64,000 bases of DNA from Vicinamibacterales bacterium (GTDB lineage Bacteria > Acidobacteriota > Vicinamibacteria > Vicinamibacterales > JAMQPK01): the NCBI GenBank assembly GCA_963850295.1, contig CAWKKU010000001.1, positions 29,993 to 93,992 on the forward strand, read 5' to 3'. The notes below the pieces were generated by a model. It worked only from the letters and a program-made list of their open reading frames with translations, was not told the origin of the DNA and ran no database searches. Positions 1-64,000 of this stretch are shown piece by piece. The translations under genes and the position numbers were made by a program. Each line of letters starts with the position of its first letter. Positions within the stretch are counted from its first letter, which is position 1.

Positions 1-592
1 AACACTTTGGAGATTCCCGCCTCGGCGGCCTTGGCGTGGCCGCTCACCGTCTCGCCGCCGGCCTGGCCGTTGTGGGGATAGAAGTACGCATGCCGCTCGA
101 GGGCCGATTTCTCCCACCACTCCGCGCTCTTGCTCATCGGCATGATGATCGCGTTGCCCGCCACCCGCCCGGACTGGCGCGACAGCGCAGGCTTATAGGC
201 GTATTTCTGCATCTCGGCGCTGCTGTAGCGCGGCATGCGCTCGGCGCCGTCGAGCATGATCACGTCGGCCGCGCCCGCAATGCGCCGTTTGAAGTCGCAG
301 GTGACTTCTTCGAGCCGCGGACGGTAGTTGGCCGACAGATGGACCACGTAACGCGCAGAAGAGATGCCCCCGCCGGCAGCCGGCGAGTCGCTCGTCAGAA
401 ACTGGATTGTTTCGCGAGGCTGGCCGTCGCGCGAGCCGTCGGCGTCGTAGTCGTTGAAAAACCCGCGGCAGATGTTCGATCCCGCCGACCGCAGCTTCGC
501 GAGCGTCGCCGCATCGTCTTCGTAGGGAATGACGAAGAGGAATTGCTGTGGGTGAGATTCACCGCCGGGTCGGCGTGACCGTTGGTTCCCAC
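1..592 (-). CDS. Chlorite dismutase/heme peroxidase-like protein, 5' part (runs off the left edge; apparent frameshift near 545)
   Basis: Not in the ORF track. Manual translation of the minus strand gives QFLFVIPYEDD...AIIMPMSKSAEWWEKSALERHAYFYPH...GHAKAAEAGI, resembling the Cld-family 'P-x-x-K-S-x-x-W-W-x5-R' segment. The likely GTG start at 592 (MGTNGHADPAVNLTH) is in a different frame. Confidence 0.5.
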
Positions 593-611
593 TAATGATT
601 GCTCACGTGTC

Positions 612-1856
612 CTATCGGCCGTAGAGGGCGCGGGTCGAGAGGCGCCGTGCAATATCTGTGCACTCCGCCGCCGCGCTGTCACGCGCGCAACGCACGCGCG
701 CCAGCACGAGTCCGATCACCAGCAGCAGGATCCCCCACCCGACCGTCAGCGATTCGAACCCGACGCGCTCGAGCAGAAATCCTCCGAGTGCGGGCGCCAC
801 CATCAACCCGACGGCCCACGCCATGTTGTAGACGCCGTAGACGACGCCGTACGACTCGAAGCCGGCGGCCGCGGCGACCGCCGCCATGTAGGCGAGCGAC
901 GGCGTGACGATCATGCTGAACACCATCCACATCGGCACCATCGCGAAGGCCGCCGAGCGGAAATCGCTCGCCAGGCTCAGCGCCGGCAGCATCAGCGCCG
1001 AGGCGACGAGACCGACCAACATCAGCCGCCGGCCGCCCCATCGATCGCTCAACCGTCCGTAAATCGGATGCATCGCGGTGGACGCCACCGCGGCGATGCC
1101 GAACAGCGTCCCGATTGCGGCAGGACCAAGCCCGAGGCGGCTCTCGAGCACCAGTGGAATCACGGGTTCGAGCATCGCGATCGTGCCGCCGCCGGCCACG
1201 ACCACGAGCGCGCAAATGGCGATCGGGCGGTGGGTCAGGACCTTCGACATCGGCACCGACGAACCGGATCCGGTCGTGCGCGGCGCCACCAGCGCAAACG
1301 CAATCAGGTCGGCGACAGCCATCGCCGCGACCACGAGAAACGGCAGGCGAATGCCCCCGGCCTCATACAGCCAGCCTCCCATCACCGGCCCGATGATGAT
1401 GCCGAGCGTGCTGCCCGCCATGGCGAGACCCATCGCCCGGCCGCGCTCTTCAGGGCCATAGAGGTCCGCGATCATGGCGAAGCCGACAATCCACGTCATG
1501 CCATCGGCGGCGCCTTGCAGCAGACGCGCGACGAACAGCATCGTGAGCGACTGGGCGTATGCGAACGCCAGCGTCGACGCCGCGAGCAGCGCCAGGCCGA
1601 AGATCATCGGCCCCTTCCGGCCGATGCGATCCGAGATTGCCCCCATCGGCACCGACAGGACGAGCAGCGTCACGCCGAACGACGCGAACAGCAGCCCGAT
1701 GGTCGTCGCGCTGGCGTTGAACCGGACCGCGTAATCGGGCAGGACGGGAACGGCAACCGAATAGGCGACCAGGTCGGTGAAGGTTGCGGTGGTGATGGTG
1801 GCGAGAACGACGGCGCGGGAGTAGGGGTAAGGGCCCTTGCCCCTTGCCCCTTTCAA
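612..1856 (-). CDS. MFS transporter (DHA1/SLC18 vesicular-amine-transporter-like)
   Basis: C-terminal part of ORF 612..2771: about 12 hydrophobic segments, motif A '[10 protein letters not shown]' and a second copy '[11 protein letters not shown]'. A TTG start at 1856 overlaps the glgB stop. Confidence 0.85.
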
Positions 1857-3745
1857 CGCGTCCGCTTCAGCATCAAACATCCCAGCGGGGGAAGCATCAG
1901 CGACAGACGATGCGGACGGCCGTGCGCGGGGATCGGCGTGGATTCGAGCCCGCCGGCGTTTCCGAGATTGCTGCCGCCATAAATCTCCGCGTCGCTGTTC
2001 AGCAACTCGACGTAGCGGCCGGGCTCCGGCACTCCGATGACGTAATCCGGCCTCGGGACCGGCGTGAAGTTGACGGCAACGACGACAAAATCTGACGGGT
2101 CGTACGCGCGCCTGATGAACGACACCACGCTGCCCTCGAAGTCGCTGCAATCCAGCCATTCGAAGCCGGAATGGTCGAAATCCACTTGATGAAGGGCCGG
2201 CTGCTCCGCCTGCGTCCGGTTCAGATCGCGCACCCACTGCTGGATGCCGCGATGCTCCGGATATTGCAGCAGATGCCAGTCGAGGCTCTCGTCGTGGGTC
2301 CATTCGCGCCACTGAGCGAACTCGCAGCCCATGAACATGAGCTTTTTGCCGGGATGGCCGTACATGTAGCCGTAGAGCGCGCGCAGTGTCGCGCGTTTCT
2401 GCCAGATATCTCCAGGCAGCTTGTCGAGCATCGCGCGCTTGCCGTGCACGACCTCGTCGTGTGAGAACGGCAGGATGAAGTTTTCGGTAAACGCGTACAG
2501 CAGCGAAAACGTCAGATCGTTGTGCGCCCAGCGCCGGTAAATCGGATCTTTGCTGACGTACTCGAGCATGTCGTGCATCCACCCCATGTTCCACTTGTAG
2601 GTGAATCCGAGACCGCCGAGATGCACCGGACGCGTGACGCCCGGCCACGCCGTGGATTCTTCGGCGAGGGTGATGGAGCCGGGATATTGCGAATGCGTCT
2701 GCACGTTGAGCTGCCGGAGAAACTCCATCGCTTCGAGGTTTTCGCGGCCGCCGTAGACGTTCGGCAGCCACTCCCCTTCTTTTCTCGAGTAGTCGAGATA
2801 CAACATCGACGCGACGGCGTCGACGCGCAGGCCGTCGATGTGGTACTCCTCCAGCCAGAACAGCGCGCTGCTCAGGAGGAACGCCCGCACTTCATGACGC
2901 CCGTAGTTGAATACGAGCGTGCCCCAGTCGCGATGTTCCCCCTGCCGCGGATCTTCGTGTTCGTAGAGCGCCGTTCCGTCGAACCGCGCGAGGCCGTGTG
3001 CGTCTTTCGGAAAATGTCCGGGCACCCAGTCGAGCAGCACGCCGATGCCGTTCTGATGACATTCATCGACAAACGCCTTGAAATCTTCCGGCGGTCCGAA
3101 ACGGCTCGTCGGCGCGAAAAACCCGGTCACCTGATAGCCCCACGACCCGGCGAACGGATGTTCGAGCACCGGGAGGAGCTCGATGTGCGTGAACCCCATC
3201 TCCTTCACGTAAGGAATGAGCTGCTGCGACATCTCGCGGTATGTCAGGGGCGCGTTGCCGCGCTCCGGCACGCGCTTCCACGAGCCGAGGTGCACTTCGT
3301 AAATCGATACGGGCTTGTCGAGCCAGCCGTTGTTGTCGGCGCGCCGCTCCATCCACTCCTGGTCGCGCCACGCGTGGCGGTCGAGATCCCAGACGATGGC
3401 CGCGCCACTTGCGTCGGACTCGAAGAACACTCCGTAGGGATCGGTCTTCTGGAGCCTGGCGCCGTCCACGCGGGACAGGATCTCGAATTTGTAGCGGTCG
3501 CCGTTGCCGACGTCGGGGACGAACGTTTCCCAGATGCCGCTCGACCCGAGGTTGCGCATGACATGCGAGCGCGCGTTCCAGCCGTTGAAGTCGCCGATGA
3601 CGCTCACCTGTTCGGCGTTCGGCGCCCATACGGCAAAGTGCACGCCCTGTTTTCCGTCGACCTCGCGCCGGTGCGCGCCGAGCTTTTCGTAGGCGCGGTG
3701 CAGCGTGCCTTCGTTGAACAGATGCAGGTCGTATTCGGTGAGCAC
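1853..3745 (-). CDS. glgB: 1,4-alpha-glucan branching enzyme (GH13_9)
   Basis: [33 protein letters not shown], catalytic [21 protein letters not shown] and [10 protein letters not shown] motifs. Confidence 0.97.
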
Positions 3746-3748
3746 GCG

Positions 3749-4648
3749 CTACGCCTCCACTTCCATCGTTCCTTCCGCCACGAACACCGACGTGCCACCC
3801 ACGCGCACGCGCGAGATGTTGCCAGGCGCGACCCTCAATCGAGACGTGGATCCAGCTCGGGCGGCCCATCTTGACGCCTTGCAGGTTCACCATCGCCTGC
3901 GCCTGGTCGGGCGCGACGACCGAGTGGTGGACCAGATACGATCCCAGCGGCCCGCTCGCGCTTCCGGTCGCCGGATCTTCGATGATGCCGAACTGCGGCG
4001 CGAACATCCTCGAGTAGGTCGTCGCCGTATCACCGGCATCGGCGCGATCGGTCGTGAAGACGTACGCCTCGAAGTTCATGAGGCGTGCATCCGGCACGGC
4101 GCGATCGACCGCCGCGCGGGTGGCGAGCGGCACGAAGACGTAGGGTACGCCGCACGACACCTGCTGCACCGGCAGCCCCGTCGATCGAATATCGTCTTCC
4201 GGCAGACCCAGGGCGGCCGCGACCCGCCCCAGGTCGTCGATGATCGGACCGAACACGGGAGTTTGCTGCGTCATCCAGGCGAAATCAAGGCCGGCGCCGT
4301 TCCATTCCATCGTCACCGGCGTCGGACCGATGTTCAACCCGAACGACCACTCCGCGCGTCCTGCCGCAATCGCACCATCCCGGGCGAGCGCGAAGGTGCT
4401 CCCGACGACAGGATGGCCGGCCATTGGAAGCTCGTTTCCGGGGGTGAAGATCCGCATGCGGACGTCGGTGTCGGGACGTTCCGCCCGCGTCACGAACGTC
4501 GTTTCGGCAAAGCCGATTTCGCGCGCGATTTGCTGCATGATGAGCGGCGGCAGCCCGGCGGCGCCGGAAACACGGCGAGCTGGTTTCCGCCGAAGCGCCG
4601 GCCGGAGAAAACGTCGTAATGCAGGTACCGGTAGCGGGAAATGCCCAT
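3749..4648 (-). CDS. PhzF family epimerase/isomerase (frameshifted near 4560 and 3830)
   Basis: N-terminus [27 protein letters not shown]; core [37 protein letters not shown]; C-terminus [20 protein letters not shown] lies in another frame. Confidence 0.85.
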
Positions 4649-4691
4649 GCTAGGATGATTATTCTACGAATCGAGAAGGAGAGCTTCCCCC

Positions 4692-5489
4692 ATGATGAGC
4701 ATGATGAGATGGTTCCTTGCTTCGTGTGTCACCGCGGCGCTGGCGATCGCTCCTGCTGCCGCGCAGACTTCCACGCCGGCGAAGCCATCGACACCGCAAA
4801 CGCAGAAACCCGCACCCGCAAAACCGGCGGCACCGCACGTACAGCGAAGCCCGCACCGTCCACAGCGAAGCCCGCACCTTCGACGGCCAAGCCCGCTGCA
4901 TCGACGGCAAAGCCGACCGCGCCTGCCGCACCCGCGGCGACTGCGGCGAAATACGGGCCCGGGGTGTACGCCCACTTCACGACGAACCAGGGAAATTTCA
5001 TCGTGCAGACTCTTCGACAAGGACGCACCGATCACGGTACAGAACTTCATCGGCCTGGCCGAAGGCAAGAAGGCATGGACCGACCCGCGAACCAATCGAA
5101 GCGTCCGCCGGCCCTATTACAACAATCTGACGTTCCACCGCATCATTCCGAACTTCATGATTCAGGGCGGCGATCCGACAGGCACTGGATTTTCGGGCCC
5201 TGGCTTCAAGTTCAACGACGAGATCAGCCCGAAGCTGAAGCACGATCGTCCGGGCATCCTGTCGATGGCCAATGCCGGGCCGAACACCAACGGCGGGCAG
5301 TTCTTCATCACGGTCGCGCCGTATCCCTCGCTCGACGGCAAATATTCGATCTTCGGCGAAGTCATCGAAGGTATCGATCGCGTCGTCGCGATCTCGAAAG
5401 TGCCCACCTCCGGACCGAAGGGGGATCCTCCGAACAAGCCGCTCGCACCGGTCGTGATGAAGTCCGTGAGAATCGAGCGCGTTTCCTAG
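4692..5489 (+). CDS. Exported cyclophilin-type peptidyl-prolyl isomerase with Pro/Ala/Lys-rich linker (two compensating frameshifts near 4835 and 5005)
   Basis: Signal peptide; FHRIIPNFMIQGGDPTGTG, GILSMANAGPNTNGGQFFIT; the segment (TAKPAPS)n...YAHFTTNQGNFIV is in the frame of ORF 4619..5515. Confidence 0.9.
   Translation: MMSMMRWFLASCVTAALAIAPAAAQTSTPAKPSTPQTQKPAPAKPAAPHVQRSPHRPQRSPHLRRPSPLHRRQSRPRLPHPRRLRRNTGPGCTPTSRRTREISSCRLFDKDAPITVQNFIGLAEGKKAWTDPRTNRSVRRPYYNNLTFHRIIPNFMIQGGDPTGTGFSGPGFKFNDEISPKLKHDRPGILSMANAGPNTNGGQFFITVAPYPSLDGKYSIFGEVIEGIDRVVAISKVPTSGPKGDPPNKPLAPVVMKSVRIERVS
4841..4920 (+). repeat. About 4 coding 21-bp tandem repeats (TAKPAPS/TAKPAAS linker)
   Basis: acagcgaagcccgcaccgtcc acagcgaagcccgcaccttcg acggccaagcccgctgcatcg acggcaaagccg. 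Confidence 0.8.
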
Positions 5490-5492
5490 GGG

Positions 5493-5766
5493 CTAGGAGC
5501 CTGTCCGAGTCATAGCATAGGTCGCGCGCATGGGGCTTGCGGACGAGATCGAGGCGCGAGAAGGAGGCGATGCGGGACATCGCCGACGACGAGTAACGAT
5601 GAGCTCGCCCGCAATCCCCGTGCGCCCTTCGGGTTCCGGCGGCGCGCCGGCATCTGCGGCGTTGCTCCTCCCTCAGATATTCCCGATATCCTCGGTCGTC
5701 GCGCCTGGCATCTGCCGACGCGGCGCTCGGAACGCGACCCATGCTATGACTCGGACAGGCTCCTAG
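5493..5766. mobile_element. MITE-like non-autonomous element with 34-bp terminal inverted repeats bounded by CTAG
   Basis: Left end CTAGGAGCCTGTCCGAGTCATAGCATAGGTCGCG (5493-5526); right end CGCGACCCATGCTATGACTCGGACAGGCTCCTAG (5733-5766); one mismatch; no transposase inside. Confidence 0.8.
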
Positions 5767-7022
5767 TGCCGCAGGTTGTCGTGGTCGTGGGCGCGGGGTT
5801 CGCGGGTTTGAACGCGGCCAAGAAGCTCGCGAACAAAGACAACCTGCAGGTCGTTCTCATCGACCATCGCAACCACCATCTGTTCCAGCCGCTGCTCTAT
5901 CAGGTGGCAACGGCTGGGCTCAATCCGTCCGACATCGCGGTACCGATTCGCGTGCAGTTCCGCAACGCGCAGAACGTCCACATCCATCTGGGACGCGTGA
6001 GCGGCGTCAATTTCGAGCGCCAGGTCGTCTTCGGCGACGGGCGCGAACTGCCGTTTTCCTATCTCATCCTCGCGTGCGGCGCGCGGCACAGCTACTTCGG
6101 TCATCCCGAGTGGGAGGAGTTTGCCCCCGGGCTGAAAACGCTGGAACAGGCGACCGAAATGCGGCGCCGGATGCTCGTCGCATTCGAGCTCGCGGAAAAC
6201 GAGCTCGACGGTCCTACTCAGCGCACCTACCTGACCTTTGTCGTCGTCGGGGGCGGCCCCACGGGCGTAGAACTGGCGGGAGCGATCGCCGACATCAGCC
6301 GCACCGCGATGTGCGGCGACTTCCGGCGCATCGATCCGTCGAAGGCACACGTCATCCTGCTCGAGGCCGCGCCGCGGGTGTTGACGACGTTTTCGGAGGA
6401 GCTTTCCGAGCACGCCCGCCGCGATCTGACGGCGATCGGCGTCGAGGTGCGCACCGGCGCGAAAGTCGATGCGATCGATGCCGAAGGAGTGACGATCGGC
6501 AACCAGAAGATCCTCGCGCGGACGGTGTTCTGGGCGGCGGGAGTGCAGGCTGAAAGGCTCACCTTCATCCCGCCGCTGGAGGCGGACCGGGCGCAGCGGA
6601 TTAAGGTGGAGAAAGACTTTTCAGTGCCAGGACACCGGAATGTCTTCGTCGTCGGCGACATGGCGTCGCTCGAGATAGCGCCCGGGCAGCTCGTTCCAGG
6701 CGTGGCGCCGGCAGCGATTCAGGCTGGCGAATACGCCGCGGAGATGATTCTGCGAGACATGGTCGGAGATCCGCGCGAGCCGTTCGTCTACAAAGACAAG
6801 GGAACGATGGCGACGATCGGCAAGAGCCGGGCGGTTGGGCAAATTGGACGAGTGTCGCTCACCGGACGCCTCGCGTGGTTCGCCTGGCTGCTCATTCACG
6901 TGTATCAGCTGATCGGCTTCCGCAACCGCGCGGCGGTCGTCTTCAACTGGGCATGGAACTATATGTTCTCGCGGCGCGAAGCCAGGCTCATCACGGAGAA
7001 GGAGTGGCGCCTACGGAACTGA
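5766..7022 (+). CDS. ndh: Type II NADH dehydrogenase (NDH-2)
   Basis: [55 protein letters not shown]. Confidence 0.92.
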
Positions 7023-7023
7023 C

Positions 7024-7162
7024 GGGGATTGGGGATTTGGGATTAGACACTGAGACACGCGTCGCAACGCCAATCCCTAATCCCCAATCCCCAATCCCCA
7101 ATCCCCAATCCCCAATCCCCAATCCCCAATCCCCAATCCCCAATCCCTAGTCCCTAGTCCCT
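7024..7162. repeat. Inverted heptamer tandem repeat: (GGGGATT)-like x3, then (AATCCCC)-like x13, between convergent genes
   Basis: Read directly; right arm 7072-7162 overlaps the stop region of the DUF421 gene. Confidence 0.95.
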
Positions 7163-7603
7163 ACTCGCCGGCACAACTGTAATGCCGCCGTGCCTCTCGA
7201 GGATTGCGTACTTGAACTGTTCCAGGCGCTCGAGTCCGTGATGCTCTCGGCCGGCGGCGAGGACCTCCGATAAGGTCACGCCTTCCTGTTTGGCGCGATC
7301 CTCGAGCAGCCGGCCGTTTTCGACGACGACCACCGGAAGGCTGCCCACCACCCGGGCGAACGACGGCCACCGGCATTCCATCCGCGAAAACATCACTTCG
7401 AGAGCCACGAGTGTGGCGATCGCCACCCATGCGTTGACGATCGAAAAATCGTTGCCGAGCAGCGCCTGCTGTGTCGCTTCGCCAATGATCAGCAGCAGGA
7501 TGAAGTCGAACGTGGTGATCTGGCTCAGCGACCGTTTTCCGCTGATGCGGAAGACGACGAGCACGAAGAGATAGACGGCGAGCGAACGAAATACGGTATG
7601 CAT
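7154..7603 (-). CDS. DUF421/YetF family membrane protein
   Basis: FRISGKRSLSQITTFDFILLLIIGEATQQ, G-x-P-VVVVENG, AILERHGGITVV. Confidence 0.85.
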   Translation of the reverse strand: MHTVFRSLAVYLFVLVVFRISGKRSLSQITTFDFILLLIIGEATQQALLGNDFSIVNAWVAIATLVALEVMFSRMECRWPSFARVVGSLPVVVVENGRLLEDRAKQEGVTLSEVLAAGREHHGLERLEQFKYAILERHGGITVVPASRD

Positions 7604-7616
7604 GGCGACCTCGTCC

Positions 7617-8111
7617 TCAGAACAAAGCGAGTTGGGTAAATCGCACGGACGGTCCGTTCACGAGGCCAACCTCCGCCTCGAGCGTGCCGTACGACTGATG
7701 ATCGACCTGCATGGTGACGATCGCCTCTGAAGAGCCGATCCGGATCAGATACACATGCCGGGCGGCGTCAATCGTGACCAGTTCCGGCTCCGGCACGACG
7801 CTTTCGATCCGCACGTGTTCGAAATACGGGGCTGACACAAACACGCGGACATCTCCGGGCGAAGCGCGCAGGTGGAGTCTGATGGTAGACGCGGCACCAC
7901 GGCGCACGAATCGTTCGTACTCGACGAACACGGGACCACCGCGCTCGCCCGCTTCGCCATGACTCACGGGGCCTCCCATCCCGGTGAAGCCGAGCAGCGC
8001 CGCTAGTACAAACAACAAGAGAACGCCGATCCCGACGCGCTGAAGAAACCATTCGCGCTTCTGAAAATTCAGGTCTTCGTCGATGTCGAGGGAGCGCCCT
8101 TTTCCACTCAT
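7617..8111 (-). CDS. Hypothetical single-TM membrane protein, upstream partner of DUF421
   Basis: ORF 7617..8291 trimmed to ATG 8111 (MSGKGRSLDIDEDLNFQKREW...); one TM segment then a beta-rich domain. Confidence 0.7.
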   Translation of the reverse strand: MSGKGRSLDIDEDLNFQKREWFLQRVGIGVLLLFVLAALLGFTGMGGPVSHGEAGERGGPVFVEYERFVRRGAASTIRLHLRASPGDVRVFVSAPYFEHVRIESVVPEPELVTIDAARHVYLIRIGSSEAIVTMQVDHQSYGTLEAEVGLVNGPSVRFTQLALF

Positions 8112-8131
8112 CTGGAATCTCGCGCTGACGC

Positions 8132-9253
8132 TCACTTGAACAACAGCGGAGCGATTTCGTTCAGATACCGGCGCCACACCATCCAGGTGTGAGCACCGCC
8201 GGTTTCCCGGAACGTGTGCTTGATGTTGTTGGCCGTCAGGAGTTCCGACAGGCTCTTCGACTGGCCGAACAGGCTGTCTTCCGTCCCGCACCCAATCCAG
8301 ACGAGATGCAGCTTCTTATTGGCCTCTTCGGCGTTGGCAATGAGCGTCGCGTACGTCTTGGGGTAATTCGCGGCATTGCCGAGGGCCGCGCTGAAGCCGC
8401 CAACATAGCTGAACCTGTCGATGTTGTTGAGGCCGATGCTCACCGCCTGCCCGCCGCCCATCGAGAGCCCGACGATGGCTCGCTTGTCGCGATCTGCCAC
8501 GGCCCGGTAAGTGCTCTCGACGAATGGGATGACGTCTTCGAGCAGATCTTTTGCGAACTTTGCCGTGTTCTCGGTCTGCGGCCCATCCGGAGGCACGCCG
8601 TAGCCGAACGGCATGACAACGATGAACGGCTGAACGGCGCGAGCGGCAATGAGGTTGTCGAGGATGAGGTTCGCGCGTCCGAGGCGGTACCACGCATTCT
8701 CATCGGCGTTGGCGCCGTGAAACAGATAGAGCACTGGATAACGCGCGCTCGAGCTCTTGTCGTAACCCGGCGGCGTATACACAGTGAGCCGCCGCACGGT
8801 GCCCAGCGACGTCGACTGATACCAATGCGTGCGGATGTCTCCATGCGGCACCGGCTGCGCGTCGTAGAACGCGGGCGACGAGGGACGAACCTCGAGCACG
8901 CTGGTAATCGTGCTCGCCGTCGAACCGGTCTTCAGCTGCGGGTTCGACGGATCGATCGTACGCACGCCATCGATGGTGAAGTTGTAGTGGTATACCTCAG
9001 GCTCGACCGGTCCCACCGTGACGGTCCAGATGCCGTCGCTGCCCCGTTCCATTTTTCGAGGGCCGTCGAGGAACTCGCCAGTGAGGATCACCTCATCGGA
9101 CTTGGGCGCGTTCAGTCGAAACACGACGCGCCCGTCGGGCTGGATGTCGGGCGAGACGATACGCGGCGTCTGCGCCAGCAGACACGGCCCGGCCGTGAGG
9201 AATACAGCGACGGTAAGCGTGACGAGTCTCATTGTTATGCCCATGTTTTTCAT
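8132..9253 (-). CDS. Secreted esterase (CE1/alpha-beta hydrolase with N-terminal CBM48-like domain)
   Basis: Signal peptide; VYTPPGY, YPVLYLFHG, nucleophile GLSMGG, GAHTWMVWR. Confidence 0.9.
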   Translation of the reverse strand: MKNMGITMRLVTLTVAVFLTAGPCLLAQTPRIVSPDIQPDGRVVFRLNAPKSDEVILTGEFLDGPRKMERGSDGIWTVTVGPVEPEVYHYNFTIDGVRTIDPSNPQLKTGSTASTITSVLEVRPSSPAFYDAQPVPHGDIRTHWYQSTSLGTVRRLTVYTPPGYDKSSSARYPVLYLFHGANADENAWYRLGRANLILDNLIAARAVQPFIVVMPFGYGVPPDGPQTENTAKFAKDLLEDVIPFVESTYRAVADRDKRAIVGLSMGGGQAVSIGLNNIDRFSYVGGFSAALGNAANYPKTYATLIANAEEANKKLHLVWIGCGTEDSLFGQSKSLSELLTANNIKHTFRETGGAHTWMVWRRYLNEIAPLLFK

Positions 9254-9654
9254 CTGCGCGGCCGCCGCCGCAGTGAATCGAGGCTCCAGATGCCCGCTCC
9301 GCGAGCGGCCATATAGAGAAACGCGAAGCAGAAAAGAACCGCCAGTTCCCCCTGGTTTTCGAGCGGCCAGAACGCCGTCCGCTGATGCCCCTTGAAATAG
9401 GCCACGGCCATTTCACCGCTCGCGATAAACGCGGCAGCTTTGATGAACAGCCCCGTCATGATCAGCGTCCCCGCAGTCAGTTCGATGAGGCCGGCGATGC
9501 CTGCTTCGCTGGTCAGCGAAGGCAGCTGTCCGCCGAAAATCGCGCGCCCTCCGAACATGCCGAACACCTTCTGCAATCCGTGCGACAGAAACATGAGACC
9601 GAACACGATGCGGAACACGGCATAGGTGTGAGGAATGTAGCGTTCGGGAATCAT
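9250..9654 (-). CDS. DoxX family membrane protein
   Basis: RIVFGLMFLSHGLQK, ASGEMAVAYF, NQGELAVLFCF, GAGIWSLD. Confidence 0.9.
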   Translation of the reverse strand: MIPERYIPHTYAVFRIVFGLMFLSHGLQKVFGMFGGRAIFGGQLPSLTSEAGIAGLIELTAGTLIMTGLFIKAAAFIASGEMAVAYFKGHQRTAFWPLENQGELAVLFCFAFLYMAARGAGIWSLDSLRRRPRR

Positions 9655-11060
9655 CTCACCTCCTCGAGATCAACGGCGATGTGACGCCACTGTCCCTGAT
9701 TGAACCGCCAGACGCTCAACGCGCAGCGTGTCGCGTGGCCGATGAGGATCGCGACCCAGATATCAATCGGGTCGAGCGTGCCGGTCTGTTGAATGACGAA
9801 ACAGATGCCGAGCGGCACGACGATCTGCGACAGGATCGAAATGTACAAGGGGCTCCTGGTGTCGCCCGTTCCCTGCAGGCCGCCCGTGTATGTCAGCGCG
9901 ACAGCGATGAGGATTCCTGACACGCTCAGTACCCGAAGCAGCTCGACGCCGATCTCCACGACTGCCGGTTCGTTCATACCGAAGATCGCCAGCAGCTGAC
10001 GCGGAAAGACCATGAAAAAGAAGCCCACGAGTGCGGCGACGCCGATGGCGACGCGCGCGGCCGCGTGCACCGCGGCATCAGCGCGATCCGGGCGTCCCGC
10101 GCCGAGGTTCTGCCCCGCCACGGCCGCCGCGGCGCCCATCAATCCGACAGACGTCCAGGTGATGAGTGAGAACAGTTGAGAGTAAGAAACGGCGAAGGCG
10201 GCCTGCGCCGCGGCGCTCTGCGGCAGCGATCCGATGAACGACAGCATGAGCACGCCGCCGATGTTCATCGCAATCCCCTGGATGCCTGTCGGAAGTCCGA
10301 ACCGGAACAGCGACCTGATGATGCGCCAGTCGGGGCCCCACCCGCGGCCGCGCGGAAACGACACGACCCACGCTCCGCTCGCGAGCTTCCACATCGAATA
10401 CACGGCAACGAGACCCGACGCAAGCGCCGTACCCATGGCGGAGCCTGCCGTGCCGAACGACGGAATCGGGCCGAGGCCGCGTATCAGGATGACGTTGAAC
10501 ACGAGATTCAGCGCCGTCATGGCGATGCCCAGCATCATCGGCGTCCGTGCGTCACCTGCCGAACGCAGCGCCGCGCTCAACAGGAAGAAGGTCATCATGC
10601 CGCCGACGAACAGAAACATGATGCGGAGGAACGGCAGCGCTTCGGCTTTCACGGCGGGAGCCGCATGGACGAACTCGAGCAGCCACGGCGACGCGAAATA
10701 GCCCAGCGGGGCCATGACGCCAAAGGAGAGAAAGGTGGCGGTGAGAAACGCCTGATAGACGGCGCGGTCGACCTTGTCGGAGTCTCCGGCGCCCGCGAAC
10801 CTGGCGACGAGCACGCCCATGCCGGAAAACAGCGATGAGATGAAGACGATGACGACGAGGATGATTTGCCAGCTGACGCCGATGGCGGCGTTGCCGGTAA
10901 AGCCGACGAGGTGGCCAACGAGCGCGTGGTCGACGATGCCCTGCAACCCGCCAACGATGTTCGTGAGCATCGTCGGCCACGCGATTTTCCAGACAGCGGG
11001 ACGGAGCGGTCCGTCCACGATCGAACGGTCGTACCTGGGCCTATCGAGGACGGTTGCCAC
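9651..11060 (-). CDS. MATE family efflux transporter
   Basis: KIAWPTML, LRSAGDARTPM, GQNLGAG, LQGTGDTRSP; about 12 TM segments. Confidence 0.92.
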   Translation of the reverse strand: MATVLDRPRYDRSIVDGPLRPAVWKIAWPTMLTNIVGGLQGIVDHALVGHLVGFTGNAAIGVSWQIILVVIVFISSLFSGMGVLVARFAGAGDSDKVDRAVYQAFLTATFLSFGVMAPLGYFASPWLLEFVHAAPAVKAEALPFLRIMFLFVGGMMTFFLLSAALRSAGDARTPMMLGIAMTALNLVFNVILIRGLGPIPSFGTAGSAMGTALASGLVAVYSMWKLASGAWVVSFPRGRGWGPDWRIIRSLFRFGLPTGIQGIAMNIGGVLMLSFIGSLPQSAAAQAAFAVSYSQLFSLITWTSVGLMGAAAAVAGQNLGAGRPDRADAAVHAAARVAIGVAALVGFFFMVFPRQLLAIFGMNEPAVVEIGVELLRVLSVSGILIAVALTYTGGLQGTGDTRSPLYISILSQIVVPLGICFVIQQTGTLDPIDIWVAILIGHATRCALSVWRFNQGQWRHIAVDLEEVR

Positions 11061-11075
11061 CGCCCATAAGCATAC

Positions 11076-11961
11076 CTAGTCGCGATGTGGCGCGCAGAGC
11101 ATGCCGTTGTTGTAGTTGTCCATCTGCCGATGTAGAGGCTCGCCGACCTTCCAGGCGTAGCTGGCGGCGTGAACACCCTTACCGACCGGGCCGTACTTCT
11201 GCATCCACTTGTTCGCCGCTTCGATGGTCGAGGCAGACACAGCTGCTGTCGTTGCCGACGAGCACGTTCAGCATGGCGGGGACGAGGGAGCTGAACATGG
11301 TCAGCGTCTTGTCTTTGCCGGGCGTGTCGAGCAGCGCAAGCGCCTGCGCCATTGTAGTGACGTCATCTTCCGCCGACCGTGATCGCCGGAACCGGCCATG
11401 CCTCAGGATGATTTTTCCAGTACCCGGGAGTGCCTGTGCCAGGCTGTTGCACGGGCGTTTGTGAGAATCCGAAGTCGGATATGCGGCTCGGTGTCGCCGT
11501 CCGTGACAACCTTCGCTACACTGTTGCCCAGTTCGTCTGGTACTCCCATCACTGTCGAACGTGTCGTCGCCCACATTCGCGGGGGATGGCTGTGTGCCCG
11601 GCGGAATTTGAACAGATACCGTCGATAGTCGCCCGCTAGGCGTCAGGAACCAAAACACCCCGTAAGAATCCGTGGCCCCGGGTGGTCTCATCACCAGAAG
11701 AATCGACCAGAGTTACAACAGCGCCCGGTGATCACCCCGCTCGTTCTCTTCCCGAACGCCGTTGTTGTTCGTGTCGTTCCACACGAGGCCGCAAAGTCCG
11801 CCCGATCCACAGCAGTCTTTGCGCCTCCGCAGGTGTCGCCGCGATCGACGCAAGGGGCACAAGCGCGGCGGCAAGGGCGGCGGCCCTGACGTGTTTGAGT
11901 GGACCGTCGAGGATGGTTTGAGTGTTTTCCAGCGCTGCCGATTGCTTATGTTCCTGAACAT
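11076..11961 (-). pseudogene. Multiply frameshifted gene for an SdrD-B/Cna-B-like secreted protein
   Basis: Fragments across frames: RBS AAGGAG and ATG at 11961; GLVWNDTNNNGVREENE; ANVGDDTFDSDG; DFGFSQTPVQQPGTGTPGYWKNHPEAWPV; KDKTLTMFSSLVPAMLNVLVGNDSSC; GEPLHRQMDNYNNGMLCAPHRD*. Confidence 0.7.
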
Positions 11962-12031
11962 CGATGGCTCCTTTTTGATGCGTTGTTGGGTTCTACTGCT
12001 GTAGCGTTGGCGACGAGTCGATACGAAGGGC

Positions 12032-13258
12032 GTGCGGTTTCTCTTCGTCAACAATCACTGCATCAGCGATCCCACGGCGGGCGTAACGCAGAGCCTGCGG
12101 ACGATCATGGAGTGGCTGGCCGAAGCCGGACACGAATGCGAAATTCTCACGACCGCGCGATTCGAGAGCCGCGTCACGTTCACGCTGGCGGAACATCTCG
12201 CCGGCCGGGGCGTCGAGCTGGGACCCAAAGACCGCGTTGTCCGGTACAGCGTCGGCCGCGTGCCGGTGACGCTGCTGGTCACGCGTCACAACGACGAGTC
12301 GCGTCCGCATCGCGGCGAGATGTCGGCGTATCTCTCGAAATTCGACGACCTGCTCGACAGGTTCGCGCCCGATCAGCTCATCGCCTGCAACGGGCACGCG
12401 ATGATCTTCGAGGCGATGTCGCGCGCGCGGGCCCGCGGTATGACCACCGCGTTTGCGGTGCGCGGGTTCGGGTATTACCAGGCCCGGTACTTCAAAGATG
12501 TCGACTACGCCTTCACGTGCAGTCAGTTTCTGAGCGACGTCTACAAGGAGAAACTCGGCCTCGACAGCACTCCGCTCGAGCCGCCGATCGACTGGTCTAC
12601 GGTCGTCGCACCAGCCGAGTCGCGCGCGTTCGTTACGTTCGTGCATCCCGCGCGGCACAAAGGTCTGTTGTTGTTCGCACGGCTCGCCGACATGCTCGGC
12701 TCGCGCCGCCCGGACATTCCCGTCCTCGTCGTGCAGTCCGGCCAGACGGCCGGCTCGCTCAACTCGATACCGGAGATCAATTTCTCTGCATATCCGCAAA
12801 TCATGGCCGCGCCACCGGTGGCCACTCCGTCGGAGTACTTCGCGCTTACAAAAATCCTCCTCGTCCCGTCCGTGTGGGAAGAGCCCTTTGGCCGTGTGGC
12901 TGCCGAAGCGATGATCAACGGCATTCCGCCGCTCGTCGGCACGAGAGGCGCGCTGCCCGGTGTCATCGGCGGCGATTTCTCCTCTGGTGGCGGCGGCCGG
13001 GTGCTGCCGATTCCAGACTGGATGAGCGGCGATACCTCTCGGCTGCCGACCGCGAAGGAAGTCGAACCGTGGTACGACGCCATCACCGCGCTGTGGGACG
13101 ATCGGGCGCTCTACACCTCGATGGGCGAACGAGCGCGGCAGATCGCCATCGAGCGATACGCCGAACCCGTGTCGCGAAAGCGGCACGTGGAGTACTTCGA
13201 GTCGCTCGGGCACGGGCACGGCCCATTGCCACTTCGCTGCCAATTTGGAACGGGCTGA
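12032..13258 (+). CDS. Glycosyltransferase family 4 (GT-B)
   Basis: HPARHKG, LVPSVWEEPFGRVAAEAMINGIP. Confidence 0.88.
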   Translation: MRFLFVNNHCISDPTAGVTQSLRTIMEWLAEAGHECEILTTARFESRVTFTLAEHLAGRGVELGPKDRVVRYSVGRVPVTLLVTRHNDESRPHRGEMSAYLSKFDDLLDRFAPDQLIACNGHAMIFEAMSRARARGMTTAFAVRGFGYYQARYFKDVDYAFTCSQFLSDVYKEKLGLDSTPLEPPIDWSTVVAPAESRAFVTFVHPARHKGLLLFARLADMLGSRRPDIPVLVVQSGQTAGSLNSIPEINFSAYPQIMAAPPVATPSEYFALTKILLVPSVWEEPFGRVAAEAMINGIPPLVGTRGALPGVIGGDFSSGGGGRVLPIPDWMSGDTSRLPTAKEVEPWYDAITALWDDRALYTSMGERARQIAIERYAEPVSRKRHVEYFESLGHGHGPLPLRCQFGTG

Positions 13259-13327
13259 TTTTCCGTGCAGTTGCGGGGAGTCACCGTGTGTGCGGCAGCG
13301 CACATACGAACAAATCTGTGAACGGAG

Positions 13328-13921
13328 TTACGAGATTTGGGTCAGGAAGGCTTTGATGCCGTTCATCAGCATCTGCACCGCCACCATGACGAGAAGCATT
13401 CCCATCAGCCGCTCGATGGCGATCAAGCCGCGCTCGCGCAGCACCCGATAAAAAAACGTCGAGCTGAGGAGAATCGCTCCGCCAATCGCCCACGCGATCG
13501 TCATCGCAATCCAGAGCGATGTCGCGTGTCCCGGCGACGAACGCTGCAGAAGCAGCAGCGCCGCGAGCGTGGACGGCCCGGCGAACAACGGGATCGCGAG
13601 CGGTACGAGAAACGGCTCCCCTTCGAGCGGCTCGCCGACCATGCCACCTTCGCGCGGGAAGATCATGCGCAGCGCAATCAGGAACAGCACGATGCCCCCG
13701 GCAATGCTCAGCGTTTCCTGCTCGAGCCTGAGGAACCGCAGCACGTAATTGCCGAGGAAGAGAAACGCGAGGAGCACGCCGTAGGCGAGGAGAATCTCGC
13801 GCATCAGAACGATGCGGCGGCGTGGTGCCGGTACGGTTTTCAAGATCGAGAGGAACGTCGGGATGTTGCCGAGCGGATCCATGATGAGCAGAAGCGTGAC
13901 GACTGCCGCGAACACGTCCAT
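13328..13921 (-). CDS. MarC/YhgN family membrane protein
   Basis: MDPLGNIP, IAGGIVLFLIA, VPLAIPLFAGP, ERLMGMLL. Confidence 0.92.
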   Translation of the reverse strand: MDVFAAVVTLLLIMDPLGNIPTFLSILKTVPAPRRRIVLMREILLAYGVLLAFLFLGNYVLRFLRLEQETLSIAGGIVLFLIALRMIFPREGGMVGEPLEGEPFLVPLAIPLFAGPSTLAALLLLQRSSPGHATSLWIAMTIAWAIGGAILLSSTFFYRVLRERGLIAIERLMGMLLVMVAVQMLMNGIKAFLTQIS

Positions 13922-13940
13922 AGGCTCAGGATCTTACGCT

Positions 13941-13992
13941 GAGAGAGCAGAGAGCAAAGAGCAGAGAGCAAGGAGCGAAGGGCAGAGTAAAG
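13941..13992. repeat. Degenerate (AGAGCAG/AGAGCAA) heptamer tandem repeat
   Basis: gagagagcag agagcaaaga gcagagagca aggagcgaag ggcagag. Confidence 0.75.
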
Positions 13993-13995
13993 CGA

Positions 13996-15228
13996 TCAGC
14001 GCAGGAGTGCGCCTTTTACTGCCGAGTGCAGGTATCGGACCTCTTCATCCGCCAGGCCGGCGCCGAACGTCGTCAGCCCGGCGCGCGTTTTGACCGTAAC
14101 ACCGCCGCTTTTCGCAAACCGGCTGAGAACAGCGAGGGCCCGTTCCGTACGTGGACCCACTTGTGCCGCCGCCATCGCGGGCCGTTGACGCGTGGCCTCT
14201 TCCGCGGACTTCCTGGCTGAGGTCAGCATCGAGTCCCGGGTGCTGTAGTCGATGTCGAGGATGTCGTCCGCCGCGATTGTCGCGACCGTCCGAGTTTTCC
14301 ACGCGCCGCGCTCCTCGACGCGAATGCCACTTGTCGAAGCCGTGACGGTTGTCCGGCCGCGCCTCGATTTCAGATACGCGTGCACTCCGCTCCACGCCGG
14401 TAGCGCGCCGAAAGCGAGAACCAGGAATCCGAGAAATACCCAGGCGACGCCATCCGGCGTCTTGGACTGCCGGAAGAAGTCGAAAAACGGGCCGAACAGG
14501 AACACCGGCGCGGCGATCGGGATGGCAAAAAACAGGAAGAGCGCGAGATGCGGCCGCGAGTTCGGAATCACGATACGGACACCGTCGGCGCTCTGGATGA
14601 CATCCGCGGCCATCACACGTGGACGGGTGATCGGCTCGGCCTTGAAATGCTCCATGCGCGCACGAAGCTTCAAGGGAAGCGAAGCCTGAGCCGCCGTCAG
14701 CCGCGTCGGATGGTCGGTCGTGGCATCTTCGATCTCGAAATTGAAGAGGCCGGCAATGGCAGTGGCGCGCTCGCGCGACTCCGAATAGTTCGTCGATCCG
14801 AACAGCGGCAGGTTGCCCCCGGTGCGCGCCTTCAAGCTGACGGGGTATTGATCCGCGGTGTCGGAATCGCCGCGTCGAAAATCGATCAGCACCGTAGAGT
14901 AGTCGCCGATTGGGTGGGTCTTCGCGCGCATCGGCACGACCAGCCCGTACTGCACGACCACTGTCCGGTCCGCGTTGTTGAACGTCGTCCAGGTGCGGCC
15001 GAACACGAGGACGCCGCCGACGGTTGTAAAGACAGCGCCCATCACGAACATGATGGGCCAGGCGTACCACTGAACTTCGTTCGCGTTGCTGAGAGGAATG
15101 ATGCCGAAACTGATCAGCATCACGGCAAGGCCCGCGCAGAAAAACGGCAGTCCGAACAGGCCGAGGCAGCCGCCTCCTTCGCGAACCTCGAGGCGTCCTG
15201 GTGCGACCTGCTCGAATGCGCGTGCCAT
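13996..15228 (-). CDS. Hypothetical membrane protein with two (2-TM plus soluble domain) halves
   Basis: 410-aa ORF with two TM hairpins, each followed by a beta-rich segment; no family recognised. Confidence 0.75.
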   Translation of the reverse strand: MARAFEQVAPGRLEVREGGGCLGLFGLPFFCAGLAVMLISFGIIPLSNANEVQWYAWPIMFVMGAVFTTVGGVLVFGRTWTTFNNADRTVVVQYGLVVPMRAKTHPIGDYSTVLIDFRRGDSDTADQYPVSLKARTGGNLPLFGSTNYSESRERATAIAGLFNFEIEDATTDHPTRLTAAQASLPLKLRARMEHFKAEPITRPRVMAADVIQSADGVRIVIPNSRPHLALFLFFAIPIAAPVFLFGPFFDFFRQSKTPDGVAWVFLGFLVLAFGALPAWSGVHAYLKSRRGRTTVTASTSGIRVEERGAWKTRTVATIAADDILDIDYSTRDSMLTSARKSAEEATRQRPAMAAAQVGPRTERALAVLSRFAKSGGVTVKTRAGLTTFGAGLADEEVRYLHSAVKGALLR

Positions 15229-15253
15229 TCACGGTATTTATCGGCAGGTGGCG

Positions 15254-15302
15254 AAAATCGGGGTCGGGTGTCATTTAAAAATGACACCCGACCCCTATTT
15301 TT
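15254..15302. repeat. REP-like palindrome, copy 1
   Basis: AAAATCGGGGTCGGGTGTCATTT-AA-AAATGACACCCGACCCCTATTTT; related copies at 24140-24217 and 46931-46980. Confidence 0.9.
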
Positions 15303-16558
15303 TAGCCGGACTCGGCGCGCGCCAGCAGCAGCTCCCGCTCGCGCGCGTTCCGCGTCAGCGACGCCGCGCGAGTGAACTCCGCGCGGGCTTCCTGCGACCG
15401 CCCGAGCTTTGCGAGTAGATCTCCGCGCACGCTCGGCAACAGGTGATAGCTCTTGAGCGACGGCTCGTCCATCAGCCCGTCCACGATCGCCAGCCCTGCT
15501 TCCGGACCGAACGCCATGCCCACGGCGACCGCGCGATTCAATTCGACAACCGGCGAAGACGTAATCTGGAGCAGGCCTGCGTAAATTCCGGCGATGCGCA
15601 CCCAGTCGGTGACGGATGCCGACGCCGCGCGGGCGTGGCATGCGGCGATGGCCGCCTGCAGCGTGTACGGTCCGCGCTCCGGTGACAGCCGCTCCGCGCG
15701 GTCGAGCGCGGCAAGGCCTCTGCGAATCAGTAACTGATCCCATTTGCCGCGGTCCTGCTCGAGCAGCAGCACCGGCTCGCCCGCGGGCCCGAGCCGCGCG
15801 CGCGAGCGCGACGCCTGAATTTCCATCAACGCCAAGAGGCCATGTACTTCGGCTTCATCTGGCGCGAGCCCCGCAAGCACTCGACCGAGGCGCAGGGCGT
15901 CCTCGCAGAGACCCGGACGCATCCAGTCGTCGCCCGCCGTGGCCGAATATCCTTCGTTGAAGATGAGATAGATGACCTCGAGAACGGAAGACAGGCGCGC
16001 GTCGCGATCGTCGCCTCTCGGAACTTCGAACGGCACCGAGGCCTTCGCGAGCGTGCGCTTCGCGCGGACGATGCGCTGCGCAATGGTCGGTTCCGGCAAC
16101 AGAAACGCCCGCGCGATTTCGTCGGTCGTCAGCCCGCCAAGAAGGCGCAGCGTCAGCGCCGCGCGCGCTTCGGCCGAGAGGATTGGGTGGCATGCGGTGA
16201 AAATCAACCGCAACAGGTCGTCGCCGACGTCATCGTCCAGCGACGCTTCGATGTCTGGCGTCGAGGCGTTCTGCTGCTGCTCGAGCTCGTAGCCGAGCTC
16301 CGCGTGCTTGCGGTCGAGCATCTTGTTGCGCCGGAAATAGTCGACGGCGCGATTTTTCGCCGCCGCCATGAGCCACGCGCCGGCGTTTCTGGGGATGCCC
16401 GACGCGGGCCATTGTTCGAGCGCAGCGACGAGCGCATCGTGAGCGAGATCTTCCGCGAGCCCGACATCACGGACGATGCGCGCCAGCGCCGCGATGATCT
16501 TGGGTGATTCGATGCGCCAGACGGCGTCAATGGCGCGTTGTGGATCGGTAGCCGTCAC
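15302..16558 (-). CDS. ECF sigma factor with C-terminal TPR extension (ECF42-type, DUF6596)
   Basis: DDLLRLIFTACHP, LTLRLLGGLTTDEIARAFL, AQRIVRAK, IYLIFNEGY, GPYTLQAAIAACH; DGPF gene upstream. Confidence 0.92.
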   Translation of the reverse strand: MTATDPQRAIDAVWRIESPKIIAALARIVRDVGLAEDLAHDALVAALEQWPASGIPRNAGAWLMAAAKNRAVDYFRRNKMLDRKHAELGYELEQQQNASTPDIEASLDDDVGDDLLRLIFTACHPILSAEARAALTLRLLGGLTTDEIARAFLLPEPTIAQRIVRAKRTLAKASVPFEVPRGDDRDARLSSVLEVIYLIFNEGYSATAGDDWMRPGLCEDALRLGRVLAGLAPDEAEVHGLLALMEIQASRSRARLGPAGEPVLLLEQDRGKWDQLLIRRGLAALDRAERLSPERGPYTLQAAIAACHARAASASVTDWVRIAGIYAGLLQITSSPVVELNRAVAVGMAFGPEAGLAIVDGLMDEPSLKSYHLLPSVRGDLLAKLGRSQEARAEFTRAASLTRNARERELLLARAESG

Positions 16559-16580
16559 GGCTACCGATCAGACCACAACG

Positions 16581-16680
16581 CGCCAGCCGGTAGCCAGTAG
16601 CCATTAGCTGGTAGTCCTGTGGCTGGTAGCCAGCTACTAGCCATACGACTACCGGCTATTGGCTATCGGCTACTGGCTTC
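16581..16680. repeat. Inverted degenerate heptamer repeat (TAGCCAG ... CTGGCTA) overlapping the SRPBCC stop
   Basis: tagccag tagccat tagctgg tagtc ... gacta ccggcta ttggcta tcggcta ctggct. Confidence 0.75.
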
Positions 16681-17198
16681 GTCACAGCGTCCAGATTGCC
16701 CAGCCCTTGCTCGAAATCGGCACCGATCAAGCTGTCCATGTTCATGAACACGGAAAACGCCTTGCTGATGAAGTTGTTTTCGCCGCTCATCGACCATGTG
16801 ACGTTCGTGCCCGGCCCGCTCGGCGCGAAATCGAACTGGGTCGTGTTCGTCGCCGCGAACGGCTTGATGAACTCGAGCCGAATCGTGACGCTTTGCGGCG
16901 CCCGGCTGTCGGTGATCGTCATGCGCCCTTCACCGACGTCGTTGTTCCCCTTCCAGGCGTACGACGCGCCGGGGCCGGCCGGCGCGCCGCTGTACTCTCT
17001 CGTCATCGCGGGGTCCCGTTTTTCCCAGGGCGACCACGCCGGCCATTTGCGAAAATCGTTGACGTGCGCGTGCACGACGTCCGGCGGCGCGGCCAGCGTC
17101 CGCGACCGCGAGATGCTGAAGTTGGCGGGCCGGGTGGCGATGTAGGCGGCCAGCGCCGCGAGCCCGACCGCCAATCCGACGAATATCTTTCGCAGCAT
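16656..17198 (-). CDS. SRPBCC/polyketide cyclase family protein with N-terminal anchor
   Basis: VNDFRKWPAWSPW, YAWKGNNDVGEGRMTI, LEFIKPF, IGADFEQGL. Confidence 0.88.
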   Translation of the reverse strand: MLRKIFVGLAVGLAALAAYIATRPANFSISRSRTLAAPPDVVHAHVNDFRKWPAWSPWEKRDPAMTREYSGAPAGPGASYAWKGNNDVGEGRMTITDSRAPQSVTIRLEFIKPFAATNTTQFDFAPSGPGTNVTWSMSGENNFISKAFSVFMNMDSLIGADFEQGLGNLDAVTKPVADSQ

Positions 17199-17254
17199 CG
17201 TCTGTCTCCTTACCCGGCTGTCCGGAGGCCGTTGCCGCCGATTTTACTGCTGAG

Positions 17255-17665
17255 TTAAGATTTCTGCTTCTCGAGCTGATCGGCCACGCGGCGATGGTGC
17301 TCGATGGCGTCGCCGGGGGCAAAGTCCTCGAGCTCGAAATATTGGCGAAGCTCGACCTCTCCGTCGTGGAACGGAACGCGTTTCGCCCATTCGATGGCCT
17401 CTTGTTTAGACTTGACCTGAATAATCCAATATCCGGCGATGAGCTCCTTCGATTCAGCGAACGGCCCGTCAACGACCGTACGCTTGTCGCCGGAATATTT
17501 CACCCGCGCCCCGGCGGAGCTCGGCTTCAGGCCGGAACCGTCCAGCATCACGCCGGCTTTCACCAGTTCTTCGTTGTATTTAGCCATGTCAGCGAGCGCT
17601 GATTCGCTCGGCATGGCCCCTGCTTCGGATTCCTTACTGGCTTTCACAATCATCATGAATCTCAC
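17255..17665 (-). CDS. YciI/DGPF domain protein
   Basis: VVDGPFAESKELIAGYWII; GTG start at 17665 with RBS GAGGAGG. Confidence 0.92.
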   Translation of the reverse strand: MRFMMIVKASKESEAGAMPSESALADMAKYNEELVKAGVMLDGSGLKPSSAGARVKYSGDKRTVVDGPFAESKELIAGYWIIQVKSKQEAIEWAKRVPFHDGEVELRQYFELEDFAPGDAIEHHRRVADQLEKQKS

Positions 17666-17711
17666 GGCTGACCTCCTCGAAGTTACTGTCATTCCCGCCC
17701 TCTACAATCAC

Positions 17712-17738
17712 GACGAACGAGGCCGGGCCAAATCGACA
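17712..17738 (-). promoter_or_regulatory. ECF42-type promoter for the DGPF-SRPBCC-sigma operon
   Basis: Minus strand TGTCGA-N17-CGTC, matching the ECF42 consensus (TGTCGA / CG[A/T]C) as I recall it; near-identical copy at 24616-24642. Confidence 0.75.
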
Positions 17739-17749
17739 CGGAGGATTGC

Positions 17750-18862
17750 ATGAACGGCGTTCGCGTACTAGTGGGCACCCGGAAGGGTGCGTTCGTTCTT
17801 ACTTCGGACGGAAAACGGGACCGCTGGGACGTAAACGGCCCCCATTTCGCCGGCTGGGAGATCTATCACGTTAAAGGATCGCCGGTAGATCCCAACCGGA
17901 TTTACGCATCGCAGTCGAGCGGCTGGTTCGGGCAGGTGATCCAGCGCTCGAATGACGGCGGCAAGACATGGGAGGCCGTCGACAACAAATTCGTCTACGA
18001 CGGCGTCCCCGGCACGCATCAGTGGTACGACGGGACGCCGCACCCCTGGGAATTCAAGCGCGTGTGGCACCTCGAGCCGTCACTGAAAGATGCGGATACG
18101 GTATATGCGGGCGTCGAAGATGCGGCGATGTTCCGGTCCACCGATGGCGGGCAGTCGTGGCATGAGCTGTCGGGACTGAGAGGTCACGGGTCCGGCCCGC
18201 GCTGGCAGCCGGGCGCCGGAGGACTGTGCCTTCACACCATCGTCATCGATCCAACAAACACCGATCGGATCTTCGTCGCCATCTCCGCAGCCGGCGCATT
18301 CAGGACAGATGACGGCGGGAAGACGTGGCAGCCGATCAACCGCGGCCTGCGGTCGCAGTACATTCCGGACGCAGATGCCGAGGTCGGCCACTGCGTTCAC
18401 CGGATCGCCATGCATCCGTCGCGGCCGAACGTGCTCTTCATGCAGAAGCACTGGGACGTGCTGCGCACCGACAATTCGGGGGACTCGTGGACCGAGGTCA
18501 GCGGCAACCTGCCCACCGATTTCGGCTTCGTCATCGATGTGCACGCGCACGAGCCGGAGACGATTTACGTGGTGCCCATCAAAAGCGATTCCGAGCACTT
18601 TCCGCTCGACGGCAAGCTGCAGGTGTTCCGGAGCCGGAGCGGCGGCAACGAGTGGGAAGCGCTTACCAACGGTCTGCCGCAGCATGACTGCTACGTAAAC
18701 GTGTTGAGGGACGCCATGGCCGTCGATACGCTCGACTCATGCGGCATTTACTTCGGCACGACCGGAGGTCAGGTGTACGTCTCGCCTGATGGCGGCGACT
18801 CGTGGAAGACGATCGTCCGCGATCTGCCGCCAGTGGTCTCCGTCGAAGTGCAGACGATTTGA
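17750..18862 (+). CDS. BNR/Asp-box (sialidase-like) beta-propeller protein without a signal peptide
   Basis: Asp-boxes [44 protein letters not shown]. Confidence 0.88.
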
Positions 18863-18863
18863 A

Positions 18864-19181
18864 ATGGGGTCGGACCCAATCGTCATTCGAGTGGTGCTGC
18901 CGGCGCACCTGCGTACGCTTGCGCGCGTCGGCAGCGGAGATGTGCTGCTCGAGGTGCCGGGGCCGCCGACACTGAGCGCCGTGCTCGATACGCTCGAAGC
19001 CCGGTATCCGACTCTTCGCGGCACGATCCGCGATCACGTCACGCTGAAGCGCCGCGCCTTCATCCGCTTTTTCGCCTGCGAAGAAGACCTGTCTCACGAG
19101 CCGCCGGATGCTCCGTTGCCCGAAGCCGTCGTCGCCGGGCGCGAACCTCTCTACGTGGTCGGCGCCATCGCGGGCGGATAA
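18864..19181 (+). CDS. MoaD/ThiS family ubiquitin-like protein
   Basis: [34 protein letters not shown]-terminal GAIAGG. Confidence 0.88.
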
Positions 19182-19184
19182 CGC

Positions 19185-20015
19185 GTGGTCGTTCACCTGA
19201 TCGACGGCACTTACGAGCTCTTCCGTCACTTCTACGGCTTCAAGCGGACAAAACTGCCCGAGCGCCCGATGAGCGCCGTGGCCGGCGTGCTCGGCACCGT
19301 CGTACAGATGCTCGAAGAAGGCGCGACGCACATCGCCGTCGCGACCGATCACGTCATCGAATCGTTCCGCAATGAGCTCTGGGCGGACTACAAGACCGGC
19401 GAGGGCATCGACCCCTCACTGTGGGCGCAGTTTCATCCTCTCGAGAACGCGCTGGTCGCGATGGGCGTGACGACGTTCGCGATGGTCGAGCTCGAAGCGG
19501 ACGACGCGCTTGCCTCGGCCGCCCGCATCGCCGCCGCCGATCCACGCGTGCAGAAGGTGTGCATCTGGACGCCCGACAAAGATCTCGCGCAATGTGTGGA
19601 CGGCGATCGCGTCGTGCAGATGGATCGCCGCAGCGGCGAAATGCGGACGGCGGCTCTCGTGCGCGCCAAGTTCGGCGTCGACCCGGCGTTCATCCCCGAT
19701 TACCTCGCGCTCGTGGGTGACGCGTCCGATGGTTATCCGGGACTTCCGGGCATCGGCGCGAAGACGGCGGCAAGGTTGATCAACCAGCACGGCCATCTCG
19801 AGCAGTTTCCGCCGGAAGTCCTGCGCGAGAACCGCGACCGCGCGCTGCTGTTCAAAACGCTGGCGACGTTGCGTGCCGATGCACCTCTGTTCACCCGCGT
19901 CGAAGAGCTGCACTGGACGGGACCCACGAACGCGTTCACCGCAACCGCGGAAGCGATTGGCAGCCCCCGGCTGGCAGAACGCGCGCGCATTGTCGCACGG
20001 CGCACAACTCACTGA
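19185..20015 (+). CDS. Stand-alone 5'-3' exonuclease/flap endonuclease
   Basis: LIDGTYELFR, EADDALAS, TPDKDLAQ, ALVGDASDGYPGLPGIGAKTA (H3TH motif). Confidence 0.92.
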   Translation: MVVHLIDGTYELFRHFYGFKRTKLPERPMSAVAGVLGTVVQMLEEGATHIAVATDHVIESFRNELWADYKTGEGIDPSLWAQFHPLENALVAMGVTTFAMVELEADDALASAARIAAADPRVQKVCIWTPDKDLAQCVDGDRVVQMDRRSGEMRTAALVRAKFGVDPAFIPDYLALVGDASDGYPGLPGIGAKTAARLINQHGHLEQFPPEVLRENRDRALLFKTLATLRADAPLFTRVEELHWTGPTNAFTATAEAIGSPRLAERARIVARRTTH

Positions 20016-20032
20016 TTTATACTCAAAAAGTT

Positions 20033-21796
20033 ATGAAGCTGAGATACAGCCTGCTGATCGCGGCGGCCGTGATCGCGGTCCCCGCATTCGCACAATCGCC
20101 CGCACCGGCCAGCACCGGCGCCGAGCTGCACGCCATTTTCGATCGCGAATGGGAGTGGGAGCTCACCCAGGATCCGCTGTGGGCGTCGTACCTTGGAGAT
20201 CGGCGTTGGAACGATCGCTGGCCCGACATGAGCGCGGCAGCGATTGCGTCGCGACAGGCGCATCGCGAAGGGGTCCTCAAGGAGCTCGCGTCGATTCCGC
20301 GCCAGCAACTATCGCCGGCCGACAGGATGAACTACGACCTGTTCCGCCACCAGACCCAGATGACGGTCGAAGGCTTTCAGCACCGTCAGCACCTCATCCG
20401 CACGTCCACGCTCGACGGCGTACAGGGCACCGAGTTCATCGTCGATTCGCTGCGGTTCCAGACGGTGAAAGATTTCGACGACTGGATCGCGCGTCTCGAT
20501 GCGTTCCCGGCCCTTGTCGATCAGAACATCGCGCTGATGCGCGAAGGGATGAAGGCCAACGTCCTGCTGCCGAAGGTCGTCATGCGGCGGGTCCGCGAAC
20601 AAATCGCCCAGCTGGTGTCGCAGCAGGCCGATCAGAGCGGATATTTCCGGCCGTTCCGCACCATCCCAGCCACCATCAGCACATCCGATCGGGACCGGCT
20701 GACGAAAGCAGCCCTCGAAAAAGTCCGCACGCGGGTGCAACCGGCGTTCGCCCGTCTGCTGGATTTCGTCGACAAAGAATATCTGCCCGCGTGTTACGAC
20801 GGTGTCGGCTGGTGGCGGACGAGCAGCGGGCTTGCCGGCTACCGCTACTTCGCTCGATACCACACCACCACCGATCTGGCCCCACAGGACATTCATGCGC
20901 TCGGGCTCAAAGAGGTCGCGCGGATTCGCGGCGAGATGGAAACGATTCGCACGCAGGTCGGCTTCAACGGCACGCTCGAAGAATTTTTTACGCACCTGCG
21001 AACGGATCCGAAGTTCTTCTACAAGACGGGCGAAGAGCTGCTGGAGGGCTACCGGTCGGTCGCCAAACGCATAGACCCCGAGTTGATCAAGATCAGCCGC
21101 AAGCTGCCGCGCGTACCGTACGGCGTCATCCCGATTCCCGACGCCATCGCGCCGATGTCGCCGACGGCGTTCGCCAATGGTGGAGCCCCCGACGGCTCGC
21201 GGCCGCCGTACTTCTTCGCCAACCTCTACAAGCCGGAGACACGGCCGAAGTGGGAGATGATGGCGCTGACGCTGCACGAAGCGATGCCCGGCCACTGCAT
21301 GCAGATCTCGATCGCGCAGGAGCTCGGCGACCTGCCGCACTTCCGGCGGCACGCGTTCTTCACGGCCTACGTCGAAGGATGGGGACTTTACGCCGAATCG
21401 CTCGGCGAAGACATGGGAATGTACAAAGACGACCCGTATTCGAAGTTCGGCCAGCTCACGTATGAGATGTGGCGAGCCGTGCGGCTCGTCGTCGACACCG
21501 GCATTCACGCCATGGAATGGGAGCGCGAGCGCGCGATCAAATATTTCATGGACAACGCCGCGAAGACGGAGAACGACGTCACCAACGAAGTCGATCGGTA
21601 CATCTCCGTTCCCGGTCAGGCGCTCGCCTACAAGATGGGCGAGCTCAAGATCAAGGAGCTCCGCCGCAAAGCAGAGAGCACCCTCGGCGACAAATTCGAT
21701 CTGCGTGACTTCAACGACGTCGTGCTGCAGTCGGGAGCGCTGCCGCTCGACATCCTCGAGCAGCGCGTCAACGAATGGCTCAAGGAACGACCCTGA
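20033..21796 (+). CDS. DUF885 family secreted protein (metallopeptidase-like)
   Basis: Signal peptide; HEAMPGH, AYVEGWGLYAE, RAVRLVVDTGIH, EVDRY, PGQALAYKMG. Confidence 0.93.
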   Translation: MKLRYSLLIAAAVIAVPAFAQSPAPASTGAELHAIFDREWEWELTQDPLWASYLGDRRWNDRWPDMSAAAIASRQAHREGVLKELASIPRQQLSPADRMNYDLFRHQTQMTVEGFQHRQHLIRTSTLDGVQGTEFIVDSLRFQTVKDFDDWIARLDAFPALVDQNIALMREGMKANVLLPKVVMRRVREQIAQLVSQQADQSGYFRPFRTIPATISTSDRDRLTKAALEKVRTRVQPAFARLLDFVDKEYLPACYDGVGWWRTSSGLAGYRYFARYHTTTDLAPQDIHALGLKEVARIRGEMETIRTQVGFNGTLEEFFTHLRTDPKFFYKTGEELLEGYRSVAKRIDPELIKISRKLPRVPYGVIPIPDAIAPMSPTAFANGGAPDGSRPPYFFANLYKPETRPKWEMMALTLHEAMPGHCMQISIAQELGDLPHFRRHAFFTAYVEGWGLYAESLGEDMGMYKDDPYSKFGQLTYEMWRAVRLVVDTGIHAMEWERERAIKYFMDNAAKTENDVTNEVDRYISVPGQALAYKMGELKIKELRRKAESTLGDKFDLRDFNDVVLQSGALPLDILEQRVNEWLKERP

Positions 21797-21824
21797 AGGC
21801 AGTCAAGGCGCGGTCGCGGAACGT

Positions 21825-22286
21825 TCACCTCCGGGCTCGCTCCTGCCTGAAGAGTTCGTACAGCACCACGCCGCCGGCCGTTGCCACGTTGAGCGACCGC
21901 TTGATGCCGGCCATCGGAATCCGGACTCGCGTCTCGCATCGATTCAGGATTTCGCCAGGCAATCCTTCGACCTCGTGTCCAAAGACGACAAGAACCGGAA
22001 ACCGCGGTGTCCATTCGAAGAGGTCAACGGCATCCGGCACTGTTTCGATCGCGGCCGTCTCGCACCCCGCCGCGCGCTGCTGCTCGATGAGCGCAATGGC
22101 GTCGGCGCGCTCCCAGGGAACGCTCTCCTGCGAGCCAAGCGCGGTTTTCGCTATCTGCTTCGATGGCGGCGCCCCTGTAAACCCCGACAGATACAACTTC
22201 GCCACACCGGCCGCGTCGCACGTCCGATAGAACGCGCCGACGTTATACAGACTCCGGACGTTGTGCAATAAAACTGAAACGCGCAT
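21825..22286 (-). CDS. TrmH/SpoU family RNA methyltransferase
   Basis: HNVRSLYNVG, VFGHEVEG, IPMAGIKRSLNVA. Confidence 0.9.
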   Translation of the reverse strand: MRVSVLLHNVRSLYNVGAFYRTCDAAGVAKLYLSGFTGAPPSKQIAKTALGSQESVPWERADAIALIEQQRAAGCETAAIETVPDAVDLFEWTPRFPVLVVFGHEVEGLPGEILNRCETRVRIPMAGIKRSLNVATAGGVVLYELFRQERARR

Positions 22287-22373
22287 GACTCCCTGACTCC
22301 CTAGACTCCCTAGACTCCCGGACTCCCGGACTCCCGGACTCCCGGACTCCCCGACTCCCCGACTCCCCGACTC
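22287..22373. repeat. (GACTCCCN) octamer tandem repeat, about 11 units, between divergent genes
   Basis: gactccct gactcccta gactcccta (gactcccg)x4 (gactcccc)x3 gactc. Confidence 0.95.
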
Positions 22374-22397
22374 TTAGTACTGTCGTAGACTCCCAGC

Positions 22398-23615
22398 ATG
22401 GCGATTGTCGTACAGAAATACGGCGGCAGCAGCGTGGCCGATCTTCAGAAGCTCCGGAAAGTCGCCGAGCGCGTCATGCAGACCCGCAGGCAGGGGCACG
22501 ACGTCGTGGTCGTCGTCTCCGCAATGGGCGACACGACCGACGAGCTCCTGACGATGGCCAAGCAGGTGTCGGCGAGCCCCGACCGGCGCGAGCTCGACAT
22601 GCTGCTGACGGCCGGCGAGCGCATTTCGATGGCGCTGTTGTCGATAGCCATTCGCGAGCTCGGCGGCGACGCCATCAGTTTTACCGGTAGTCAGTCCGGA
22701 ATCATCACGAACGATCGCCATGTCGATGCCCGCATTATCGAAGTGCGGCCGTTTCGCGTGCAGGACGAGCTTGCGCGCGGCAAGATTGTCGTCATCGCGG
22801 GCTTTCAGGGCGTGTCGTACCGACGCGAAGTCACCACGCTGGGACGCGGCGGGAGCGATACGACCGCTGTCGCCATGGCCGCGGCCTTGAACGCCGAGTA
22901 CTGCGAAATCTGCTCGGATGTCGATGGCGTCTACTCGGCCGACCCGCGTGTCGTGCCGGCCGCCCGCAGGATCGGCACGCTCTCGTATGAAGAAACGCAG
23001 GAGATGGCTGAGTCGGGCGCAAAGGTCCTCAACGCGCAAGCCGTCGAGTTTGCGAAAGAAAAGGGCATTGCCATCTACGCACGGGCAACCAACGGACCGT
23101 TGCCGGGATCGGACCCTTCCGCTGACGGAACCGTCGTCAGGCGCAACCCGCCGCGCATGCCGGGTACCGTCGTCGGCGTGGCAAGCGAACGGGACGTGCT
23201 GGTACTGGAAGCCGACGTCGACACCGACGATCTGTTACGCGCGCTGGACGAACATCACACGTCGGGAAAGCAGCTCCACGTGTCAACCGACACAGGTCAC
23301 GCGACGCTGGTGATCTCGCGCGAGAACCTTCATGACGAAGCGAAAGTGCAGCGCTCGCTGCAGTCGCGCTTCGGGGAGCGCGTGACCTTTTCCGGCGGCT
23401 ATGGCGCGGTGAGCGTGATTGGCACGGGCATCAACGCGACCTACGCAAACGTTCGCGCCGGCCTGGCCGCGCTGCGTGAGGCGCACGCCGAACCGCGCGG
23501 GCTCGCCACGTCTTCGTTTCGCATCACCTGGACGCTCCCGAACGACAGCCTCGACGCCGCGGTGCGCATGCTGCATGCTCGCTTCATCGAAAAGGCCGCG
23601 GCGCCGGTTCCGTGA
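22398..23615 (+). CDS. lysC: Aspartate kinase
   Basis: [49 protein letters not shown]. Confidence 0.93.
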
Positions 23616-23663
23616 CGCCAGCGCGGCAACGTTCTTGCTGCGACTACACGGAAAGGAGTAGAG

Positions 23664-24134
23664 ATGCGACCAACACTGATTCTCGCGGCGCTTGCGTTGT
23701 CTGTTTCCGCTACGGCGAATGCTCAGCAGCAGGCTTCGACGCCGGCATCGAAGAGCGACGACAAAAAGCCTATTACCGTTATCGGGTGCCTGCAGCCCGG
23801 CGCGCAACCCAATCAGTTCGTGCTGGCAACGACGATGGACGCGCTTGCCAAAGGGGTGGCTGTCAGTACCTCCGGCGCAGTTCCCAACGTCACCTATCAG
23901 TTGAGTGGCGGCTCGAACCTCGGCGCGCATGTCGGCCACCGCGTCGAGATCACCGGCACGTCGTCTGGCGCCGCCCAGAAGGCGGTATCCACGGATAGCA
24001 GCGTCACCAGGACGCCGGACAAGCCGAATAGCCCGGACCCGAAGGTCGAGGTCAAAGAAAAGGCCGCGATCGAGCTTCGCGACTTGCAGATTCAGTCGAT
24101 GAAGATGGTTTCCACCAGCTGCGCGGCGAAATAA
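23664..24134 (+). CDS. Secreted hypothetical protein (OB-fold-like, two Cys)
   Basis: Signal peptide; ITVIGCL...HVGHRVEITG...MVSTSC; RBS AAGGAG. Confidence 0.75.
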   Translation: MRPTLILAALALSVSATANAQQQASTPASKSDDKKPITVIGCLQPGAQPNQFVLATTMDALAKGVAVSTSGAVPNVTYQLSGGSNLGAHVGHRVEITGTSSGAAQKAVSTDSSVTRTPDKPNSPDPKVEVKEKAAIELRDLQIQSMKMVSTSCAAK

Positions 24135-24139
24135 TTAGG

Positions 24140-24217
24140 GGCCTCTGAAAAATCGGGGTCGGGTGTACTTTTTACGTTTTACGTAAAAAGTACACCCGAC
24201 CCCGATTTTTCGAGGCC
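24140..24217. repeat. REP-like palindrome, copy 2 (probable bidirectional terminator between convergent genes)
   Basis: GAAAAATCGGGGTCGGGTGTACTTTTTACGT-TTT-ACGTAAAAAGTACACCCGACCCCGATTTTTC. Confidence 0.9.
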
Positions 24218-24224
24218 TCCGATT

Positions 24225-24566
24225 TTATTTGGGCTCTTCGAAGATCTGGCGAAGCTCGCACTCGCCCTCCCCGACCACTCCGAGGAACTCTTTCACCAGG
24301 TCGATTGCGTGCTCCTTGGAGCGCGCCTCGAGAATGGCAAATCCCCCGACAACTTCTTTGGCCTCGGCAAACGGGCCGTCTTTCACCGTGATCTTCGTCC
24401 CGTCCTTCCGGACCCGGGCACCCAGCGCAGATGGCAGGCACCCTTCGGTCGCGACGAGCTCGCCGGTCTTCATGAACTTTTCGATGAGCGCTCCCATCCT
24501 GGTCATCTCTTCCTGTGTCGGCGGCTGGCCTGTCTCTACACCCTTGTAAATCGACAGAAATCTCAT
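24225..24566 (-). CDS. YciI/DGPF domain protein (second copy)
   Basis: VKDGPFAEAKEVVGGFAIL; RBS AAGGAG. Confidence 0.9.
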   Translation of the reverse strand: MRFLSIYKGVETGQPPTQEEMTRMGALIEKFMKTGELVATEGCLPSALGARVRKDGTKITVKDGPFAEAKEVVGGFAILEARSKEHAIDLVKEFLGVVGEGECELRQIFEEPK

Positions 24567-24615
24567 TGCCTTCGTCTCCTTGAAAATGTCGGGCTAATCT
24601 ACCCTCTATTAACAC

Positions 24616-24642
24616 GTCGAACGAAGTTGGCGGGAATCGACA
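24616..24642 (-). promoter_or_regulatory. ECF42-type promoter for the second DGPF gene
   Basis: Minus strand TGTCGA-N17-CGAC; shares TGTCGATT and TCGTTCGWCGTG with the 17712-17738 copy. Confidence 0.75.
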
Positions 24643-24659
24643 GCCTCTGGAGGTCATTC

Positions 24660-26177
24660 GTGAAAACGACAGCAGTCTGTGTTCTGGTCATCTGCCTGGT
24701 GGGTGTTTGCGCGGGGCAAGGCAACCCGGCAGGAAGCGCCGCACGCAGCTGGCGTCAGCAGTACGAGCGCCCCATCCTCGACGAACTGCTCGCGTTTCTG
24801 GCGATTCCAAACGAGTCCCGCGATCGCGCCGGCATTCAGCGAAACGCTGAATTCATCGTGAAGATGATGGAAAAGCGGAACATTGCCCATCGGGTGCTTT
24901 CCGTTCCAGGAGGAAGTCCGCTGGTGTTCGGTGACCTTCCGTCGCCTGGTGCAACTCGAACCATCGTGTTCTACGCGCATTACGACGGTACGTCGCTCGA
25001 CCCGAAAGAATGGACGACGCCGCCCTACGAGCCGGTCTTCCGTAACGGCCGCGTGGAAGACGGCGCAAGCGTCGTGACGCGTCCGCCCGCGGGCAGCCCG
25101 ATCGATCCCGAATGGCGGGTCTACGCGCGCTCGGCCGCCGACGACAAGGCGCCGATCGTCGCAATGTTCGCCGCGCTCGACGCAATGCGGGCAGCCGGCG
25201 TCACTCCGAAATCGAATATTCAATTCGTGTTCGACGGAGAGGAGGAAGCGGGCTCGCCCAGCCTCGAAAAAACGCTCGTCGCGAACCGCGCGCTATTTGC
25301 CCCGAACAGCGTCTGGCTGATGTGCGACGGGCCCGTGTACCAAACCCGAGAGCCACTCATTGTTTTCGGCACGCGGGGAGTGATGACGCTCGACCTGACG
25401 GTGTACGGACCGCGATCCGAATTGCACAGCGGACACTACGGAAACTGGGCTCCTAATCCGGCACTCGGGCTATCTCGATTGCTCGCGTCGATGAAAGACG
25501 CGGATGGAAAGGTGTTGATTCCCGGCTTCTACGACGAAGTCGAACCACTCAGCGGCGTCGAGAAGCGGGCCATCGCGGCGGCGCCGGTGCTCGACACGCA
25601 GCTCCTGCACGACTTCTGGCTGGGATCGGCTGAGGGCGGCACGGCCACTTTGAACGAGCTCATCACGCGTCCATCGCTGAACATCCGAGGAATGTCGAGC
25701 GCGCGAACGGGCGCGCAGGCCAGCAACGTCATCCCGGCCACCGCGACCGCGACGATCGACATCCGGCTGGTAAAGCGCATGACGATCGCGCGCACGCAGC
25801 AAATCGTTCGCGACCACCTTCGGCAACAGGGCTACTTCGTCGTGGATACGGAGCCGGCTGCTGCGATCCGGCGCGCGCATCCGCGCGTGGTCAAGCTCGA
25901 GTTCACGCGGGGCGCCGAAGCGGAACGGACGTCGATGGAGCTCGCCGTCTCACAGGAAGTGATTCGGACGATCGAAAGTGTCCGCGGGCCCGCCGTAAAA
26001 CTGCCGACGATGGGCGGCCAGCTGCCGCTTGGCGCGATTATCCGGCCGTTCAACGTGCCGCTGGTGGTCGTGCCGATGGTGAATCACGACAACAATCAGC
26101 ACGGTCCGGATGAGAACCTTCGCATCCAGAACTTGTGGGACGGAATCGAGCTGATGGCGGCGCTGCTGACGATGTAG
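24660..26177 (+). CDS. M20/M25/M40 family metallopeptidase, exported
   Basis: YAHYDG, ARSAADDK, DGEEEAGS, LHSGHYGNW, NNQHGPDEN; GTG start at 24660 with signal-like N-terminus. Confidence 0.9.
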   Translation: MKTTAVCVLVICLVGVCAGQGNPAGSAARSWRQQYERPILDELLAFLAIPNESRDRAGIQRNAEFIVKMMEKRNIAHRVLSVPGGSPLVFGDLPSPGATRTIVFYAHYDGTSLDPKEWTTPPYEPVFRNGRVEDGASVVTRPPAGSPIDPEWRVYARSAADDKAPIVAMFAALDAMRAAGVTPKSNIQFVFDGEEEAGSPSLEKTLVANRALFAPNSVWLMCDGPVYQTREPLIVFGTRGVMTLDLTVYGPRSELHSGHYGNWAPNPALGLSRLLASMKDADGKVLIPGFYDEVEPLSGVEKRAIAAAPVLDTQLLHDFWLGSAEGGTATLNELITRPSLNIRGMSSARTGAQASNVIPATATATIDIRLVKRMTIARTQQIVRDHLRQQGYFVVDTEPAAAIRRAHPRVVKLEFTRGAEAERTSMELAVSQEVIRTIESVRGPAVKLPTMGGQLPLGAIIRPFNVPLVVVPMVNHDNNQHGPDENLRIQNLWDGIELMAALLTM

Positions 26178-26183
26178 CGATGG

Positions 26184-26939
26184 TCAGACAGCGTCCCCGA
26201 ACACGGCAATCACCGGCCCGTGATCGCTCGAGCCGAACTCTCGCTGGACGACACACGACACCGTGTTCGCCGCAATACTTTCGGTGGCCAGCACGAGATC
26301 CAAACGCCATCCGATGTTGCGCTGCCGCATGTTGCGCCACGGCGCCCACCAGGTGAACAAATCCGGATTGTCAGGCTCCAGCCGCCGGTGCACATCGACG
26401 AGGCCATGGCCGATGATGCGCTCAAGAAGCTCGCGCTCATCGGGCCGCTGACCAATCGCGTTGGGCTTCCGTTCCTTCGGGTGGACGTCCATGTCCGTGC
26501 GTGCCACGTTGAAATCGCCGCACAACACAAGCGGCCGGTTCGACGCGTTGTAGACGTCGGTCATCGAGGCGAGCGACTCGAGAAACCGCATCTTGGCCGG
26601 AAAATCCTTCCCGCCGTTCGGGACATAAACCGACGCGACCGTTAATTGCGGCAGTATGGCTGTGACGATCCGCGACTCGTAGTCGAATTCGGGATGTTCG
26701 AACACCGGGCGCTCGGGGACCGCGGACTTGCGCACGTGAAGTCCGACGCCAGAGTAGCCTTTTCCCCCGTGCCAATAACACCAATACCCTTCGATGTCAC
26801 ACAGCCATAGCGGCAGCTGGTCGACCGTCGCTTTAATCTCCTGGAGACACAACACATCGGGCTGTTCGTGATCGATGAATTCCTGTACCTGCGCCTGCCG
26901 CGCGCGAATGCCGTTGACGTTCCACGTCGCAATCTTCAT
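26184..26939 (-). CDS. xth: Exodeoxyribonuclease III
   Basis: TWNVNGIRAR, LCLQEIK, GYSGV, YVPNG, GDFNVA, GWRLD, SDHGP. Confidence 0.95.
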   Translation of the reverse strand: MKIATWNVNGIRARQAQVQEFIDHEQPDVLCLQEIKATVDQLPLWLCDIEGYWCYWHGGKGYSGVGLHVRKSAVPERPVFEHPEFDYESRIVTAILPQLTVASVYVPNGGKDFPAKMRFLESLASMTDVYNASNRPLVLCGDFNVARTDMDVHPKERKPNAIGQRPDERELLERIIGHGLVDVHRRLEPDNPDLFTWWAPWRNMRQRNIGWRLDLVLATESIAANTVSCVVQREFGSSDHGPVIAVFGDAV

Positions 26940-27010
26940 CAGTCATATCGTGATTCGATTTGCAGCGCTATCACAAGCGCCGTCCGTTGGCGGGATTGAC
27001 AGCGGTTATC

Positions 27011-27085
27011 AACCACAGAGAACACAGAGCGCACAGAGAAGAAATCGGTTGGTCTTCTCTGTGGTTCTCTGTGCTCTCTGTGGTT
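27011..27085. repeat. Inverted 9-mer repeat hairpin (CACAGAGAA ... TTCTCTGTG)
   Basis: aaccacagagaacacagagcgcacagagaaga ... tcttctctgtggttctctgtgctctctgtggtt. Confidence 0.88.
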
Positions 27086-27116
27086 CGGAACGCCGATGTC
27101 GAAGAAGCGTATTCGG

Positions 27117-27540
27117 CTACCGGGACACGACGACGTGAATCAGATTGAGCTGGTAGTAGAGGTCTTCGCGAAATCGCTTGGCGTTCACCTCGTGCAGCAA
27201 GTTAGCGGGCGCTCCGGTGATGAGCCGCACGTCCGCCGCGTAAGACGCGCCGACAAATGCGAGCAGGACTTGCTGCTCCGACAGCGTGGTCTCCTCGATA
27301 TCGCAGTAGATCGTGCCGGCCGCGGCCTTGCGCAGCACTTCAGGGTCGTCGAGCAGGTGGCTGCAGGTCGTCGTAATGAAAGGGTTCCGCGACCGGCGGC
27401 TTCTCTGGTGAATCTGCTGCGCGACGAACCGGCGCATCGCCTGGCTTTCGGCGGTGACCATCACGCGCCCGCTCACGCCCGCCGCCAGTTCGATTTCATC
27501 GTCCAGTACCCGGAGCGACTCTGCTGGTAAGACCTTCCAT
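27117..27540 (-). CDS. Small degenerate sigma-54-activator AAA+ domain protein (probable frameshift just after the ATG)
   Basis: IHQRSRRSRNPFITTTC, AAAGTIYCD, DVRLITG, FREDLYYQLN. The frame continues upstream (LPAESLRVLDDEIELAA) toward an ATG at 27540 with RBS GGAGG, one base out of frame. Confidence 0.7.
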
Positions 27541-27566
27541 GGGATCGACCTCCGCCGTCGTGTGAG

Positions 27567-27581
27567 GCAAGGTCAGCGCCA
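27567..27581 (-). promoter_or_regulatory. Sigma-54 (-24/-12) promoter for the mini-AAA gene
   Basis: Minus strand TGGCGCTGACCTTGC, i.e. TGGC-N7-TTGC with GG-N10-GC spacing, about 27 bp upstream of the ATG. Confidence 0.65.
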
Positions 27582-27687
27582 GTGATGTCACGGTCGTTCA
27601 GCCGAACAATGGTTCGCTAAACATAACGAAACATGAGCTTTGTTGCCCTAGTCGCTTCAGCCATAAACTCTCTGCCAAATGACCTAA

Positions 27688-27733
27688 TGCCGCAATGTCG
27701 GCAATTGACGAAGTCTCTTTCGGCATTTCGGCA
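27688..27733. promoter_or_regulatory. Candidate enhancer (UAS) sites for the sigma-54 activator
   Basis: Palindrome TGCCG-CAATGT-CGGCA (27688-27703) plus repeated TTCGGCA half-sites, about 110-150 bp upstream of the -24/-12 element. Confidence 0.4.
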
Positions 27734-27762
27734 TCGGTGTTAGTCTTGGCCCTTCATTTTTC

Positions 27763-29337
27763 ATGACGACCCATCCCAGCATCGACGAGATGGAGCGGCT
27801 TCAGCAGGAGCTGCGCGAAGAGCGCGACCGTCTCCGGCTGATGCTCGACGTCAACAATCTCCTGGTCTCGCGGCTCGACTATCCCGAGCTGCTGCAGGCG
27901 TTGTCGGTGTCGCTGCAGCGGGTGGTTCGTCACGACTCGGCCAGCGTCGCGCTGTTCGATCGCGCGTCCGGGCAGCTGAAGCTTCAGGCCTTGAAATACA
28001 CCGATGCGCCCGATGTCTTCGAGCCCGACATCGTCCTCACGCTCGATGGATCTGCGGCAGGCATCACGTATCAGACGACCATTGCCCGGGTGTTCCGCAA
28101 AGAAGATCTCGACAGCTTTTCCAGAGATCAGCCGCCGCTGCTGCCTCCCACGCTGCAGTCGCTCTGCTGCGTCCCGCTCGTGACGCGCCGCGGCTGCCTC
28201 GGGACGCTGAACGTCGCGAGCGTCGATCCCGACGCATTTCCATCGCGCGAGCTCGATCTGCTCAAGCAAATCTCCTCGCAAATCGCCATCGCCGTCGAAA
28301 ATGCGCTCGCCTACCAGCAGGTCTCCGACATCAAAGATCAGCTGATCGAAGAAAAACATTACCTCGAGGCCGAAATGCGGCTCGAGCACGACTTCGAGGG
28401 GATCGTCGGCGCCAGTTCGGCGCTCAAGCGCGTGTTTCAGGCGGTGGAGACCGTTGCGCCCACCGACGCGACGGTACTCATCCGTGGAGAGACAGGCACC
28501 GGAAAAGAAATGCTCGCGCGCGCGATCCACAACCTCAGCCCGCGCCACAATCGGACGATGGTGCGCTTGAACGTCGCTGCCCTGCCCGTGCCGCTGATTG
28601 AAAGCGAGCTCTTCGGCTACGAAAAAGGCGCGTTCACCGGCGCGGTCACCTCACGCACCGGCCGACTCGAACTGGCGAATCACGGAACGCTGTTTCTCGA
28701 TGAAGTCGGCGACATGCCGCTCGAAGTCCAGCCCAAGCTGCTGCGCGTGCTGCAGGAGCGGGAGTTCGAACGGCTCGGCAGCACCCGCACGCAGCGCATC
28801 GACGTCCGGCTAATCGCGGCCACGAACCGCAATCTCGAAGCGATGGTCGCCGACGGGCTGTTCCGGCGCGACTTGTACTATCGCCTGAACGTCTTCCCTC
28901 TCCACGTTCCTCCACTTCGCGAACGTCCCGACGACATCCCGGCGCTCGTGCGGTATTTCGTCAACAGGTTCTCACGGCGTTTCGGCCGGCGGGTCACGGT
29001 GATTCCGGAAGCGACGATGGACGCGCTGCGGAATTCCGTATGGTCCGGCAATATCCGCGAGCTCGAACACGTGATCGAGCGCTCTGTGATTCTGTCGGCA
29101 GGCGCCGAGCTGAACGTGCCACTGTCTGCGCTCGAGCCTGTCGCTGCCGATCCCAAACGTGCCCAGGCCGCCCGGGGACAACTTCGGCAGGCCGAACGGC
29201 AGGCGATTCTCGACGCGCTGCGGGCAACGGGCGGGGTCGTCAGCGGACCCGGCGGCGCGGCCGCCAAGCTCGGCGTGAAACGCACGACGCTCCAGTCCAA
29301 GATGCGGAAGCTGGGCATCTTCCGGCCGTCTTTCTGA
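27763..29337 (+). CDS. FhlA-like GAF-AAA+-HTH sigma-54 transcriptional activator
   Basis: GAF domain; GETGTGKE, ESELFGYEKGAFTGA, LFLDEVG, FRRDLYYRLN, WSGNIREL, AAAKLGVKRTTL. Confidence 0.95.
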   Translation: MTTHPSIDEMERLQQELREERDRLRLMLDVNNLLVSRLDYPELLQALSVSLQRVVRHDSASVALFDRASGQLKLQALKYTDAPDVFEPDIVLTLDGSAAGITYQTTIARVFRKEDLDSFSRDQPPLLPPTLQSLCCVPLVTRRGCLGTLNVASVDPDAFPSRELDLLKQISSQIAIAVENALAYQQVSDIKDQLIEEKHYLEAEMRLEHDFEGIVGASSALKRVFQAVETVAPTDATVLIRGETGTGKEMLARAIHNLSPRHNRTMVRLNVAALPVPLIESELFGYEKGAFTGAVTSRTGRLELANHGTLFLDEVGDMPLEVQPKLLRVLQEREFERLGSTRTQRIDVRLIAATNRNLEAMVADGLFRRDLYYRLNVFPLHVPPLRERPDDIPALVRYFVNRFSRRFGRRVTVIPEATMDALRNSVWSGNIRELEHVIERSVILSAGAELNVPLSALEPVAADPKRAQAARGQLRQAERQAILDALRATGGVVSGPGGAAAKLGVKRTTLQSKMRKLGIFRPSF

Positions 29338-29452
29338 ATTGAGCTAAATCGAAAGGGATGTGCCTTTTTCGGCGTTCTTGTGCCGACTTGAGACACGCTG
29401 CGCCGCCGCACGCCCCCTCACGCGCCCGCCCTCAGATGGTTAAGTGGCTTTC

Positions 29453-29498
29453 CATCAATGAATTACGGGAAACGTCATATTCGGGTCTTCGCTTTGCT
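29453..29498 (+). promoter_or_regulatory. Possible IHF site and weak sigma-54 promoter for the GGDEF-EAL gene
   Basis: cATCAAtgaaTTA (29453-29465, WATCAA-N4-TTR-like) and GG-TCTTCGCTTT-GC (29484-29497). Confidence 0.35.
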
Positions 29499-29514
29499 CT
29501 GCAGAGCAGGCGTT

Positions 29515-32358
29515 GTGCGGAACCTTTCTCGTTATTCGGCCCTAGGTATGCTCGCTGGAGCGGCGGTGGCGGCAGGAGTGTTGTTCGGAGCCCTCGGCTG
29601 GCTGCAGCCGCACCGCCCTGTGGAGTTTTCAGCGCTGCTGGTTGCGGCGATTTTTGCGGCTGCGTTCGCGCGGCGGCAGTCCGCATCTGATGATTCGCCC
29701 GCGATGCCGCCGGCATTCGTCATCGATTTCACGGCGCTCCTGCTGTTCGGTCCGCACGCGGCGCTGCTCGTCGCCGCCGCATCGGCCATCGCCCCTGGCC
29801 TGGCGGATTCGCAGCGTCCTTATTCATACCGGCGAACGATCGTCAACGGCACGATCGCCATGCTCGCGATCCAGGTTGCAGGGCTCGCGCACCAGGCGCT
29901 CGGCGGCACACGAGGCCACTTTGCCTGGCCGATGCAGGCGCTTCCGATCGTTGCGGCCCTCGGCGCGTATTGCTTCGTCAAGATCGTGTCGACCGAGGTC
30001 GTGATTCCCCTGTGCTCGAGGCAGTCGATCGCCCGCTCGTGGACGGGACGCGTGTTCGTCGAGTGCCCCATCTATCTCATCGGCGCCAGTCTCGCGGTCG
30101 CATTTGCGGAACTGATCGATCGGCGGATGTGGGAGATTCTGCCGGTTGCGGCTGTGCCCCTCTTCTTTCTCCTTCGCGCGTACTGCGACTACATGAATCG
30201 CCTCGGCGACGACAAACGCCGGGAGCAGGTTGCCGAGTCACTGGACGGGGGGGTGTCTTCACTCGACCAGAACGCCCGTGTAACGCTCTGGAATGACGGC
30301 CTCGAACGCATGGTGGGCTGCCCTCGCGACACAGCGCTGGGCCGCTCGCTCGTCGACGCGCTGCCGGTGTTGGGCAACACCGAACTGCCGCGCGCCGTTG
30401 CAGATGTCCTGAAAGATCGGTCGGCGCGAACCATCGAGCAGCTGGCGCTGACCTCGGCCGTGGGCGCGCGGATCCTGCAGATCAAGATCGTCCCTGTCGC
30501 CGCGGGCGTCACCCTTCTGTGGCACGACGTGACGGAGCGCACGCGCGCCGACCAGGCGTTGAAGCGCAATGAAGAACGGCTTGCGCTTGCGGCGGAAGGC
30601 GCCAACGACGGGTTGTGGGAATGGGATCTGCGGACGCAGGAGTTCTATGTCTCGTCCCGCTGGAAGGCGATGCTCGGCTTGCCGGCGGCAGCGGGTGTTG
30701 CCAAGCCCGACGAATGGCTCGACCGGATTCACACCGAGGACACCGCCGCTCTGAAGGAAGCACTGAAGGCGTACTTGTCGGGCACGACGGAACATCTGCA
30801 GCACGAACATCGCATCCGCCACGAGGATGGCTCGTACCGGTGGTTCGCGTGCCGTGGCGTCGCCGTGAGAGGCGCGGGCCAGCGTCCCACGCGCATCGCG
30901 GGGTCGCTGACCGACACGACCGAACGGGCGATTACCCAGGAGCGCCTGCGCAGCGCCGGATTTCTCGATCCGCTAACCGGTTTGCGCAACCGCTCGGATT
31001 TCGTCGAAGGGCTCGGAAGACGCCTCGAACAGTTCAAGCAGCGGCGAATGGCCGGACGTTTTGCCGTCATCTATCTCGACCTCGACCGGTTCAAGGTCGT
31101 CAACGACAGCCTCGGCCATCTCGTCGGCGACCAGCTGCTCATCGCGGTGTCCCGCCGGCTCGAGTCGTGCCTTCGCCAGGGAGATTCGCTCGCCAGACTC
31201 GGCGGCGACGAGTTCGCGATCCTTCTGAACACGGTGGGCGACGAGCTCCAGGCCAACGCCCTCGCGTTCCGCATCCAGGAAGCGCTGAGCGCTCCGCTTC
31301 TGATCGCCGGACGCGAGGTGTTCACCTCGGCGAGCATCGGAATCGCGTTCGGTCACATCCAGCACGCGAGCCCCGACGAGATCATGCGCGATGCCGACAC
31401 CGCGATGTATCACGCGAAGGCGCACGGCAAGGCGCGCCACGAGCTGTTCGACGCCGATATGCACGCGCGCACCCGCGATCGTCTCGATCTCGAAAACGAT
31501 CTGCGTCACGCGGTGAACAACAACAACTTCGAGGTGCACTACCAGCCCATCGTCCTGCTGTCGTCAGGCATGTGCGTCGGGTTCGAGTCGTTGATCAGAT
31601 GGACGCGCAACGGCGAGCCGATCTCACCGGCGACGTTCATTCCGATGGCCGAGGAGCTGGGACTCATCGAGCCGCTCGGCACCTGGGTGCTGCAGGAGGC
31701 CTGCCGCACGTTCGCCGACTGGCAGAAGAAGTTTCCCGGCGGCGCGCTGGACTACATCACCGTCAACGTGTCGAGCCGCCAGCTCATGCAGCAGAACTTC
31801 CTCCGCATCGTCGAGCAGGCGGTCGACAAGGTGGGCATGAAGCCGTGCGATCTCCGTCTGGAGATTACCGAGACCGCCCTGATGGACAGCCCCAACTCGG
31901 CCGCGGAAGTGCTGCGTCAGCTGCGGGACTTCGGCGTCAAGATTTATCTCGACGACTTCGGGACCGGGTATTCGTCGCTGAGCCACCTGCACAAGCTCCC
32001 GGTCGACGCGTTGAAGATCGACCGATCGTTCGTCAAGAGCCTGGTGCTGCCCGATCGTCCGGCGATCGTCGAAAGCATCCTCGCGCTCGCGCGCACGCTC
32101 AACACCAGCGTCGTTGCCGAAGGGATCGAGAGCGATGTGCAGTCTCGAGAGCTGGAACGGCTCGGCTGCACGCACGCACAGGGCTTCCTCTACTCACGTC
32201 CGCTGCCGCTGAAGGCGGCCGAGGCCGTGCTCGCCGCCAGCGAGCCGCTCGGACCGAAAAAGGTCAAGCCCGCGGACGCCGCGCCGCTCGAACCGGAGTT
32301 GTGCTATTCCACGGGACCCTTCAAATGGCCGGAAGGCCATCGCGTCGCGTCGAATTGA
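29515..32358 (+). CDS. Membrane-anchored PAS-PAS-GGDEF-EAL c-di-GMP enzyme
   Basis: N-terminal TM region; ANDGLWEWD PAS; DPLTGLRNR, DLDRFKVVND, RLGGDEF; EAL variant FESLIRW, LEITE, DDFGTGYSSL, KIDRSF, AEGIE. Start taken as GTG 29515. Confidence 0.93.
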   Translation: MRNLSRYSALGMLAGAAVAAGVLFGALGWLQPHRPVEFSALLVAAIFAAAFARRQSASDDSPAMPPAFVIDFTALLLFGPHAALLVAAASAIAPGLADSQRPYSYRRTIVNGTIAMLAIQVAGLAHQALGGTRGHFAWPMQALPIVAALGAYCFVKIVSTEVVIPLCSRQSIARSWTGRVFVECPIYLIGASLAVAFAELIDRRMWEILPVAAVPLFFLLRAYCDYMNRLGDDKRREQVAESLDGGVSSLDQNARVTLWNDGLERMVGCPRDTALGRSLVDALPVLGNTELPRAVADVLKDRSARTIEQLALTSAVGARILQIKIVPVAAGVTLLWHDVTERTRADQALKRNEERLALAAEGANDGLWEWDLRTQEFYVSSRWKAMLGLPAAAGVAKPDEWLDRIHTEDTAALKEALKAYLSGTTEHLQHEHRIRHEDGSYRWFACRGVAVRGAGQRPTRIAGSLTDTTERAITQERLRSAGFLDPLTGLRNRSDFVEGLGRRLEQFKQRRMAGRFAVIYLDLDRFKVVNDSLGHLVGDQLLIAVSRRLESCLRQGDSLARLGGDEFAILLNTVGDELQANALAFRIQEALSAPLLIAGREVFTSASIGIAFGHIQHASPDEIMRDADTAMYHAKAHGKARHELFDADMHARTRDRLDLENDLRHAVNNNNFEVHYQPIVLLSSGMCVGFESLIRWTRNGEPISPATFIPMAEELGLIEPLGTWVLQEACRTFADWQKKFPGGALDYITVNVSSRQLMQQNFLRIVEQAVDKVGMKPCDLRLEITETALMDSPNSAAEVLRQLRDFGVKIYLDDFGTGYSSLSHLHKLPVDALKIDRSFVKSLVLPDRPAIVESILALARTLNTSVVAEGIESDVQSRELERLGCTHAQGFLYSRPLPLKAAEAVLAASEPLGPKKVKPADAAPLEPELCYSTGPFKWPEGHRVASN

Positions 32359-32375
32359 GGCGGGCGCGCTGCTCT

Positions 32376-33984
32376 CTAAGGCGCAGGTGAATTCGTGGTC
32401 GGTGCGGCGCGCGGCAGGGGTTTTCTGGGGAGTTTCTGATCGCGATTGGCCGCGTGATACGCAAAACTCGCGACGATAACCGCGTTCTGCATCAGACTGG
32501 AAGGCTGAACCCGGTCGTACACGTCCATGTTCGTGTGATGAGTCCGCGTGCTGTACTCCACCGGATCCTGAATGAACTGAAAAGCGGGCAACCCTACCTC
32601 GTCGAACGCGACATGATCGGTCGAGGTCACGCTCCGGATCGCCAACGTGGTCATGCCCACGTTCCTGAACGGCTCCATCCACGACTGAAACACCGGACCG
32701 ACAGCTTCGTTGCGCTGGAGAAAAACCCCGCGGATTGATCCGGTTCCATTGTCGAGATTGAAGTAAGCCGCGAGCTTCGCATGCTCGGGTTTCAGCGTCA
32801 TCGTCTGCCGGTCGGCAAAATGATCCCGGACATAGGCCCGCGACCCCAGCAGGCCCTGTTCCTCGCCGGTCCACAGCGCGATTCGAACCGTGCGGCTCAT
32901 CTTGAGCCCGGTGGCTTTCAGAATCCGCATCGCTTCGAGCATCACGGCAGCTCCCACGGCGTTATCAGTCGCGCCGGTACCGCTGTGCCACGAATCAAAG
33001 TGCGCGCCGACCATCACGACCTCGTCCGGCAACGAACTGCCCGGGATTTCGCCGACGATGTTGAATGAGTCGAGATCGTCGTCATAAAACTTGTTTTCGA
33101 CATCGATCGCCAGGCGAACCGTGGTCTTGTTCTGGATGGTGCGAAAAATCCGGTTGTAATGCTCGGCTGCGATCACGAGCTGCGGAAAAATTCTGGGAGC
33201 CTTCGGATCGCGCACTCCCATCGGATTCGCCCCGCCGGCCCTGCCGGTCGCCGGAGGCCCGAGCACAAAGAGCGTGCCGCCATTTACTCCGCGGCTGGGC
33301 TCGAGGGTTGCGAGCACACCTTCACGCGCAAAAAACTCCGCGCGGAGGCGGTTCAGCGCTTGCTGCGCGGGAGCCGCGCCCGGCGCAGGACCGCCGCGGC
33401 CCCGGCTGGGCGTGGGAGTGGGCTCGCGAGATAACTCCTCGAGTGCGCGCTCGTCGTACAGCCTCGAGAGAGGCGTCACCGACGTCGCGACCGCGAGGGC
33501 CGGCGCCGTCATCACGATCTTGCCCTGCAGTTTTCCCCGATGAGCCTCCGTGTCTGCCTCGGATCCGATCAAGGCAATCACCACATCGGCCTCGACCGGT
33601 CCGGCTGTGCCCGGAGTCCAGGCTTTGGGGAAACCGATGATGGGATATCTCTGCGGAACCGTTGCGTGGAGATACAACTTCTCATTCGACCAGCCACGCC
33701 CGAAAGGTCCCCAGCGCTCCTGCTTCACATTCACAAGACCCCATTCGGTCATCTTCGCGGTGGTCCAGGCGGCCGCCGCTTTGATGTTGGGGGAGTTGGT
33801 GAGTCGAGGACCATGGATGTCGGTGAGATAGGTCATCGACTCCATGACAGCGGAGCGCTCGTATCCCTCTTCTTTGATTTGGTAGAGGGCGTCGAGATCG
33901 TTTCGAATCTTGCGCCTGACCGCCCAGGAGAATGGGGGTCAGCACGACAGCGAGGAACGGCACCGCCAGAACAAGGCGTTTCAT
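32376..33984 (-). CDS. M28 family aminopeptidase/carboxypeptidase, exported (frameshift near 33900)
   Basis: Signal peptide MKRLVLAVPFL in ORF 33682..33984; body GPRLTNSP, GAHFDSWH, DNAVG, TGEEQGLLGS, TDHVAF, THHTNMD. Confidence 0.9.
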
Positions 33985-34093
33985 GTTGGCTCCTGGAAGG
34001 GGCGGATTCTATCACCCCGGACGAAATTGGCCCGAGTCGGATCCCATCGGCGCGGAACTGTCATAAAGCGGCCCTCGCGACGATAAACAGGGT

Positions 34094-35179
34094 ATGCGCC
34101 GGCCGCTTGCCATCTGCCTTCTCGCGGTGTCGTGCGCTGGGGAAGCTGCGACGCCGGTCGCTCCTTCGCCGGCCGACAGTCCGGCGCAGACTGCTCCGCC
34201 AGCTGCGTCGCCGGCCGCGCCAGAGCCACCGCCACAGACGCCTGCACCCGACGCGCCGCAGACTCCATCGCCGCAGGTTCCCGCGCCCAGCGCCAGCATC
34301 GTGCGGCTCAACGAAGATTTCGGCCGGGCGCTGTTTCCGTCGAACAACTGGTGGAACCGAGACATCTCGAACGCGCCGGTCGATCCGCAGTCGAGCGCGT
34401 ACATCGATTTCATCGGCCGCACGCGCCGCCTCCATCCCGACTTCGGGCCGCCGCCATATGGCATTCCGTATGTGAGCGTCGGCTCGACCCAGGCGCGCGA
34501 GAACGTGGCGTTCGTGGCATATGGAAGCGAGAGCGATGAAGGGTTCCGCAACGAAACCGGCTACCCGATCCCCGAAGAAGCGAAGACCCGTCCCAACTTC
34601 ATCGAAGGAGGAGTCCCCGGCGGAGGCACGAGCGGCGACCGCCATCTGCTGATCGTCGATCGCGATCGCTGGATTCTCTGGGAGCTCTGGGCGACACGCT
34701 GGAACGCCAGCCGATCCCGGTGGGAAGCGGGATCCGGAGCGGCGTTCGATCTCTCGAGCAACAGCCGCCGGCCGGAGGGATGGACATCGGCTGATGCGGC
34801 GGGCCTGGCCATTCTGCCCGGCCTGGTGCGATTCGACGAAGCGCGCCGCGGACCAATCGCACACGCGCTGCGCGTGACGGTGCGCTCGACGAACGGTTAT
34901 GTGTGGCCGGCGTCGCACCGTGCCGGCAGCACGCCAGGAGCGCTCCCGATGGGGGCGCGACTCCGGCTCAAGGCATCGAAGAACCTCTCGTCGTACCCGT
35001 CGTACATCCGCAATATCTTCCGCGCGATGCAGACACATGGCCTGATCGTCGCCGACAACGGCAGCGACATGTTCATCAGCGGCTCGTCCGATTCACGGTG
35101 GAACAACGACGAGCTGAACCCCGCGTTCCGCGGCCTTACCGCGGACGACTTCGAAGTGATCCGGCTCGGGTTCGAATAA
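34094..35179 (+). CDS. Uncharacterised lipoprotein with Pro-rich linker
   Basis: Lipobox LAVSC; conserved-looking core GDRHLLIVD, GWTSADAAGLAILPGL, MGARLRLK, GLIVADNGS. Confidence 0.8.
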   Translation: MRRPLAICLLAVSCAGEAATPVAPSPADSPAQTAPPAASPAAPEPPPQTPAPDAPQTPSPQVPAPSASIVRLNEDFGRALFPSNNWWNRDISNAPVDPQSSAYIDFIGRTRRLHPDFGPPPYGIPYVSVGSTQARENVAFVAYGSESDEGFRNETGYPIPEEAKTRPNFIEGGVPGGGTSGDRHLLIVDRDRWILWELWATRWNASRSRWEAGSGAAFDLSSNSRRPEGWTSADAAGLAILPGLVRFDEARRGPIAHALRVTVRSTNGYVWPASHRAGSTPGALPMGARLRLKASKNLSSYPSYIRNIFRAMQTHGLIVADNGSDMFISGSSDSRWNNDELNPAFRGLTADDFEVIRLGFE

Positions 35180-35255
35180 CGCGGACGTCATCGCCCCGAC
35201 ACCTTGCCGTTGCACGCAGTCACTAGAATCTGCGGGCTTCGTCAAAGGAGACGCG

Positions 35256-36740
35256 ATGATCGCAAGAATGGTGTTCCTGTCGCTGGCGGGATTGATTGTG
35301 TGCGTTGGCACGACCGGGCACGCGGCCGAGCCCCTGGTCGTCACTCCGATCCTCAGCACTTCGCCGCTGTACAACTACGAAGAGGCTCCCGCAACGCCGG
35401 ACGCCGATGATCCCGCGATCTGGATCAATCGCCACGACCGTCAGCGCTCGCTCGTCATCGGCACGGCCAAAGACGCCGGTCTGCTGGTGTACGACCTCGC
35501 CGGCCAGCTGATCCAGGCGATTCGTCCGCCGAACGCGCCGCACGTGTCGCCCATCGACCCGCCGACGCCGACCGGCCCGAATCCGGCCACCGGGCCATGT
35601 CCAGGCAGCGCCAGCGGCGAAACCTTCGGACGCTTCAACAACGTCGATATCGCTTACGACGTGCGATTGGGCTCGCATCACCGGTCTTCACGCGTCGATG
35701 TCGCGGTCGTCTCCGATCGCGGATGCGATCGTGTCCGCTTCTACAAAATCGACCCGTCGGATCCAGACGGGCCGCTCGTCGATATCACGGCGCCCGACGT
35801 TCCAAGGGTCTTTCCGCTGCGTTATGACCAGCCGTCGCCGCTGCAGTCGGAGGAGGGTGAAGAAGACGGGTGGCGGCCCAATCCCGTCGACGATCAGAAC
35901 ACCGTCTACGGACTCACGATCGCGCCGGGAGGCGAGCACCCGGAGATCTTCGTATCGGAGCGGGAACGCGGCCTCGTGCGTCAGCTGCGGATGTTTCCGA
36001 CCGACGCCGGCCGCCTGAGTTACCGCCTCACGCGCACGTTTCTTTTCGACACGAACTTCAGGCTCCAAGGCGAACATGGATCGCGTTACAGCTGGACGCC
36101 GTGCCGGGAAGCGGCGGCCGAGGAGCCGCAGTCCGAAGGGCTGGTGTTCGATCGCGCGAACGACACGTTATATGTCGCGTTCGAGACGATTGGCCTGTAC
36201 AAGCTTCCGATGTCGCGGCCGCTTCCCCATCTCGTCAAAGTCGGAGTCGATCACCTGATCGAGCCGGTCACGTCGTTTGGACGTCCGTATCGCGCGATTC
36301 CCGATGATGACGAGTTCGAGTGCGAATACGACCCCGAGGGCATTCCCGCGCCTGGCGATATCGACGCACCTGGCTCACACGTGAACGCCGGGCAATTTCT
36401 CGCGGCCGATCTCGAAGGGCTGAGCATCATCGCGAGCTTCCCTGGGCGGACGCTGATGCTCGCGTCGAGCCAGGGAGACTCGAGCTTTCACTTCTACCGC
36501 ATCGGACGGCGCGACATCACCCACCTCGGGTTGTTTCTTGTCGACGGCGTCGGCGATACCGACGGCGTTCATTACGTGCCCGCGGCGATTCGTCCGGACT
36601 ACCCGCTTGGCCTGCTGGTCATCCAGAACGGTGAAGCCCCCGAGCCTCCGAGCACGGAGCCGGTGAATGGCTACGAGTTCGACGGCGCGACGCAGTTCAA
36701 GTTCGTCAACTTCCTGGATACGTTGAAGGCGCTGGAGTGA
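35256..36740 (+). CDS. Beta-propeller phytase-like protein
   Basis: Signal peptide; DADDPAIW, GTAKDAGLLVYDL, RFNNVDI, QSEGLVFD, ADLEGL, ASSQGDS, DTDG. Confidence 0.85.
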   Translation: MIARMVFLSLAGLIVCVGTTGHAAEPLVVTPILSTSPLYNYEEAPATPDADDPAIWINRHDRQRSLVIGTAKDAGLLVYDLAGQLIQAIRPPNAPHVSPIDPPTPTGPNPATGPCPGSASGETFGRFNNVDIAYDVRLGSHHRSSRVDVAVVSDRGCDRVRFYKIDPSDPDGPLVDITAPDVPRVFPLRYDQPSPLQSEEGEEDGWRPNPVDDQNTVYGLTIAPGGEHPEIFVSERERGLVRQLRMFPTDAGRLSYRLTRTFLFDTNFRLQGEHGSRYSWTPCREAAAEEPQSEGLVFDRANDTLYVAFETIGLYKLPMSRPLPHLVKVGVDHLIEPVTSFGRPYRAIPDDDEFECEYDPEGIPAPGDIDAPGSHVNAGQFLAADLEGLSIIASFPGRTLMLASSQGDSSFHFYRIGRRDITHLGLFLVDGVGDTDGVHYVPAAIRPDYPLGLLVIQNGEAPEPPSTEPVNGYEFDGATQFKFVNFLDTLKALE

Positions 36741-37317
36741 CCACGAAGGCACAACCACGAAGGCACGAAGACAAACACGAAGACACGAACACGATGGCGC
36801 GTTGCTACGAACCTACGAACTCACAACTACGCCACGGACGAAGGACGAACGAATCGCGTAACACGATGACGCGATGAACCACGAAGGCACGAAGACGCGA
36901 AGCGCGCATGACACGATGAGGTCGCGATTTCTGCAATCTCGGTCAACTCGTTCCGGAACGAGTTGCGGCGACCTAGCAACACGATGACGCGATGAAGCGC
37001 GATGGGCGCGATGCTGCACGAACCCACGAACTCACGAACCTGACGAACCCACGAACTTACGAACCTACGAACCTACGAACCTACGAACCTACGAACCTAC
37101 GAACTCACAACTACGCTACGAGCGAAGGACGAACGAATCGCGTAACACGATGACGCGATGAACCACGAAGGCACGAAGACGCGAAGCGCATGACGATGAG
37201 GTCGCGATTTTTGCGATCTCGGTCAACTCGTTCCGGAACGAGTTGCGGCGCCTAAGCAACACGATGACGCGATGCTGCCGAAACCACGAACCCACGAACC
37301 TACGAACTTGTGAACTT
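36741..37317. repeat. Composite repeat region: duplicated ~280-bp unit with a 22-bp palindrome, embedded in CACGAAGA/ACGAACCT arrays
   Basis: CAACTCGTTCCGGAACGAGTTG at 36944-36965 and 37224-37245; octamer array at about 37017-37105. Confidence 0.9.
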
Positions 37318-37328
37318 ACCGTTGATGG

Positions 37329-37811
37329 TTACTTTCGCTGAACCTTGACGATCAGCACGAAAAACATCTTTCCGGGCTCGACGATGGTCTGATGCGCCAC
37401 GCCCGGCGGCATCACCAGGACGTCGCCCGTCGACACCTTCTGCGACTTGCCGCCGACATGCCGTGGCCCGCGAATCTCTCCGTTGCCTGTGTCCTTTGCG
37501 TCCTCGATGGTCCCGCCATAAAGGATGGTTGCCTCACCACCCTGGACGACGAAGACGTCGGTCCAGTTCTGATGCAGCTCGCCCGCGCCGCTCCCGTCGC
37601 GGCGCAAAATCTCGAACTTGTGATTGCCGAGGTCAGACAGGATCTCCGATGCGCTCGCGGTCTTCTTGGCGGTCTGCCGCTCTTTCAACGTCGGAGAGTA
37701 GCCGCTCAGCGCCGAGGCGGGCCAGTAGACGATCTCGCCAGGAGTCTGCGCCGAAACAGTTGATGCCAGGGACACCAGGCATATCACAAGACACGTTCGT
37801 CTCACGCTCAC
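37329..37811 (-). CDS. Exported cupin domain protein
   Basis: Signal peptide; ELHQNWTDVFVVQGGEA, GDVLVMPPGVAH. Confidence 0.8.
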   Translation of the reverse strand: MSVRRTCLVICLVSLASTVSAQTPGEIVYWPASALSGYSPTLKERQTAKKTASASEILSDLGNHKFEILRRDGSGAGELHQNWTDVFVVQGGEATILYGGTIEDAKDTGNGEIRGPRHVGGKSQKVSTGDVLVMPPGVAHQTIVEPGKMFFVLIVKVQRK

Positions 37812-37866
37812 CTCCAGACTGGTTGCGCGGCCATTATCGTTGCCGCCGCCGCGATGTCAACGCGGA

Positions 37867-39627
37867 TCATCGCACCCAGAAGTCGATTTCCCGTTTCGAC
37901 GCGCCTTTCAGGTGGCCCTTTTGCCAATCGGCTGTTTCCGCGAGCGCGCTGAACGGCTTTCGCTTCTGCCGCTGCATCTGGTCCACATACGCCAGCCAGC
38001 GATAGTGTTTGTAGACGCTGAGAATGTGAATCGCGTACTCGAGCGCGAGCTCGGTGTTGTCGCGGACGATGACGAAGTTCTCGTCGTTTTTCGTGCTGGC
38101 CGAGCCAGAAAAGTTGTGGCTGCCGGTAATCACGACCGGCTTGGTGAACGGATCGACCACGATCACTTTCGAGTGCACGATGGCGAACCCGATGACGCCG
38201 CCCTGCATGGTGAGAAAGTCCTTGCGGGTCACGGTCGCCGCCCAGGAGGCAAATGGCGACTTGACGCCCTGCGGCTGCACGACGTCCAGGTCGAGCCGGC
38301 GCTTGACGGCATCGCCGACCATGGCCACCTTCACCTCTTCCTCGTCTTCCACCTCATCGGGCGGCAGGGTGCTGACCACGCCTTTGACGTAGAGCTTTCC
38401 CGGCGTATCCATTCGCTTCCGGATCGATTTCAGGGTCTTGGCGCCGCCCGGCTGAAACATCAGGAACAGCACCCCTTCTTTCGCGCCGTTCACCACTTCA
38501 TCGAGCGCCTTGAGATCGACCTCCTTGCGGGCCCGCGTGAACCAGATTTCCGCTTTCCCTGTCGCCAGGCTCACCTTTTTCGGCGAGCCGTTCGACGTGA
38601 CCAGATTGTCGGGGAACGCGCTTTTCGAGTCGCGCAGCAGCTTCCACTGCTCGAAGTATTTGGCCGCAAACGCCTCGTTCTTCACGAACAGGCCGTTATT
38701 GGTCTGCGTGCACAACCCTGTCTTCGTCCAGTTCGTGCTGCCCGTCCATACGGCTACCGGCTTGGGCGGTTCGCTGCCGGTGGTCAGCACGAGGAATTTG
38801 TTGTGCCCGAGCGCCCCCGGAGAAGTCATCCGGTCGTGCACCTCGAAATTCTTGTCGCGCAGGGTTTTTCTCGCGGCTGCGTTCTGGTCGCGCTTGCGGG
38901 CGTCCGCGCTCGTCTCCCCCTTTTTCTTCGTGATCGAGCCGTTGGCGAGCACGAGATGCCCTCGAGACTTGAACTTTCCGAGCTCGCCGACGAGCTCGTC
39001 GTCTTCCAATTCGTACAGCGCCCCATAGACGTGCCGCTTTTTCTTGCGCGCATCGGCAAGGATGCGCACGAGGTCGGCACGCAGCACGCCCGAAAGGAAC
39101 CTGCGAATCGGCAGCTCGTGATCGCCGATCGTCTCTTTGAAGTGCTTCAGCGCGTCCTTCAGAGTGGCGAGCCCTTCTTCGACGCGGAGGTTTTCCAGAT
39201 AGCGCGCCATGAACTGCGAGATCACCAGGCCGCGGTTGAATGCCGCGGCAACGTCTTTGCCGGCGTCGCTGGACACTTCCACCCAGGGCGTCCATCCGCT
39301 GCGCTCGGCGATGTTCTGAACCAGCTGTGTGCCGTCGTGCACCATGGGCACGACCCGGTATCTCACGCGATCGCCGGTATCGACCGAATGATCGGCCCAT
39401 GAAAATCTCTGGAACGGCCATTCCGTCGACGGCCGCCCTTCGCCGGACTTCGCGTTGTCTTTCTTGAAGCCAACCCGGTTGTCGAGCACGGTCCGCGCAA
39501 TGGAATCGTCCGGGCGCTTTTCTTCACGCTCGATGGCAAAACCCCAGCAGTCCGGGAGCGCCGTATCGATTCTCCAGAAAATGACGACATCGTCGCAGTT
39601 GGCAGTGGCGGAAATTCGAACGGGCAT
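37867..39627 (-). CDS. Phospholipase D-like (two HxK motifs) protein with N-terminal FN3-like domain
   Basis: HNKFLVL...WTGSTNWT and HSKVIVVD...TGSHNFS...NDEN; start taken as MPVRISATANCDD with RBS GGAGG. Confidence 0.88.
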   Translation of the reverse strand: MPVRISATANCDDVVIFWRIDTALPDCWGFAIEREEKRPDDSIARTVLDNRVGFKKDNAKSGEGRPSTEWPFQRFSWADHSVDTGDRVRYRVVPMVHDGTQLVQNIAERSGWTPWVEVSSDAGKDVAAAFNRGLVISQFMARYLENLRVEEGLATLKDALKHFKETIGDHELPIRRFLSGVLRADLVRILADARKKKRHVYGALYELEDDELVGELGKFKSRGHLVLANGSITKKKGETSADARKRDQNAAARKTLRDKNFEVHDRMTSPGALGHNKFLVLTTGSEPPKPVAVWTGSTNWTKTGLCTQTNNGLFVKNEAFAAKYFEQWKLLRDSKSAFPDNLVTSNGSPKKVSLATGKAEIWFTRARKEVDLKALDEVVNGAKEGVLFLMFQPGGAKTLKSIRKRMDTPGKLYVKGVVSTLPPDEVEDEEEVKVAMVGDAVKRRLDLDVVQPQGVKSPFASWAATVTRKDFLTMQGGVIGFAIVHSKVIVVDPFTKPVVITGSHNFSGSASTKNDENFVIVRDNTELALEYAIHILSVYKHYRWLAYVDQMQRQKRKPFSALAETADWQKGHLKGASKREIDFWVR

Positions 39628-39670
39628 CGGTTCCTCCGGATCGAGAGAACGTGCGCGGTATGATGGATGA

Positions 39671-40075
39671 ATGCCGCAAATCCGGCCGTGGTGTTCGGTC
39701 GTTGCACTGCTGCTGATCGCCGCCTGCGCCGGTGTCAACACCGGGCCCGCCCCCCAGATGGAAATCGAGCTCGACGCGTTCAGCGGCCGCCCCAATCCGA
39801 AATGGCTGGCTTCTCCGGAACACGCCGCATCGTTGTCGCGAGCGCTGTCGTCGCTGCCGGAAGCCCCGAGCCAACCGGAACCGAGCCACCTCGGCTATCG
39901 CGGGTTTATCATCCGTTACGAGAGCCAGCAGGCGCGAGTGTACCGCGGCCACCTCGTTGTCACGGCTGCGGGCACCACGCGCACGTTCGCTGACTCGGCT
40001 CGCATCGAGGAGCAACTGATCGCCGCTGCCAGCCAGCGGGGATTCGGCGACATCGTCACCGCCCTCCAAAGGTAA
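39671..40075 (+). CDS. Small hypothetical lipoprotein
   Basis: Lipobox LIAAC; motifs ELDAFSGRPNPKW and LGYRGFII. Confidence 0.7.
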   Translation: MPQIRPWCSVVALLLIAACAGVNTGPAPQMEIELDAFSGRPNPKWLASPEHAASLSRALSSLPEAPSQPEPSHLGYRGFIIRYESQQARVYRGHLVVTAAGTTRTFADSARIEEQLIAAASQRGFGDIVTALQR

Positions 40076-40094
40076 TAACGACGCAATTGGAATT

Positions 40095-41684
40095 GTGAAC
40101 GCGCGACCTCCCTCCACGCCTCTCGTGCGGCCCCAGCGGGAAGGCCCCGCGGCCGCGACCAGCCGGGGCACCGCGGGGCTCTCGTCCGACCTCCTGGTCG
40201 AATCGGCCAGAAGGCTGCGGGTCCTCGCCTTGCTCTACGCGTTTACGTTTTTCATGGCAGGGTTCTTTCCGGCGCTGCTCTTCCCCGAAGATCGCGCTCA
40301 GTTGTTCCGAGTCCCCTCAAACTGGGTTCCCGGTGTCGTCTCGATTGCGATGGCGTTTCTGGTCTGGGCGTTCACTATGACCAGGCGCGTGCGTTTATCA
40401 ATCGTGATGAATGTGGGCCTTGCCTTCGAAATCGTGAGCAGCTATGGAATCGCCATGGCTGAATATCTCGAGCCGACCCGGCTGAACATCAACGGCTGGA
40501 TCGGGTTGTCGTGGGTCGCTGTCTGGACGCTGCTCTTCAGCGTCGTGATCCCGACCCGTCCGCGCAAGGCCCTGCTGGTGACGCTGGCCTCGGTAAGCGC
40601 CGTTCCCGTGGTCATCGGTTTCATGATCCTCACGCGAAGGACGACCTTCCAGCCGAACTTCGCGATGTTCTTCTTCTGGATCGTCTTTCCGTATCTGCTG
40701 ACGACGATCATGTCGTACGTGGGCGCGCGCGTCGTGTATACCCTCGGCAAGGCCGTCACCGAAGCGCGAGAGCTCGGCAGCTACCGGCTGGTGGAACGTC
40801 TTGGCGCGGGCGGCATGGGCGAGGTCTGGCGCGCGCAACACCGGCTGCTCGCCCGTCCGGCGGCCATCAAGCTCATCCGCGTGTCGGAGTCGGCAGACAC
40901 CGCCAGTTCCGAGGATGCCATTCGGCGCTTCGAGCGCGAGGCGCAGGTGACCGCGGCTCTCTCTTCGCCACATACCGTTCAGCTGTTCGACTTCGGCGTG
41001 GCCGAAGACGGAAGCTTTTATTACGTCATGGAGCTGCTGGAAGGGCTGGATTTGGAGACGCTCGTTCGACGGCATGGTCCGCTGCAGGCCGAACGCGCGA
41101 TCTACCTGATGCGGCAGGTGTGCCACTCGCTGGCGGAAGCGGAGTCACACGGATTGGTCCATCGCGATATCAAGCCCGCCAACCTCTTCGTGTGCCAGTA
41201 CGGAGGCGAATACGATTTCGTGAAGGTGCTCGATTTCGGAATTGCCAAGGCCACGCATCACATGATGGAGACGGGGACCCTGGGCCTTACCAGAGACAAC
41301 GTGCTGCACGGTACCCCGGCCTACATCGCGCCGGAGCAGGCGCTGGGCGGAGCGCCGATCGACGGACGCGCAGACATTTACGCCGTTGGATGCGTCTTGT
41401 ACTTTCTTCTCACGGGACAGCTCGTGTTTTCCGGCGACACGCCCATGGCGCTCGTCGTGCACCATGCCTACACTGCACCGACGCCGCCGTCTATCCGGTC
41501 GGAATTGCCGATTTCCGCGGCGCTCGATCGTCTTGTCCTCGACTGCCTTGCCAAACAGCCCGCCGACAGGCCGCAGTCGGCGAAAGAGCTCTCACGACGG
41601 CTTGCCGAAGCAGACCACTTTCAGCCGTGGAGCGATGACCACGCTCGCAGATGGTGGGAGACCCATCAGCCCGCCAACGTCTGA
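40095..41684 (+). CDS. Hanks-type Ser/Thr protein kinase with N-terminal multi-TM region
   Basis: LGAGGMGEVW, AAIK, RFEREA, HRDIKPAN, DFGIAK, GTPAYIAPE, DIYAVG. Confidence 0.93.
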   Translation: MNARPPSTPLVRPQREGPAAATSRGTAGLSSDLLVESARRLRVLALLYAFTFFMAGFFPALLFPEDRAQLFRVPSNWVPGVVSIAMAFLVWAFTMTRRVRLSIVMNVGLAFEIVSSYGIAMAEYLEPTRLNINGWIGLSWVAVWTLLFSVVIPTRPRKALLVTLASVSAVPVVIGFMILTRRTTFQPNFAMFFFWIVFPYLLTTIMSYVGARVVYTLGKAVTEARELGSYRLVERLGAGGMGEVWRAQHRLLARPAAIKLIRVSESADTASSEDAIRRFEREAQVTAALSSPHTVQLFDFGVAEDGSFYYVMELLEGLDLETLVRRHGPLQAERAIYLMRQVCHSLAEAESHGLVHRDIKPANLFVCQYGGEYDFVKVLDFGIAKATHHMMETGTLGLTRDNVLHGTPAYIAPEQALGGAPIDGRADIYAVGCVLYFLLTGQLVFSGDTPMALVVHHAYTAPTPPSIRSELPISAALDRLVLDCLAKQPADRPQSAKELSRRLAEADHFQPWSDDHARRWWETHQPANV

Positions 41685-41719
41685 TCCGGATTTTTGAAAC
41701 CAGGTTTCAGCCTTTTGTG

Positions 41720-41748
41720 TTGACACCAGCTGTTGGATCACCTATTAA
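41720..41748 (+). promoter_or_regulatory. Sigma-70-like promoter for the TonB receptor gene
   Basis: TTGACA-N17-TATTAA, about 45 bp upstream of the ATG. Confidence 0.6.
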
Positions 41749-41791
41749 CGTAGCCCCCGGATATATCCGTTCCCACATGGAGGGCTGCAAC

Positions 41792-44700
41792 ATGAGTCTG
41801 CGGTTGTTCCTCGGCGTGTTCCTTCTCGCAAGCATCGCGTTTCCGGTATTCGCACAGACACCCTCTGGTGAAATCAGCGGCGTTGTCACCGACTCCAGCG
41901 ATTCGGTGCTTCCAGGCGTCCGCGTCACCCTGACCAATATCGCCACCAATGCGGTCCGACTGACGCAAACGAACGAGGCGGGCGTGTATGTGTTTCCCGC
42001 GCTTCAGCCCGGGACCTATACCCTGAAGGTCGAGCTCGAAGGGTTCTCCACCGCCGAGCGCTCGGGCATCGGAGTACAGGTTGGCAGCGCCTACCGGTTT
42101 CCGTTTTCGCTCTCCATCGGCACGCTGACCGACGTTGTGTCGGTCGTCGCCGACACCCCGGTGATCCAGACGCAGAACGCGTCGATCGGCACTGTCATCG
42201 AAAACCGCAGCATCGTCGAGCTGCCCCTCAACGGCCGCAACTATCTTCAGCTCGCGTCACTCATACCGGGCGCCACGACCAACGGTCCGGCGTCGGCCCA
42301 GGGGCAGCAGCGGATGGGCGGCCAGCGCAACAGCTTCTCGCTGAACGTCGCCGGCCAGCGGATCCACTTCAACCACTACTCGCTCGACGGCGTCGAGAAC
42401 ACCGACCTCAACTTCAACAGCTACATGCTGCTGCCGTCGGTCGACGCGCTCGAGGAGTTCAAAGTCGAATCGGGCATCTTCGGAGCGGAGTTCGGACGCG
42501 CTGTCGCGCAAATCAACGCCAGCACGAAGTCGGGTACGAACGCTTTCCACGGAACCGTCTTCGAGTTCGTGCGCAACGCGAAGATGGACGCGAAGAACTT
42601 CTTCGACCCGCAAGATAGACCGATTCCGCCTTTTACGCGCAACCAGTACGGGACGACAGTCGGCGGGCCGGTGATCAGCAATAAGTTGTTCTTCATGTTC
42701 AACTGGGAAGGCCTTCGCGAGAAGAAGTCGCTCACCTCGAACGCGTCGTTGCCGCTGACTGCCTGGCGCACGGGCGATTTCTCGAACCTGCGCGACGCAA
42801 GCGGAAATTTGATCGTGATCTACGATCCCGCGACGGCGGTGTTCGACACGGCCGGGAACGTCGTCCGCGCGCCGACGCCGTTCCCGGACAACAAGATTCC
42901 CGCCAGTCGCATCCACCCCGCGTCAAGGAAGCTGACCGAGTACTATCCGATTCCGGAACAGGAGCGGACCGGCACGAACTTCGTCAACAACGAAGCGCGC
43001 AAGGTCGACTCCGACCAGTACACGTATCGGCTCGATTACACACAGAGCTCGACGATGAACTGGTTCTTCCGGCATAGCATCTCGCACGAGCTCGGCTACG
43101 ATCCCTTCGCGATTCCCAACATGGGAAGCAACACCGATACCGACGTCAACCAGATGGTGCTCGGCATCACGCAGACCATCGGCGCGAACAAGCTGAACGA
43201 CATCCGGGTCGGATACGGGCAGCTGAAAAACGCGCACATCTCGCCGCGCGCGAATGTGGAAAACGTCGTCAAGGAGCTCGGCATCAACATCCCGAGCGAC
43301 AACCCGCTCTATTGGGGCGTGCCGAACATCGGCGTCACCGCGCTCTCCGGTCTGGGCGAGGAGAGCGACGCCCCGTTCATCAACGACGACAAGACGATTC
43401 AGTTCGTCGACAATTTCTCGTGGATTCTCGGCAACCACTCGGTCAAGTTCGGCGGCGAGCTCCGGCGCGTCATTTACGACCAGATCGGCGGCGTCGTCAC
43501 GCGCGGCAGGTTCAACTTCGACGGCCGCTACACGCGGCAGCCGCTGCTGCCCGCGGCGCAACGTGGGGGGGCGCCGTTCGCGGACTTCCTGCTCGGGCAC
43601 TTCAACAACGCCGAGTCTCAGGTTGGCGCGCCGATCGCCGATTTCCGATCGAATTACTACGCGCTCTACATCCAGGACAACTGGAAAGTCACACCCAACC
43701 TCACTCTCGACTACGGTCTGCGGTGGGAATACGACCAGCCGTTCACCGACAAGGACGACAAGATCGTCAACATCGACTTCAACTGGGACAACAGTTACTT
43801 CCCGGTGTTCGTGCGGACGGGCGAGGGCGATCCATATGAAGGCAACCCGCCGTTCCAGCTCGCCTCGAACATTCCCTACGTCCGCGACGGCCGCTTCGGT
43901 CGCGGCGCCTACAAGCCCGATTACAACGATTTCGCTCCACGACTAGGCCTGGCGTGGTCGGTCGACCCGAAGACGGTTGTCCGCGCCGGCGCAGGCATTT
44001 ACTACGTGCGCGACATCGGTAACGCCGTGTTCGACATCGTCCGCAACGCGCCGTTCACGATCCGACGCAACGAGCCGGCTGAGACGTTCCGGCCGAACCT
44101 CAGCTTCGAGCAGCCGTTCGCGCGCACCGGATCGCCGACGTTCATCCTCGCGGCCGAATACGACATGCCTTCGTCCTACATCGGCCAGTGGTCGCTCGGA
44201 TTCCAGCGAGAGCTGCCCGGGCAGATATCCGCCGAAGTCACCTACTTCGGATCGACGGGCGTGCACCTTCGCCGCCTCATGACCTACAACAACACCGAGC
44301 CGAGTGCGCTGGCCAACACCAACCTCTCGCGGCCGTTCCCCGATCTGGGCGGCGTGCAGTTGATGAGCGCGCCGAGCCACTCGAAGTACAACGCGCTGTA
44401 TCTCAAGATGCAGAAACGGTTCTCGCACGGCATCAGCTTCCTCAGCTCGTTCGCGTACGGGAAATCGATCGACAACGGAAGCGGCGTGCGCACGTCCGTC
44501 GGAGACCCACTCACCCCCTCGAACAATTACGACCTCGAGCTCGAGACCGGCCCGTCGGCGTTCGATTTCCGCAAACGCTGGACGACGTCGTGGATCTGGG
44601 AACTGCCGTTCGGCCAGGACCGCCGCTACATGAATCACGGCGGCGTTGTCGACTTCGTCCTCGGCGGCTGGCAGCTTGGCGGCATCCTGACGCTGCAGGA

Positions 44701-45127
44701 CGGGTTCCCGTTCACGCTGGGTTGCAGCACCGGCACCGTGCAGAACGGTGGCGGCGGATGTTACCCGGATCCCGCGCCTGGCAGCCCGGATTGGCAGTTG
44801 CCGGCGAGCGAGCGCAGCCGGACGCGATACTTCAACACGGCCGCGTTCGTGGATCGCAATCCGGAGTACGGCACGGGCTTCCGCTATGGAACCGTGAAAC
44901 GGAATACGGTCGTGGGACCGGGCATCAAGAGCTTCGACATGTCGCTCAACAAGAACTTCGGGATCGGCAGCGACAACCTGGAGTTCCGCATCGAGGCGTT
45001 CAACCTGTTCAACGTGCCGATCTGGGGCCAGCCGGGAACGCAGCTGGGCACGCCGAATTACGGCGTCATTACCAGCACGCGAATGGACTCGCGCCAGATT
45101 CAGCTGGGGTTGAAGTTCACGTTCTGA
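41792..45127 (+). CDS. Oar-like TonB-dependent outer-membrane receptor with CarboxypepD_reg-like N-terminal domain
   Basis: Signal peptide; LPLNGRNYLQL, TKSGTNAFHG, RNQYG, YIQDNWKV, FAPRLGLAW, C-terminal RQIQLGLKFTF. Confidence 0.95.
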   Translation: MSLRLFLGVFLLASIAFPVFAQTPSGEISGVVTDSSDSVLPGVRVTLTNIATNAVRLTQTNEAGVYVFPALQPGTYTLKVELEGFSTAERSGIGVQVGSAYRFPFSLSIGTLTDVVSVVADTPVIQTQNASIGTVIENRSIVELPLNGRNYLQLASLIPGATTNGPASAQGQQRMGGQRNSFSLNVAGQRIHFNHYSLDGVENTDLNFNSYMLLPSVDALEEFKVESGIFGAEFGRAVAQINASTKSGTNAFHGTVFEFVRNAKMDAKNFFDPQDRPIPPFTRNQYGTTVGGPVISNKLFFMFNWEGLREKKSLTSNASLPLTAWRTGDFSNLRDASGNLIVIYDPATAVFDTAGNVVRAPTPFPDNKIPASRIHPASRKLTEYYPIPEQERTGTNFVNNEARKVDSDQYTYRLDYTQSSTMNWFFRHSISHELGYDPFAIPNMGSNTDTDVNQMVLGITQTIGANKLNDIRVGYGQLKNAHISPRANVENVVKELGINIPSDNPLYWGVPNIGVTALSGLGEESDAPFINDDKTIQFVDNFSWILGNHSVKFGGELRRVIYDQIGGVVTRGRFNFDGRYTRQPLLPAAQRGGAPFADFLLGHFNNAESQVGAPIADFRSNYYALYIQDNWKVTPNLTLDYGLRWEYDQPFTDKDDKIVNIDFNWDNSYFPVFVRTGEGDPYEGNPPFQLASNIPYVRDGRFGRGAYKPDYNDFAPRLGLAWSVDPKTVVRAGAGIYYVRDIGNAVFDIVRNAPFTIRRNEPAETFRPNLSFEQPFARTGSPTFILAAEYDMPSSYIGQWSLGFQRELPGQISAEVTYFGSTGVHLRRLMTYNNTEPSALANTNLSRPFPDLGGVQLMSAPSHSKYNALYLKMQKRFSHGISFLSSFAYGKSIDNGSGVRTSVGDPLTPSNNYDLELETGPSAFDFRKRWTTSWIWELPFGQDRRYMNHGGVVDFVLGGWQLGGILTLQDGFPFTLGCSTGTVQNGGGGCYPDPAPGSPDWQLPASERSRTRYFNTAAFVDRNPEYGTGFRYGTVKRNTVVGPGIKSFDMSLNKNFGIGSDNLEFRIEAFNLFNVPIWGQPGTQLGTPNYGVITSTRMDSRQIQLGLKFTF

Positions 45128-45134
45128 GGATCCG

Positions 45135-45440
45135 ATGCAGCTCGCAGGGCGGCCGATGGAGGAATGGATCGAGCGCTACGGGCACAGCCACACACACCCG
45201 TTCAACCGGATGTGCCACGCGCTCGGCATTCCTCTCATCGCGCTGTCGCTGCCGCTGTTAGCCGTCGCCGCGCTCTGGGGACGGTTCTGGCAAATACCAA
45301 CGGCGATGTTCCTCGCGGGCTGGGTGCTCCAGTTCGCGGGGCACATCGTCGAGGGCAAGCCGCCGGAATTTTTCAAAGACTGGCGGTTCCTGCTGGTCGG
45401 CTTACGGTGGTGGATCGCGAAGGTGCTTCACGCGCGCTGA
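45135..45440 (+). CDS. DUF962/Mpo1-like membrane protein
   Basis: YGHSHTHPFNRMCHALGIP, QFAGHIVEGKPPEF. Confidence 0.85.
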   Translation: MQLAGRPMEEWIERYGHSHTHPFNRMCHALGIPLIALSLPLLAVAALWGRFWQIPTAMFLAGWVLQFAGHIVEGKPPEFFKDWRFLLVGLRWWIAKVLHAR

Positions 45441-45508
45441 GGTTTGACAGCCAGCACGCTCCTGCCGGTTTGAGATATTCAAGGGCTTTCGGTTAGGCTC
45501 ATGCCACC

Positions 45509-46924
45509 ATGATCCCTCCGCACCGGGCGACGATGGCCGCGTGCGTGCTGCTGGGCATGTTCCTCAGCGCGCAGAAGCCGTCCGCGCAACAAGCCACGCT
45601 TGCGGCAAGTGCCGGCCTCAGCGATGCGCTCGAAGGGACGACCCGGCTGGTCACACCCGCGATCGTCCAGATTCTGACGATGTCTTACGCGCCTGGTGAC
45701 GGCGTCGTCCCGCAATCTGCCGACCTCATCTCGACACAACGCGCCTCGGGCTCGGGCGTGATCGTCGATCCTGACGGCTACATCGTCACCAACGCGCATG
45801 TCGTCCGCGGAGCACACCGCCTCCTCGTGGAGATTCCAACAGCATCTTCCGGACGGTCGCTGCTCGCGGCACGAAGCCGCACTGTCAGCGGGCAGGTTGT
45901 CGGCATCGATCTGGAGACCGACCTTGCCGTCGTCCGGATTGACGAACGCAAATTGCCCGCGCTCGTCTTTGCTGACTCCGATCAACTGAACCCCGGACAG
46001 CTCGTGCTGGCGTTCGGAAGCCCGCTCGGTTTGCAGAATTCGGTGTCGCTCGGAGTGGTGAGTGCCATTGCGCGGCAGCTCGAGCCCGAATCGCCGATGG
46101 TGTACGTGCAGACCGACGCGTCGATCAATCCCGGCAGCAGCGGAGGACCGCTGGTCGATGTGCGTGGTCGGATCGTCGGCATCAACACGATGATCACGAC
46201 ACGCGGCGGCGGCAACGAAGGGGTCGGGTTTGCCGCGCCGAGCAACATCGTCCGAACTGTCTACGAGCAGATCCGCAAGTTCGGGCGTGTCCGGCGGGGT
46301 GATATCGGCATTCGCGCGCAATCGATTACACCGACGCTCGCCGCCGGCCTGGGCCTGCCGCAGCAGCGCGGTGTGATCCTCGCCGATGTTCTGCCTGGGA
46401 GTCCCGCGGCGAGAGCAGGCGTTCATCCCGGCGACATCGTCCTCAGTGTTGACGGCAAGGAAATGGAAAACGGGCGGCAGCTTCAAGTGAACCTGTACCG
46501 CAAGGTCGTCGGCGAGGCGGTTGCCCTGGAAATCCTCCGCGATGGTAAGACCGTAATAATGGGGGTGAAGATCGCCGAAAGGTATGACTCCTTCTCGGAC
46601 GACGTGCAGGCCCCGGATCCTCGAGAGAATCTCGTGTCGCGTTTGGGGATTCTCGCGATGACGCTCAACGGCGACGTCGCGCGAATGATCCCGGTGCTGC
46701 GAGTGAAGTCGGGGGTCGTCGTCGCCTCGAGCATCGCCGGTGCGATTGATGCCAGGGAAGGCAAACTGGCCGTCGGCGACGTCATCTTCGGCGTCAACGG
46801 GAAGCCTGTGGAAAGCATCGCCGAGCTGCGCACTGCGCTCGACCCACTCAAACCCGGCGCCGCCGTCGTCCTGCACATCGAGCGCCGCGGTGAACTCATG
46901 TATCTCGCCTTCACCGTCGACTGA
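45509..46924 (+). CDS. HtrA/DegP-like serine protease with two PDZ domains
   Basis: GSGVIV, TNAHVV, TDLAV, QTDASINPGSSGGPL. Confidence 0.92.
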   Translation: MIPPHRATMAACVLLGMFLSAQKPSAQQATLAASAGLSDALEGTTRLVTPAIVQILTMSYAPGDGVVPQSADLISTQRASGSGVIVDPDGYIVTNAHVVRGAHRLLVEIPTASSGRSLLAARSRTVSGQVVGIDLETDLAVVRIDERKLPALVFADSDQLNPGQLVLAFGSPLGLQNSVSLGVVSAIARQLEPESPMVYVQTDASINPGSSGGPLVDVRGRIVGINTMITTRGGGNEGVGFAAPSNIVRTVYEQIRKFGRVRRGDIGIRAQSITPTLAAGLGLPQQRGVILADVLPGSPAARAGVHPGDIVLSVDGKEMENGRQLQVNLYRKVVGEAVALEILRDGKTVIMGVKIAERYDSFSDDVQAPDPRENLVSRLGILAMTLNGDVARMIPVLRVKSGVVVASSIAGAIDAREGKLAVGDVIFGVNGKPVESIAELRTALDPLKPGAAVVLHIERRGELMYLAFTVD

Positions 46925-46930
46925 AACGCG

Positions 46931-46980
46931 GAAATTCGGGGTCGGGTGTCATTTAAAAATGACACCCGACCCCGAATTTC
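46931..46980. repeat. REP-like palindrome, copy 3 (between convergent genes)
   Basis: GAAATTCGGGGTCGGGTGTCATTT-AA-AAATGACACCCGACCCCGAATTTC. Confidence 0.9.
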
Positions 46981-46998
46981 AGCGCTGGGGGGTTCCGA

Positions 46999-47967
46999 TC
47001 AGAACCGGTAGAGCCGTGCCGGATTGTCGACGAGGATCAACCGGCGCACGGCAGCGTCGGGCACCCACACGGGCAGCAGGTTAATCATCGTTCCGTCGTC
47101 GATCTGACGATGGTGCGCGAGGTCGGTTGATGTCCGTCCGGGCACCGAGCCGGCACTGGGATGGGGCCAGGCGGTTCCCCAAAGCACCCGCTCCGGATTG
47201 GCCGCAACAATCGCTTGCGCGAACGGAACGACGTCGGAGAGATCCGGCTTTGTCGAGATCGTATCGGCGTTGGAAATCTTGATGTAGGCTCCCGCTTTCA
47301 CCAGGCTGAGCACGGTTCCAAACCCCGGCTGATTGACGCCGGCGGCCGCGGAAACTCCACCGAAATGATCGATCACCAGAGGCACGGGCAGCGTCGCGAG
47401 TTGGTCGCGGAGCGCCTCGAACGTGCCCGGCTGCGCGGAGAGCTGTATGTGCCACTTCCGTTTCTGCACGCGCGCCAGTCCGGCCAGTAAACGTTGCCGC
47501 GCTGCCGCGGGGTCGTTTACCCCCAGCCCCCCGAGATTGAGGCGGATGCCGCACACGCCTCCGCGGTCCATCTCGTCCATGGATGCTTCGGCCGTGTGTT
47601 CGTCGATCATCGCAACGCCGCGCGCGCGATTCCCCAGCGCGCGGATGCTCTCGACGACGCAGGAGTTGTCTGTGCCATACGGAGTCGCCTGGACGATGAC
47701 GACGCGATCGAGCCGAAGCGTCTGCTGAAGCTGCCGAAGCTCTTCGACGGTCGCGGTCTCGGGTGTGTAAGTGCGCCCGGACCACAACGGGAAGCGTTTC
47801 GGGTCCTCATAGACGTGCACCGCGCAATCGCAGGCGCCGGCGGGGACGTCGAAGTTCACCTTTGTGCGAGGTTGCGGCCCTGCCGCCATCACATCGCTGC
47901 TGCGGCTGAGGATTGTCGAGGCGGCCGCGGCAACACCACCGGCCAGCACTTCGCGGCGTGAAAGCAT
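46999..47967 (-). CDS. Tat-exported amidohydrolase (LigI/2-pyrone-4,6-dicarboxylate lactonase-like)
   Basis: SRREVL Tat motif; VIVQATPYGTDN, IDHFG, LWGTAWPHP, LVDNPARLY. Confidence 0.85.
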   Translation of the reverse strand: MLSRREVLAGGVAAAASTILSRSSDVMAAGPQPRTKVNFDVPAGACDCAVHVYEDPKRFPLWSGRTYTPETATVEELRQLQQTLRLDRVVIVQATPYGTDNSCVVESIRALGNRARGVAMIDEHTAEASMDEMDRGGVCGIRLNLGGLGVNDPAAARQRLLAGLARVQKRKWHIQLSAQPGTFEALRDQLATLPVPLVIDHFGGVSAAAGVNQPGFGTVLSLVKAGAYIKISNADTISTKPDLSDVVPFAQAIVAANPERVLWGTAWPHPSAGSVPGRTSTDLAHHRQIDDGTMINLLPVWVPDAAVRRLILVDNPARLYRF

Positions 47968-47997
47968 GACTGGAGTGTAACGCCAAATCCGTGAGCT

Positions 47998-48043
47998 GGG
48001 GATTAGGGATTGGGAATTGGCGATTCGAGATTAGCGATTAGCC
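47998..48043. repeat. Degenerate (NGGGATT) heptamer repeat overlapping the SdpI stop
   Basis: ggggatt agggatt gggaatt ggcgatt cgagatt agcgatt agcc. Confidence 0.75.
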
Positions 48044-48651
48044 TGAGTGGTGCCCGCGCGGAGATGTTCCGCTGCCAGCAGAAATGCCGCTGCGATTGAC
48101 GCAGGGCCGAGCACCATCTCGACGCGCTGTTTCGACAGAAACAAGCCGCCGGCGACGAACACCACCCCAAGCGCTACCGCGAAGTAACCGGCGACTCGAT
48201 GCGTCTTGATCCAGACGTCGCGGTCCGCGAGCGTCCGCCGCGTACGAATTCCGAATGCCAGGTTCGGCCGCGTTCGAGGCAGAAGATTGCCGACGTAGAT
48301 TGCCACAAGCCCGAACATCACGATCGGGACGCGAGCGAGCCCCGAGCTCTGCGCGAGGGGTCCGGCCAGCGCCGCCACGATCGACGCGTGCAGTGCGACG
48401 ACGAACACGATGACTCCAAACAGGATTCGGGTGTAGGTCGTCGCAAGATCGCCGTTACCGGCGGACGACCTGTCCTTTGCAAGGATGAGCGTCGCGGACA
48501 CATAGATGACGGCAGCCGTGGAGGGCAGGAGCACGGCGATGAGCGCGGTTTCGAGGAGCGTCAGCGTTCCGGCCAGCCGGACGGCTCCGGCGATGCCGAT
48601 TCCATACCCCACCGCGATGAGCGCCCATATCCGCCACTGGGTTCCGGTCAT
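48031..48651 (-). CDS. SdpI family immunity-like membrane protein
   Basis: GNLLPRTRPNLAFGIRTRRTLADRDVWIKTHR; downstream of an ArsR regulator. Confidence 0.8.
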   Translation of the reverse strand: MTGTQWRIWALIAVGYGIGIAGAVRLAGTLTLLETALIAVLLPSTAAVIYVSATLILAKDRSSAGNGDLATTYTRILFGVIVFVVALHASIVAALAGPLAQSSGLARVPIVMFGLVAIYVGNLLPRTRPNLAFGIRTRRTLADRDVWIKTHRVAGYFAVALGVVFVAGGLFLSKQRVEMVLGPASIAAAFLLAAEHLRAGTTQANR

Positions 48652-48652
48652 G

Positions 48653-48973
48653 TCACGCCTCACTTTCGCGCGTTCGCTGCGCCCGGTTGCGCCGTTTCTC
48701 CCGAGGATTCCTGGTCCACGACATCAAGTGCTGGATCAGCTCGTCGAGGACCGATGTGTTCAATTCATAGCGGATTTCCTGGCCGTTTCGCTCCGCGCTC
48801 ACCAGCCCCGCCTCGCGAAGGACGGCCAGGTGCCGCGAGATGGTCGGCCAGCTTGACTCGAAATGAGCCGCAATCTGCCCCGATGTCCTCGCGCCGTTGC
48901 GCAGGAGCGCCAAAATCTCACGCCGCGTCTCGTCGGCCAGCGCCCGGAAGCTCGCGTTCCGCGCCGTCGTCAT
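48653..48973 (-). CDS. ArsR/SdpR family transcriptional repressor
   Basis: FRALADETRREIL, WPTISRHLAVLREAGLV, YELNTSVL. Confidence 0.9.
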   Translation of the reverse strand: MTTARNASFRALADETRREILALLRNGARTSGQIAAHFESSWPTISRHLAVLREAGLVSAERNGQEIRYELNTSVLDELIQHLMSWTRNPREKRRNRAQRTRESEA

Positions 48974-49010
48974 AATTAGATAATTAGCACATTAGCTAAC
49001 TAATAGTAAA
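48974..49010. promoter_or_regulatory. AT-rich probable autoregulatory operator/promoter of the SdpR-like gene
   Basis: aattagataattagcacattagctaactaat: repeated ATTAG/CTAAT units abutting the ATG, with no Shine-Dalgarno sequence. Confidence 0.5.
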
Positions 49011-49052
49011 GCAAAAACGGTCGGGAGCATCGCGATCGGGCGAAACCGAGGG

Positions 49053-49463
49053 TTACTTCGTCACCTGCGTCGTCATCGGCTCGGCCTTGGGAAACACAAA
49101 GGTTGCGATCACTCTGGCCGTAACGTTCCCCTTGTTCAGGCCCTCATGAACCTTACCGGGCTCCACCGAAAACGTCTCGCCGGTTTTGTACGTCACTGAC
49201 GGCAGCCCTTCATAATCCATGGTGACCGCGCCTTCTTTGACATAGGCCACAAGCGTCCCCGAATGCATGTGTCGTCCTTCTCGCGCTCCGGCCGGAAGTT
49301 CAACCAGCACCATCGTCGCCACATACCCGCCGGGCATCGGAAGGTCCTGCGTGCGCAGGGGCGTTCGCGTGACCGTTGGCCCCGCGGGTAGCTGCTGCGC
49401 AGAAGCCGAGATGACGGCCACTACGAAGCCAATAAACGCAAGTTTTAACGCATTCCTAAACAT
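49053..49463 (-). CDS. Exported cupin domain protein
   Basis: Signal peptide; GRHMHSG, EPGKVHEG. Confidence 0.85.
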   Translation of the reverse strand: MFRNALKLAFIGFVVAVISASAQQLPAGPTVTRTPLRTQDLPMPGGYVATMVLVELPAGAREGRHMHSGTLVAYVKEGAVTMDYEGLPSVTYKTGETFSVEPGKVHEGLNKGNVTARVIATFVFPKAEPMTTQVTK

Positions 49464-49521
49464 CGCTTCCTCTCTCAGTGACTATTGGCTATCGGCGAAT
49501 GGCTACCGGCTGATGTGGCGC

Positions 49522-50427
49522 CTACATTTTCAGGAGGCGCGTCCCATTCTCCCAGACAATCTTTCGGAACACCTCAGGCGCGGCGAGCTTTTTCAGCTCG
49601 GTCAACGTGGCCCGGGCGACGCACCGGCCCGTGGCGCCGCCGCGCCCGTCGGGGCACGGGCAATCGCTTCCGAACATCAGCTTGTTCTGATGCCGCGCGA
49701 GGAAACCCGCGGCGAACTCCGGATCGCGAGTGAGAAAGTTGTTGCCGGAGTTCGCCGACATATCGGCGTAGAGGTTGGGATAATCGCCCAGCAGTCTGTC
49801 GGTCACTCCGCCAGGGACGATGCGGCCTTTGGGATATGCCGTGTCTTCGGCGTAATCGGCGCTGACGTTCGCCCAGAACGCATCCGCGTGCCCGATGAAC
49901 GTCGTCTTGGGAAACGCCTTCAGCATCGCGTCGAACTTCTTGAGACCTGTGTTGTAGGTTCCCGGGCTTCCCGGCTGATTGACTTCCTGGAAGTGGATGG
50001 TGATGGGGACGTTCAGCTCCGACGCCAGTGTATACACGCGCTGCATCTCTGGCCCCGCGGCCGCGACCTGCGACTTGATTTCACCAAATCCAATGGCGCC
50101 GTTCTGCACTGCAGCACGCAGTCGATCGACCGCGTCGGGCTGGGTCACGCCGATGCTCGCGAATCTGGCGAAACGCCCCGGACTCGCGGCGGCGATCTGC
50201 TTCGCGCGATCTTCGGCGGCCACTTGCGCGAGGAGGATCGCTTTCGTCACCCCCGAGCCGTCCAGATGGACGGCGTTTCCATCGGGCGTATTGCGAAGAT
50301 GAAGATGGATGTCGAGTACCGGCGAGCCCCATTCACTGGATGCTGAGCTTTGCGCTCCAGCGCGCGACGCCGCCGCCACAACCGCCACCGCGTGTAGAAA
50401 TTCCCGGCGTCCTATCGGCATGCTCAT
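49522..50427 (-). CDS. Tat-exported amidohydrolase family protein
   Basis: GRREFL Tat motif; DIHLH, GEIK, IHF, IGHAD, MFGSDC. Confidence 0.88.
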   Translation of the reverse strand: MSMPIGRREFLHAVAVVAAASRAGAQSSASSEWGSPVLDIHLHLRNTPDGNAVHLDGSGVTKAILLAQVAAEDRAKQIAAASPGRFARFASIGVTQPDAVDRLRAAVQNGAIGFGEIKSQVAAAGPEMQRVYTLASELNVPITIHFQEVNQPGSPGTYNTGLKKFDAMLKAFPKTTFIGHADAFWANVSADYAEDTAYPKGRIVPGGVTDRLLGDYPNLYADMSANSGNNFLTRDPEFAAGFLARHQNKLMFGSDCPCPDGRGGATGRCVARATLTELKKLAAPEVFRKIVWENGTRLLKM

Positions 50428-50436
50428 ATCACCCCC

Positions 50437-50485
50437 GAACCACGAAGACAGAAAGCCAAAACCACGAAGACACGAAGCCACGAAC
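50437..50485. repeat. CACGAAGA-type repeat patch
   Basis: accacgaagacagaaag...accacgaagacacgaagccacgaac; same unit at 36741-36790 and 60335-60450. Confidence 0.7.
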
Positions 50486-50499
50486 TAATGGGCTTTATT

Positions 50500-51621
50500 C
50501 TAGCCTTTGGTTCGTCGTCGAAACGGCCATATCAACTGGGAACCCCAGCGCGGCGGCACGGCTCTGCGATCGATGAGGCCGTAGGCGGCCGGCCACCTGT
50601 CCGGGAGGTAGTACGTCCCGAACAACAGGTCCCACACGGGCGTGTGAACCGCGAAGTTCTTGTCGATCGCCTCACGTTCGGCGCTGTGATGCCAGTGATG
50701 AAAGGCGGGTGTCGCAAACAGCCGGCGGATCGGCCGGAATTCCCAGCGGACATTGGCGTGGATGAAGGTCGCCTGTGCCGCCACGAGGAATACATAAACC
50801 ATCAGCGCCCGTTCGGAGAAGCCGAGCACGAAAATCGGGACGTAGGTCAGCCCCCGGGTGGCGATGACGTCGACGAGATGCAGGCGCGAGCCGGCCAGCC
50901 AGTCCATGTCTTCGACGGAGTGATGAATGGCGTGAAACGGCCAGAGAAACGGCACCGCATGAAAGGTGCGGTGGACCCAGTACTGCGTGAAATCGGCGAC
51001 CAGGAGCAGCGCCGGCACCTGGGCCACGAGCGGCATCGACCCGATCGCGTTGCTGATCTGCGCCACGCGCGCCCAGCCAAACAGAATCAGCGCCGGCCCG
51101 AGCGTGAGAATTGCCAGCAGTTCGATCAGCAACGAGTTGACGAAAAAATATGTGAGATCGAGCGTCCAGTGCCGGCGGAACAGTTGCTGTTCCCGCTTGC
51201 GCGCAAAGATGCGCTCGAGCGGAATGAACACCGCGGAGTACAAGAGCAGATTCAGAATGAAAAAATCGAGACCGAGCCACGACCGTCCGGTCATGTCGCC
51301 GCCGACCGGCGCCTGCGATCCTCCGAGCAGCGCCGCGGCAAGAGTAAAACCGATGCCGGTAAGCGCCAGCATCTTGTTCGCCCGGAGAAAAGCACTGGCG
51401 CTGCCGAGAAGAAACGACGTCACGAGCGTCACGTGAATGATCGCGCGCAGGTAGCCCTCCGCGTAGAGAGGCCGAAGCTCCGCGTACGTCAGGTACTGTG
51501 GAAAGTGGAACGCGAGAACGGCACCAAACCCCGCGATGCCCAGCAGTGCCGATAAGAGACCGCTGATGAATCCATACCCGAACGACGTCGGCTCCGTCGT
51601 CTCGAGCGAAAGATTACGCAC
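50500..51621 (-). CDS. Sterol desaturase/fatty-acid hydroxylase superfamily protein
   Basis: His boxes YWVHRTFH, HAIHHS, FIHAN, FHHWHH; multi-TM N-terminal extension. Confidence 0.9.
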   Translation of the reverse strand: MRNLSLETTEPTSFGYGFISGLLSALLGIAGFGAVLAFHFPQYLTYAELRPLYAEGYLRAIIHVTLVTSFLLGSASAFLRANKMLALTGIGFTLAAALLGGSQAPVGGDMTGRSWLGLDFFILNLLLYSAVFIPLERIFARKREQQLFRRHWTLDLTYFFVNSLLIELLAILTLGPALILFGWARVAQISNAIGSMPLVAQVPALLLVADFTQYWVHRTFHAVPFLWPFHAIHHSVEDMDWLAGSRLHLVDVIATRGLTYVPIFVLGFSERALMVYVFLVAAQATFIHANVRWEFRPIRRLFATPAFHHWHHSAEREAIDKNFAVHTPVWDLLFGTYYLPDRWPAAYGLIDRRAVPPRWGSQLIWPFRRRTKG

Positions 51622-52312
51622 TCCCTACCTCATACCGCACGTCATCCTCGCGCGGCCGCGCGCCAGTGATACGCCTGACGATCCATTCAGCGCGCCGGAA
51701 GAATCCGATCGCCTCGAGCGGGCGATTGCACCATCCTGTCGTAATACAGTAGCTCGCGTCGTAGGGACGCGCATGATGTGCGGCGTGTCCGGAGCGTCCC
51801 AGAATCAACCCGCAGTCCTGCAGCAATCGCACCACGGCTGGTGGTGACGGCATGTGCGCCCACTGGTGGATTTGATTGGTCAGCATGCCCACGCCGCAGA
51901 ACCCGAGCCCGAACATGGCGACAACGGCGTCACGGCTCGTGGTGAGCGGAAGCGACACGAGAACGGCGAGAACACAGGCGCCGATGAAGGCCACATCGCC
52001 ATTGACGTCGATGAAACTGCGGCGAAGAAAATCGTCGGGATTCACGTGATGGACGCGGAACGGAACCAGCAGCCGATGACCGACCAGCGGCAGATCGTCG
52101 CTCCCCCACGTATCGGCCGACCAGTGCACGAGGCCCGAACCGAAGTCCGCGGCGAGGATACCCAAGCCACAGGCAAACGGCGCCCACCAGGGCGTCAGAT
52201 CGGCGCGAAGTCCGGTACGAAGCGCGAGAACAACGACCAGCGCAGCCGCCGCGGCAATCGACGCGATCGAAAACAGCCGCTGGGATCGCGTCAGTTCGTA
52301 ATGGACCTGCAT
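51614..52312 (-). CDS. CarF/TMEM189(PEDS1)/FAD4-like lipid desaturase
   Basis: ADFGSGLVHWSADTWG, FRVHHVNP, TNQIHQWAH, HAAHHARPYDASYCITTGWCN. Confidence 0.88.
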   Translation of the reverse strand: MQVHYELTRSQRLFSIASIAAAAALVVVLALRTGLRADLTPWWAPFACGLGILAADFGSGLVHWSADTWGSDDLPLVGHRLLVPFRVHHVNPDDFLRRSFIDVNGDVAFIGACVLAVLVSLPLTTSRDAVVAMFGLGFCGVGMLTNQIHQWAHMPSPPAVVRLLQDCGLILGRSGHAAHHARPYDASYCITTGWCNRPLEAIGFFRRAEWIVRRITGARPREDDVRYEVGSA

Positions 52313-52372
52313 AGGTCTCTTATCGTCCGGTGAGCTTGTCCGAATATAATGCGGGAAACTGGGGGTTTTCGC

Positions 52373-53677
52373 ATGAAGCGGCAGTTGGGTCTCCTCGTCT
52401 GGGTCGCGCTCTTACCGGTCTCGCTCGGGGCTCAAACACCCGCCGCCAGCGCGGGATCCGAAGGCGAAGAGCGCATGCCATGGCTGGTCACCGAAGAAGG
52501 CAAGCCGATCGAGACGCGGCCGACCGAAAAGCCCGACAACGTGCCAGCGTTTCCCGGGCAGACTCGCGCTCCGTTTCGCGCGACGGCACCTTACAAGGTG
52601 ACGACGCTCATCGACAACCTCGAGGTGGCGTGGAGCCTGGCGTTTCTGCCGAGCGGCAACATCATCCTCACCGAGCGGCTGCCGGGCAGGCTGCGCATCC
52701 TTCACACCAACGGCACGGTGTCGCGGCCGCTGTCCGGCGTGACGTCGTCGCCTCGCCTGGCTCGAAAGATATCGGACTGCTCGACATGGTGCTCGATCCC
52801 AACTTCGCCGGAACCAGCAAATCTTTTTCAGCTTCTTCAGTTACATCGACGGCACGAACACCAACACGTGCATCGCGCGCGCGCGGCTCGACGAGAAAAA
52901 GCTCAAGGTCACCGACGTCAAAGTGATCTTCCGCGCGCTGCCGATGATGCCGTCGAAGCGGCTCGGCGCGAAAACCGGCGGACGCATGGTGTTCGACAGG
53001 GCGGGCAATCTGCTGATGCCGCTCGGCGATCGATCTGATTCTCCGCCATGGGATGTCGCGCAGAAGATGGACACCCACCTCGGCAAGATCATCCGCATCG
53101 CGCCTGACGGCACTGTGCCGGCAGACAACCCGTTTGTCGGGCAAGCCCGGCGTGCTTCCCGAGATCTGGGCGACGGCACGCGCAGTGTCGAAGGGCTCGC
53201 CTACGATCCGCGCACCGGCAAACTGTGGCAGAACGATCACGGGCCGCGCGGCGGCGACGAGCTGAACATCATCGAGAAGGGCAAGAACTACGGGTGGCCG
53301 ATCGTCGCGCGAGGCATCGATTATCCCGGCGCGCCGATCGGCGTGACGACGAAGGACGGAATGGAAGAGCCCGTCTACTTCTGGGATCCGGTGATCGGGC
53401 CGTCGGGCCTCGCCTTCTACACCGGCAATCTGTTTCCGCAATGGAAAAACAGCATGTTCGTCGGCGGCCTGCGCGGCGCGCATGCTCTCGCGGCTCGAGA
53501 TCGTCAACGACAAAGTGGTTGGCGGAAGAGGCGCTGCTCGCCGATCTGCGCGCGCGCATCCGCGACGTGCGCGTCGGGCCCGACGGCGCGCTGTATGTGT
53601 TCACCGACAGCGGCACGCCGTCGATGAGCGCGAATACTCCGCCAACCAGCAAGCTGTTGAAGCTCACGCCGAAGTAA
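52373..53677 (+). CDS. PQQ-dependent soluble sugar dehydrogenase (GSDH/YliI-like), several frameshifts
   Basis: Signal peptide; WSLAFLP, GLLDMVLDPNF, GKIIRIAPDGTVPADNPF, HGPRGGDELN, NYGWP, RIRDVRVGPDG, spread over four ORFs. Confidence 0.85.
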
Positions 53678-53684
53678 CGGGCGA

Positions 53685-54576
53685 GTGCCCATTTACCTCG
53701 CTCCTGCCGCTCGTCGGCGCCGTCGTCTATGTCGTTGCCGCGCTGTTATTGAAGCGCGCCGCCAACCTGGGCGCCGACGTCTGGCGCACGACGCGCATCA
53801 TCAATTACACGGCCGCGGCTGGCGTCAACGCCGTTGTGGCTGTTCGGCGGAACGATTCCTTCAGCTTCGTTGTGGTGGCAGCCTGCGCTCGGAGGTCTGC
53901 TTTTCCTCTCCGGCCAGTTACTGACGTTGCTTGCCTTGAACATCGGAGACGTCTCGGTCGCCACGCCGGTGCTGGGTGTGAAAATCCTGCTGGTTGCTCT
54001 GCTGACCGCGGTTCTGATCGGCGACCCGATCGGCGCTCGGCTCTGGACCGCCGCGGCTCTCAGCAGTGTCGCCATCGCGCTGCTCAACTTCAATCGCGAG
54101 CACACCCACGGCCGCGTCGGCACCACTATCATCCTGGCAGGGCTCGGCGCCCCGCGTATGCGCTCTTCGACGTGCTCGTTCAGAAGTGGTCCCCTGTCTG
54201 GGGAACCGGACGTTTTCTGCCGATCGCGATGGGGTGCGGGGCGGTATATTCACTGGCGCTGCGCCCCTACGGCGCAGCGCACAAGGCTCCCGAGGAGCAA
54301 GCGGGAACCGGCTACCGGTGGTGGCTCGCCGGGGGAGCAGCGTGCTTCGCGCTGCAGGGGCTGATGTTCATCACACCGATTTCGATCTACGGGAACGCCA
54401 CGACCGCCAACGTCCTGTACAGTTCCCGTGGGCTCTGGAGCGTCGTCGCCGTCTGGGCGGTCGGTCACTGGTTCTCGAATCGCGAGCAGCACCTCGGCGC
54501 GCGCGTGCTCGTGTGGCGCTTGCTTGGCGCGGTGCTCTTGATGATTGCGCTGCTGATTGTGCTCCTCAACCGGTAA
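53685..54576 (+). CDS. DMT/EamA family transporter (frameshifted near 53820 and 54150)
   Basis: Hydrophobic segments over ORFs 53685.., 53834.. and 53482..: GDVSVATPVLGVK, ANVLYSSRGLWSV. Confidence 0.75.
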
Positions 54577-54587
54577 AGGAGAAGGCG

Positions 54588-55481
54588 ATGACTCAGCTGT
54601 CCCGGCGGGAATTCGCGGCGCTGGCCGGCGCGACGTTTGCCGCACCACTGGCGGCCAGCCAGAAAACATCGGGCTCGGCGATGACGGCGCAAGATGTCGT
54701 TGACCGCATCCGTATGAACATCGGCGTCGAATGGAAGCCCGACTCCATCGACGGCATCAAGGCCGGCCAGCCGTCCGCGATCGCCAAAGGTATCGTCACG
54801 ACGTCGATGGCGACGCTCGACGTGCTTCAGCGCGCCGTCAAGGCCGGCTCGAACCTCGTGGTAACAAGTCTGCCGACTTTTTATTCGAGAACCGACGCCA
54901 GAAATCCGCCGGCCGGACGGCCGCCATCGGATCGTATCTTCACCGCGAAGAACGATTTCATTACCAAACACGACATCGTGATCTTTCGCTTGAGCGACCA
55001 CTGGCGCCTGCGAACGCCCGATCCGCTCGCGCAGGGCATGGCGCAGGCTTTGGGGTGGACGAAATATCAACAGGCCGCCGATGCCTCACGGTTCGACGTG
55101 CCGGAACTGACGCTGGAAACGCTGGCGGGCAACGTGAAGAGACGTTTTCAATCCGCGGGCGGCGTCCGAGTGATCGGCGATCCCCGGATACGCGTGCGGC
55201 GCGTCGGGCTGCTGCCCGGGACGACGCCGATCCATGCGTCGCTCAAGATGCTTCCTGAGGTAGATGTCATCGTCGCAGGCGAAGTGCGCGAATGGGAGTC
55301 GGTCGAATACGTGCGCGACAAGGCGTTTGCCGGTGAGAGAAAAGGGCTCATCCTGGTGGGCCGCGTCGTTTCCGAAGAGCCCGGCATGCAGGTGTGCGCG
55401 AACTGGCTGAAAACGCTCGTGCCCGAAGTGCCGGTACGCCACATCGCCGCAGGCGATCCGTATTGGGGGCCAACTCGATGA
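54588..55481 (+). CDS. NIF3-like protein with Tat signal and degenerate metal ligands
   Basis: MTQLSRREFAAL; DGIKAGQP, GIVTTSMATLDVLQRA; SLPTF, LSDHW and GRVVSEE where the paralog has His. Confidence 0.82.
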   Translation: MTQLSRREFAALAGATFAAPLAASQKTSGSAMTAQDVVDRIRMNIGVEWKPDSIDGIKAGQPSAIAKGIVTTSMATLDVLQRAVKAGSNLVVTSLPTFYSRTDARNPPAGRPPSDRIFTAKNDFITKHDIVIFRLSDHWRLRTPDPLAQGMAQALGWTKYQQAADASRFDVPELTLETLAGNVKRRFQSAGGVRVIGDPRIRVRRVGLLPGTTPIHASLKMLPEVDVIVAGEVREWESVEYVRDKAFAGERKGLILVGRVVSEEPGMQVCANWLKTLVPEVPVRHIAAGDPYWGPTR

Positions 55482-56269
55482 AAGCCGAAGAAATCATCGA
55501 CCGCATCAAGAAAAATCTCGGCGTCCCGTGGCGCGATGCCACGTATCGCGACACCTACAAGGCCGGGGGCCCGGAGACCGAGGTCACGGGAATTGCGACG
55601 ACAGCGTTCGTAACGCTCGAGGTGATCCAGCGAGCCGCCGCGGCCGGACTCAACATGATCATCCCGCACGAAGTCACGTTCTGGAACGATCGCGACGACG
55701 GGGCGGTCGTCGCGCAGGATCCGTTGTATGCGGCCAAAGTCGCCCTCATGCGAAAGCACAACGTGGTGGTGTTCCGCATGCACGATCACATGCACGCGCA
55801 GCGGCCCGACTTCACCTATGTGGGGTCCGCGCGCCTGATTGGCCTGGAGAGCAAATACGAAACCGCGCCGAATTCACACCGCTTCGTCGTTCCCGAAACC
55901 ACGCTCGGGGCACTCGCCGCCGACGTGAAGAAGCGAAGCGGCGCGCGCGCGCTGAGAGTGGTCGGCAACCCAAACGCGAGAGTCAGCCGCATCCAGCTTG
56001 GCGTCGGGTACGCCACACCTCCGATCGACAACGCGGAGGTCGATGTCGTCATCAGCGGCGAGCAGCAGGAAACCGACACGGGGCTCGACAGTCCTGAATA
56101 CGTCATGGATGCCGTGACCCTCGGCATCGCCAAAGGCTGGATCATGCTCGGCCATGTCATCTCCGAAGAAGCGGGGATGCTCGAGATGGCCGGCTGGATT
56201 AAAGGGTTCGTTCCCGAATTGCCGGTTCAGTTCGTCAAAGCGGAAGAACCATTCTGGGTGCCTGATTAG
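55478..56269 (+). CDS. NIF3-like dinuclear metal-centre protein without a signal peptide
   Basis: ATGA overlap with the upstream gene; DTYKAG, HEVTFW, MHDHMH, GHVISEEAGM. Confidence 0.85.
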   Translation: MKAEEIIDRIKKNLGVPWRDATYRDTYKAGGPETEVTGIATTAFVTLEVIQRAAAAGLNMIIPHEVTFWNDRDDGAVVAQDPLYAAKVALMRKHNVVVFRMHDHMHAQRPDFTYVGSARLIGLESKYETAPNSHRFVVPETTLGALAADVKKRSGARALRVVGNPNARVSRIQLGVGYATPPIDNAEVDVVISGEQQETDTGLDSPEYVMDAVTLGIAKGWIMLGHVISEEAGMLEMAGWIKGFVPELPVQFVKAEEPFWVPD

Positions 56270-56270
56270 T

Positions 56271-58223
56271 TCAACGCCGGCGCTGGCCCCAGAAAACGAA
56301 CGTGCCTCGATTGGTCGACGTGACGATATCGACGGTGCCGTCTTTATTGAGATCGACGGCGGTGACGTGCGAGCCGACGCCCGACTTGTTGTGAATCAAC
56401 TCCGGCACGAACTCGGCTCCCCCCGCGGCCTTCGGGTTGCGCACGGTGCGGAACCAATAGAGCACCGCCTCGCCATGCGGATCCGGATCGACCCAGCTCT
56501 CCTGATGTGAAAACAGGCGCTTGCCGGTGACGAAGTCGGGAATCTTATCGCCGTCGATGTCGGCCATCACCGCGCCGTGCATCTCCGAAATCGTGACGCC
56601 GCCGGCATTCCTGGTCGAATAATCGTCCATGATCATGTGCCGGTCGAACATGATGTTTCCCGCCGCATCTCGCTTCTGCTGGAACCAGGCAAGCCCGAAT
56701 CCATGGGCGTTCAAGCCTCCCACCACGTCGTTCAGTCCGTCACCGTTCACGTCGTAGACGACCATCTCGCTGCCGCCTGCTCCTTCGGCGCGGCCCCATC
56801 GGCCGAACGCGTATGGGTGGTACGCCCACACACCGGAGCGTGGCCCGGCGGCCGGCTGCTCCCACCAGCCCGCCGCCTGAAGAACGTCGAGACGTCCATC
56901 GCCGTTGATATCGCCGGCGCCCAAACCATGGCCGTGTACGGGTCCGCGGTCCGAGATTGCGTGCGTCGGCCACGGCGCGGTTGGATTCGCGGCATCGGGC
57001 CAACCAAACATCAACGTTCCGCCGACACCTCCGGTAGCGAAAATGATCTCCGGTTTTCCGTCGCCATCGACGTCGCGCATCAGCGCGAGCTCGCTGGTGA
57101 TTTGCGGCAGTACGGGATGTTTTGCCCATCTGCGCTTCTCACCTTTCGGGTTCACGTAAAGGTGCATCGGGCGCGACTCGCCGGCGAGCACATCCGTCCA
57201 TCCATCACCGGTGAAATCGTAGGTGTAGTCGATCATCGTCCGCGCGAAGCTGATGCTCGGCGCTTGAGCTGGCGCGGCGTCGATCTCCCCGCGCGTGGTA
57301 AACGCGGGGCCCAGGTAGTAGTACGGACCCGCGACGATGTCGAGCACGCCGTCGTTGTTGAAATCGCCTCCCGCTGCGCCCCACGACAGGTAGAACTCAT
57401 CGACGCGTTGCATGCGGAACCGCGACGAGATCTGCTCCGGCGGGTTCGGACGCATGTGCAGATCCTTGAAGGAGACGTCCTTGAACCGGACCTCTCCGGT
57501 ACCAGCCGCATGCAGCGCGATGGGCCCGTATCCATCCCTCTCGTCGGCTGCGCCCGGAATGAAGTCGTAAGACTGATTCAGGATCGGGCGGATGACGTTC
57601 GCGTCCATCGTGATGCTCAGCAGATTCCAGTCATCCTGGCGTATGCCCGATGGCGGCGGAATCAGCTCGGGCAACGGCGTCGGCAGTGTCACGGGACCGC
57701 CGCCCCGACCCGCGCCTACCATCGAAAATCCGCCGGGGCCGGCTCCGGCGGGCGGCGGATTCGGATTGGGTACCGGTGGCAGCGCAACACGCACAAATGG
57801 CGGCGACGGCCTGAGTGCGTCGCGCGCCGTCTCCCGGCCTTCCGCATCGAGCGTCAACCGATATGTCTTGAGATCGTCGAGCGACACGTAAATGCCCGTC
57901 ATACCCGCGCCGGTCTTCTGCATGCGAAACAGCACGCCTGCGTTACACGGCGCAGCACATCTGAAGCGCGTAAAAAAGTTGACGTCCTGATACGACCTGT
58001 CGAGCACGAGCCACCCGCCCTGGCTGCCGGCGCGCGGACGGCCGACGATTTCGCCGCCCTGCGCCTGCCAATCCGCGCTTCCGAGCGTCGTCCAGCCAGT
58101 CAGGCTCGAGCCCGTAAAGGTCGTATCTGGTTTGAATTCGTTTGCAGGACCTTGTGCCGCCGGCAAAGCCGTCAGGACCAAGACGAGGGAGACTGCTGCG
58201 AGTGGAAGCCAATTGCGTGACAT
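56271..58223 (-). CDS. Secreted DUF1080-like plus FG-GAP repeat protein
   Basis: Signal peptide; FTGSSLTGW...EVRFKDV; repeats GDFNNDGVLDIV, DVDGDGKPEI, GDINGDGRLDV, DVNGDGLNDV, DIDGDKIPDF, DLNKDGTVDI. Confidence 0.85.
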   Translation of the reverse strand: MSRNWLPLAAVSLVLVLTALPAAQGPANEFKPDTTFTGSSLTGWTTLGSADWQAQGGEIVGRPRAGSQGGWLVLDRSYQDVNFFTRFRCAAPCNAGVLFRMQKTGAGMTGIYVSLDDLKTYRLTLDAEGRETARDALRPSPPFVRVALPPVPNPNPPPAGAGPGGFSMVGAGRGGGPVTLPTPLPELIPPPSGIRQDDWNLLSITMDANVIRPILNQSYDFIPGAADERDGYGPIALHAAGTGEVRFKDVSFKDLHMRPNPPEQISSRFRMQRVDEFYLSWGAAGGDFNNDGVLDIVAGPYYYLGPAFTTRGEIDAAPAQAPSISFARTMIDYTYDFTGDGWTDVLAGESRPMHLYVNPKGEKRRWAKHPVLPQITSELALMRDVDGDGKPEIIFATGGVGGTLMFGWPDAANPTAPWPTHAISDRGPVHGHGLGAGDINGDGRLDVLQAAGWWEQPAAGPRSGVWAYHPYAFGRWGRAEGAGGSEMVVYDVNGDGLNDVVGGLNAHGFGLAWFQQKRDAAGNIMFDRHMIMDDYSTRNAGGVTISEMHGAVMADIDGDKIPDFVTGKRLFSHQESWVDPDPHGEAVLYWFRTVRNPKAAGGAEFVPELIHNKSGVGSHVTAVDLNKDGTVDIVTSTNRGTFVFWGQRRR

Positions 58224-58313
58224 GTGCAGATACTAAGCCCAGAATGGATAAAACGTCATGTGGGATACACCGGGCTGTTCTTTCCTGGGAGCACTACGTG
58301 AGATTATCTTGAG

Positions 58314-58736
58314 ATGAATGACTCCGCGAAAGAACAGTCGCTCGTCAACTGGACCCAGCTGATCTACGGGCTTCACGCGTTCAGCCTGTTGACCGGCATC
58401 CTCGGTGCGGCGACGGTCGTCGGCGCGTTCCTCACCGGCTGGCCGTCGATCATCGCCGTGATTCTCAACTACGTGAAACGGGGTGACGTCCGCGGCTCCT
58501 GGCTCGAGTCGCACTTCCGCTGGCAGATCCGCACGTTCTGGTACGGCCTGCTGTGGATTTCGCTATGCGTCCTGTTCATCATCATGACGTTCGGCATCGG
58601 CATCCTGATCGCGTGGCTGCCGATAGGGCTGGTGGGAGTCTGGTTCATTTACCGCATCGTCCGCGGCTGGCTGGCACTGAACGATCGTCAACCGATGTAC
58701 GCGCAGGGAACGACGGTAGTCCTGCCCCCCGCCTAG
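58314..58736 (+). CDS. DUF4870 family membrane protein
   Basis: IIAVILNYVKR, SHFRWQIRTFW, YRIVRGW. Confidence 0.85.
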   Translation: MNDSAKEQSLVNWTQLIYGLHAFSLLTGILGAATVVGAFLTGWPSIIAVILNYVKRGDVRGSWLESHFRWQIRTFWYGLLWISLCVLFIIMTFGIGILIAWLPIGLVGVWFIYRIVRGWLALNDRQPMYAQGTTVVLPPA

Positions 58737-59341
58737 CGGCGCCGCTCCGGAACGATCGTCTCCCCTCGTGCCAGCATGGCGACGAGCTCCGCGATTTTCT
58801 TCGCGCGTCCCGCCGCCGTCTTCATGTGGTTCGTCCGGAAAGCCATGACGAACATGTTCTGCTTACCGAGCGTGCGGTAGGTCTTGCGTGCTTGGGGGTT
58901 GGCTTCGATCGCTTCGCGCAGGTCGTCCGGGATCATCGCTTCGCTGGCGGTCCTCATCGGCGCATACGCCGCGTCCCACCGTCCGTCTTCCTTGGCGGCA
59001 TCCACCTGGCGCTGGCCGTGCGGCGTCATTCGTCCGGCGGCCGTCAACCTGGCCACGTGGTCGCGGTTGATCTGACTCCACAAACTGCGCGGGCGGCGGG
59101 GCGAATAGCGCTGCAGAAATGAACGCTCGTCGAACGACTTGCGGAGGCCGTCGATCCAGCCCCAGCACAGCGCCACGTCGAGCGCCTGGGCAGCAGTCAC
59201 GGTCGGTAGCCCCGAATCCTTCTTGTGAATCTTCAGCCAGATCTCCGCCTCGCGGGTGTGGTTGGCCTTCATCCACGCCTCGAAGGCGCTCTCCGAGCGA
59301 AAGCTCTTGATCTTTCTGGGATTGGGAATGACCGGCGCCAT
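58733..59341 (-). CDS. YdeI/OmpD-associated family protein
   Basis: ALDVALCWGWIDG, YSPRRPRSLWSQIN, IPDDLREAI; ATG at 59341. Confidence 0.88.
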   Translation of the reverse strand: MAPVIPNPRKIKSFRSESAFEAWMKANHTREAEIWLKIHKKDSGLPTVTAAQALDVALCWGWIDGLRKSFDERSFLQRYSPRRPRSLWSQINRDHVARLTAAGRMTPHGQRQVDAAKEDGRWDAAYAPMRTASEAMIPDDLREAIEANPQARKTYRTLGKQNMFVMAFRTNHMKTAAGRAKKIAELVAMLARGETIVPERRR

Positions 59342-59393
59342 CGAATCGCCGCTACTATAAACGACACTCGCGGCGGTTCGATGGCTCCTTGAT

Positions 59394-60149
59394 TCAAAAC
59401 CGGAATCGCACACCCGCGACAAAGGGCATCGTCCATCGCGAGCTCTTGTCGTTGATGGTTTCCAGGCCCGTGCCAATCAGGTCGTCGACTTCGGACATCC
59501 CCGTCACGAAACGCAGGCCGAGCTGCCCGAAATATCCGAAGTTTCGTCCAGATTGCACGAGTAGACCGACGTTGATGCCCGCGGTGAAGGCAGACGTCTG
59601 ATCGTAGAAGTCGTTGTTTTGCGTCGCCAGATTGGCCCCGGGCGCTATCAGTCCGACATCGATCTTGTCGACGAAGCCGATGCCAAGCGTCCCTTCGCCA
59701 TACGCCAGGAGCCTTGGCTTCAGCTCCGCGTATCGGCGCAGGCCGAAGTCGAGGCTGAGCGTCTGATAGTCCGAAAATTGCCCGTAGAGATTCGACACGC
59801 CGATGTCTCCCATCGGCACGATGAAGTCCGCGTCGAGCGACTGAAACGCGAATGTTCCCTTGATCTCGGTCGTGTCGTTCAACATGTAGCCGCCACCGAA
59901 CCGTAGATGCAGGCCAGTTCCGTAGACCTCATCGAACGAGTTCTTGGTGACGACGACTACCTGGTTGTTGATCTGACCAACGCCGCTGGAGTTGATGTTG
60001 CCGCTGATGCCGTTGTCGAATCCAACGCCGAATTCGATGCTCCACGGCGAATCGGCCGCGTTAGATTGTGCGAACGCGGGCGATGCCGCGGCCAACACCG
60101 TCAGGAGCACTCCGGCACAAAAAATTCTTTGACTTATCCGTCGCATCAT
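59394..60149 (-). CDS. Outer-membrane beta-barrel protein
   Basis: Signal peptide (SPAFA-Q), amphipathic strands, C-terminal GVRFRF; RBS GGAGG. Confidence 0.8.
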   Translation of the reverse strand: MMRRISQRIFCAGVLLTVLAAASPAFAQSNAADSPWSIEFGVGFDNGISGNINSSGVGQINNQVVVVTKNSFDEVYGTGLHLRFGGGYMLNDTTEIKGTFAFQSLDADFIVPMGDIGVSNLYGQFSDYQTLSLDFGLRRYAELKPRLLAYGEGTLGIGFVDKIDVGLIAPGANLATQNNDFYDQTSAFTAGINVGLLVQSGRNFGYFGQLGLRFVTGMSEVDDLIGTGLETINDKSSRWTMPFVAGVRFRF

Positions 60150-60334
60150 TTCCTCCCGGTGCACGCCATGCTGAAGAGCGTCACGGTTGACGGCCACGTC
60201 GACGTGCCGCGCGGTGTGTTCGCTCACCGTATGTCGTGGGACGTGACGAGCCGTTGTAAGCGGGCCGCAAAACATGCTCAGGAAAATCGACGCAGGATGC
60301 GGACCGCTGCGGGTAGATGCATGGGACGCACCAA

Positions 60335-60450
60335 CCACGAAGGGCGCGAACTGCACGACGCCACGAAGACACGAAGACACGAAGAAGCTCACGGTCCAAA
60401 CACTCGATGACGCGCCGGCCTCGAAGACGCGAAGAACGACGAAGAAGCAC
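60335..60450. repeat. CACGAAGA-type repeat patch between divergent genes
   Basis: ccacgaagacacgaagacacgaagaag ... tcgaagacgcgaagaacgacgaagaagcacg. Confidence 0.7.
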
Positions 60451-60504
60451 GACCCTCATGAAGCGCAAGGTGCAGAAAAATGCGCCCGCCGTGCAAGGTG
60501 GATC

Positions 60505-60537
60505 TGGACAGGCGTGCAAATTAAGTGTATATACACT
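60505..60537 (+). promoter_or_regulatory. MarR operator palindrome overlapping a probable leaderless promoter
   Basis: Perfect palindrome AGTGTATATACACT (60524-60537), 3 bp before the ATG; TGGACA-N17-TATATA. Confidence 0.7.
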
Positions 60538-60540
60538 CAT

Positions 60541-61023
60541 ATGGCTTCGCCTCAACCTCACGGCCTGGACGAATGTGCGGGATGTGCGTGTTTCGCCGTC
60601 CGGCGCGCCGCTCGCGCGATTACCCAGCACTACGACCGGGCGCTTCGCCCCTCGGGACTCCGCGCCACACAGTTCACGGTACTGACGATGCTCGCCCTGG
60701 GCGGCCCCACACCCCTCTGCCGCGTTGCGGATCGACTGGGCATGGAGCGGACGACCCTGACGCGCAACCTCAAGCCTCTGCTGGCAGGAAGTCTCATCAG
60801 AGTCGATCATGCGGCCGACCGGCGGGTGCGGACGATCGCGATCACGCCGCAAGGACATCACACAGCGGTTGCGGCACTGCCTTACTGGCGTGAGGCGCAA
60901 CGGAACGTCGCCGGCCATCTGACACGCGCGACGTTCTCTTCACTCGACACCGTCACCGCCCGGCTGGCCAGAACGCGTGCGCACGGCAGCCGCGCATCGA
61001 CGAAGCAACATCCAAGGAGATGA
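60541..61023 (+). CDS. MarR family regulator with Cys-rich N-terminus
   Basis: CAGCACFAVRRAARAITQHYD, GLRATQFTVL, MERTTLTRNL, DRRVR. Confidence 0.9.
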   Translation: MASPQPHGLDECAGCACFAVRRAARAITQHYDRALRPSGLRATQFTVLTMLALGGPTPLCRVADRLGMERTTLTRNLKPLLAGSLIRVDHAADRRVRTIAITPQGHHTAVAALPYWREAQRNVAGHLTRATFSSLDTVTARLARTRAHGSRASTKQHPRR

Positions 61024-61027
61024 CGAA

Positions 61028-61759
61028 ATGATCGACATCATCGGTGCAATCGCACTGACCGCCCTGTTCGCTCTCTGCTGCGTGACCGTGACGAGCGCCG
61101 CGCCGATCGACGCCGGCGCGCGCTGGAAGCTTTCGCTTGCCGCGCTGACGTGGTTCATCGGTGTCGGCATTTGTGGTGCGGCTGGCGTTTTCGCGGAAGC
61201 GAGTCTTGGAACCGCGGCGATCGGCGCTGCCATTCTCACACCGATCGTTCTCTCGCTTAGCGCGGCTGCGCGCTCGTTGGTGGTGCGGCAAGTGGCTCTG
61301 GCCACGCCGCTGCCGGTACTCGTGGGCATCCACGCAGGCCGCCTGCTCGGCGTCTTTTTCGTGTTGCTCTTCGAGGCCGGACGCCTTCCGCCGACTTTTG
61401 CGCTGACCGCCGGATGGGGAGACATTGTCGTGGCGTCTGCGGCCTTGCCGCTCGCATGGGCAATTCATCGGCAGGTGAGCGGCTGGCGCATTGCCACCCT
61501 CACCTGGAATACCGTCGGGCTTGTGGACCTGGTCGCAGCCGTCACGCTTGGAGTGGGATCGGCGCAGGATTCCCCTATTCGATTCATTTTCGAGAGTCCG
61601 AACTCAGGGGCGGTGGCCACGCTACCGTGGGTACTCATTCCGGCGGTGCTGGTTCCCATGTATCTGCTCAGCCATCTGGCGATCTTCGCCAGGATGACGG
61701 GGACACGCGGGCGAACGCCCCGGACACGCGAACACCAAGGGGCCCTGGCGCGCGCATGA
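61028..61759 (+). CDS. Hypothetical multi-TM membrane protein, probably MarR-regulated
   Basis: About 7 TM segments; LVGIHAGRLLG, FALTAGWGDI, PWVLIPAVLVP...H. Confidence 0.8.
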   Translation: MIDIIGAIALTALFALCCVTVTSAAPIDAGARWKLSLAALTWFIGVGICGAAGVFAEASLGTAAIGAAILTPIVLSLSAAARSLVVRQVALATPLPVLVGIHAGRLLGVFFVLLFEAGRLPPTFALTAGWGDIVVASAALPLAWAIHRQVSGWRIATLTWNTVGLVDLVAAVTLGVGSAQDSPIRFIFESPNSGAVATLPWVLIPAVLVPMYLLSHLAIFARMTGTRGRTPRTREHQGALARA

Positions 61760-61823
61760 CGTCGGATCGTCCGCCGGTTGCCGCGACCGCGCTGGCGTTC
61801 CTGCGTCGCGGAACTCTTGCGCG

Positions 61824-61876
61824 CGACCATCGACCGACCGTTGACTTGCGACTGTGGACCGTCGACTGTGGACTAA
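61824..61876. repeat. Degenerate (GACTGTG/GACCGTC) heptamer repeat between convergent genes
   Basis: gactgtg gaccgtc gactgtg gacta. Confidence 0.65.
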
Positions 61877-62478
61877 CATAGTTCAGCCCTCCGCTCCGCC
61901 TCGCGCCGGATCGCCCGCAACATGGCACGTCGAATGAGCCCGCTTCCCGGACGCACGATCAGCCAGTAGGTTCGAAACCTGAGCCGAGCATCTGCGGCGC
62001 ACCAGACGCGCGTTTCCGTCCGCAGATCGCTGGTTCCGTCTGGCCGCGGGACGACAGTGAAATTCCAGCCCGCGAGCGCGTGTCCCCCGGGCGGGCCAAC
62101 AGCGAAGTCGGCGGCCGACACGTCCCTGCGCAAGCCGCCGCGCGGTGTCCAGAAGCGGCCGAGAAGTGCGATGACCAGCTCTTCGGGTACACGCTCGGCG
62201 ACCACTTTGAAGCCCGCGCTCTCGAACTCGGCAAGACGCAGCCCGTTGCTCCGTGTCCTGCGGCGGATGCGAATGTCGGTCAATGCAGCGCCCGGCGATC
62301 GCGCAAAATCCACGAGCCCGGCGGGGATGGCCCGTGCGGCAAGCAGCGCGCGCGTGAGCAGATTGCCGGAGAGGTCGGCGGATCGGATCGCGGAGAACAC
62401 AACGTCAGGCGCCGCGCGCACGACGGTGCCGTGGCGCTCGACGACGTCGTATTCGGGCATCAAGTCGTCCAGGAGCAC
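61873..62478 (-). CDS. Hypothetical protein (DUF2867/SRPBCC-like)
   Basis: LDDLMPEYDVVERH, LRTETRV, FRTYWLIVRPGSGLIRR. Confidence 0.75.
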   Translation of the reverse strand: MLLDDLMPEYDVVERHGTVVRAAPDVVFSAIRSADLSGNLLTRALLAARAIPAGLVDFARSPGAALTDIRIRRRTRSNGLRLAEFESAGFKVVAERVPEELVIALLGRFWTPRGGLRRDVSAADFAVGPPGGHALAGWNFTVVPRPDGTSDLRTETRVWCAADARLRFRTYWLIVRPGSGLIRRAMLRAIRREAERRAELC

Positions 62479-62512
62479 GCCGCATAGTAGCAGCGGCGAA
62501 TCTTCCCGCTGA

Positions 62513-63640
62513 TCAACGGGCTCCGGTTGGCGTCGAACCGCTCACTGGCTTGAACCGCTGGACGCGTCGTCCGTCCAGCGACTCCGCGACGTAAAGATTG
62601 CCTTGTGAATCTATGGCTATGGCGTGCGGGCTGGCGATACCTCCCAGCTGATGGCTGCCAGGACGGCCGAACTGTGACAGTTCCTTCCCCGAAACGCGAT
62701 CGAAAACTCGCACGAGCTTGTCGCTGAAATCGCCAACGTACATGTACCTCTGGGCAGCGTCACGCGAAAACGCGAGCGACCCGGCGCCGCCATTGCCCGT
62801 GTACTGCGCCCGGAAAAGGATCGGCGTGGCGATGCTCCGCTTGAACTCGCCCGCCTTGTCGAAGACCTGGATGCGATCGCCGTTGCGGTCGCACACGTAC
62901 AGCAAGCCGTCATTCGCCATCACGATGCAGTGCACGATGTTCACGAACACTCCGCCAGTACCAGCGGCGGCGTCGGCCGTCGTGCCCTGACGTCCCCACT
63001 GGCGCAGGAACTTGCCGGCCTTGTCAAAGACGGCGACGCGCTTGTTGCCATAGCCGTCGGCCACGAATACGTCGCCGTTCGCCGGATCCACGGCCACCTG
63101 GGTCGGAGAGTAGAAGGCCGTCGGGCTGGCGTTCAGGAAGCGAGACTTCGCCGTACCATCTTCGGAGTCGACTTTTCCTTTCACGCCGATCTGCAGCAGC
63201 AGCTTGCCGTCGCGGGAGTATTTCTGGATGAAGCCGTCGCCGTTGCCGGCGATCCAGATGTTTCCCTGTGCATCGAAAGTGCAATTGTGCAGGGCTTCCG
63301 GCAATACCTGGCGATCGCCCCAAGAATTCACGACATTGCCGGCCGGGTCGAACTCCATGACCGCCGGCGCGGCTTGCGCGATTTCCGCGATGCCGGGATA
63401 GAGGTTCGCGCGCGACAAGACGAAGACGTGGTCGTTCGCATCGACGCACACGCCGCCGAGCTCGCCCGTGACCCAGCGCTCGGGCAGCGGCTTCGGCCAG
63501 AAGGGATCGACCTCGAACTGCGGGCCGCCGGGGGCCGGGCGGGCCGACTGTGCGCTCATCTCCATCGGGGACCACGACGCCGACGAAAAGGCTAACGCCG
63601 CTAGCAGTACCAGCGCGCGCAAGAAACGGCTCGTGTTCAT
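62513..63640 (-). CDS. Secreted NHL-repeat protein (peptidyl-alpha-hydroxyglycine alpha-amidating lyase-like)
   Basis: FEVDPFWPKPLP, VADGYGNKRVAVFD, LYVCDRNGDRIQVF, PHAIAIDSQGNLYVAE. Confidence 0.85.
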   Translation of the reverse strand: MNTSRFLRALVLLAALAFSSASWSPMEMSAQSARPAPGGPQFEVDPFWPKPLPERWVTGELGGVCVDANDHVFVLSRANLYPGIAEIAQAAPAVMEFDPAGNVVNSWGDRQVLPEALHNCTFDAQGNIWIAGNGDGFIQKYSRDGKLLLQIGVKGKVDSEDGTAKSRFLNASPTAFYSPTQVAVDPANGDVFVADGYGNKRVAVFDKAGKFLRQWGRQGTTADAAAGTGGVFVNIVHCIVMANDGLLYVCDRNGDRIQVFDKAGEFKRSIATPILFRAQYTGNGGAGSLAFSRDAAQRYMYVGDFSDKLVRVFDRVSGKELSQFGRPGSHQLGGIASPHAIAIDSQGNLYVAESLDGRRVQRFKPVSGSTPTGAR

Positions 63641-63713
63641 TGTGCCCTCCTGAGTTGCCGGAGACGATGACGAGAGGCGAGCGCGAATTATCGGCCCGGC
63701 CTGGGTGGCACTG

Positions 63714-64000
63714 TCAAGCGGGCCGGATTTTCATCATCCGGGTCGCGAGCCCGCGGAGCTCCTCGCGGGAAAAGATGCCCCGCGCGAGGCGGAACATGTT
63801 GCTTTCCTCTTCCTTGATGTGGTGCTCGATGTTTTCCTTCAGCACCTTGAACTTCGCGCCCCACGCTTCATCGTTGGTAGCGACGTCGCGCAGCTCGTGG
63901 ATGATGAGATCGGCGACGTGGTGCTCCTCGAAACCCTCGAGAACCACCTCGCGTGTCTCCGCATGGGCCTGCAAGGCGGGATACAGCACTTTCTCTTCCA
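63714..64000 (-). CDS. Hemerythrin/HHE domain protein, 3' part (start beyond the window)
   Basis: EEKVLYPAL, EEHHVAD, ENIEHHIKEEE. Confidence 0.82.
   Translation of the reverse strand, partial: EEKVLYPALQAHAETREVVLEGFEEHHVADLIIHELRDVATNDEAWGAKFKVLKENIEHHIKEEESNMFRLARGIFSREELRGLATRMMKIRPA

Follow-up and report, generated by a model that had tools for sequence, protein, structure and literature searches.

Why would a bacterium maintain, side by side and with overlapping codons, two paralogous genes of the NIF3/DUF34 family, the first encoding a protein with a twin-arginine (Tat) signal and a remodelled metal site, and the second a protein with a full ligand set and no signal? The family is ubiquitous and its structures have been solved since 2003, and we know of no function on which there is agreement. 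The data presented here show the structure and paralogy of the two genes, how signal and ligands complement each other and are conserved, Tat genes in the host, and proteins in which a dead domain is naturally fused to an active one. On this basis we propose as a likely answer that the two proteins form an obligate NIF3 heteromer, which would come together in the cytoplasm and leave it by Tat hitch-hiking, each pair being served by a single signal peptide.

Two NIF3 paralogs joined by overlapping stop and start codons

In the window (the whole stretch of 64,000 nucleotides that was analysed), gene 1 occupies positions 54588..55481 of the + strand and encodes a NIF3/DUF34 paralog of 297 amino acids, the bearer of the Tat signal and of the remodelled site. 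An AAGGAG Shine-Dalgarno sequence is read at 54576..54581 (+), 6 nt 5' of its ATG, and its translation ends at the TGA stop codon 55479-55481. Gene 2 (55478..56269, +) encodes a signal-less paralog of 263 amino acids in which all ligands of the XynX-like subfamily are present, and its start codon shares bases with the stop codon of gene 1 in an ATGA overlap at 55478..55481 (+). This arrangement suggests that the two genes are translationally coupled; the in-frame start of gene 2 overlaps the stop of gene 1 in 33 of the 35 mappable pair loci (by 4 nt in 27 of them and by 1 nt in 6).

The two proteins align with 40% identity over 272 columns, residue 32 of gene 1 corresponding to residue 1 of gene 2, and both exceed the Pfam cut-off for NIF3/DUF34 (PF01784; 36.9 bits for gene 1 and 47.2 bits for gene 2, cut-off 23.4), which bears out the claim, made earlier from the letters of the DNA, that paralogs are joined here by an ATGA. 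The motifs quoted with that claim were all found, namely SRREFAAL in gene 1 and, for gene 1 versus gene 2, SLPTF versus HEVTF, LSDHWR versus MHDHMH and GRVVSEE versus GHVISEE. Both proteins score far below the cut-off of the NCBIfam equivalog YbgI_SA1388 (TIGR00486; 16.4 and 25.1 bits for the two window proteins, cut-off 130.55), and by these profile scores the pair is placed outside this equivalog, in a different, XynX-like NIF3 subfamily. A more upstream start of gene 2, the GTG at 55394, was considered and rejected: the extension that it would add contains RRRR without a hydrophobic stretch, and the same holds in all loci. There is no space for a signal 5' of gene 2, because the upstream frame overlaps the conserved C-terminus of gene 1.

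Gene 1 combines a Tat signal with a remodelled site

In the N-terminus of gene 1, SRREF leads into AALAGATFAAPLAA, i.e., a motif of the S/T-R-R-x-F-L-K type (S5-R6-R7-E8-F9) and an uncharged, Ala/Gly-rich h-region (residues 10-23). From the motif alone, residues 1-30 (54588..54677, +) were called as a putative twin-arginine signal peptide, with candidate cleavage after A23 or A30. A short Ala/Gly-rich h-region is typical of cleavable Tat signals. The pattern [ST]RRxF occurs in 120 of the 121 gene 1 sequences (the query and its 120 best matches) and is also seen in the intact genome loci. The Pfam profile TAT_signal matched neither the whole gene 1 protein nor the 45-residue N-termini of five carriers, and the Tat-signal profile UCR_Fe-S_N matched two gene 1 orthologs below threshold (E about 0.05).

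This missing Tat HMM match and the ambiguous cleavage site (A23 or A30) would be compatible with a heteromer in which the N-terminus of gene 1 is an uncleaved membrane anchor, or with a complex that stays in the cytoplasm and bears a functionless RR motif. We regard both variants as improbable, in view of the S/T-R-R-x-F motif retained in all but one of the 121 orthologs, of the short Ala/Gly-rich h-region, of the Tat system of the host (in the window's genome, TatC was found at 220.6 bits, along with two TatA/B matches at 74.2 and 54.8 bits) and of the neighbouring genes, which encode periplasmic or secreted enzymes.

Five of the six metal-ligand positions are replaced in gene 1, as read from the codons of the + strand: S94-L95 (54867-54872), S136 (54993-54995), R140 (55005-55007) and R259 (55362-55364); E263 is kept. 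The replacements are themselves conserved. Among the 121 gene 1 sequences, the first His is changed to A, S or G in 121, the Glu to Q, H or L in 120, the next His to S in 119, the following one to R or K in 121, and the last one to R in 121. The site of gene 1 is probably metal-free. Since it has been remodelled with invariant Arg/Lys, beyond the loss of ligands, gene 1 probably does more than carry its partner passively. The sequence-only reading had described gene 1 as a Tat-bearing protein that had replaced its metal-binding positions, and this description extends to the orthologs (119-121 of 121 for the positions and 120 of 121 for the motif). Its further idea of an inactive carrier subunit stands as regards the loss of ligands (five of six positions) and falls as regards a protein that is merely stripped, two of the positions being invariably Arg/Lys (121 of 121).

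One could suspect in gene 1 a duplicate in decay or a product of sequencing errors, with a functionless pattern, as the two genes immediately upstream hold nine single-nucleotide indels in the assembly relative to locus L003. We give this practically no credence. First, compared with the same locus, the pair shows no single-nucleotide indel that breaks a frame; its indels are limited to two within the signal-peptide region that compensate each other and to one of 24 nt where the genes join. Second, the substituted residues are kept in 119-121 of the 121 orthologs, down to 63% identity (the gene 1 orthologs span 63-92% identity, and those of gene 2 are more conserved, at 76-94%). Third, each gene has more than 2000 database relatives at E<=0.001. 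A sequencing error or a pseudogene was ruled out as contradicted by this conservation, and we concur with the earlier judgement that error was unlikely.

Gene 2 is ligand-complete and starts at the mature domain

Gene 2 bears H64-E65 (55667-55672), H102 (55781-55783), H106 (55793-55795), H226 (56153-56155) and E230 (56165-56167), read from the codons of the + strand. In the 121 gene 2 sequences, H64, E65, H102, H106 and E230 show no variation and H226 occurs in 120, and this six-residue set may be regarded as a putative dinuclear metal site. When gene 2 was aligned to Staphylococcus aureus SA1388 and Escherichia coli YbgI, E65 fell at a canonical His and H106 at the canonical Asp (the canonical dinuclear ligands being those described in PMC1779786), so that gene 2, unlike these two proteins, has Glu for the second His and His for Asp. 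This variant set is common to XynX.

Gene 2 begins directly at the mature domain and lacks a signal of its own, as expected of the partner in a hitch-hiker pair. Its length is 260-268 amino acids in all of its 120 best matches. That it retains every ligand, as had been claimed for the window, applies to its orthologs too (each ligand kept in 120-121 of 121); its start at the mature domain, claimed likewise, shows in its residue 1 facing residue 32 of gene 1. Tat signals on the orthologs of gene 2 would have spoken against export by a partner; none of the 121 sequences has an RR within its first 20 residues, and the reading was not refuted on this point.

The AlphaFold2 model of gene 2 (pLDDT 95.5) has the NIF3 fold, with a TM-score of 0.86-0.89 to PDB 9g9u and further matches to 2nyd, 2fyw, 1nmo, 2gx8, HcgD and 2yyb. 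The entry 9g9u (released 2025-08-06) is the solved structure closest to the pair, with E 1e-35 to 1e-38 in sequence searches and E 1e-78 with a profile; its protein is XynX of Geobacillus proteiniphilus/stearothermophilus T-6. Like gene 2, XynX has the ligand signature HE, HD.WH, GH..SEE; unlike the pair, it is a single gene that adjoins a xylanase gene, and its deposited chain has no signal peptide. We found no paper citing 9G9U in the literature searched, and the sole role listed for XynX in a table of PMC8469502, which cites Shulami 2014, is negative regulation of xynA expression.

The tandem and its complementarity are conserved

If the two proteins operate together, are their genes kept together? 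All 33 genome loci of gene 1 hold a tandem pair: 32 are of type A (gene 1 followed by gene 2), five of which, owing to frameshifts or interruptions, could be read in part only, and one, L029, is of the mirror type. The window's own genome apart, a sample of 401 genomes of the phylum yielded seven further pairs, all of type A, in five genomes. Wherever a tandem locus could be read, in two acidobacterial orders, signal and ligands are complementary, although these counts overstate independence because the loci come from related lineages. The survey of tandem NIF3 pairs proposed along with the sequence-only reading thus returned the expected arrangement in 32 of 33 loci and in seven of seven sample pairs.

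The relatives encoded by single genes are instructive in two respects. In the 401-genome sample, all 12 have intact ligands together with a signal of their own (by eye, six Sec-like, five Tat-like and one ambiguous), which indicates that the enzyme would work outside the cytoplasm. The general view of NIF3 proteins as cytoplasmic, from which the sequence-only reading had started, therefore fails for this subfamily; no canonical NIF3 copy was found in the genome of the window, whose completeness is 84%. Furthermore, the signals on pairs are all of the twin-arginine type, whereas those on singles are often Sec-like. This contrast is in keeping with a complex that has to be exported after its assembly; the Sec-like signals, for their part, count against the heteromer proposal, as they imply that the enzyme does not need metal loading in the cytoplasm.

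Other arrangements of a dead and an active partner also occur. In L029, a Tat-bearing intact gene comes first and is followed by a signal-less dead gene. In the metagenome loci L071-L076, retrieved with a single protein (P0322) as the query, a signal-less dead gene is followed, after a gap of 2 nt, by a Tat-bearing intact gene. L029 and L071-L076 are independent ways of providing a dead/active pair with a single signal; no further L029-type pair was found in the 401-genome sample with the query used. Fused forms are known from protein sequences alone: P0393 (584 amino acids, from a cluster of 16 sequences) comprises a Tat signal, a gene-1-type domain (FE / H..L / GR), a 22-residue linker and an intact domain, and P0376 (575 amino acids), which is signal-less, comprises a dead domain followed by an intact one. 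Three other candidate fusions, P0394-P0396, were left out of the count since by eye they looked like gene pairs run together by frameshifts, with Arg/Pro-rich stretches read out of frame.

In a tree of 117 rows, obtained by a quick search, unrooted and of moderate support, the gene-1-type and the gene-2-type proteins form one group each (support 82 and 94, respectively), and the gene-2 group has as its neighbour, with support 88, a group of intact singles that bear a Tat signal. The tree also contains 37 signal-less, ligand-intact relatives (37/117 rows). Together with the deposited XynX chain, which has no N-terminal extension, these relatives lend some weight to another explanation, in which gene 1 would be exported alone as a periplasmic binding or regulatory protein and gene 2 would be a homo-oligomeric enzyme of the cytoplasm, the two being merely co-regulated. 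The pocket of gene 1, with its invariant R259 and R/K140, could indeed have a function of its own. We nevertheless consider such a separation unlikely, for the following reasons. First, the tandem is strict, with stop and start codons overlapping in nearly all of the mappable loci (33/35). Second, the restriction of pair-linked signals to the Tat type differs from what is seen on singles, all 12 of which carry their own signal. Third, mirror pairs and dead-active fusions exist, one of the fusions having a single N-terminal Tat signal. Fourth, the gene-2 group adjoins exported intact singles in the tree.

The two proteins are predicted to associate

The complex model of gene 1 with gene 2 reached ipSAE values of 0.95, 0.96 and 0.95 in three runs, as compared to 0.00 for the best control. 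In the calibration of the tool, 116 of 157 solved complexes attained the mark set for this score, as did two of 215 mismatched pairs. At least 92% of the contacts were common to the runs; the partner had a pLDDT of at least 93 and gene 1 one of 92-93, the latter being folded within the complex model only. The model comprises reciprocal C-terminal contacts (1:293-2:161 and 1:195-2:260), which agree with the C-terminal strand exchange that PMC1779786 reports for the SA1388 dimer.

The model represents one 1:1 hetero pair, and its score does not separate a hetero- from a homo-dimer; it may be a memory of the solved NIF3 homodimers 9g9u, 1nmo and 2nyd. A proponent of separate compartments could accordingly attribute the prediction to mere family likeness. 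With this reservation, the hetero-oligomer check that had been suggested gave a favourable outcome (0.95 versus 0.00), and a physical association of gene 1 with gene 2 appears plausible from the model. The fusions P0393 and P0376 support an association of dead and active domains.

A proposed hitch-hiking mechanism and its relation to known systems

We propose the following sequence of events for the heteromer. The translation of gene 1 and gene 2 would be coupled via the overlapping stop and start codons, and the gene 2 protein would pair in the cytoplasm with its gene 1 paralog through the canonical NIF3 dimer interface, with exchange of C-terminal strands. Gene 1, having lost its dinuclear metal site and acquired invariant Arg/Lys at two ligand positions, would supply the twin-arginine signal, on which the folded complex would hitch-hike across the membrane. 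In the periplasm, the complex would act most likely on a small sugar-derived substrate; PQQ dehydrogenases, ThuA and 3-keto-disaccharide-hydrolase-like proteins recur nearby. Co-export, metal loading, stoichiometry (a dimer or a trimer of dimers) and chemistry are what we infer here. The earlier interpretation, that an inactive Tat-bearing subunit carries an active partner, is thus supported by the conserved tandem, by the lack of gene 2 signals (0/121), by the complex model (0.95) and by P0393.

Pairs of this kind have precedents. Escherichia coli hydrogenase 2 was reportedly presented by Rodrigue and colleagues, in 1999, as a Tat hitch-hiker complex. Like the NIF3 pair, it has one subunit with a Tat signal and a signal-less, metal-containing partner, encoded by adjacent genes. 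The differences are that its co-export is demonstrated, whereas that of the NIF3 pair is deduced, and that its subunits are unrelated and each hold cofactors, whereas the presumed NIF3 carrier is a paralog of its cargo without a metal site. The MelC1/MelC2 tyrosinase system of Streptomyces is similar in that a metalloenzyme lacking a signal leaves the cell in the company of a Tat-bearing helper; it differs in that the helper, MelC1, is a copper chaperone unrelated to the enzyme, whereas gene 1 is a dead paralog of its partner. Finally, YbgI of E. coli (1nmo) and SA1388 of S. aureus (2nyd, 3lnl) share with the pair the fold, the Pfam family and equivalent metal-site positions, but they are homo-hexamers of identical ligand-complete subunits.

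That Tat signals occur on DUF34 proteins is not new: one sentence in section 3.8 of Reed et al. 2021 (PMC8469502) remarks on TAT signals in many bacterial DUF34 proteins, and that sentence makes no mention of tandem paralogs, ligand loss or signal-less partners. In the literature searched, most of it outside subscription journals, we came across neither a NIF3 pair nor a periplasmic NIF3 complex.

Gene neighbourhood and possible function

As a step towards a function, and as a tentative extension that we hold to be rather doubtful as a whole, the XynX-like NIF3 subfamily may have repeatedly evolved obligate dead/active heterodimers, in either gene order or fused, with one Tat signal per pair. 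The Arg-remodelled pseudo-site would then be part of a composite site for handling a substrate or a metal/cofactor, which would serve periplasmic PQQ-dependent sugar dehydrogenases by taking their lactone or keto-sugar products as substrates or by loading metal. If true, this reading would give the NIF3 family, so long without an assignment, its first tangible link to biochemistry. Taken by itself, the heteromer proposal already implies that a widespread environmental branch of the family would work extracytoplasmically as a defined two-subunit assembly. It would also make the pair an unusual Tat case, in that the carrier would be a pseudo-enzyme paralog of its own cargo, with the mirror and fused forms as natural controls.

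The neighbourhood of PQQ dehydrogenases, ThuA and 3-keto-sugar enzymes narrows the search for a substrate. PQQ-dependent sugar or alcohol dehydrogenases are among the genes that recur beside the pair, and one of them, a glucose/sorbosone dehydrogenase (GSDH, PF07995), lies upstream of it in the window at 52349..53677 (+), split over several frames in this assembly: profile positions 1-41, 106-285 and 277-326 match in three different frames. It is followed by a frameshifted gene for an EamA/DMT-like membrane protein (53680..54576, +), a weak family assignment given that the intact ortholog in L003 scores 24.2 bits, under the cut-off of 28.2. The nine indels mentioned above lie in these two genes. 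Of the upstream neighbours named previously, the PQQ sugar dehydrogenase can therefore be retained by its Pfam family, albeit as a frame-broken gene, which is a point against the heteromer proposal, and the DMT transporter, frameshifted and below the EamA threshold, can be retained only as a weak assignment. The convergent DUF1080/FG-GAP gene is present as described, at 56271..58223 (-); it encodes a secreted 3-keto-disaccharide hydrolase (DUF1080) and FG-GAP repeat protein, and its stop codon lies 1 nt from that of gene 2.

Complementary features of the two NIF3 genes

Gene 1 (54588-55481, + strand, 297 aa) and gene 2 (55478-56269, + strand, 263 aa) are NIF3/DUF34 paralogs (40% identity over 272 columns) joined by an ATGA overlap (55478-55481, + strand), where the ATG of gene 2 overlaps the TGA of gene 1; an AAGGAG, read from the sequence, lies 6 nt 5′ of the gene 1 ATG. 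Both score above the Pfam cut-off of 23.4 bits for PF01784 (DUF34/NIF3), gene 1 with 36.9 bits and gene 2 with 47.2 bits, and stay far from the cut-off of 130.55 of the NCBIfam YbgI/SA1388 equivalog (16.4 and 25.1 bits, respectively). The genome carrying the window, G000 (4.2 Mb, 16 contigs), has no further PF01784 match, and no canonical YbgI-type NIF3 was found in this 84%-complete assembly. Since gene 2 residue 1 aligns with gene 1 residue 32, gene 1 has a 31-residue N-terminal extension, MTQLSRREFAALAGATFAAPLAASQKTSGSA, in which an S-R-R-E-F motif precedes an uncharged stretch rich in Ala/Gly. Every motif quoted in the sequence-only reading is present in the two sequences. Downstream, a single nt separates the gene 2 stop (TAG, 56267-56269) from that of the convergent FG-GAP/3-keto-disaccharide-hydrolase gene (56271-56273, minus strand), which leaves no space for a terminator.

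Alignment to SA1388 and YbgI, canonical NIF3 proteins with solved structures, places gene 2 H64-E65 at the canonical His-His position, H102 and H106 at the canonical His and Asp positions, and H226 and E230 at the canonical His and bridging Glu positions, giving a predicted ligand set that is variant yet complete. The set also occurs in PDB 9g9u, the nearest relative with a solved structure (sequence E 1e-35, profile E 1e-78), which the AlphaFold2 model of gene 2 (pLDDT 95.5) matches with a TM-score of 0.86-0.89. Gene 1 has S94, L95, S136, R140, R259 and E263 at these six positions, five of which are thus replaced.

The following lines of evidence come from two sets of 121 proteins, each composed of the query and its 120 best matches (63-92% identity for gene 1, 76-94% for gene 2). 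First, the site 1 positions are occupied in the gene 1 set by A/S/G, never His (121), and by Q (96), H (17), L (7) or E (1), and in the gene 2 set by H64 and E65 (both 121/121). Second, the site 2 positions are S (119/121) and R (110) or K (11) in the gene 1 set, and H102 and H106 (both 121/121) in the gene 2 set. Third, the site 3 His position is R in 121/121 gene 1 proteins and H226 in 120/121 gene 2 proteins. Fourth, [ST]RRxF is present at the N-terminus of 120/121 gene 1 proteins, and an RR pair occurs in the first 20 residues of 0/121 gene 2 proteins, the 120 matches being 260-268 aa long; orthologs of gene 2 therefore do not bring a Tat signal of their own; had they usually done so, this would have spoken against the proposal of the sequence-only reading. 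The replaced gene 1 residues, conserved in 119-121/121 orthologs, are under constraint themselves, which rules out that gene 1 is a sequencing error, already held unlikely from the sequence, or a decaying copy, and suggests a role for its remodelled pocket. The initial observation of a Tat-bearing, ligand-degenerate NIF3 protein paired with a signal-less, ligand-intact one is thus confirmed by the sequence and by conservation in 121 + 121 proteins.

Occurrence of the pair and of single genes

Scanning one genome per species yielded 33 loci with a gene 1 relative (L003-L035), from Vicinamibacterales and Acidobacteriaceae, plus a "Cybelea" MAG and a MAG with the label Bifidobacteriaceae. All 33 have an adjacent NIF3 gene couple, and 32 share the order and type of the window, L029 being different; one locus is interrupted (L005) and six consist of frameshifted MAG sequence (L026, L027, L028, L032, L034, L035), so that these were read in part. 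The NIF3 genes themselves are split by frameshifts in these six MAG loci, which makes intact-pair counts from such assemblies lower bounds. SRRxF or TRRxF is found on gene 1 in all loci with an intact 5′ end, and gene 2 always starts at the mature domain, give or take a few residues, its upstream frame overlapping the gene 1 C-terminus. In the 35 mappable loci of the 41 scanned for the junction (L005, L028, L029, L032, L034 and L035 were skipped), an in-frame gene 2 start shares 4 nt with the gene 1 stop in 27 and 1 nt in 6, and the gap is 8 nt in L025 and 0 nt in L048. In L005 (contig CAYHHH010000137.1, MAG 'uncultured Bifidobacteriaceae'), the first gene of the pair is 65% identical to gene 1 of the window; the contig is likely mis-binned or mislabelled.

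In the phylum, a subfamily member was detected at E<=1e-10 in 20 of 401 genomes, and 20 stretches were fetched. Six sample genomes, including that of the window, have pairs, and G279 and G383 have two each, i.e., seven pairs besides that of the window. In all seven, an RR signal goes together with degenerate ligands in the first gene, which reads Gly-Arg at site 3; the second gene has no signal and reads HE/H..H/H..E. The signal/ligand complementarity noticed in the window therefore holds, in the tandem survey that the sequence-only reading called for, in 32/33 loci, some of them partly read, and in 7/7 sample pairs, L029 being of a mirror type.

Twelve further sample genomes have a single gene, and the intact enzyme of this subfamily would normally be exported, because in all twelve singles the core ligands are complete (six of six) and a signal is present at the N-terminus. 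Judged by eye, this signal is Sec-like in six (L036, L039, L040, L041, L043, L044), Tat-like in five (L038, L042, L045, L046, L047) and ambiguous in L037; L055 is a frameshifted single. In the phylum sample the signal is missing only in intact copies located behind a Tat-bearing dead paralog. All pair-linked signals are of the twin-arginine type, which is the type needed for exporting a pre-assembled complex.

When gene 2 was run in a full HMMER search against 1.84 billion cluster representatives, 1612 matches were obtained at E<=0.001, 146 of them at E<=1e-30. From the best 150 and the two queries, 91 near full-length rows without a gap in the ligand columns were retained (61 fragments were dropped) and 26 locus proteins were added. 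The heuristic labels of these 117 rows are 37 no signal/intact, 29 Tat/intact, 16 Sec/intact, 17 Tat/lost, 11 no signal/lost and 7 unclear/other, some gene-2-type rows being mislabelled "Tat" or "none?" because the labels of locus rows took in the upstream open frame. In the quick, unrooted IQ-TREE tree (20 of 113 inner branches starred, 48 drawn open), gene-1-type proteins form one group (17 rows, support 82, starred subgroups), as do gene-2-type proteins (13 rows, support 94). The latter adjoins a group of 12 rows, all intact singles with a signal (11 Tat, 1 Sec; starred at 96), the two being joined at 88, which fits, without proof, an origin of gene 2 in an exported enzyme that lost its signal. 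As the gene-1 group is apparently of one origin, the pairs represent few independent events, not 40.

Proposed export of gene 2 with gene 1

Tat hitch-hiking, in which a signal-bearing protein carries a folded partner through the pathway, is a classical mechanism (Rodrigue et al. 1999, as listed among the references of PMC13673990). The genome has the Tat genes, encoding TatC (220.6 bits) and two TatA/B proteins. When gene 1 (residues 31-297, with an alignment of its relatives) and gene 2 (likewise) were modelled together in three runs, ipSAE was 0.95, 0.96 and 0.95, and 0.00 for three unrelated-protein controls, a score that covers one hetero pair and is uninformative on the preference for hetero- or homo-oligomers. 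In the calibration of this score, the mark used was reached by 116/157 solved complexes and 2/215 mismatched pairs, these counts being rough because custom alignments were used. At least 92% of the contacts agree among runs (partner pLDDT >=93). The most confident ones are reciprocal and C-terminal (gene 1 292-295 with gene 2 161-162; gene 2 259-261 with gene 1 194-196), matching the C-terminal strand exchange described for the SA1388 dimer (PMC1779786), and the modelled interface includes site-adjacent residues (gene 1 95-96, 99-102 and 258-260; gene 2 65-66, 69-71 and 225-227). Since NIF3 homodimers have already been solved, this pass may reflect family likeness only.

Mirror-type pairs exist within this subfamily in both gene orders, the degenerate copy being signal-less and the intact copy Tat-bearing. 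In L029 (5920-7855), the first gene is Tat-bearing (ISRREL) and ligand-intact, and the second paralog has degenerate sites (LE, H..P, GE) and nothing recognisable as a signal. In six metagenome loci (L071-L076; L071, 2501-4268), of which L073-L075 have identical scores and are probably one organism, a signal-less dead gene (CREAPSY, FDNWDAR, GEEASEEPG) is followed 2 nt on by a Tat-bearing (ISRRRF) intact paralog. Fused forms are known from protein records alone, i.e., database proteins without a locus. P0393 (584 aa; cluster of 16 sequences) begins with an SRRRF signal and a gene-1-type domain (FE, H..L, Gly-Arg), which a Pro/Ala-rich linker of 22 residues connects to an intact domain sharing 47% identity with gene 2; P0376 (575 aa) has a dead domain, then an intact one, and no signal. 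In P0258 and P0397, an intact signal-bearing NIF3 domain is joined to a serine-hydrolase-like domain (beta-lactamase/esterase-like or alpha/beta-hydrolase), and these putative fusions hint at ester or lactone chemistry. Three other long matches were set aside, as they look like frameshift-merged pairs.

We propose that gene 2 is probably co-exported by hitch-hiking on gene 1 through the Tat pathway, which is the best-supported explanation of these data. This would be a variant of a known mechanism, within a family of unknown function. The mirror-image pairs and fused forms extend this proposal and make it directly testable. In the literature searched (9G9U, periplasmic NIF3, DUF34 twin-arginine, Tat hitchhiker), no account of a paired NIF3 system of this kind was found, and only Reed et al. 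2021 (PMC8469502) links NIF3 to Tat signals; its main text makes no reference to paired genes, heteromers or pseudo-enzymes. Among characterised proteins, the closest relative is XynX (the protein of 9g9u), which has the same ligand set as gene 2 and a xylanase gene as genomic neighbour, and is reported, in a table of PMC8469502 and a figure legend of PMC5053077, only as a negative regulator of xynA.

Genomic neighbourhood

Scanning the two nearest ORFs per side at the 33 genome loci (124 ORFs) revealed a same-strand upstream PQQ quinohaemoprotein dehydrogenase (PF01011 + cytochrome c) in L010, L015, L017, L024, L027 and L028. In L027 a ThuA gene separates it from the pair; in the other five it is directly upstream. 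A PQQ-dependent glucose/sorbosone dehydrogenase (GSDH, PF07995) adjoins the pair not only in the window but also in L003 and L004. Other neighbours are a PQQ_2 propeller (L026), ThuA (L026, L027), enolase-superfamily genes (L018, L023, L030) and FG-GAP proteins (L003, L011), the remainder being diverse. In the phylum sample, PQQ genes accompany two of the seven pairs: the order is PQQ dehydrogenase, ThuA, pair in L049, and a PQQ-cytochrome c gene is close by in L051. Overall, PQQ enzymes from two unrelated families lie near the pair at some 11 of the 40 loci, in four or more different arrangements. With 12-49 PF01011 and 3-9 GSDH match stretches per genome, chance adjacency is roughly estimated at a few per cent per locus, and the link is suggestive only. 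It fits both the periplasmic sugar or keto-sugar chemistry suggested in the sequence-only reading and the metal-chaperone idea in the title and abstract of Reed et al. (PMC8469502).

As for the upstream genes of the window, GSDH does lie beside the pair but is frameshifted, and the membrane protein taken for a DMT transporter has a sub-threshold EamA match and is frameshifted as well. Compared with the close-relative locus L003 (about 88% DNA identity), where both genes are intact, the stretch that contains them (52341-54567) has nine single-nt indels; in 54586-60436, which includes the pair, in-gene indels are multiples of 3 or compensating, with the sole exception of that at 58115, close to the 5′ end of the FG-GAP gene. 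The broken stretch and the intact ones do not differ in nucleotide identity (88.6% against 87.6-89.9%), so that the two genes may be either recent pseudogenes or the product of a local assembly fault.

Further upstream, a fatty-acid hydroxylase (50500-51621) and a lipid desaturase (51614-52312) sit between the amidohydrolase and GSDH genes and have no counterpart at the same place in L003 (window 48013-52341, L003 2257-3700), indicating an insertion or deletion between close relatives. The amidohydrolase (PF04909, 49522-50481, minus strand) also has a twin-arginine-like N-terminus, GRREFLHAVAVVAAASRAGAQ.
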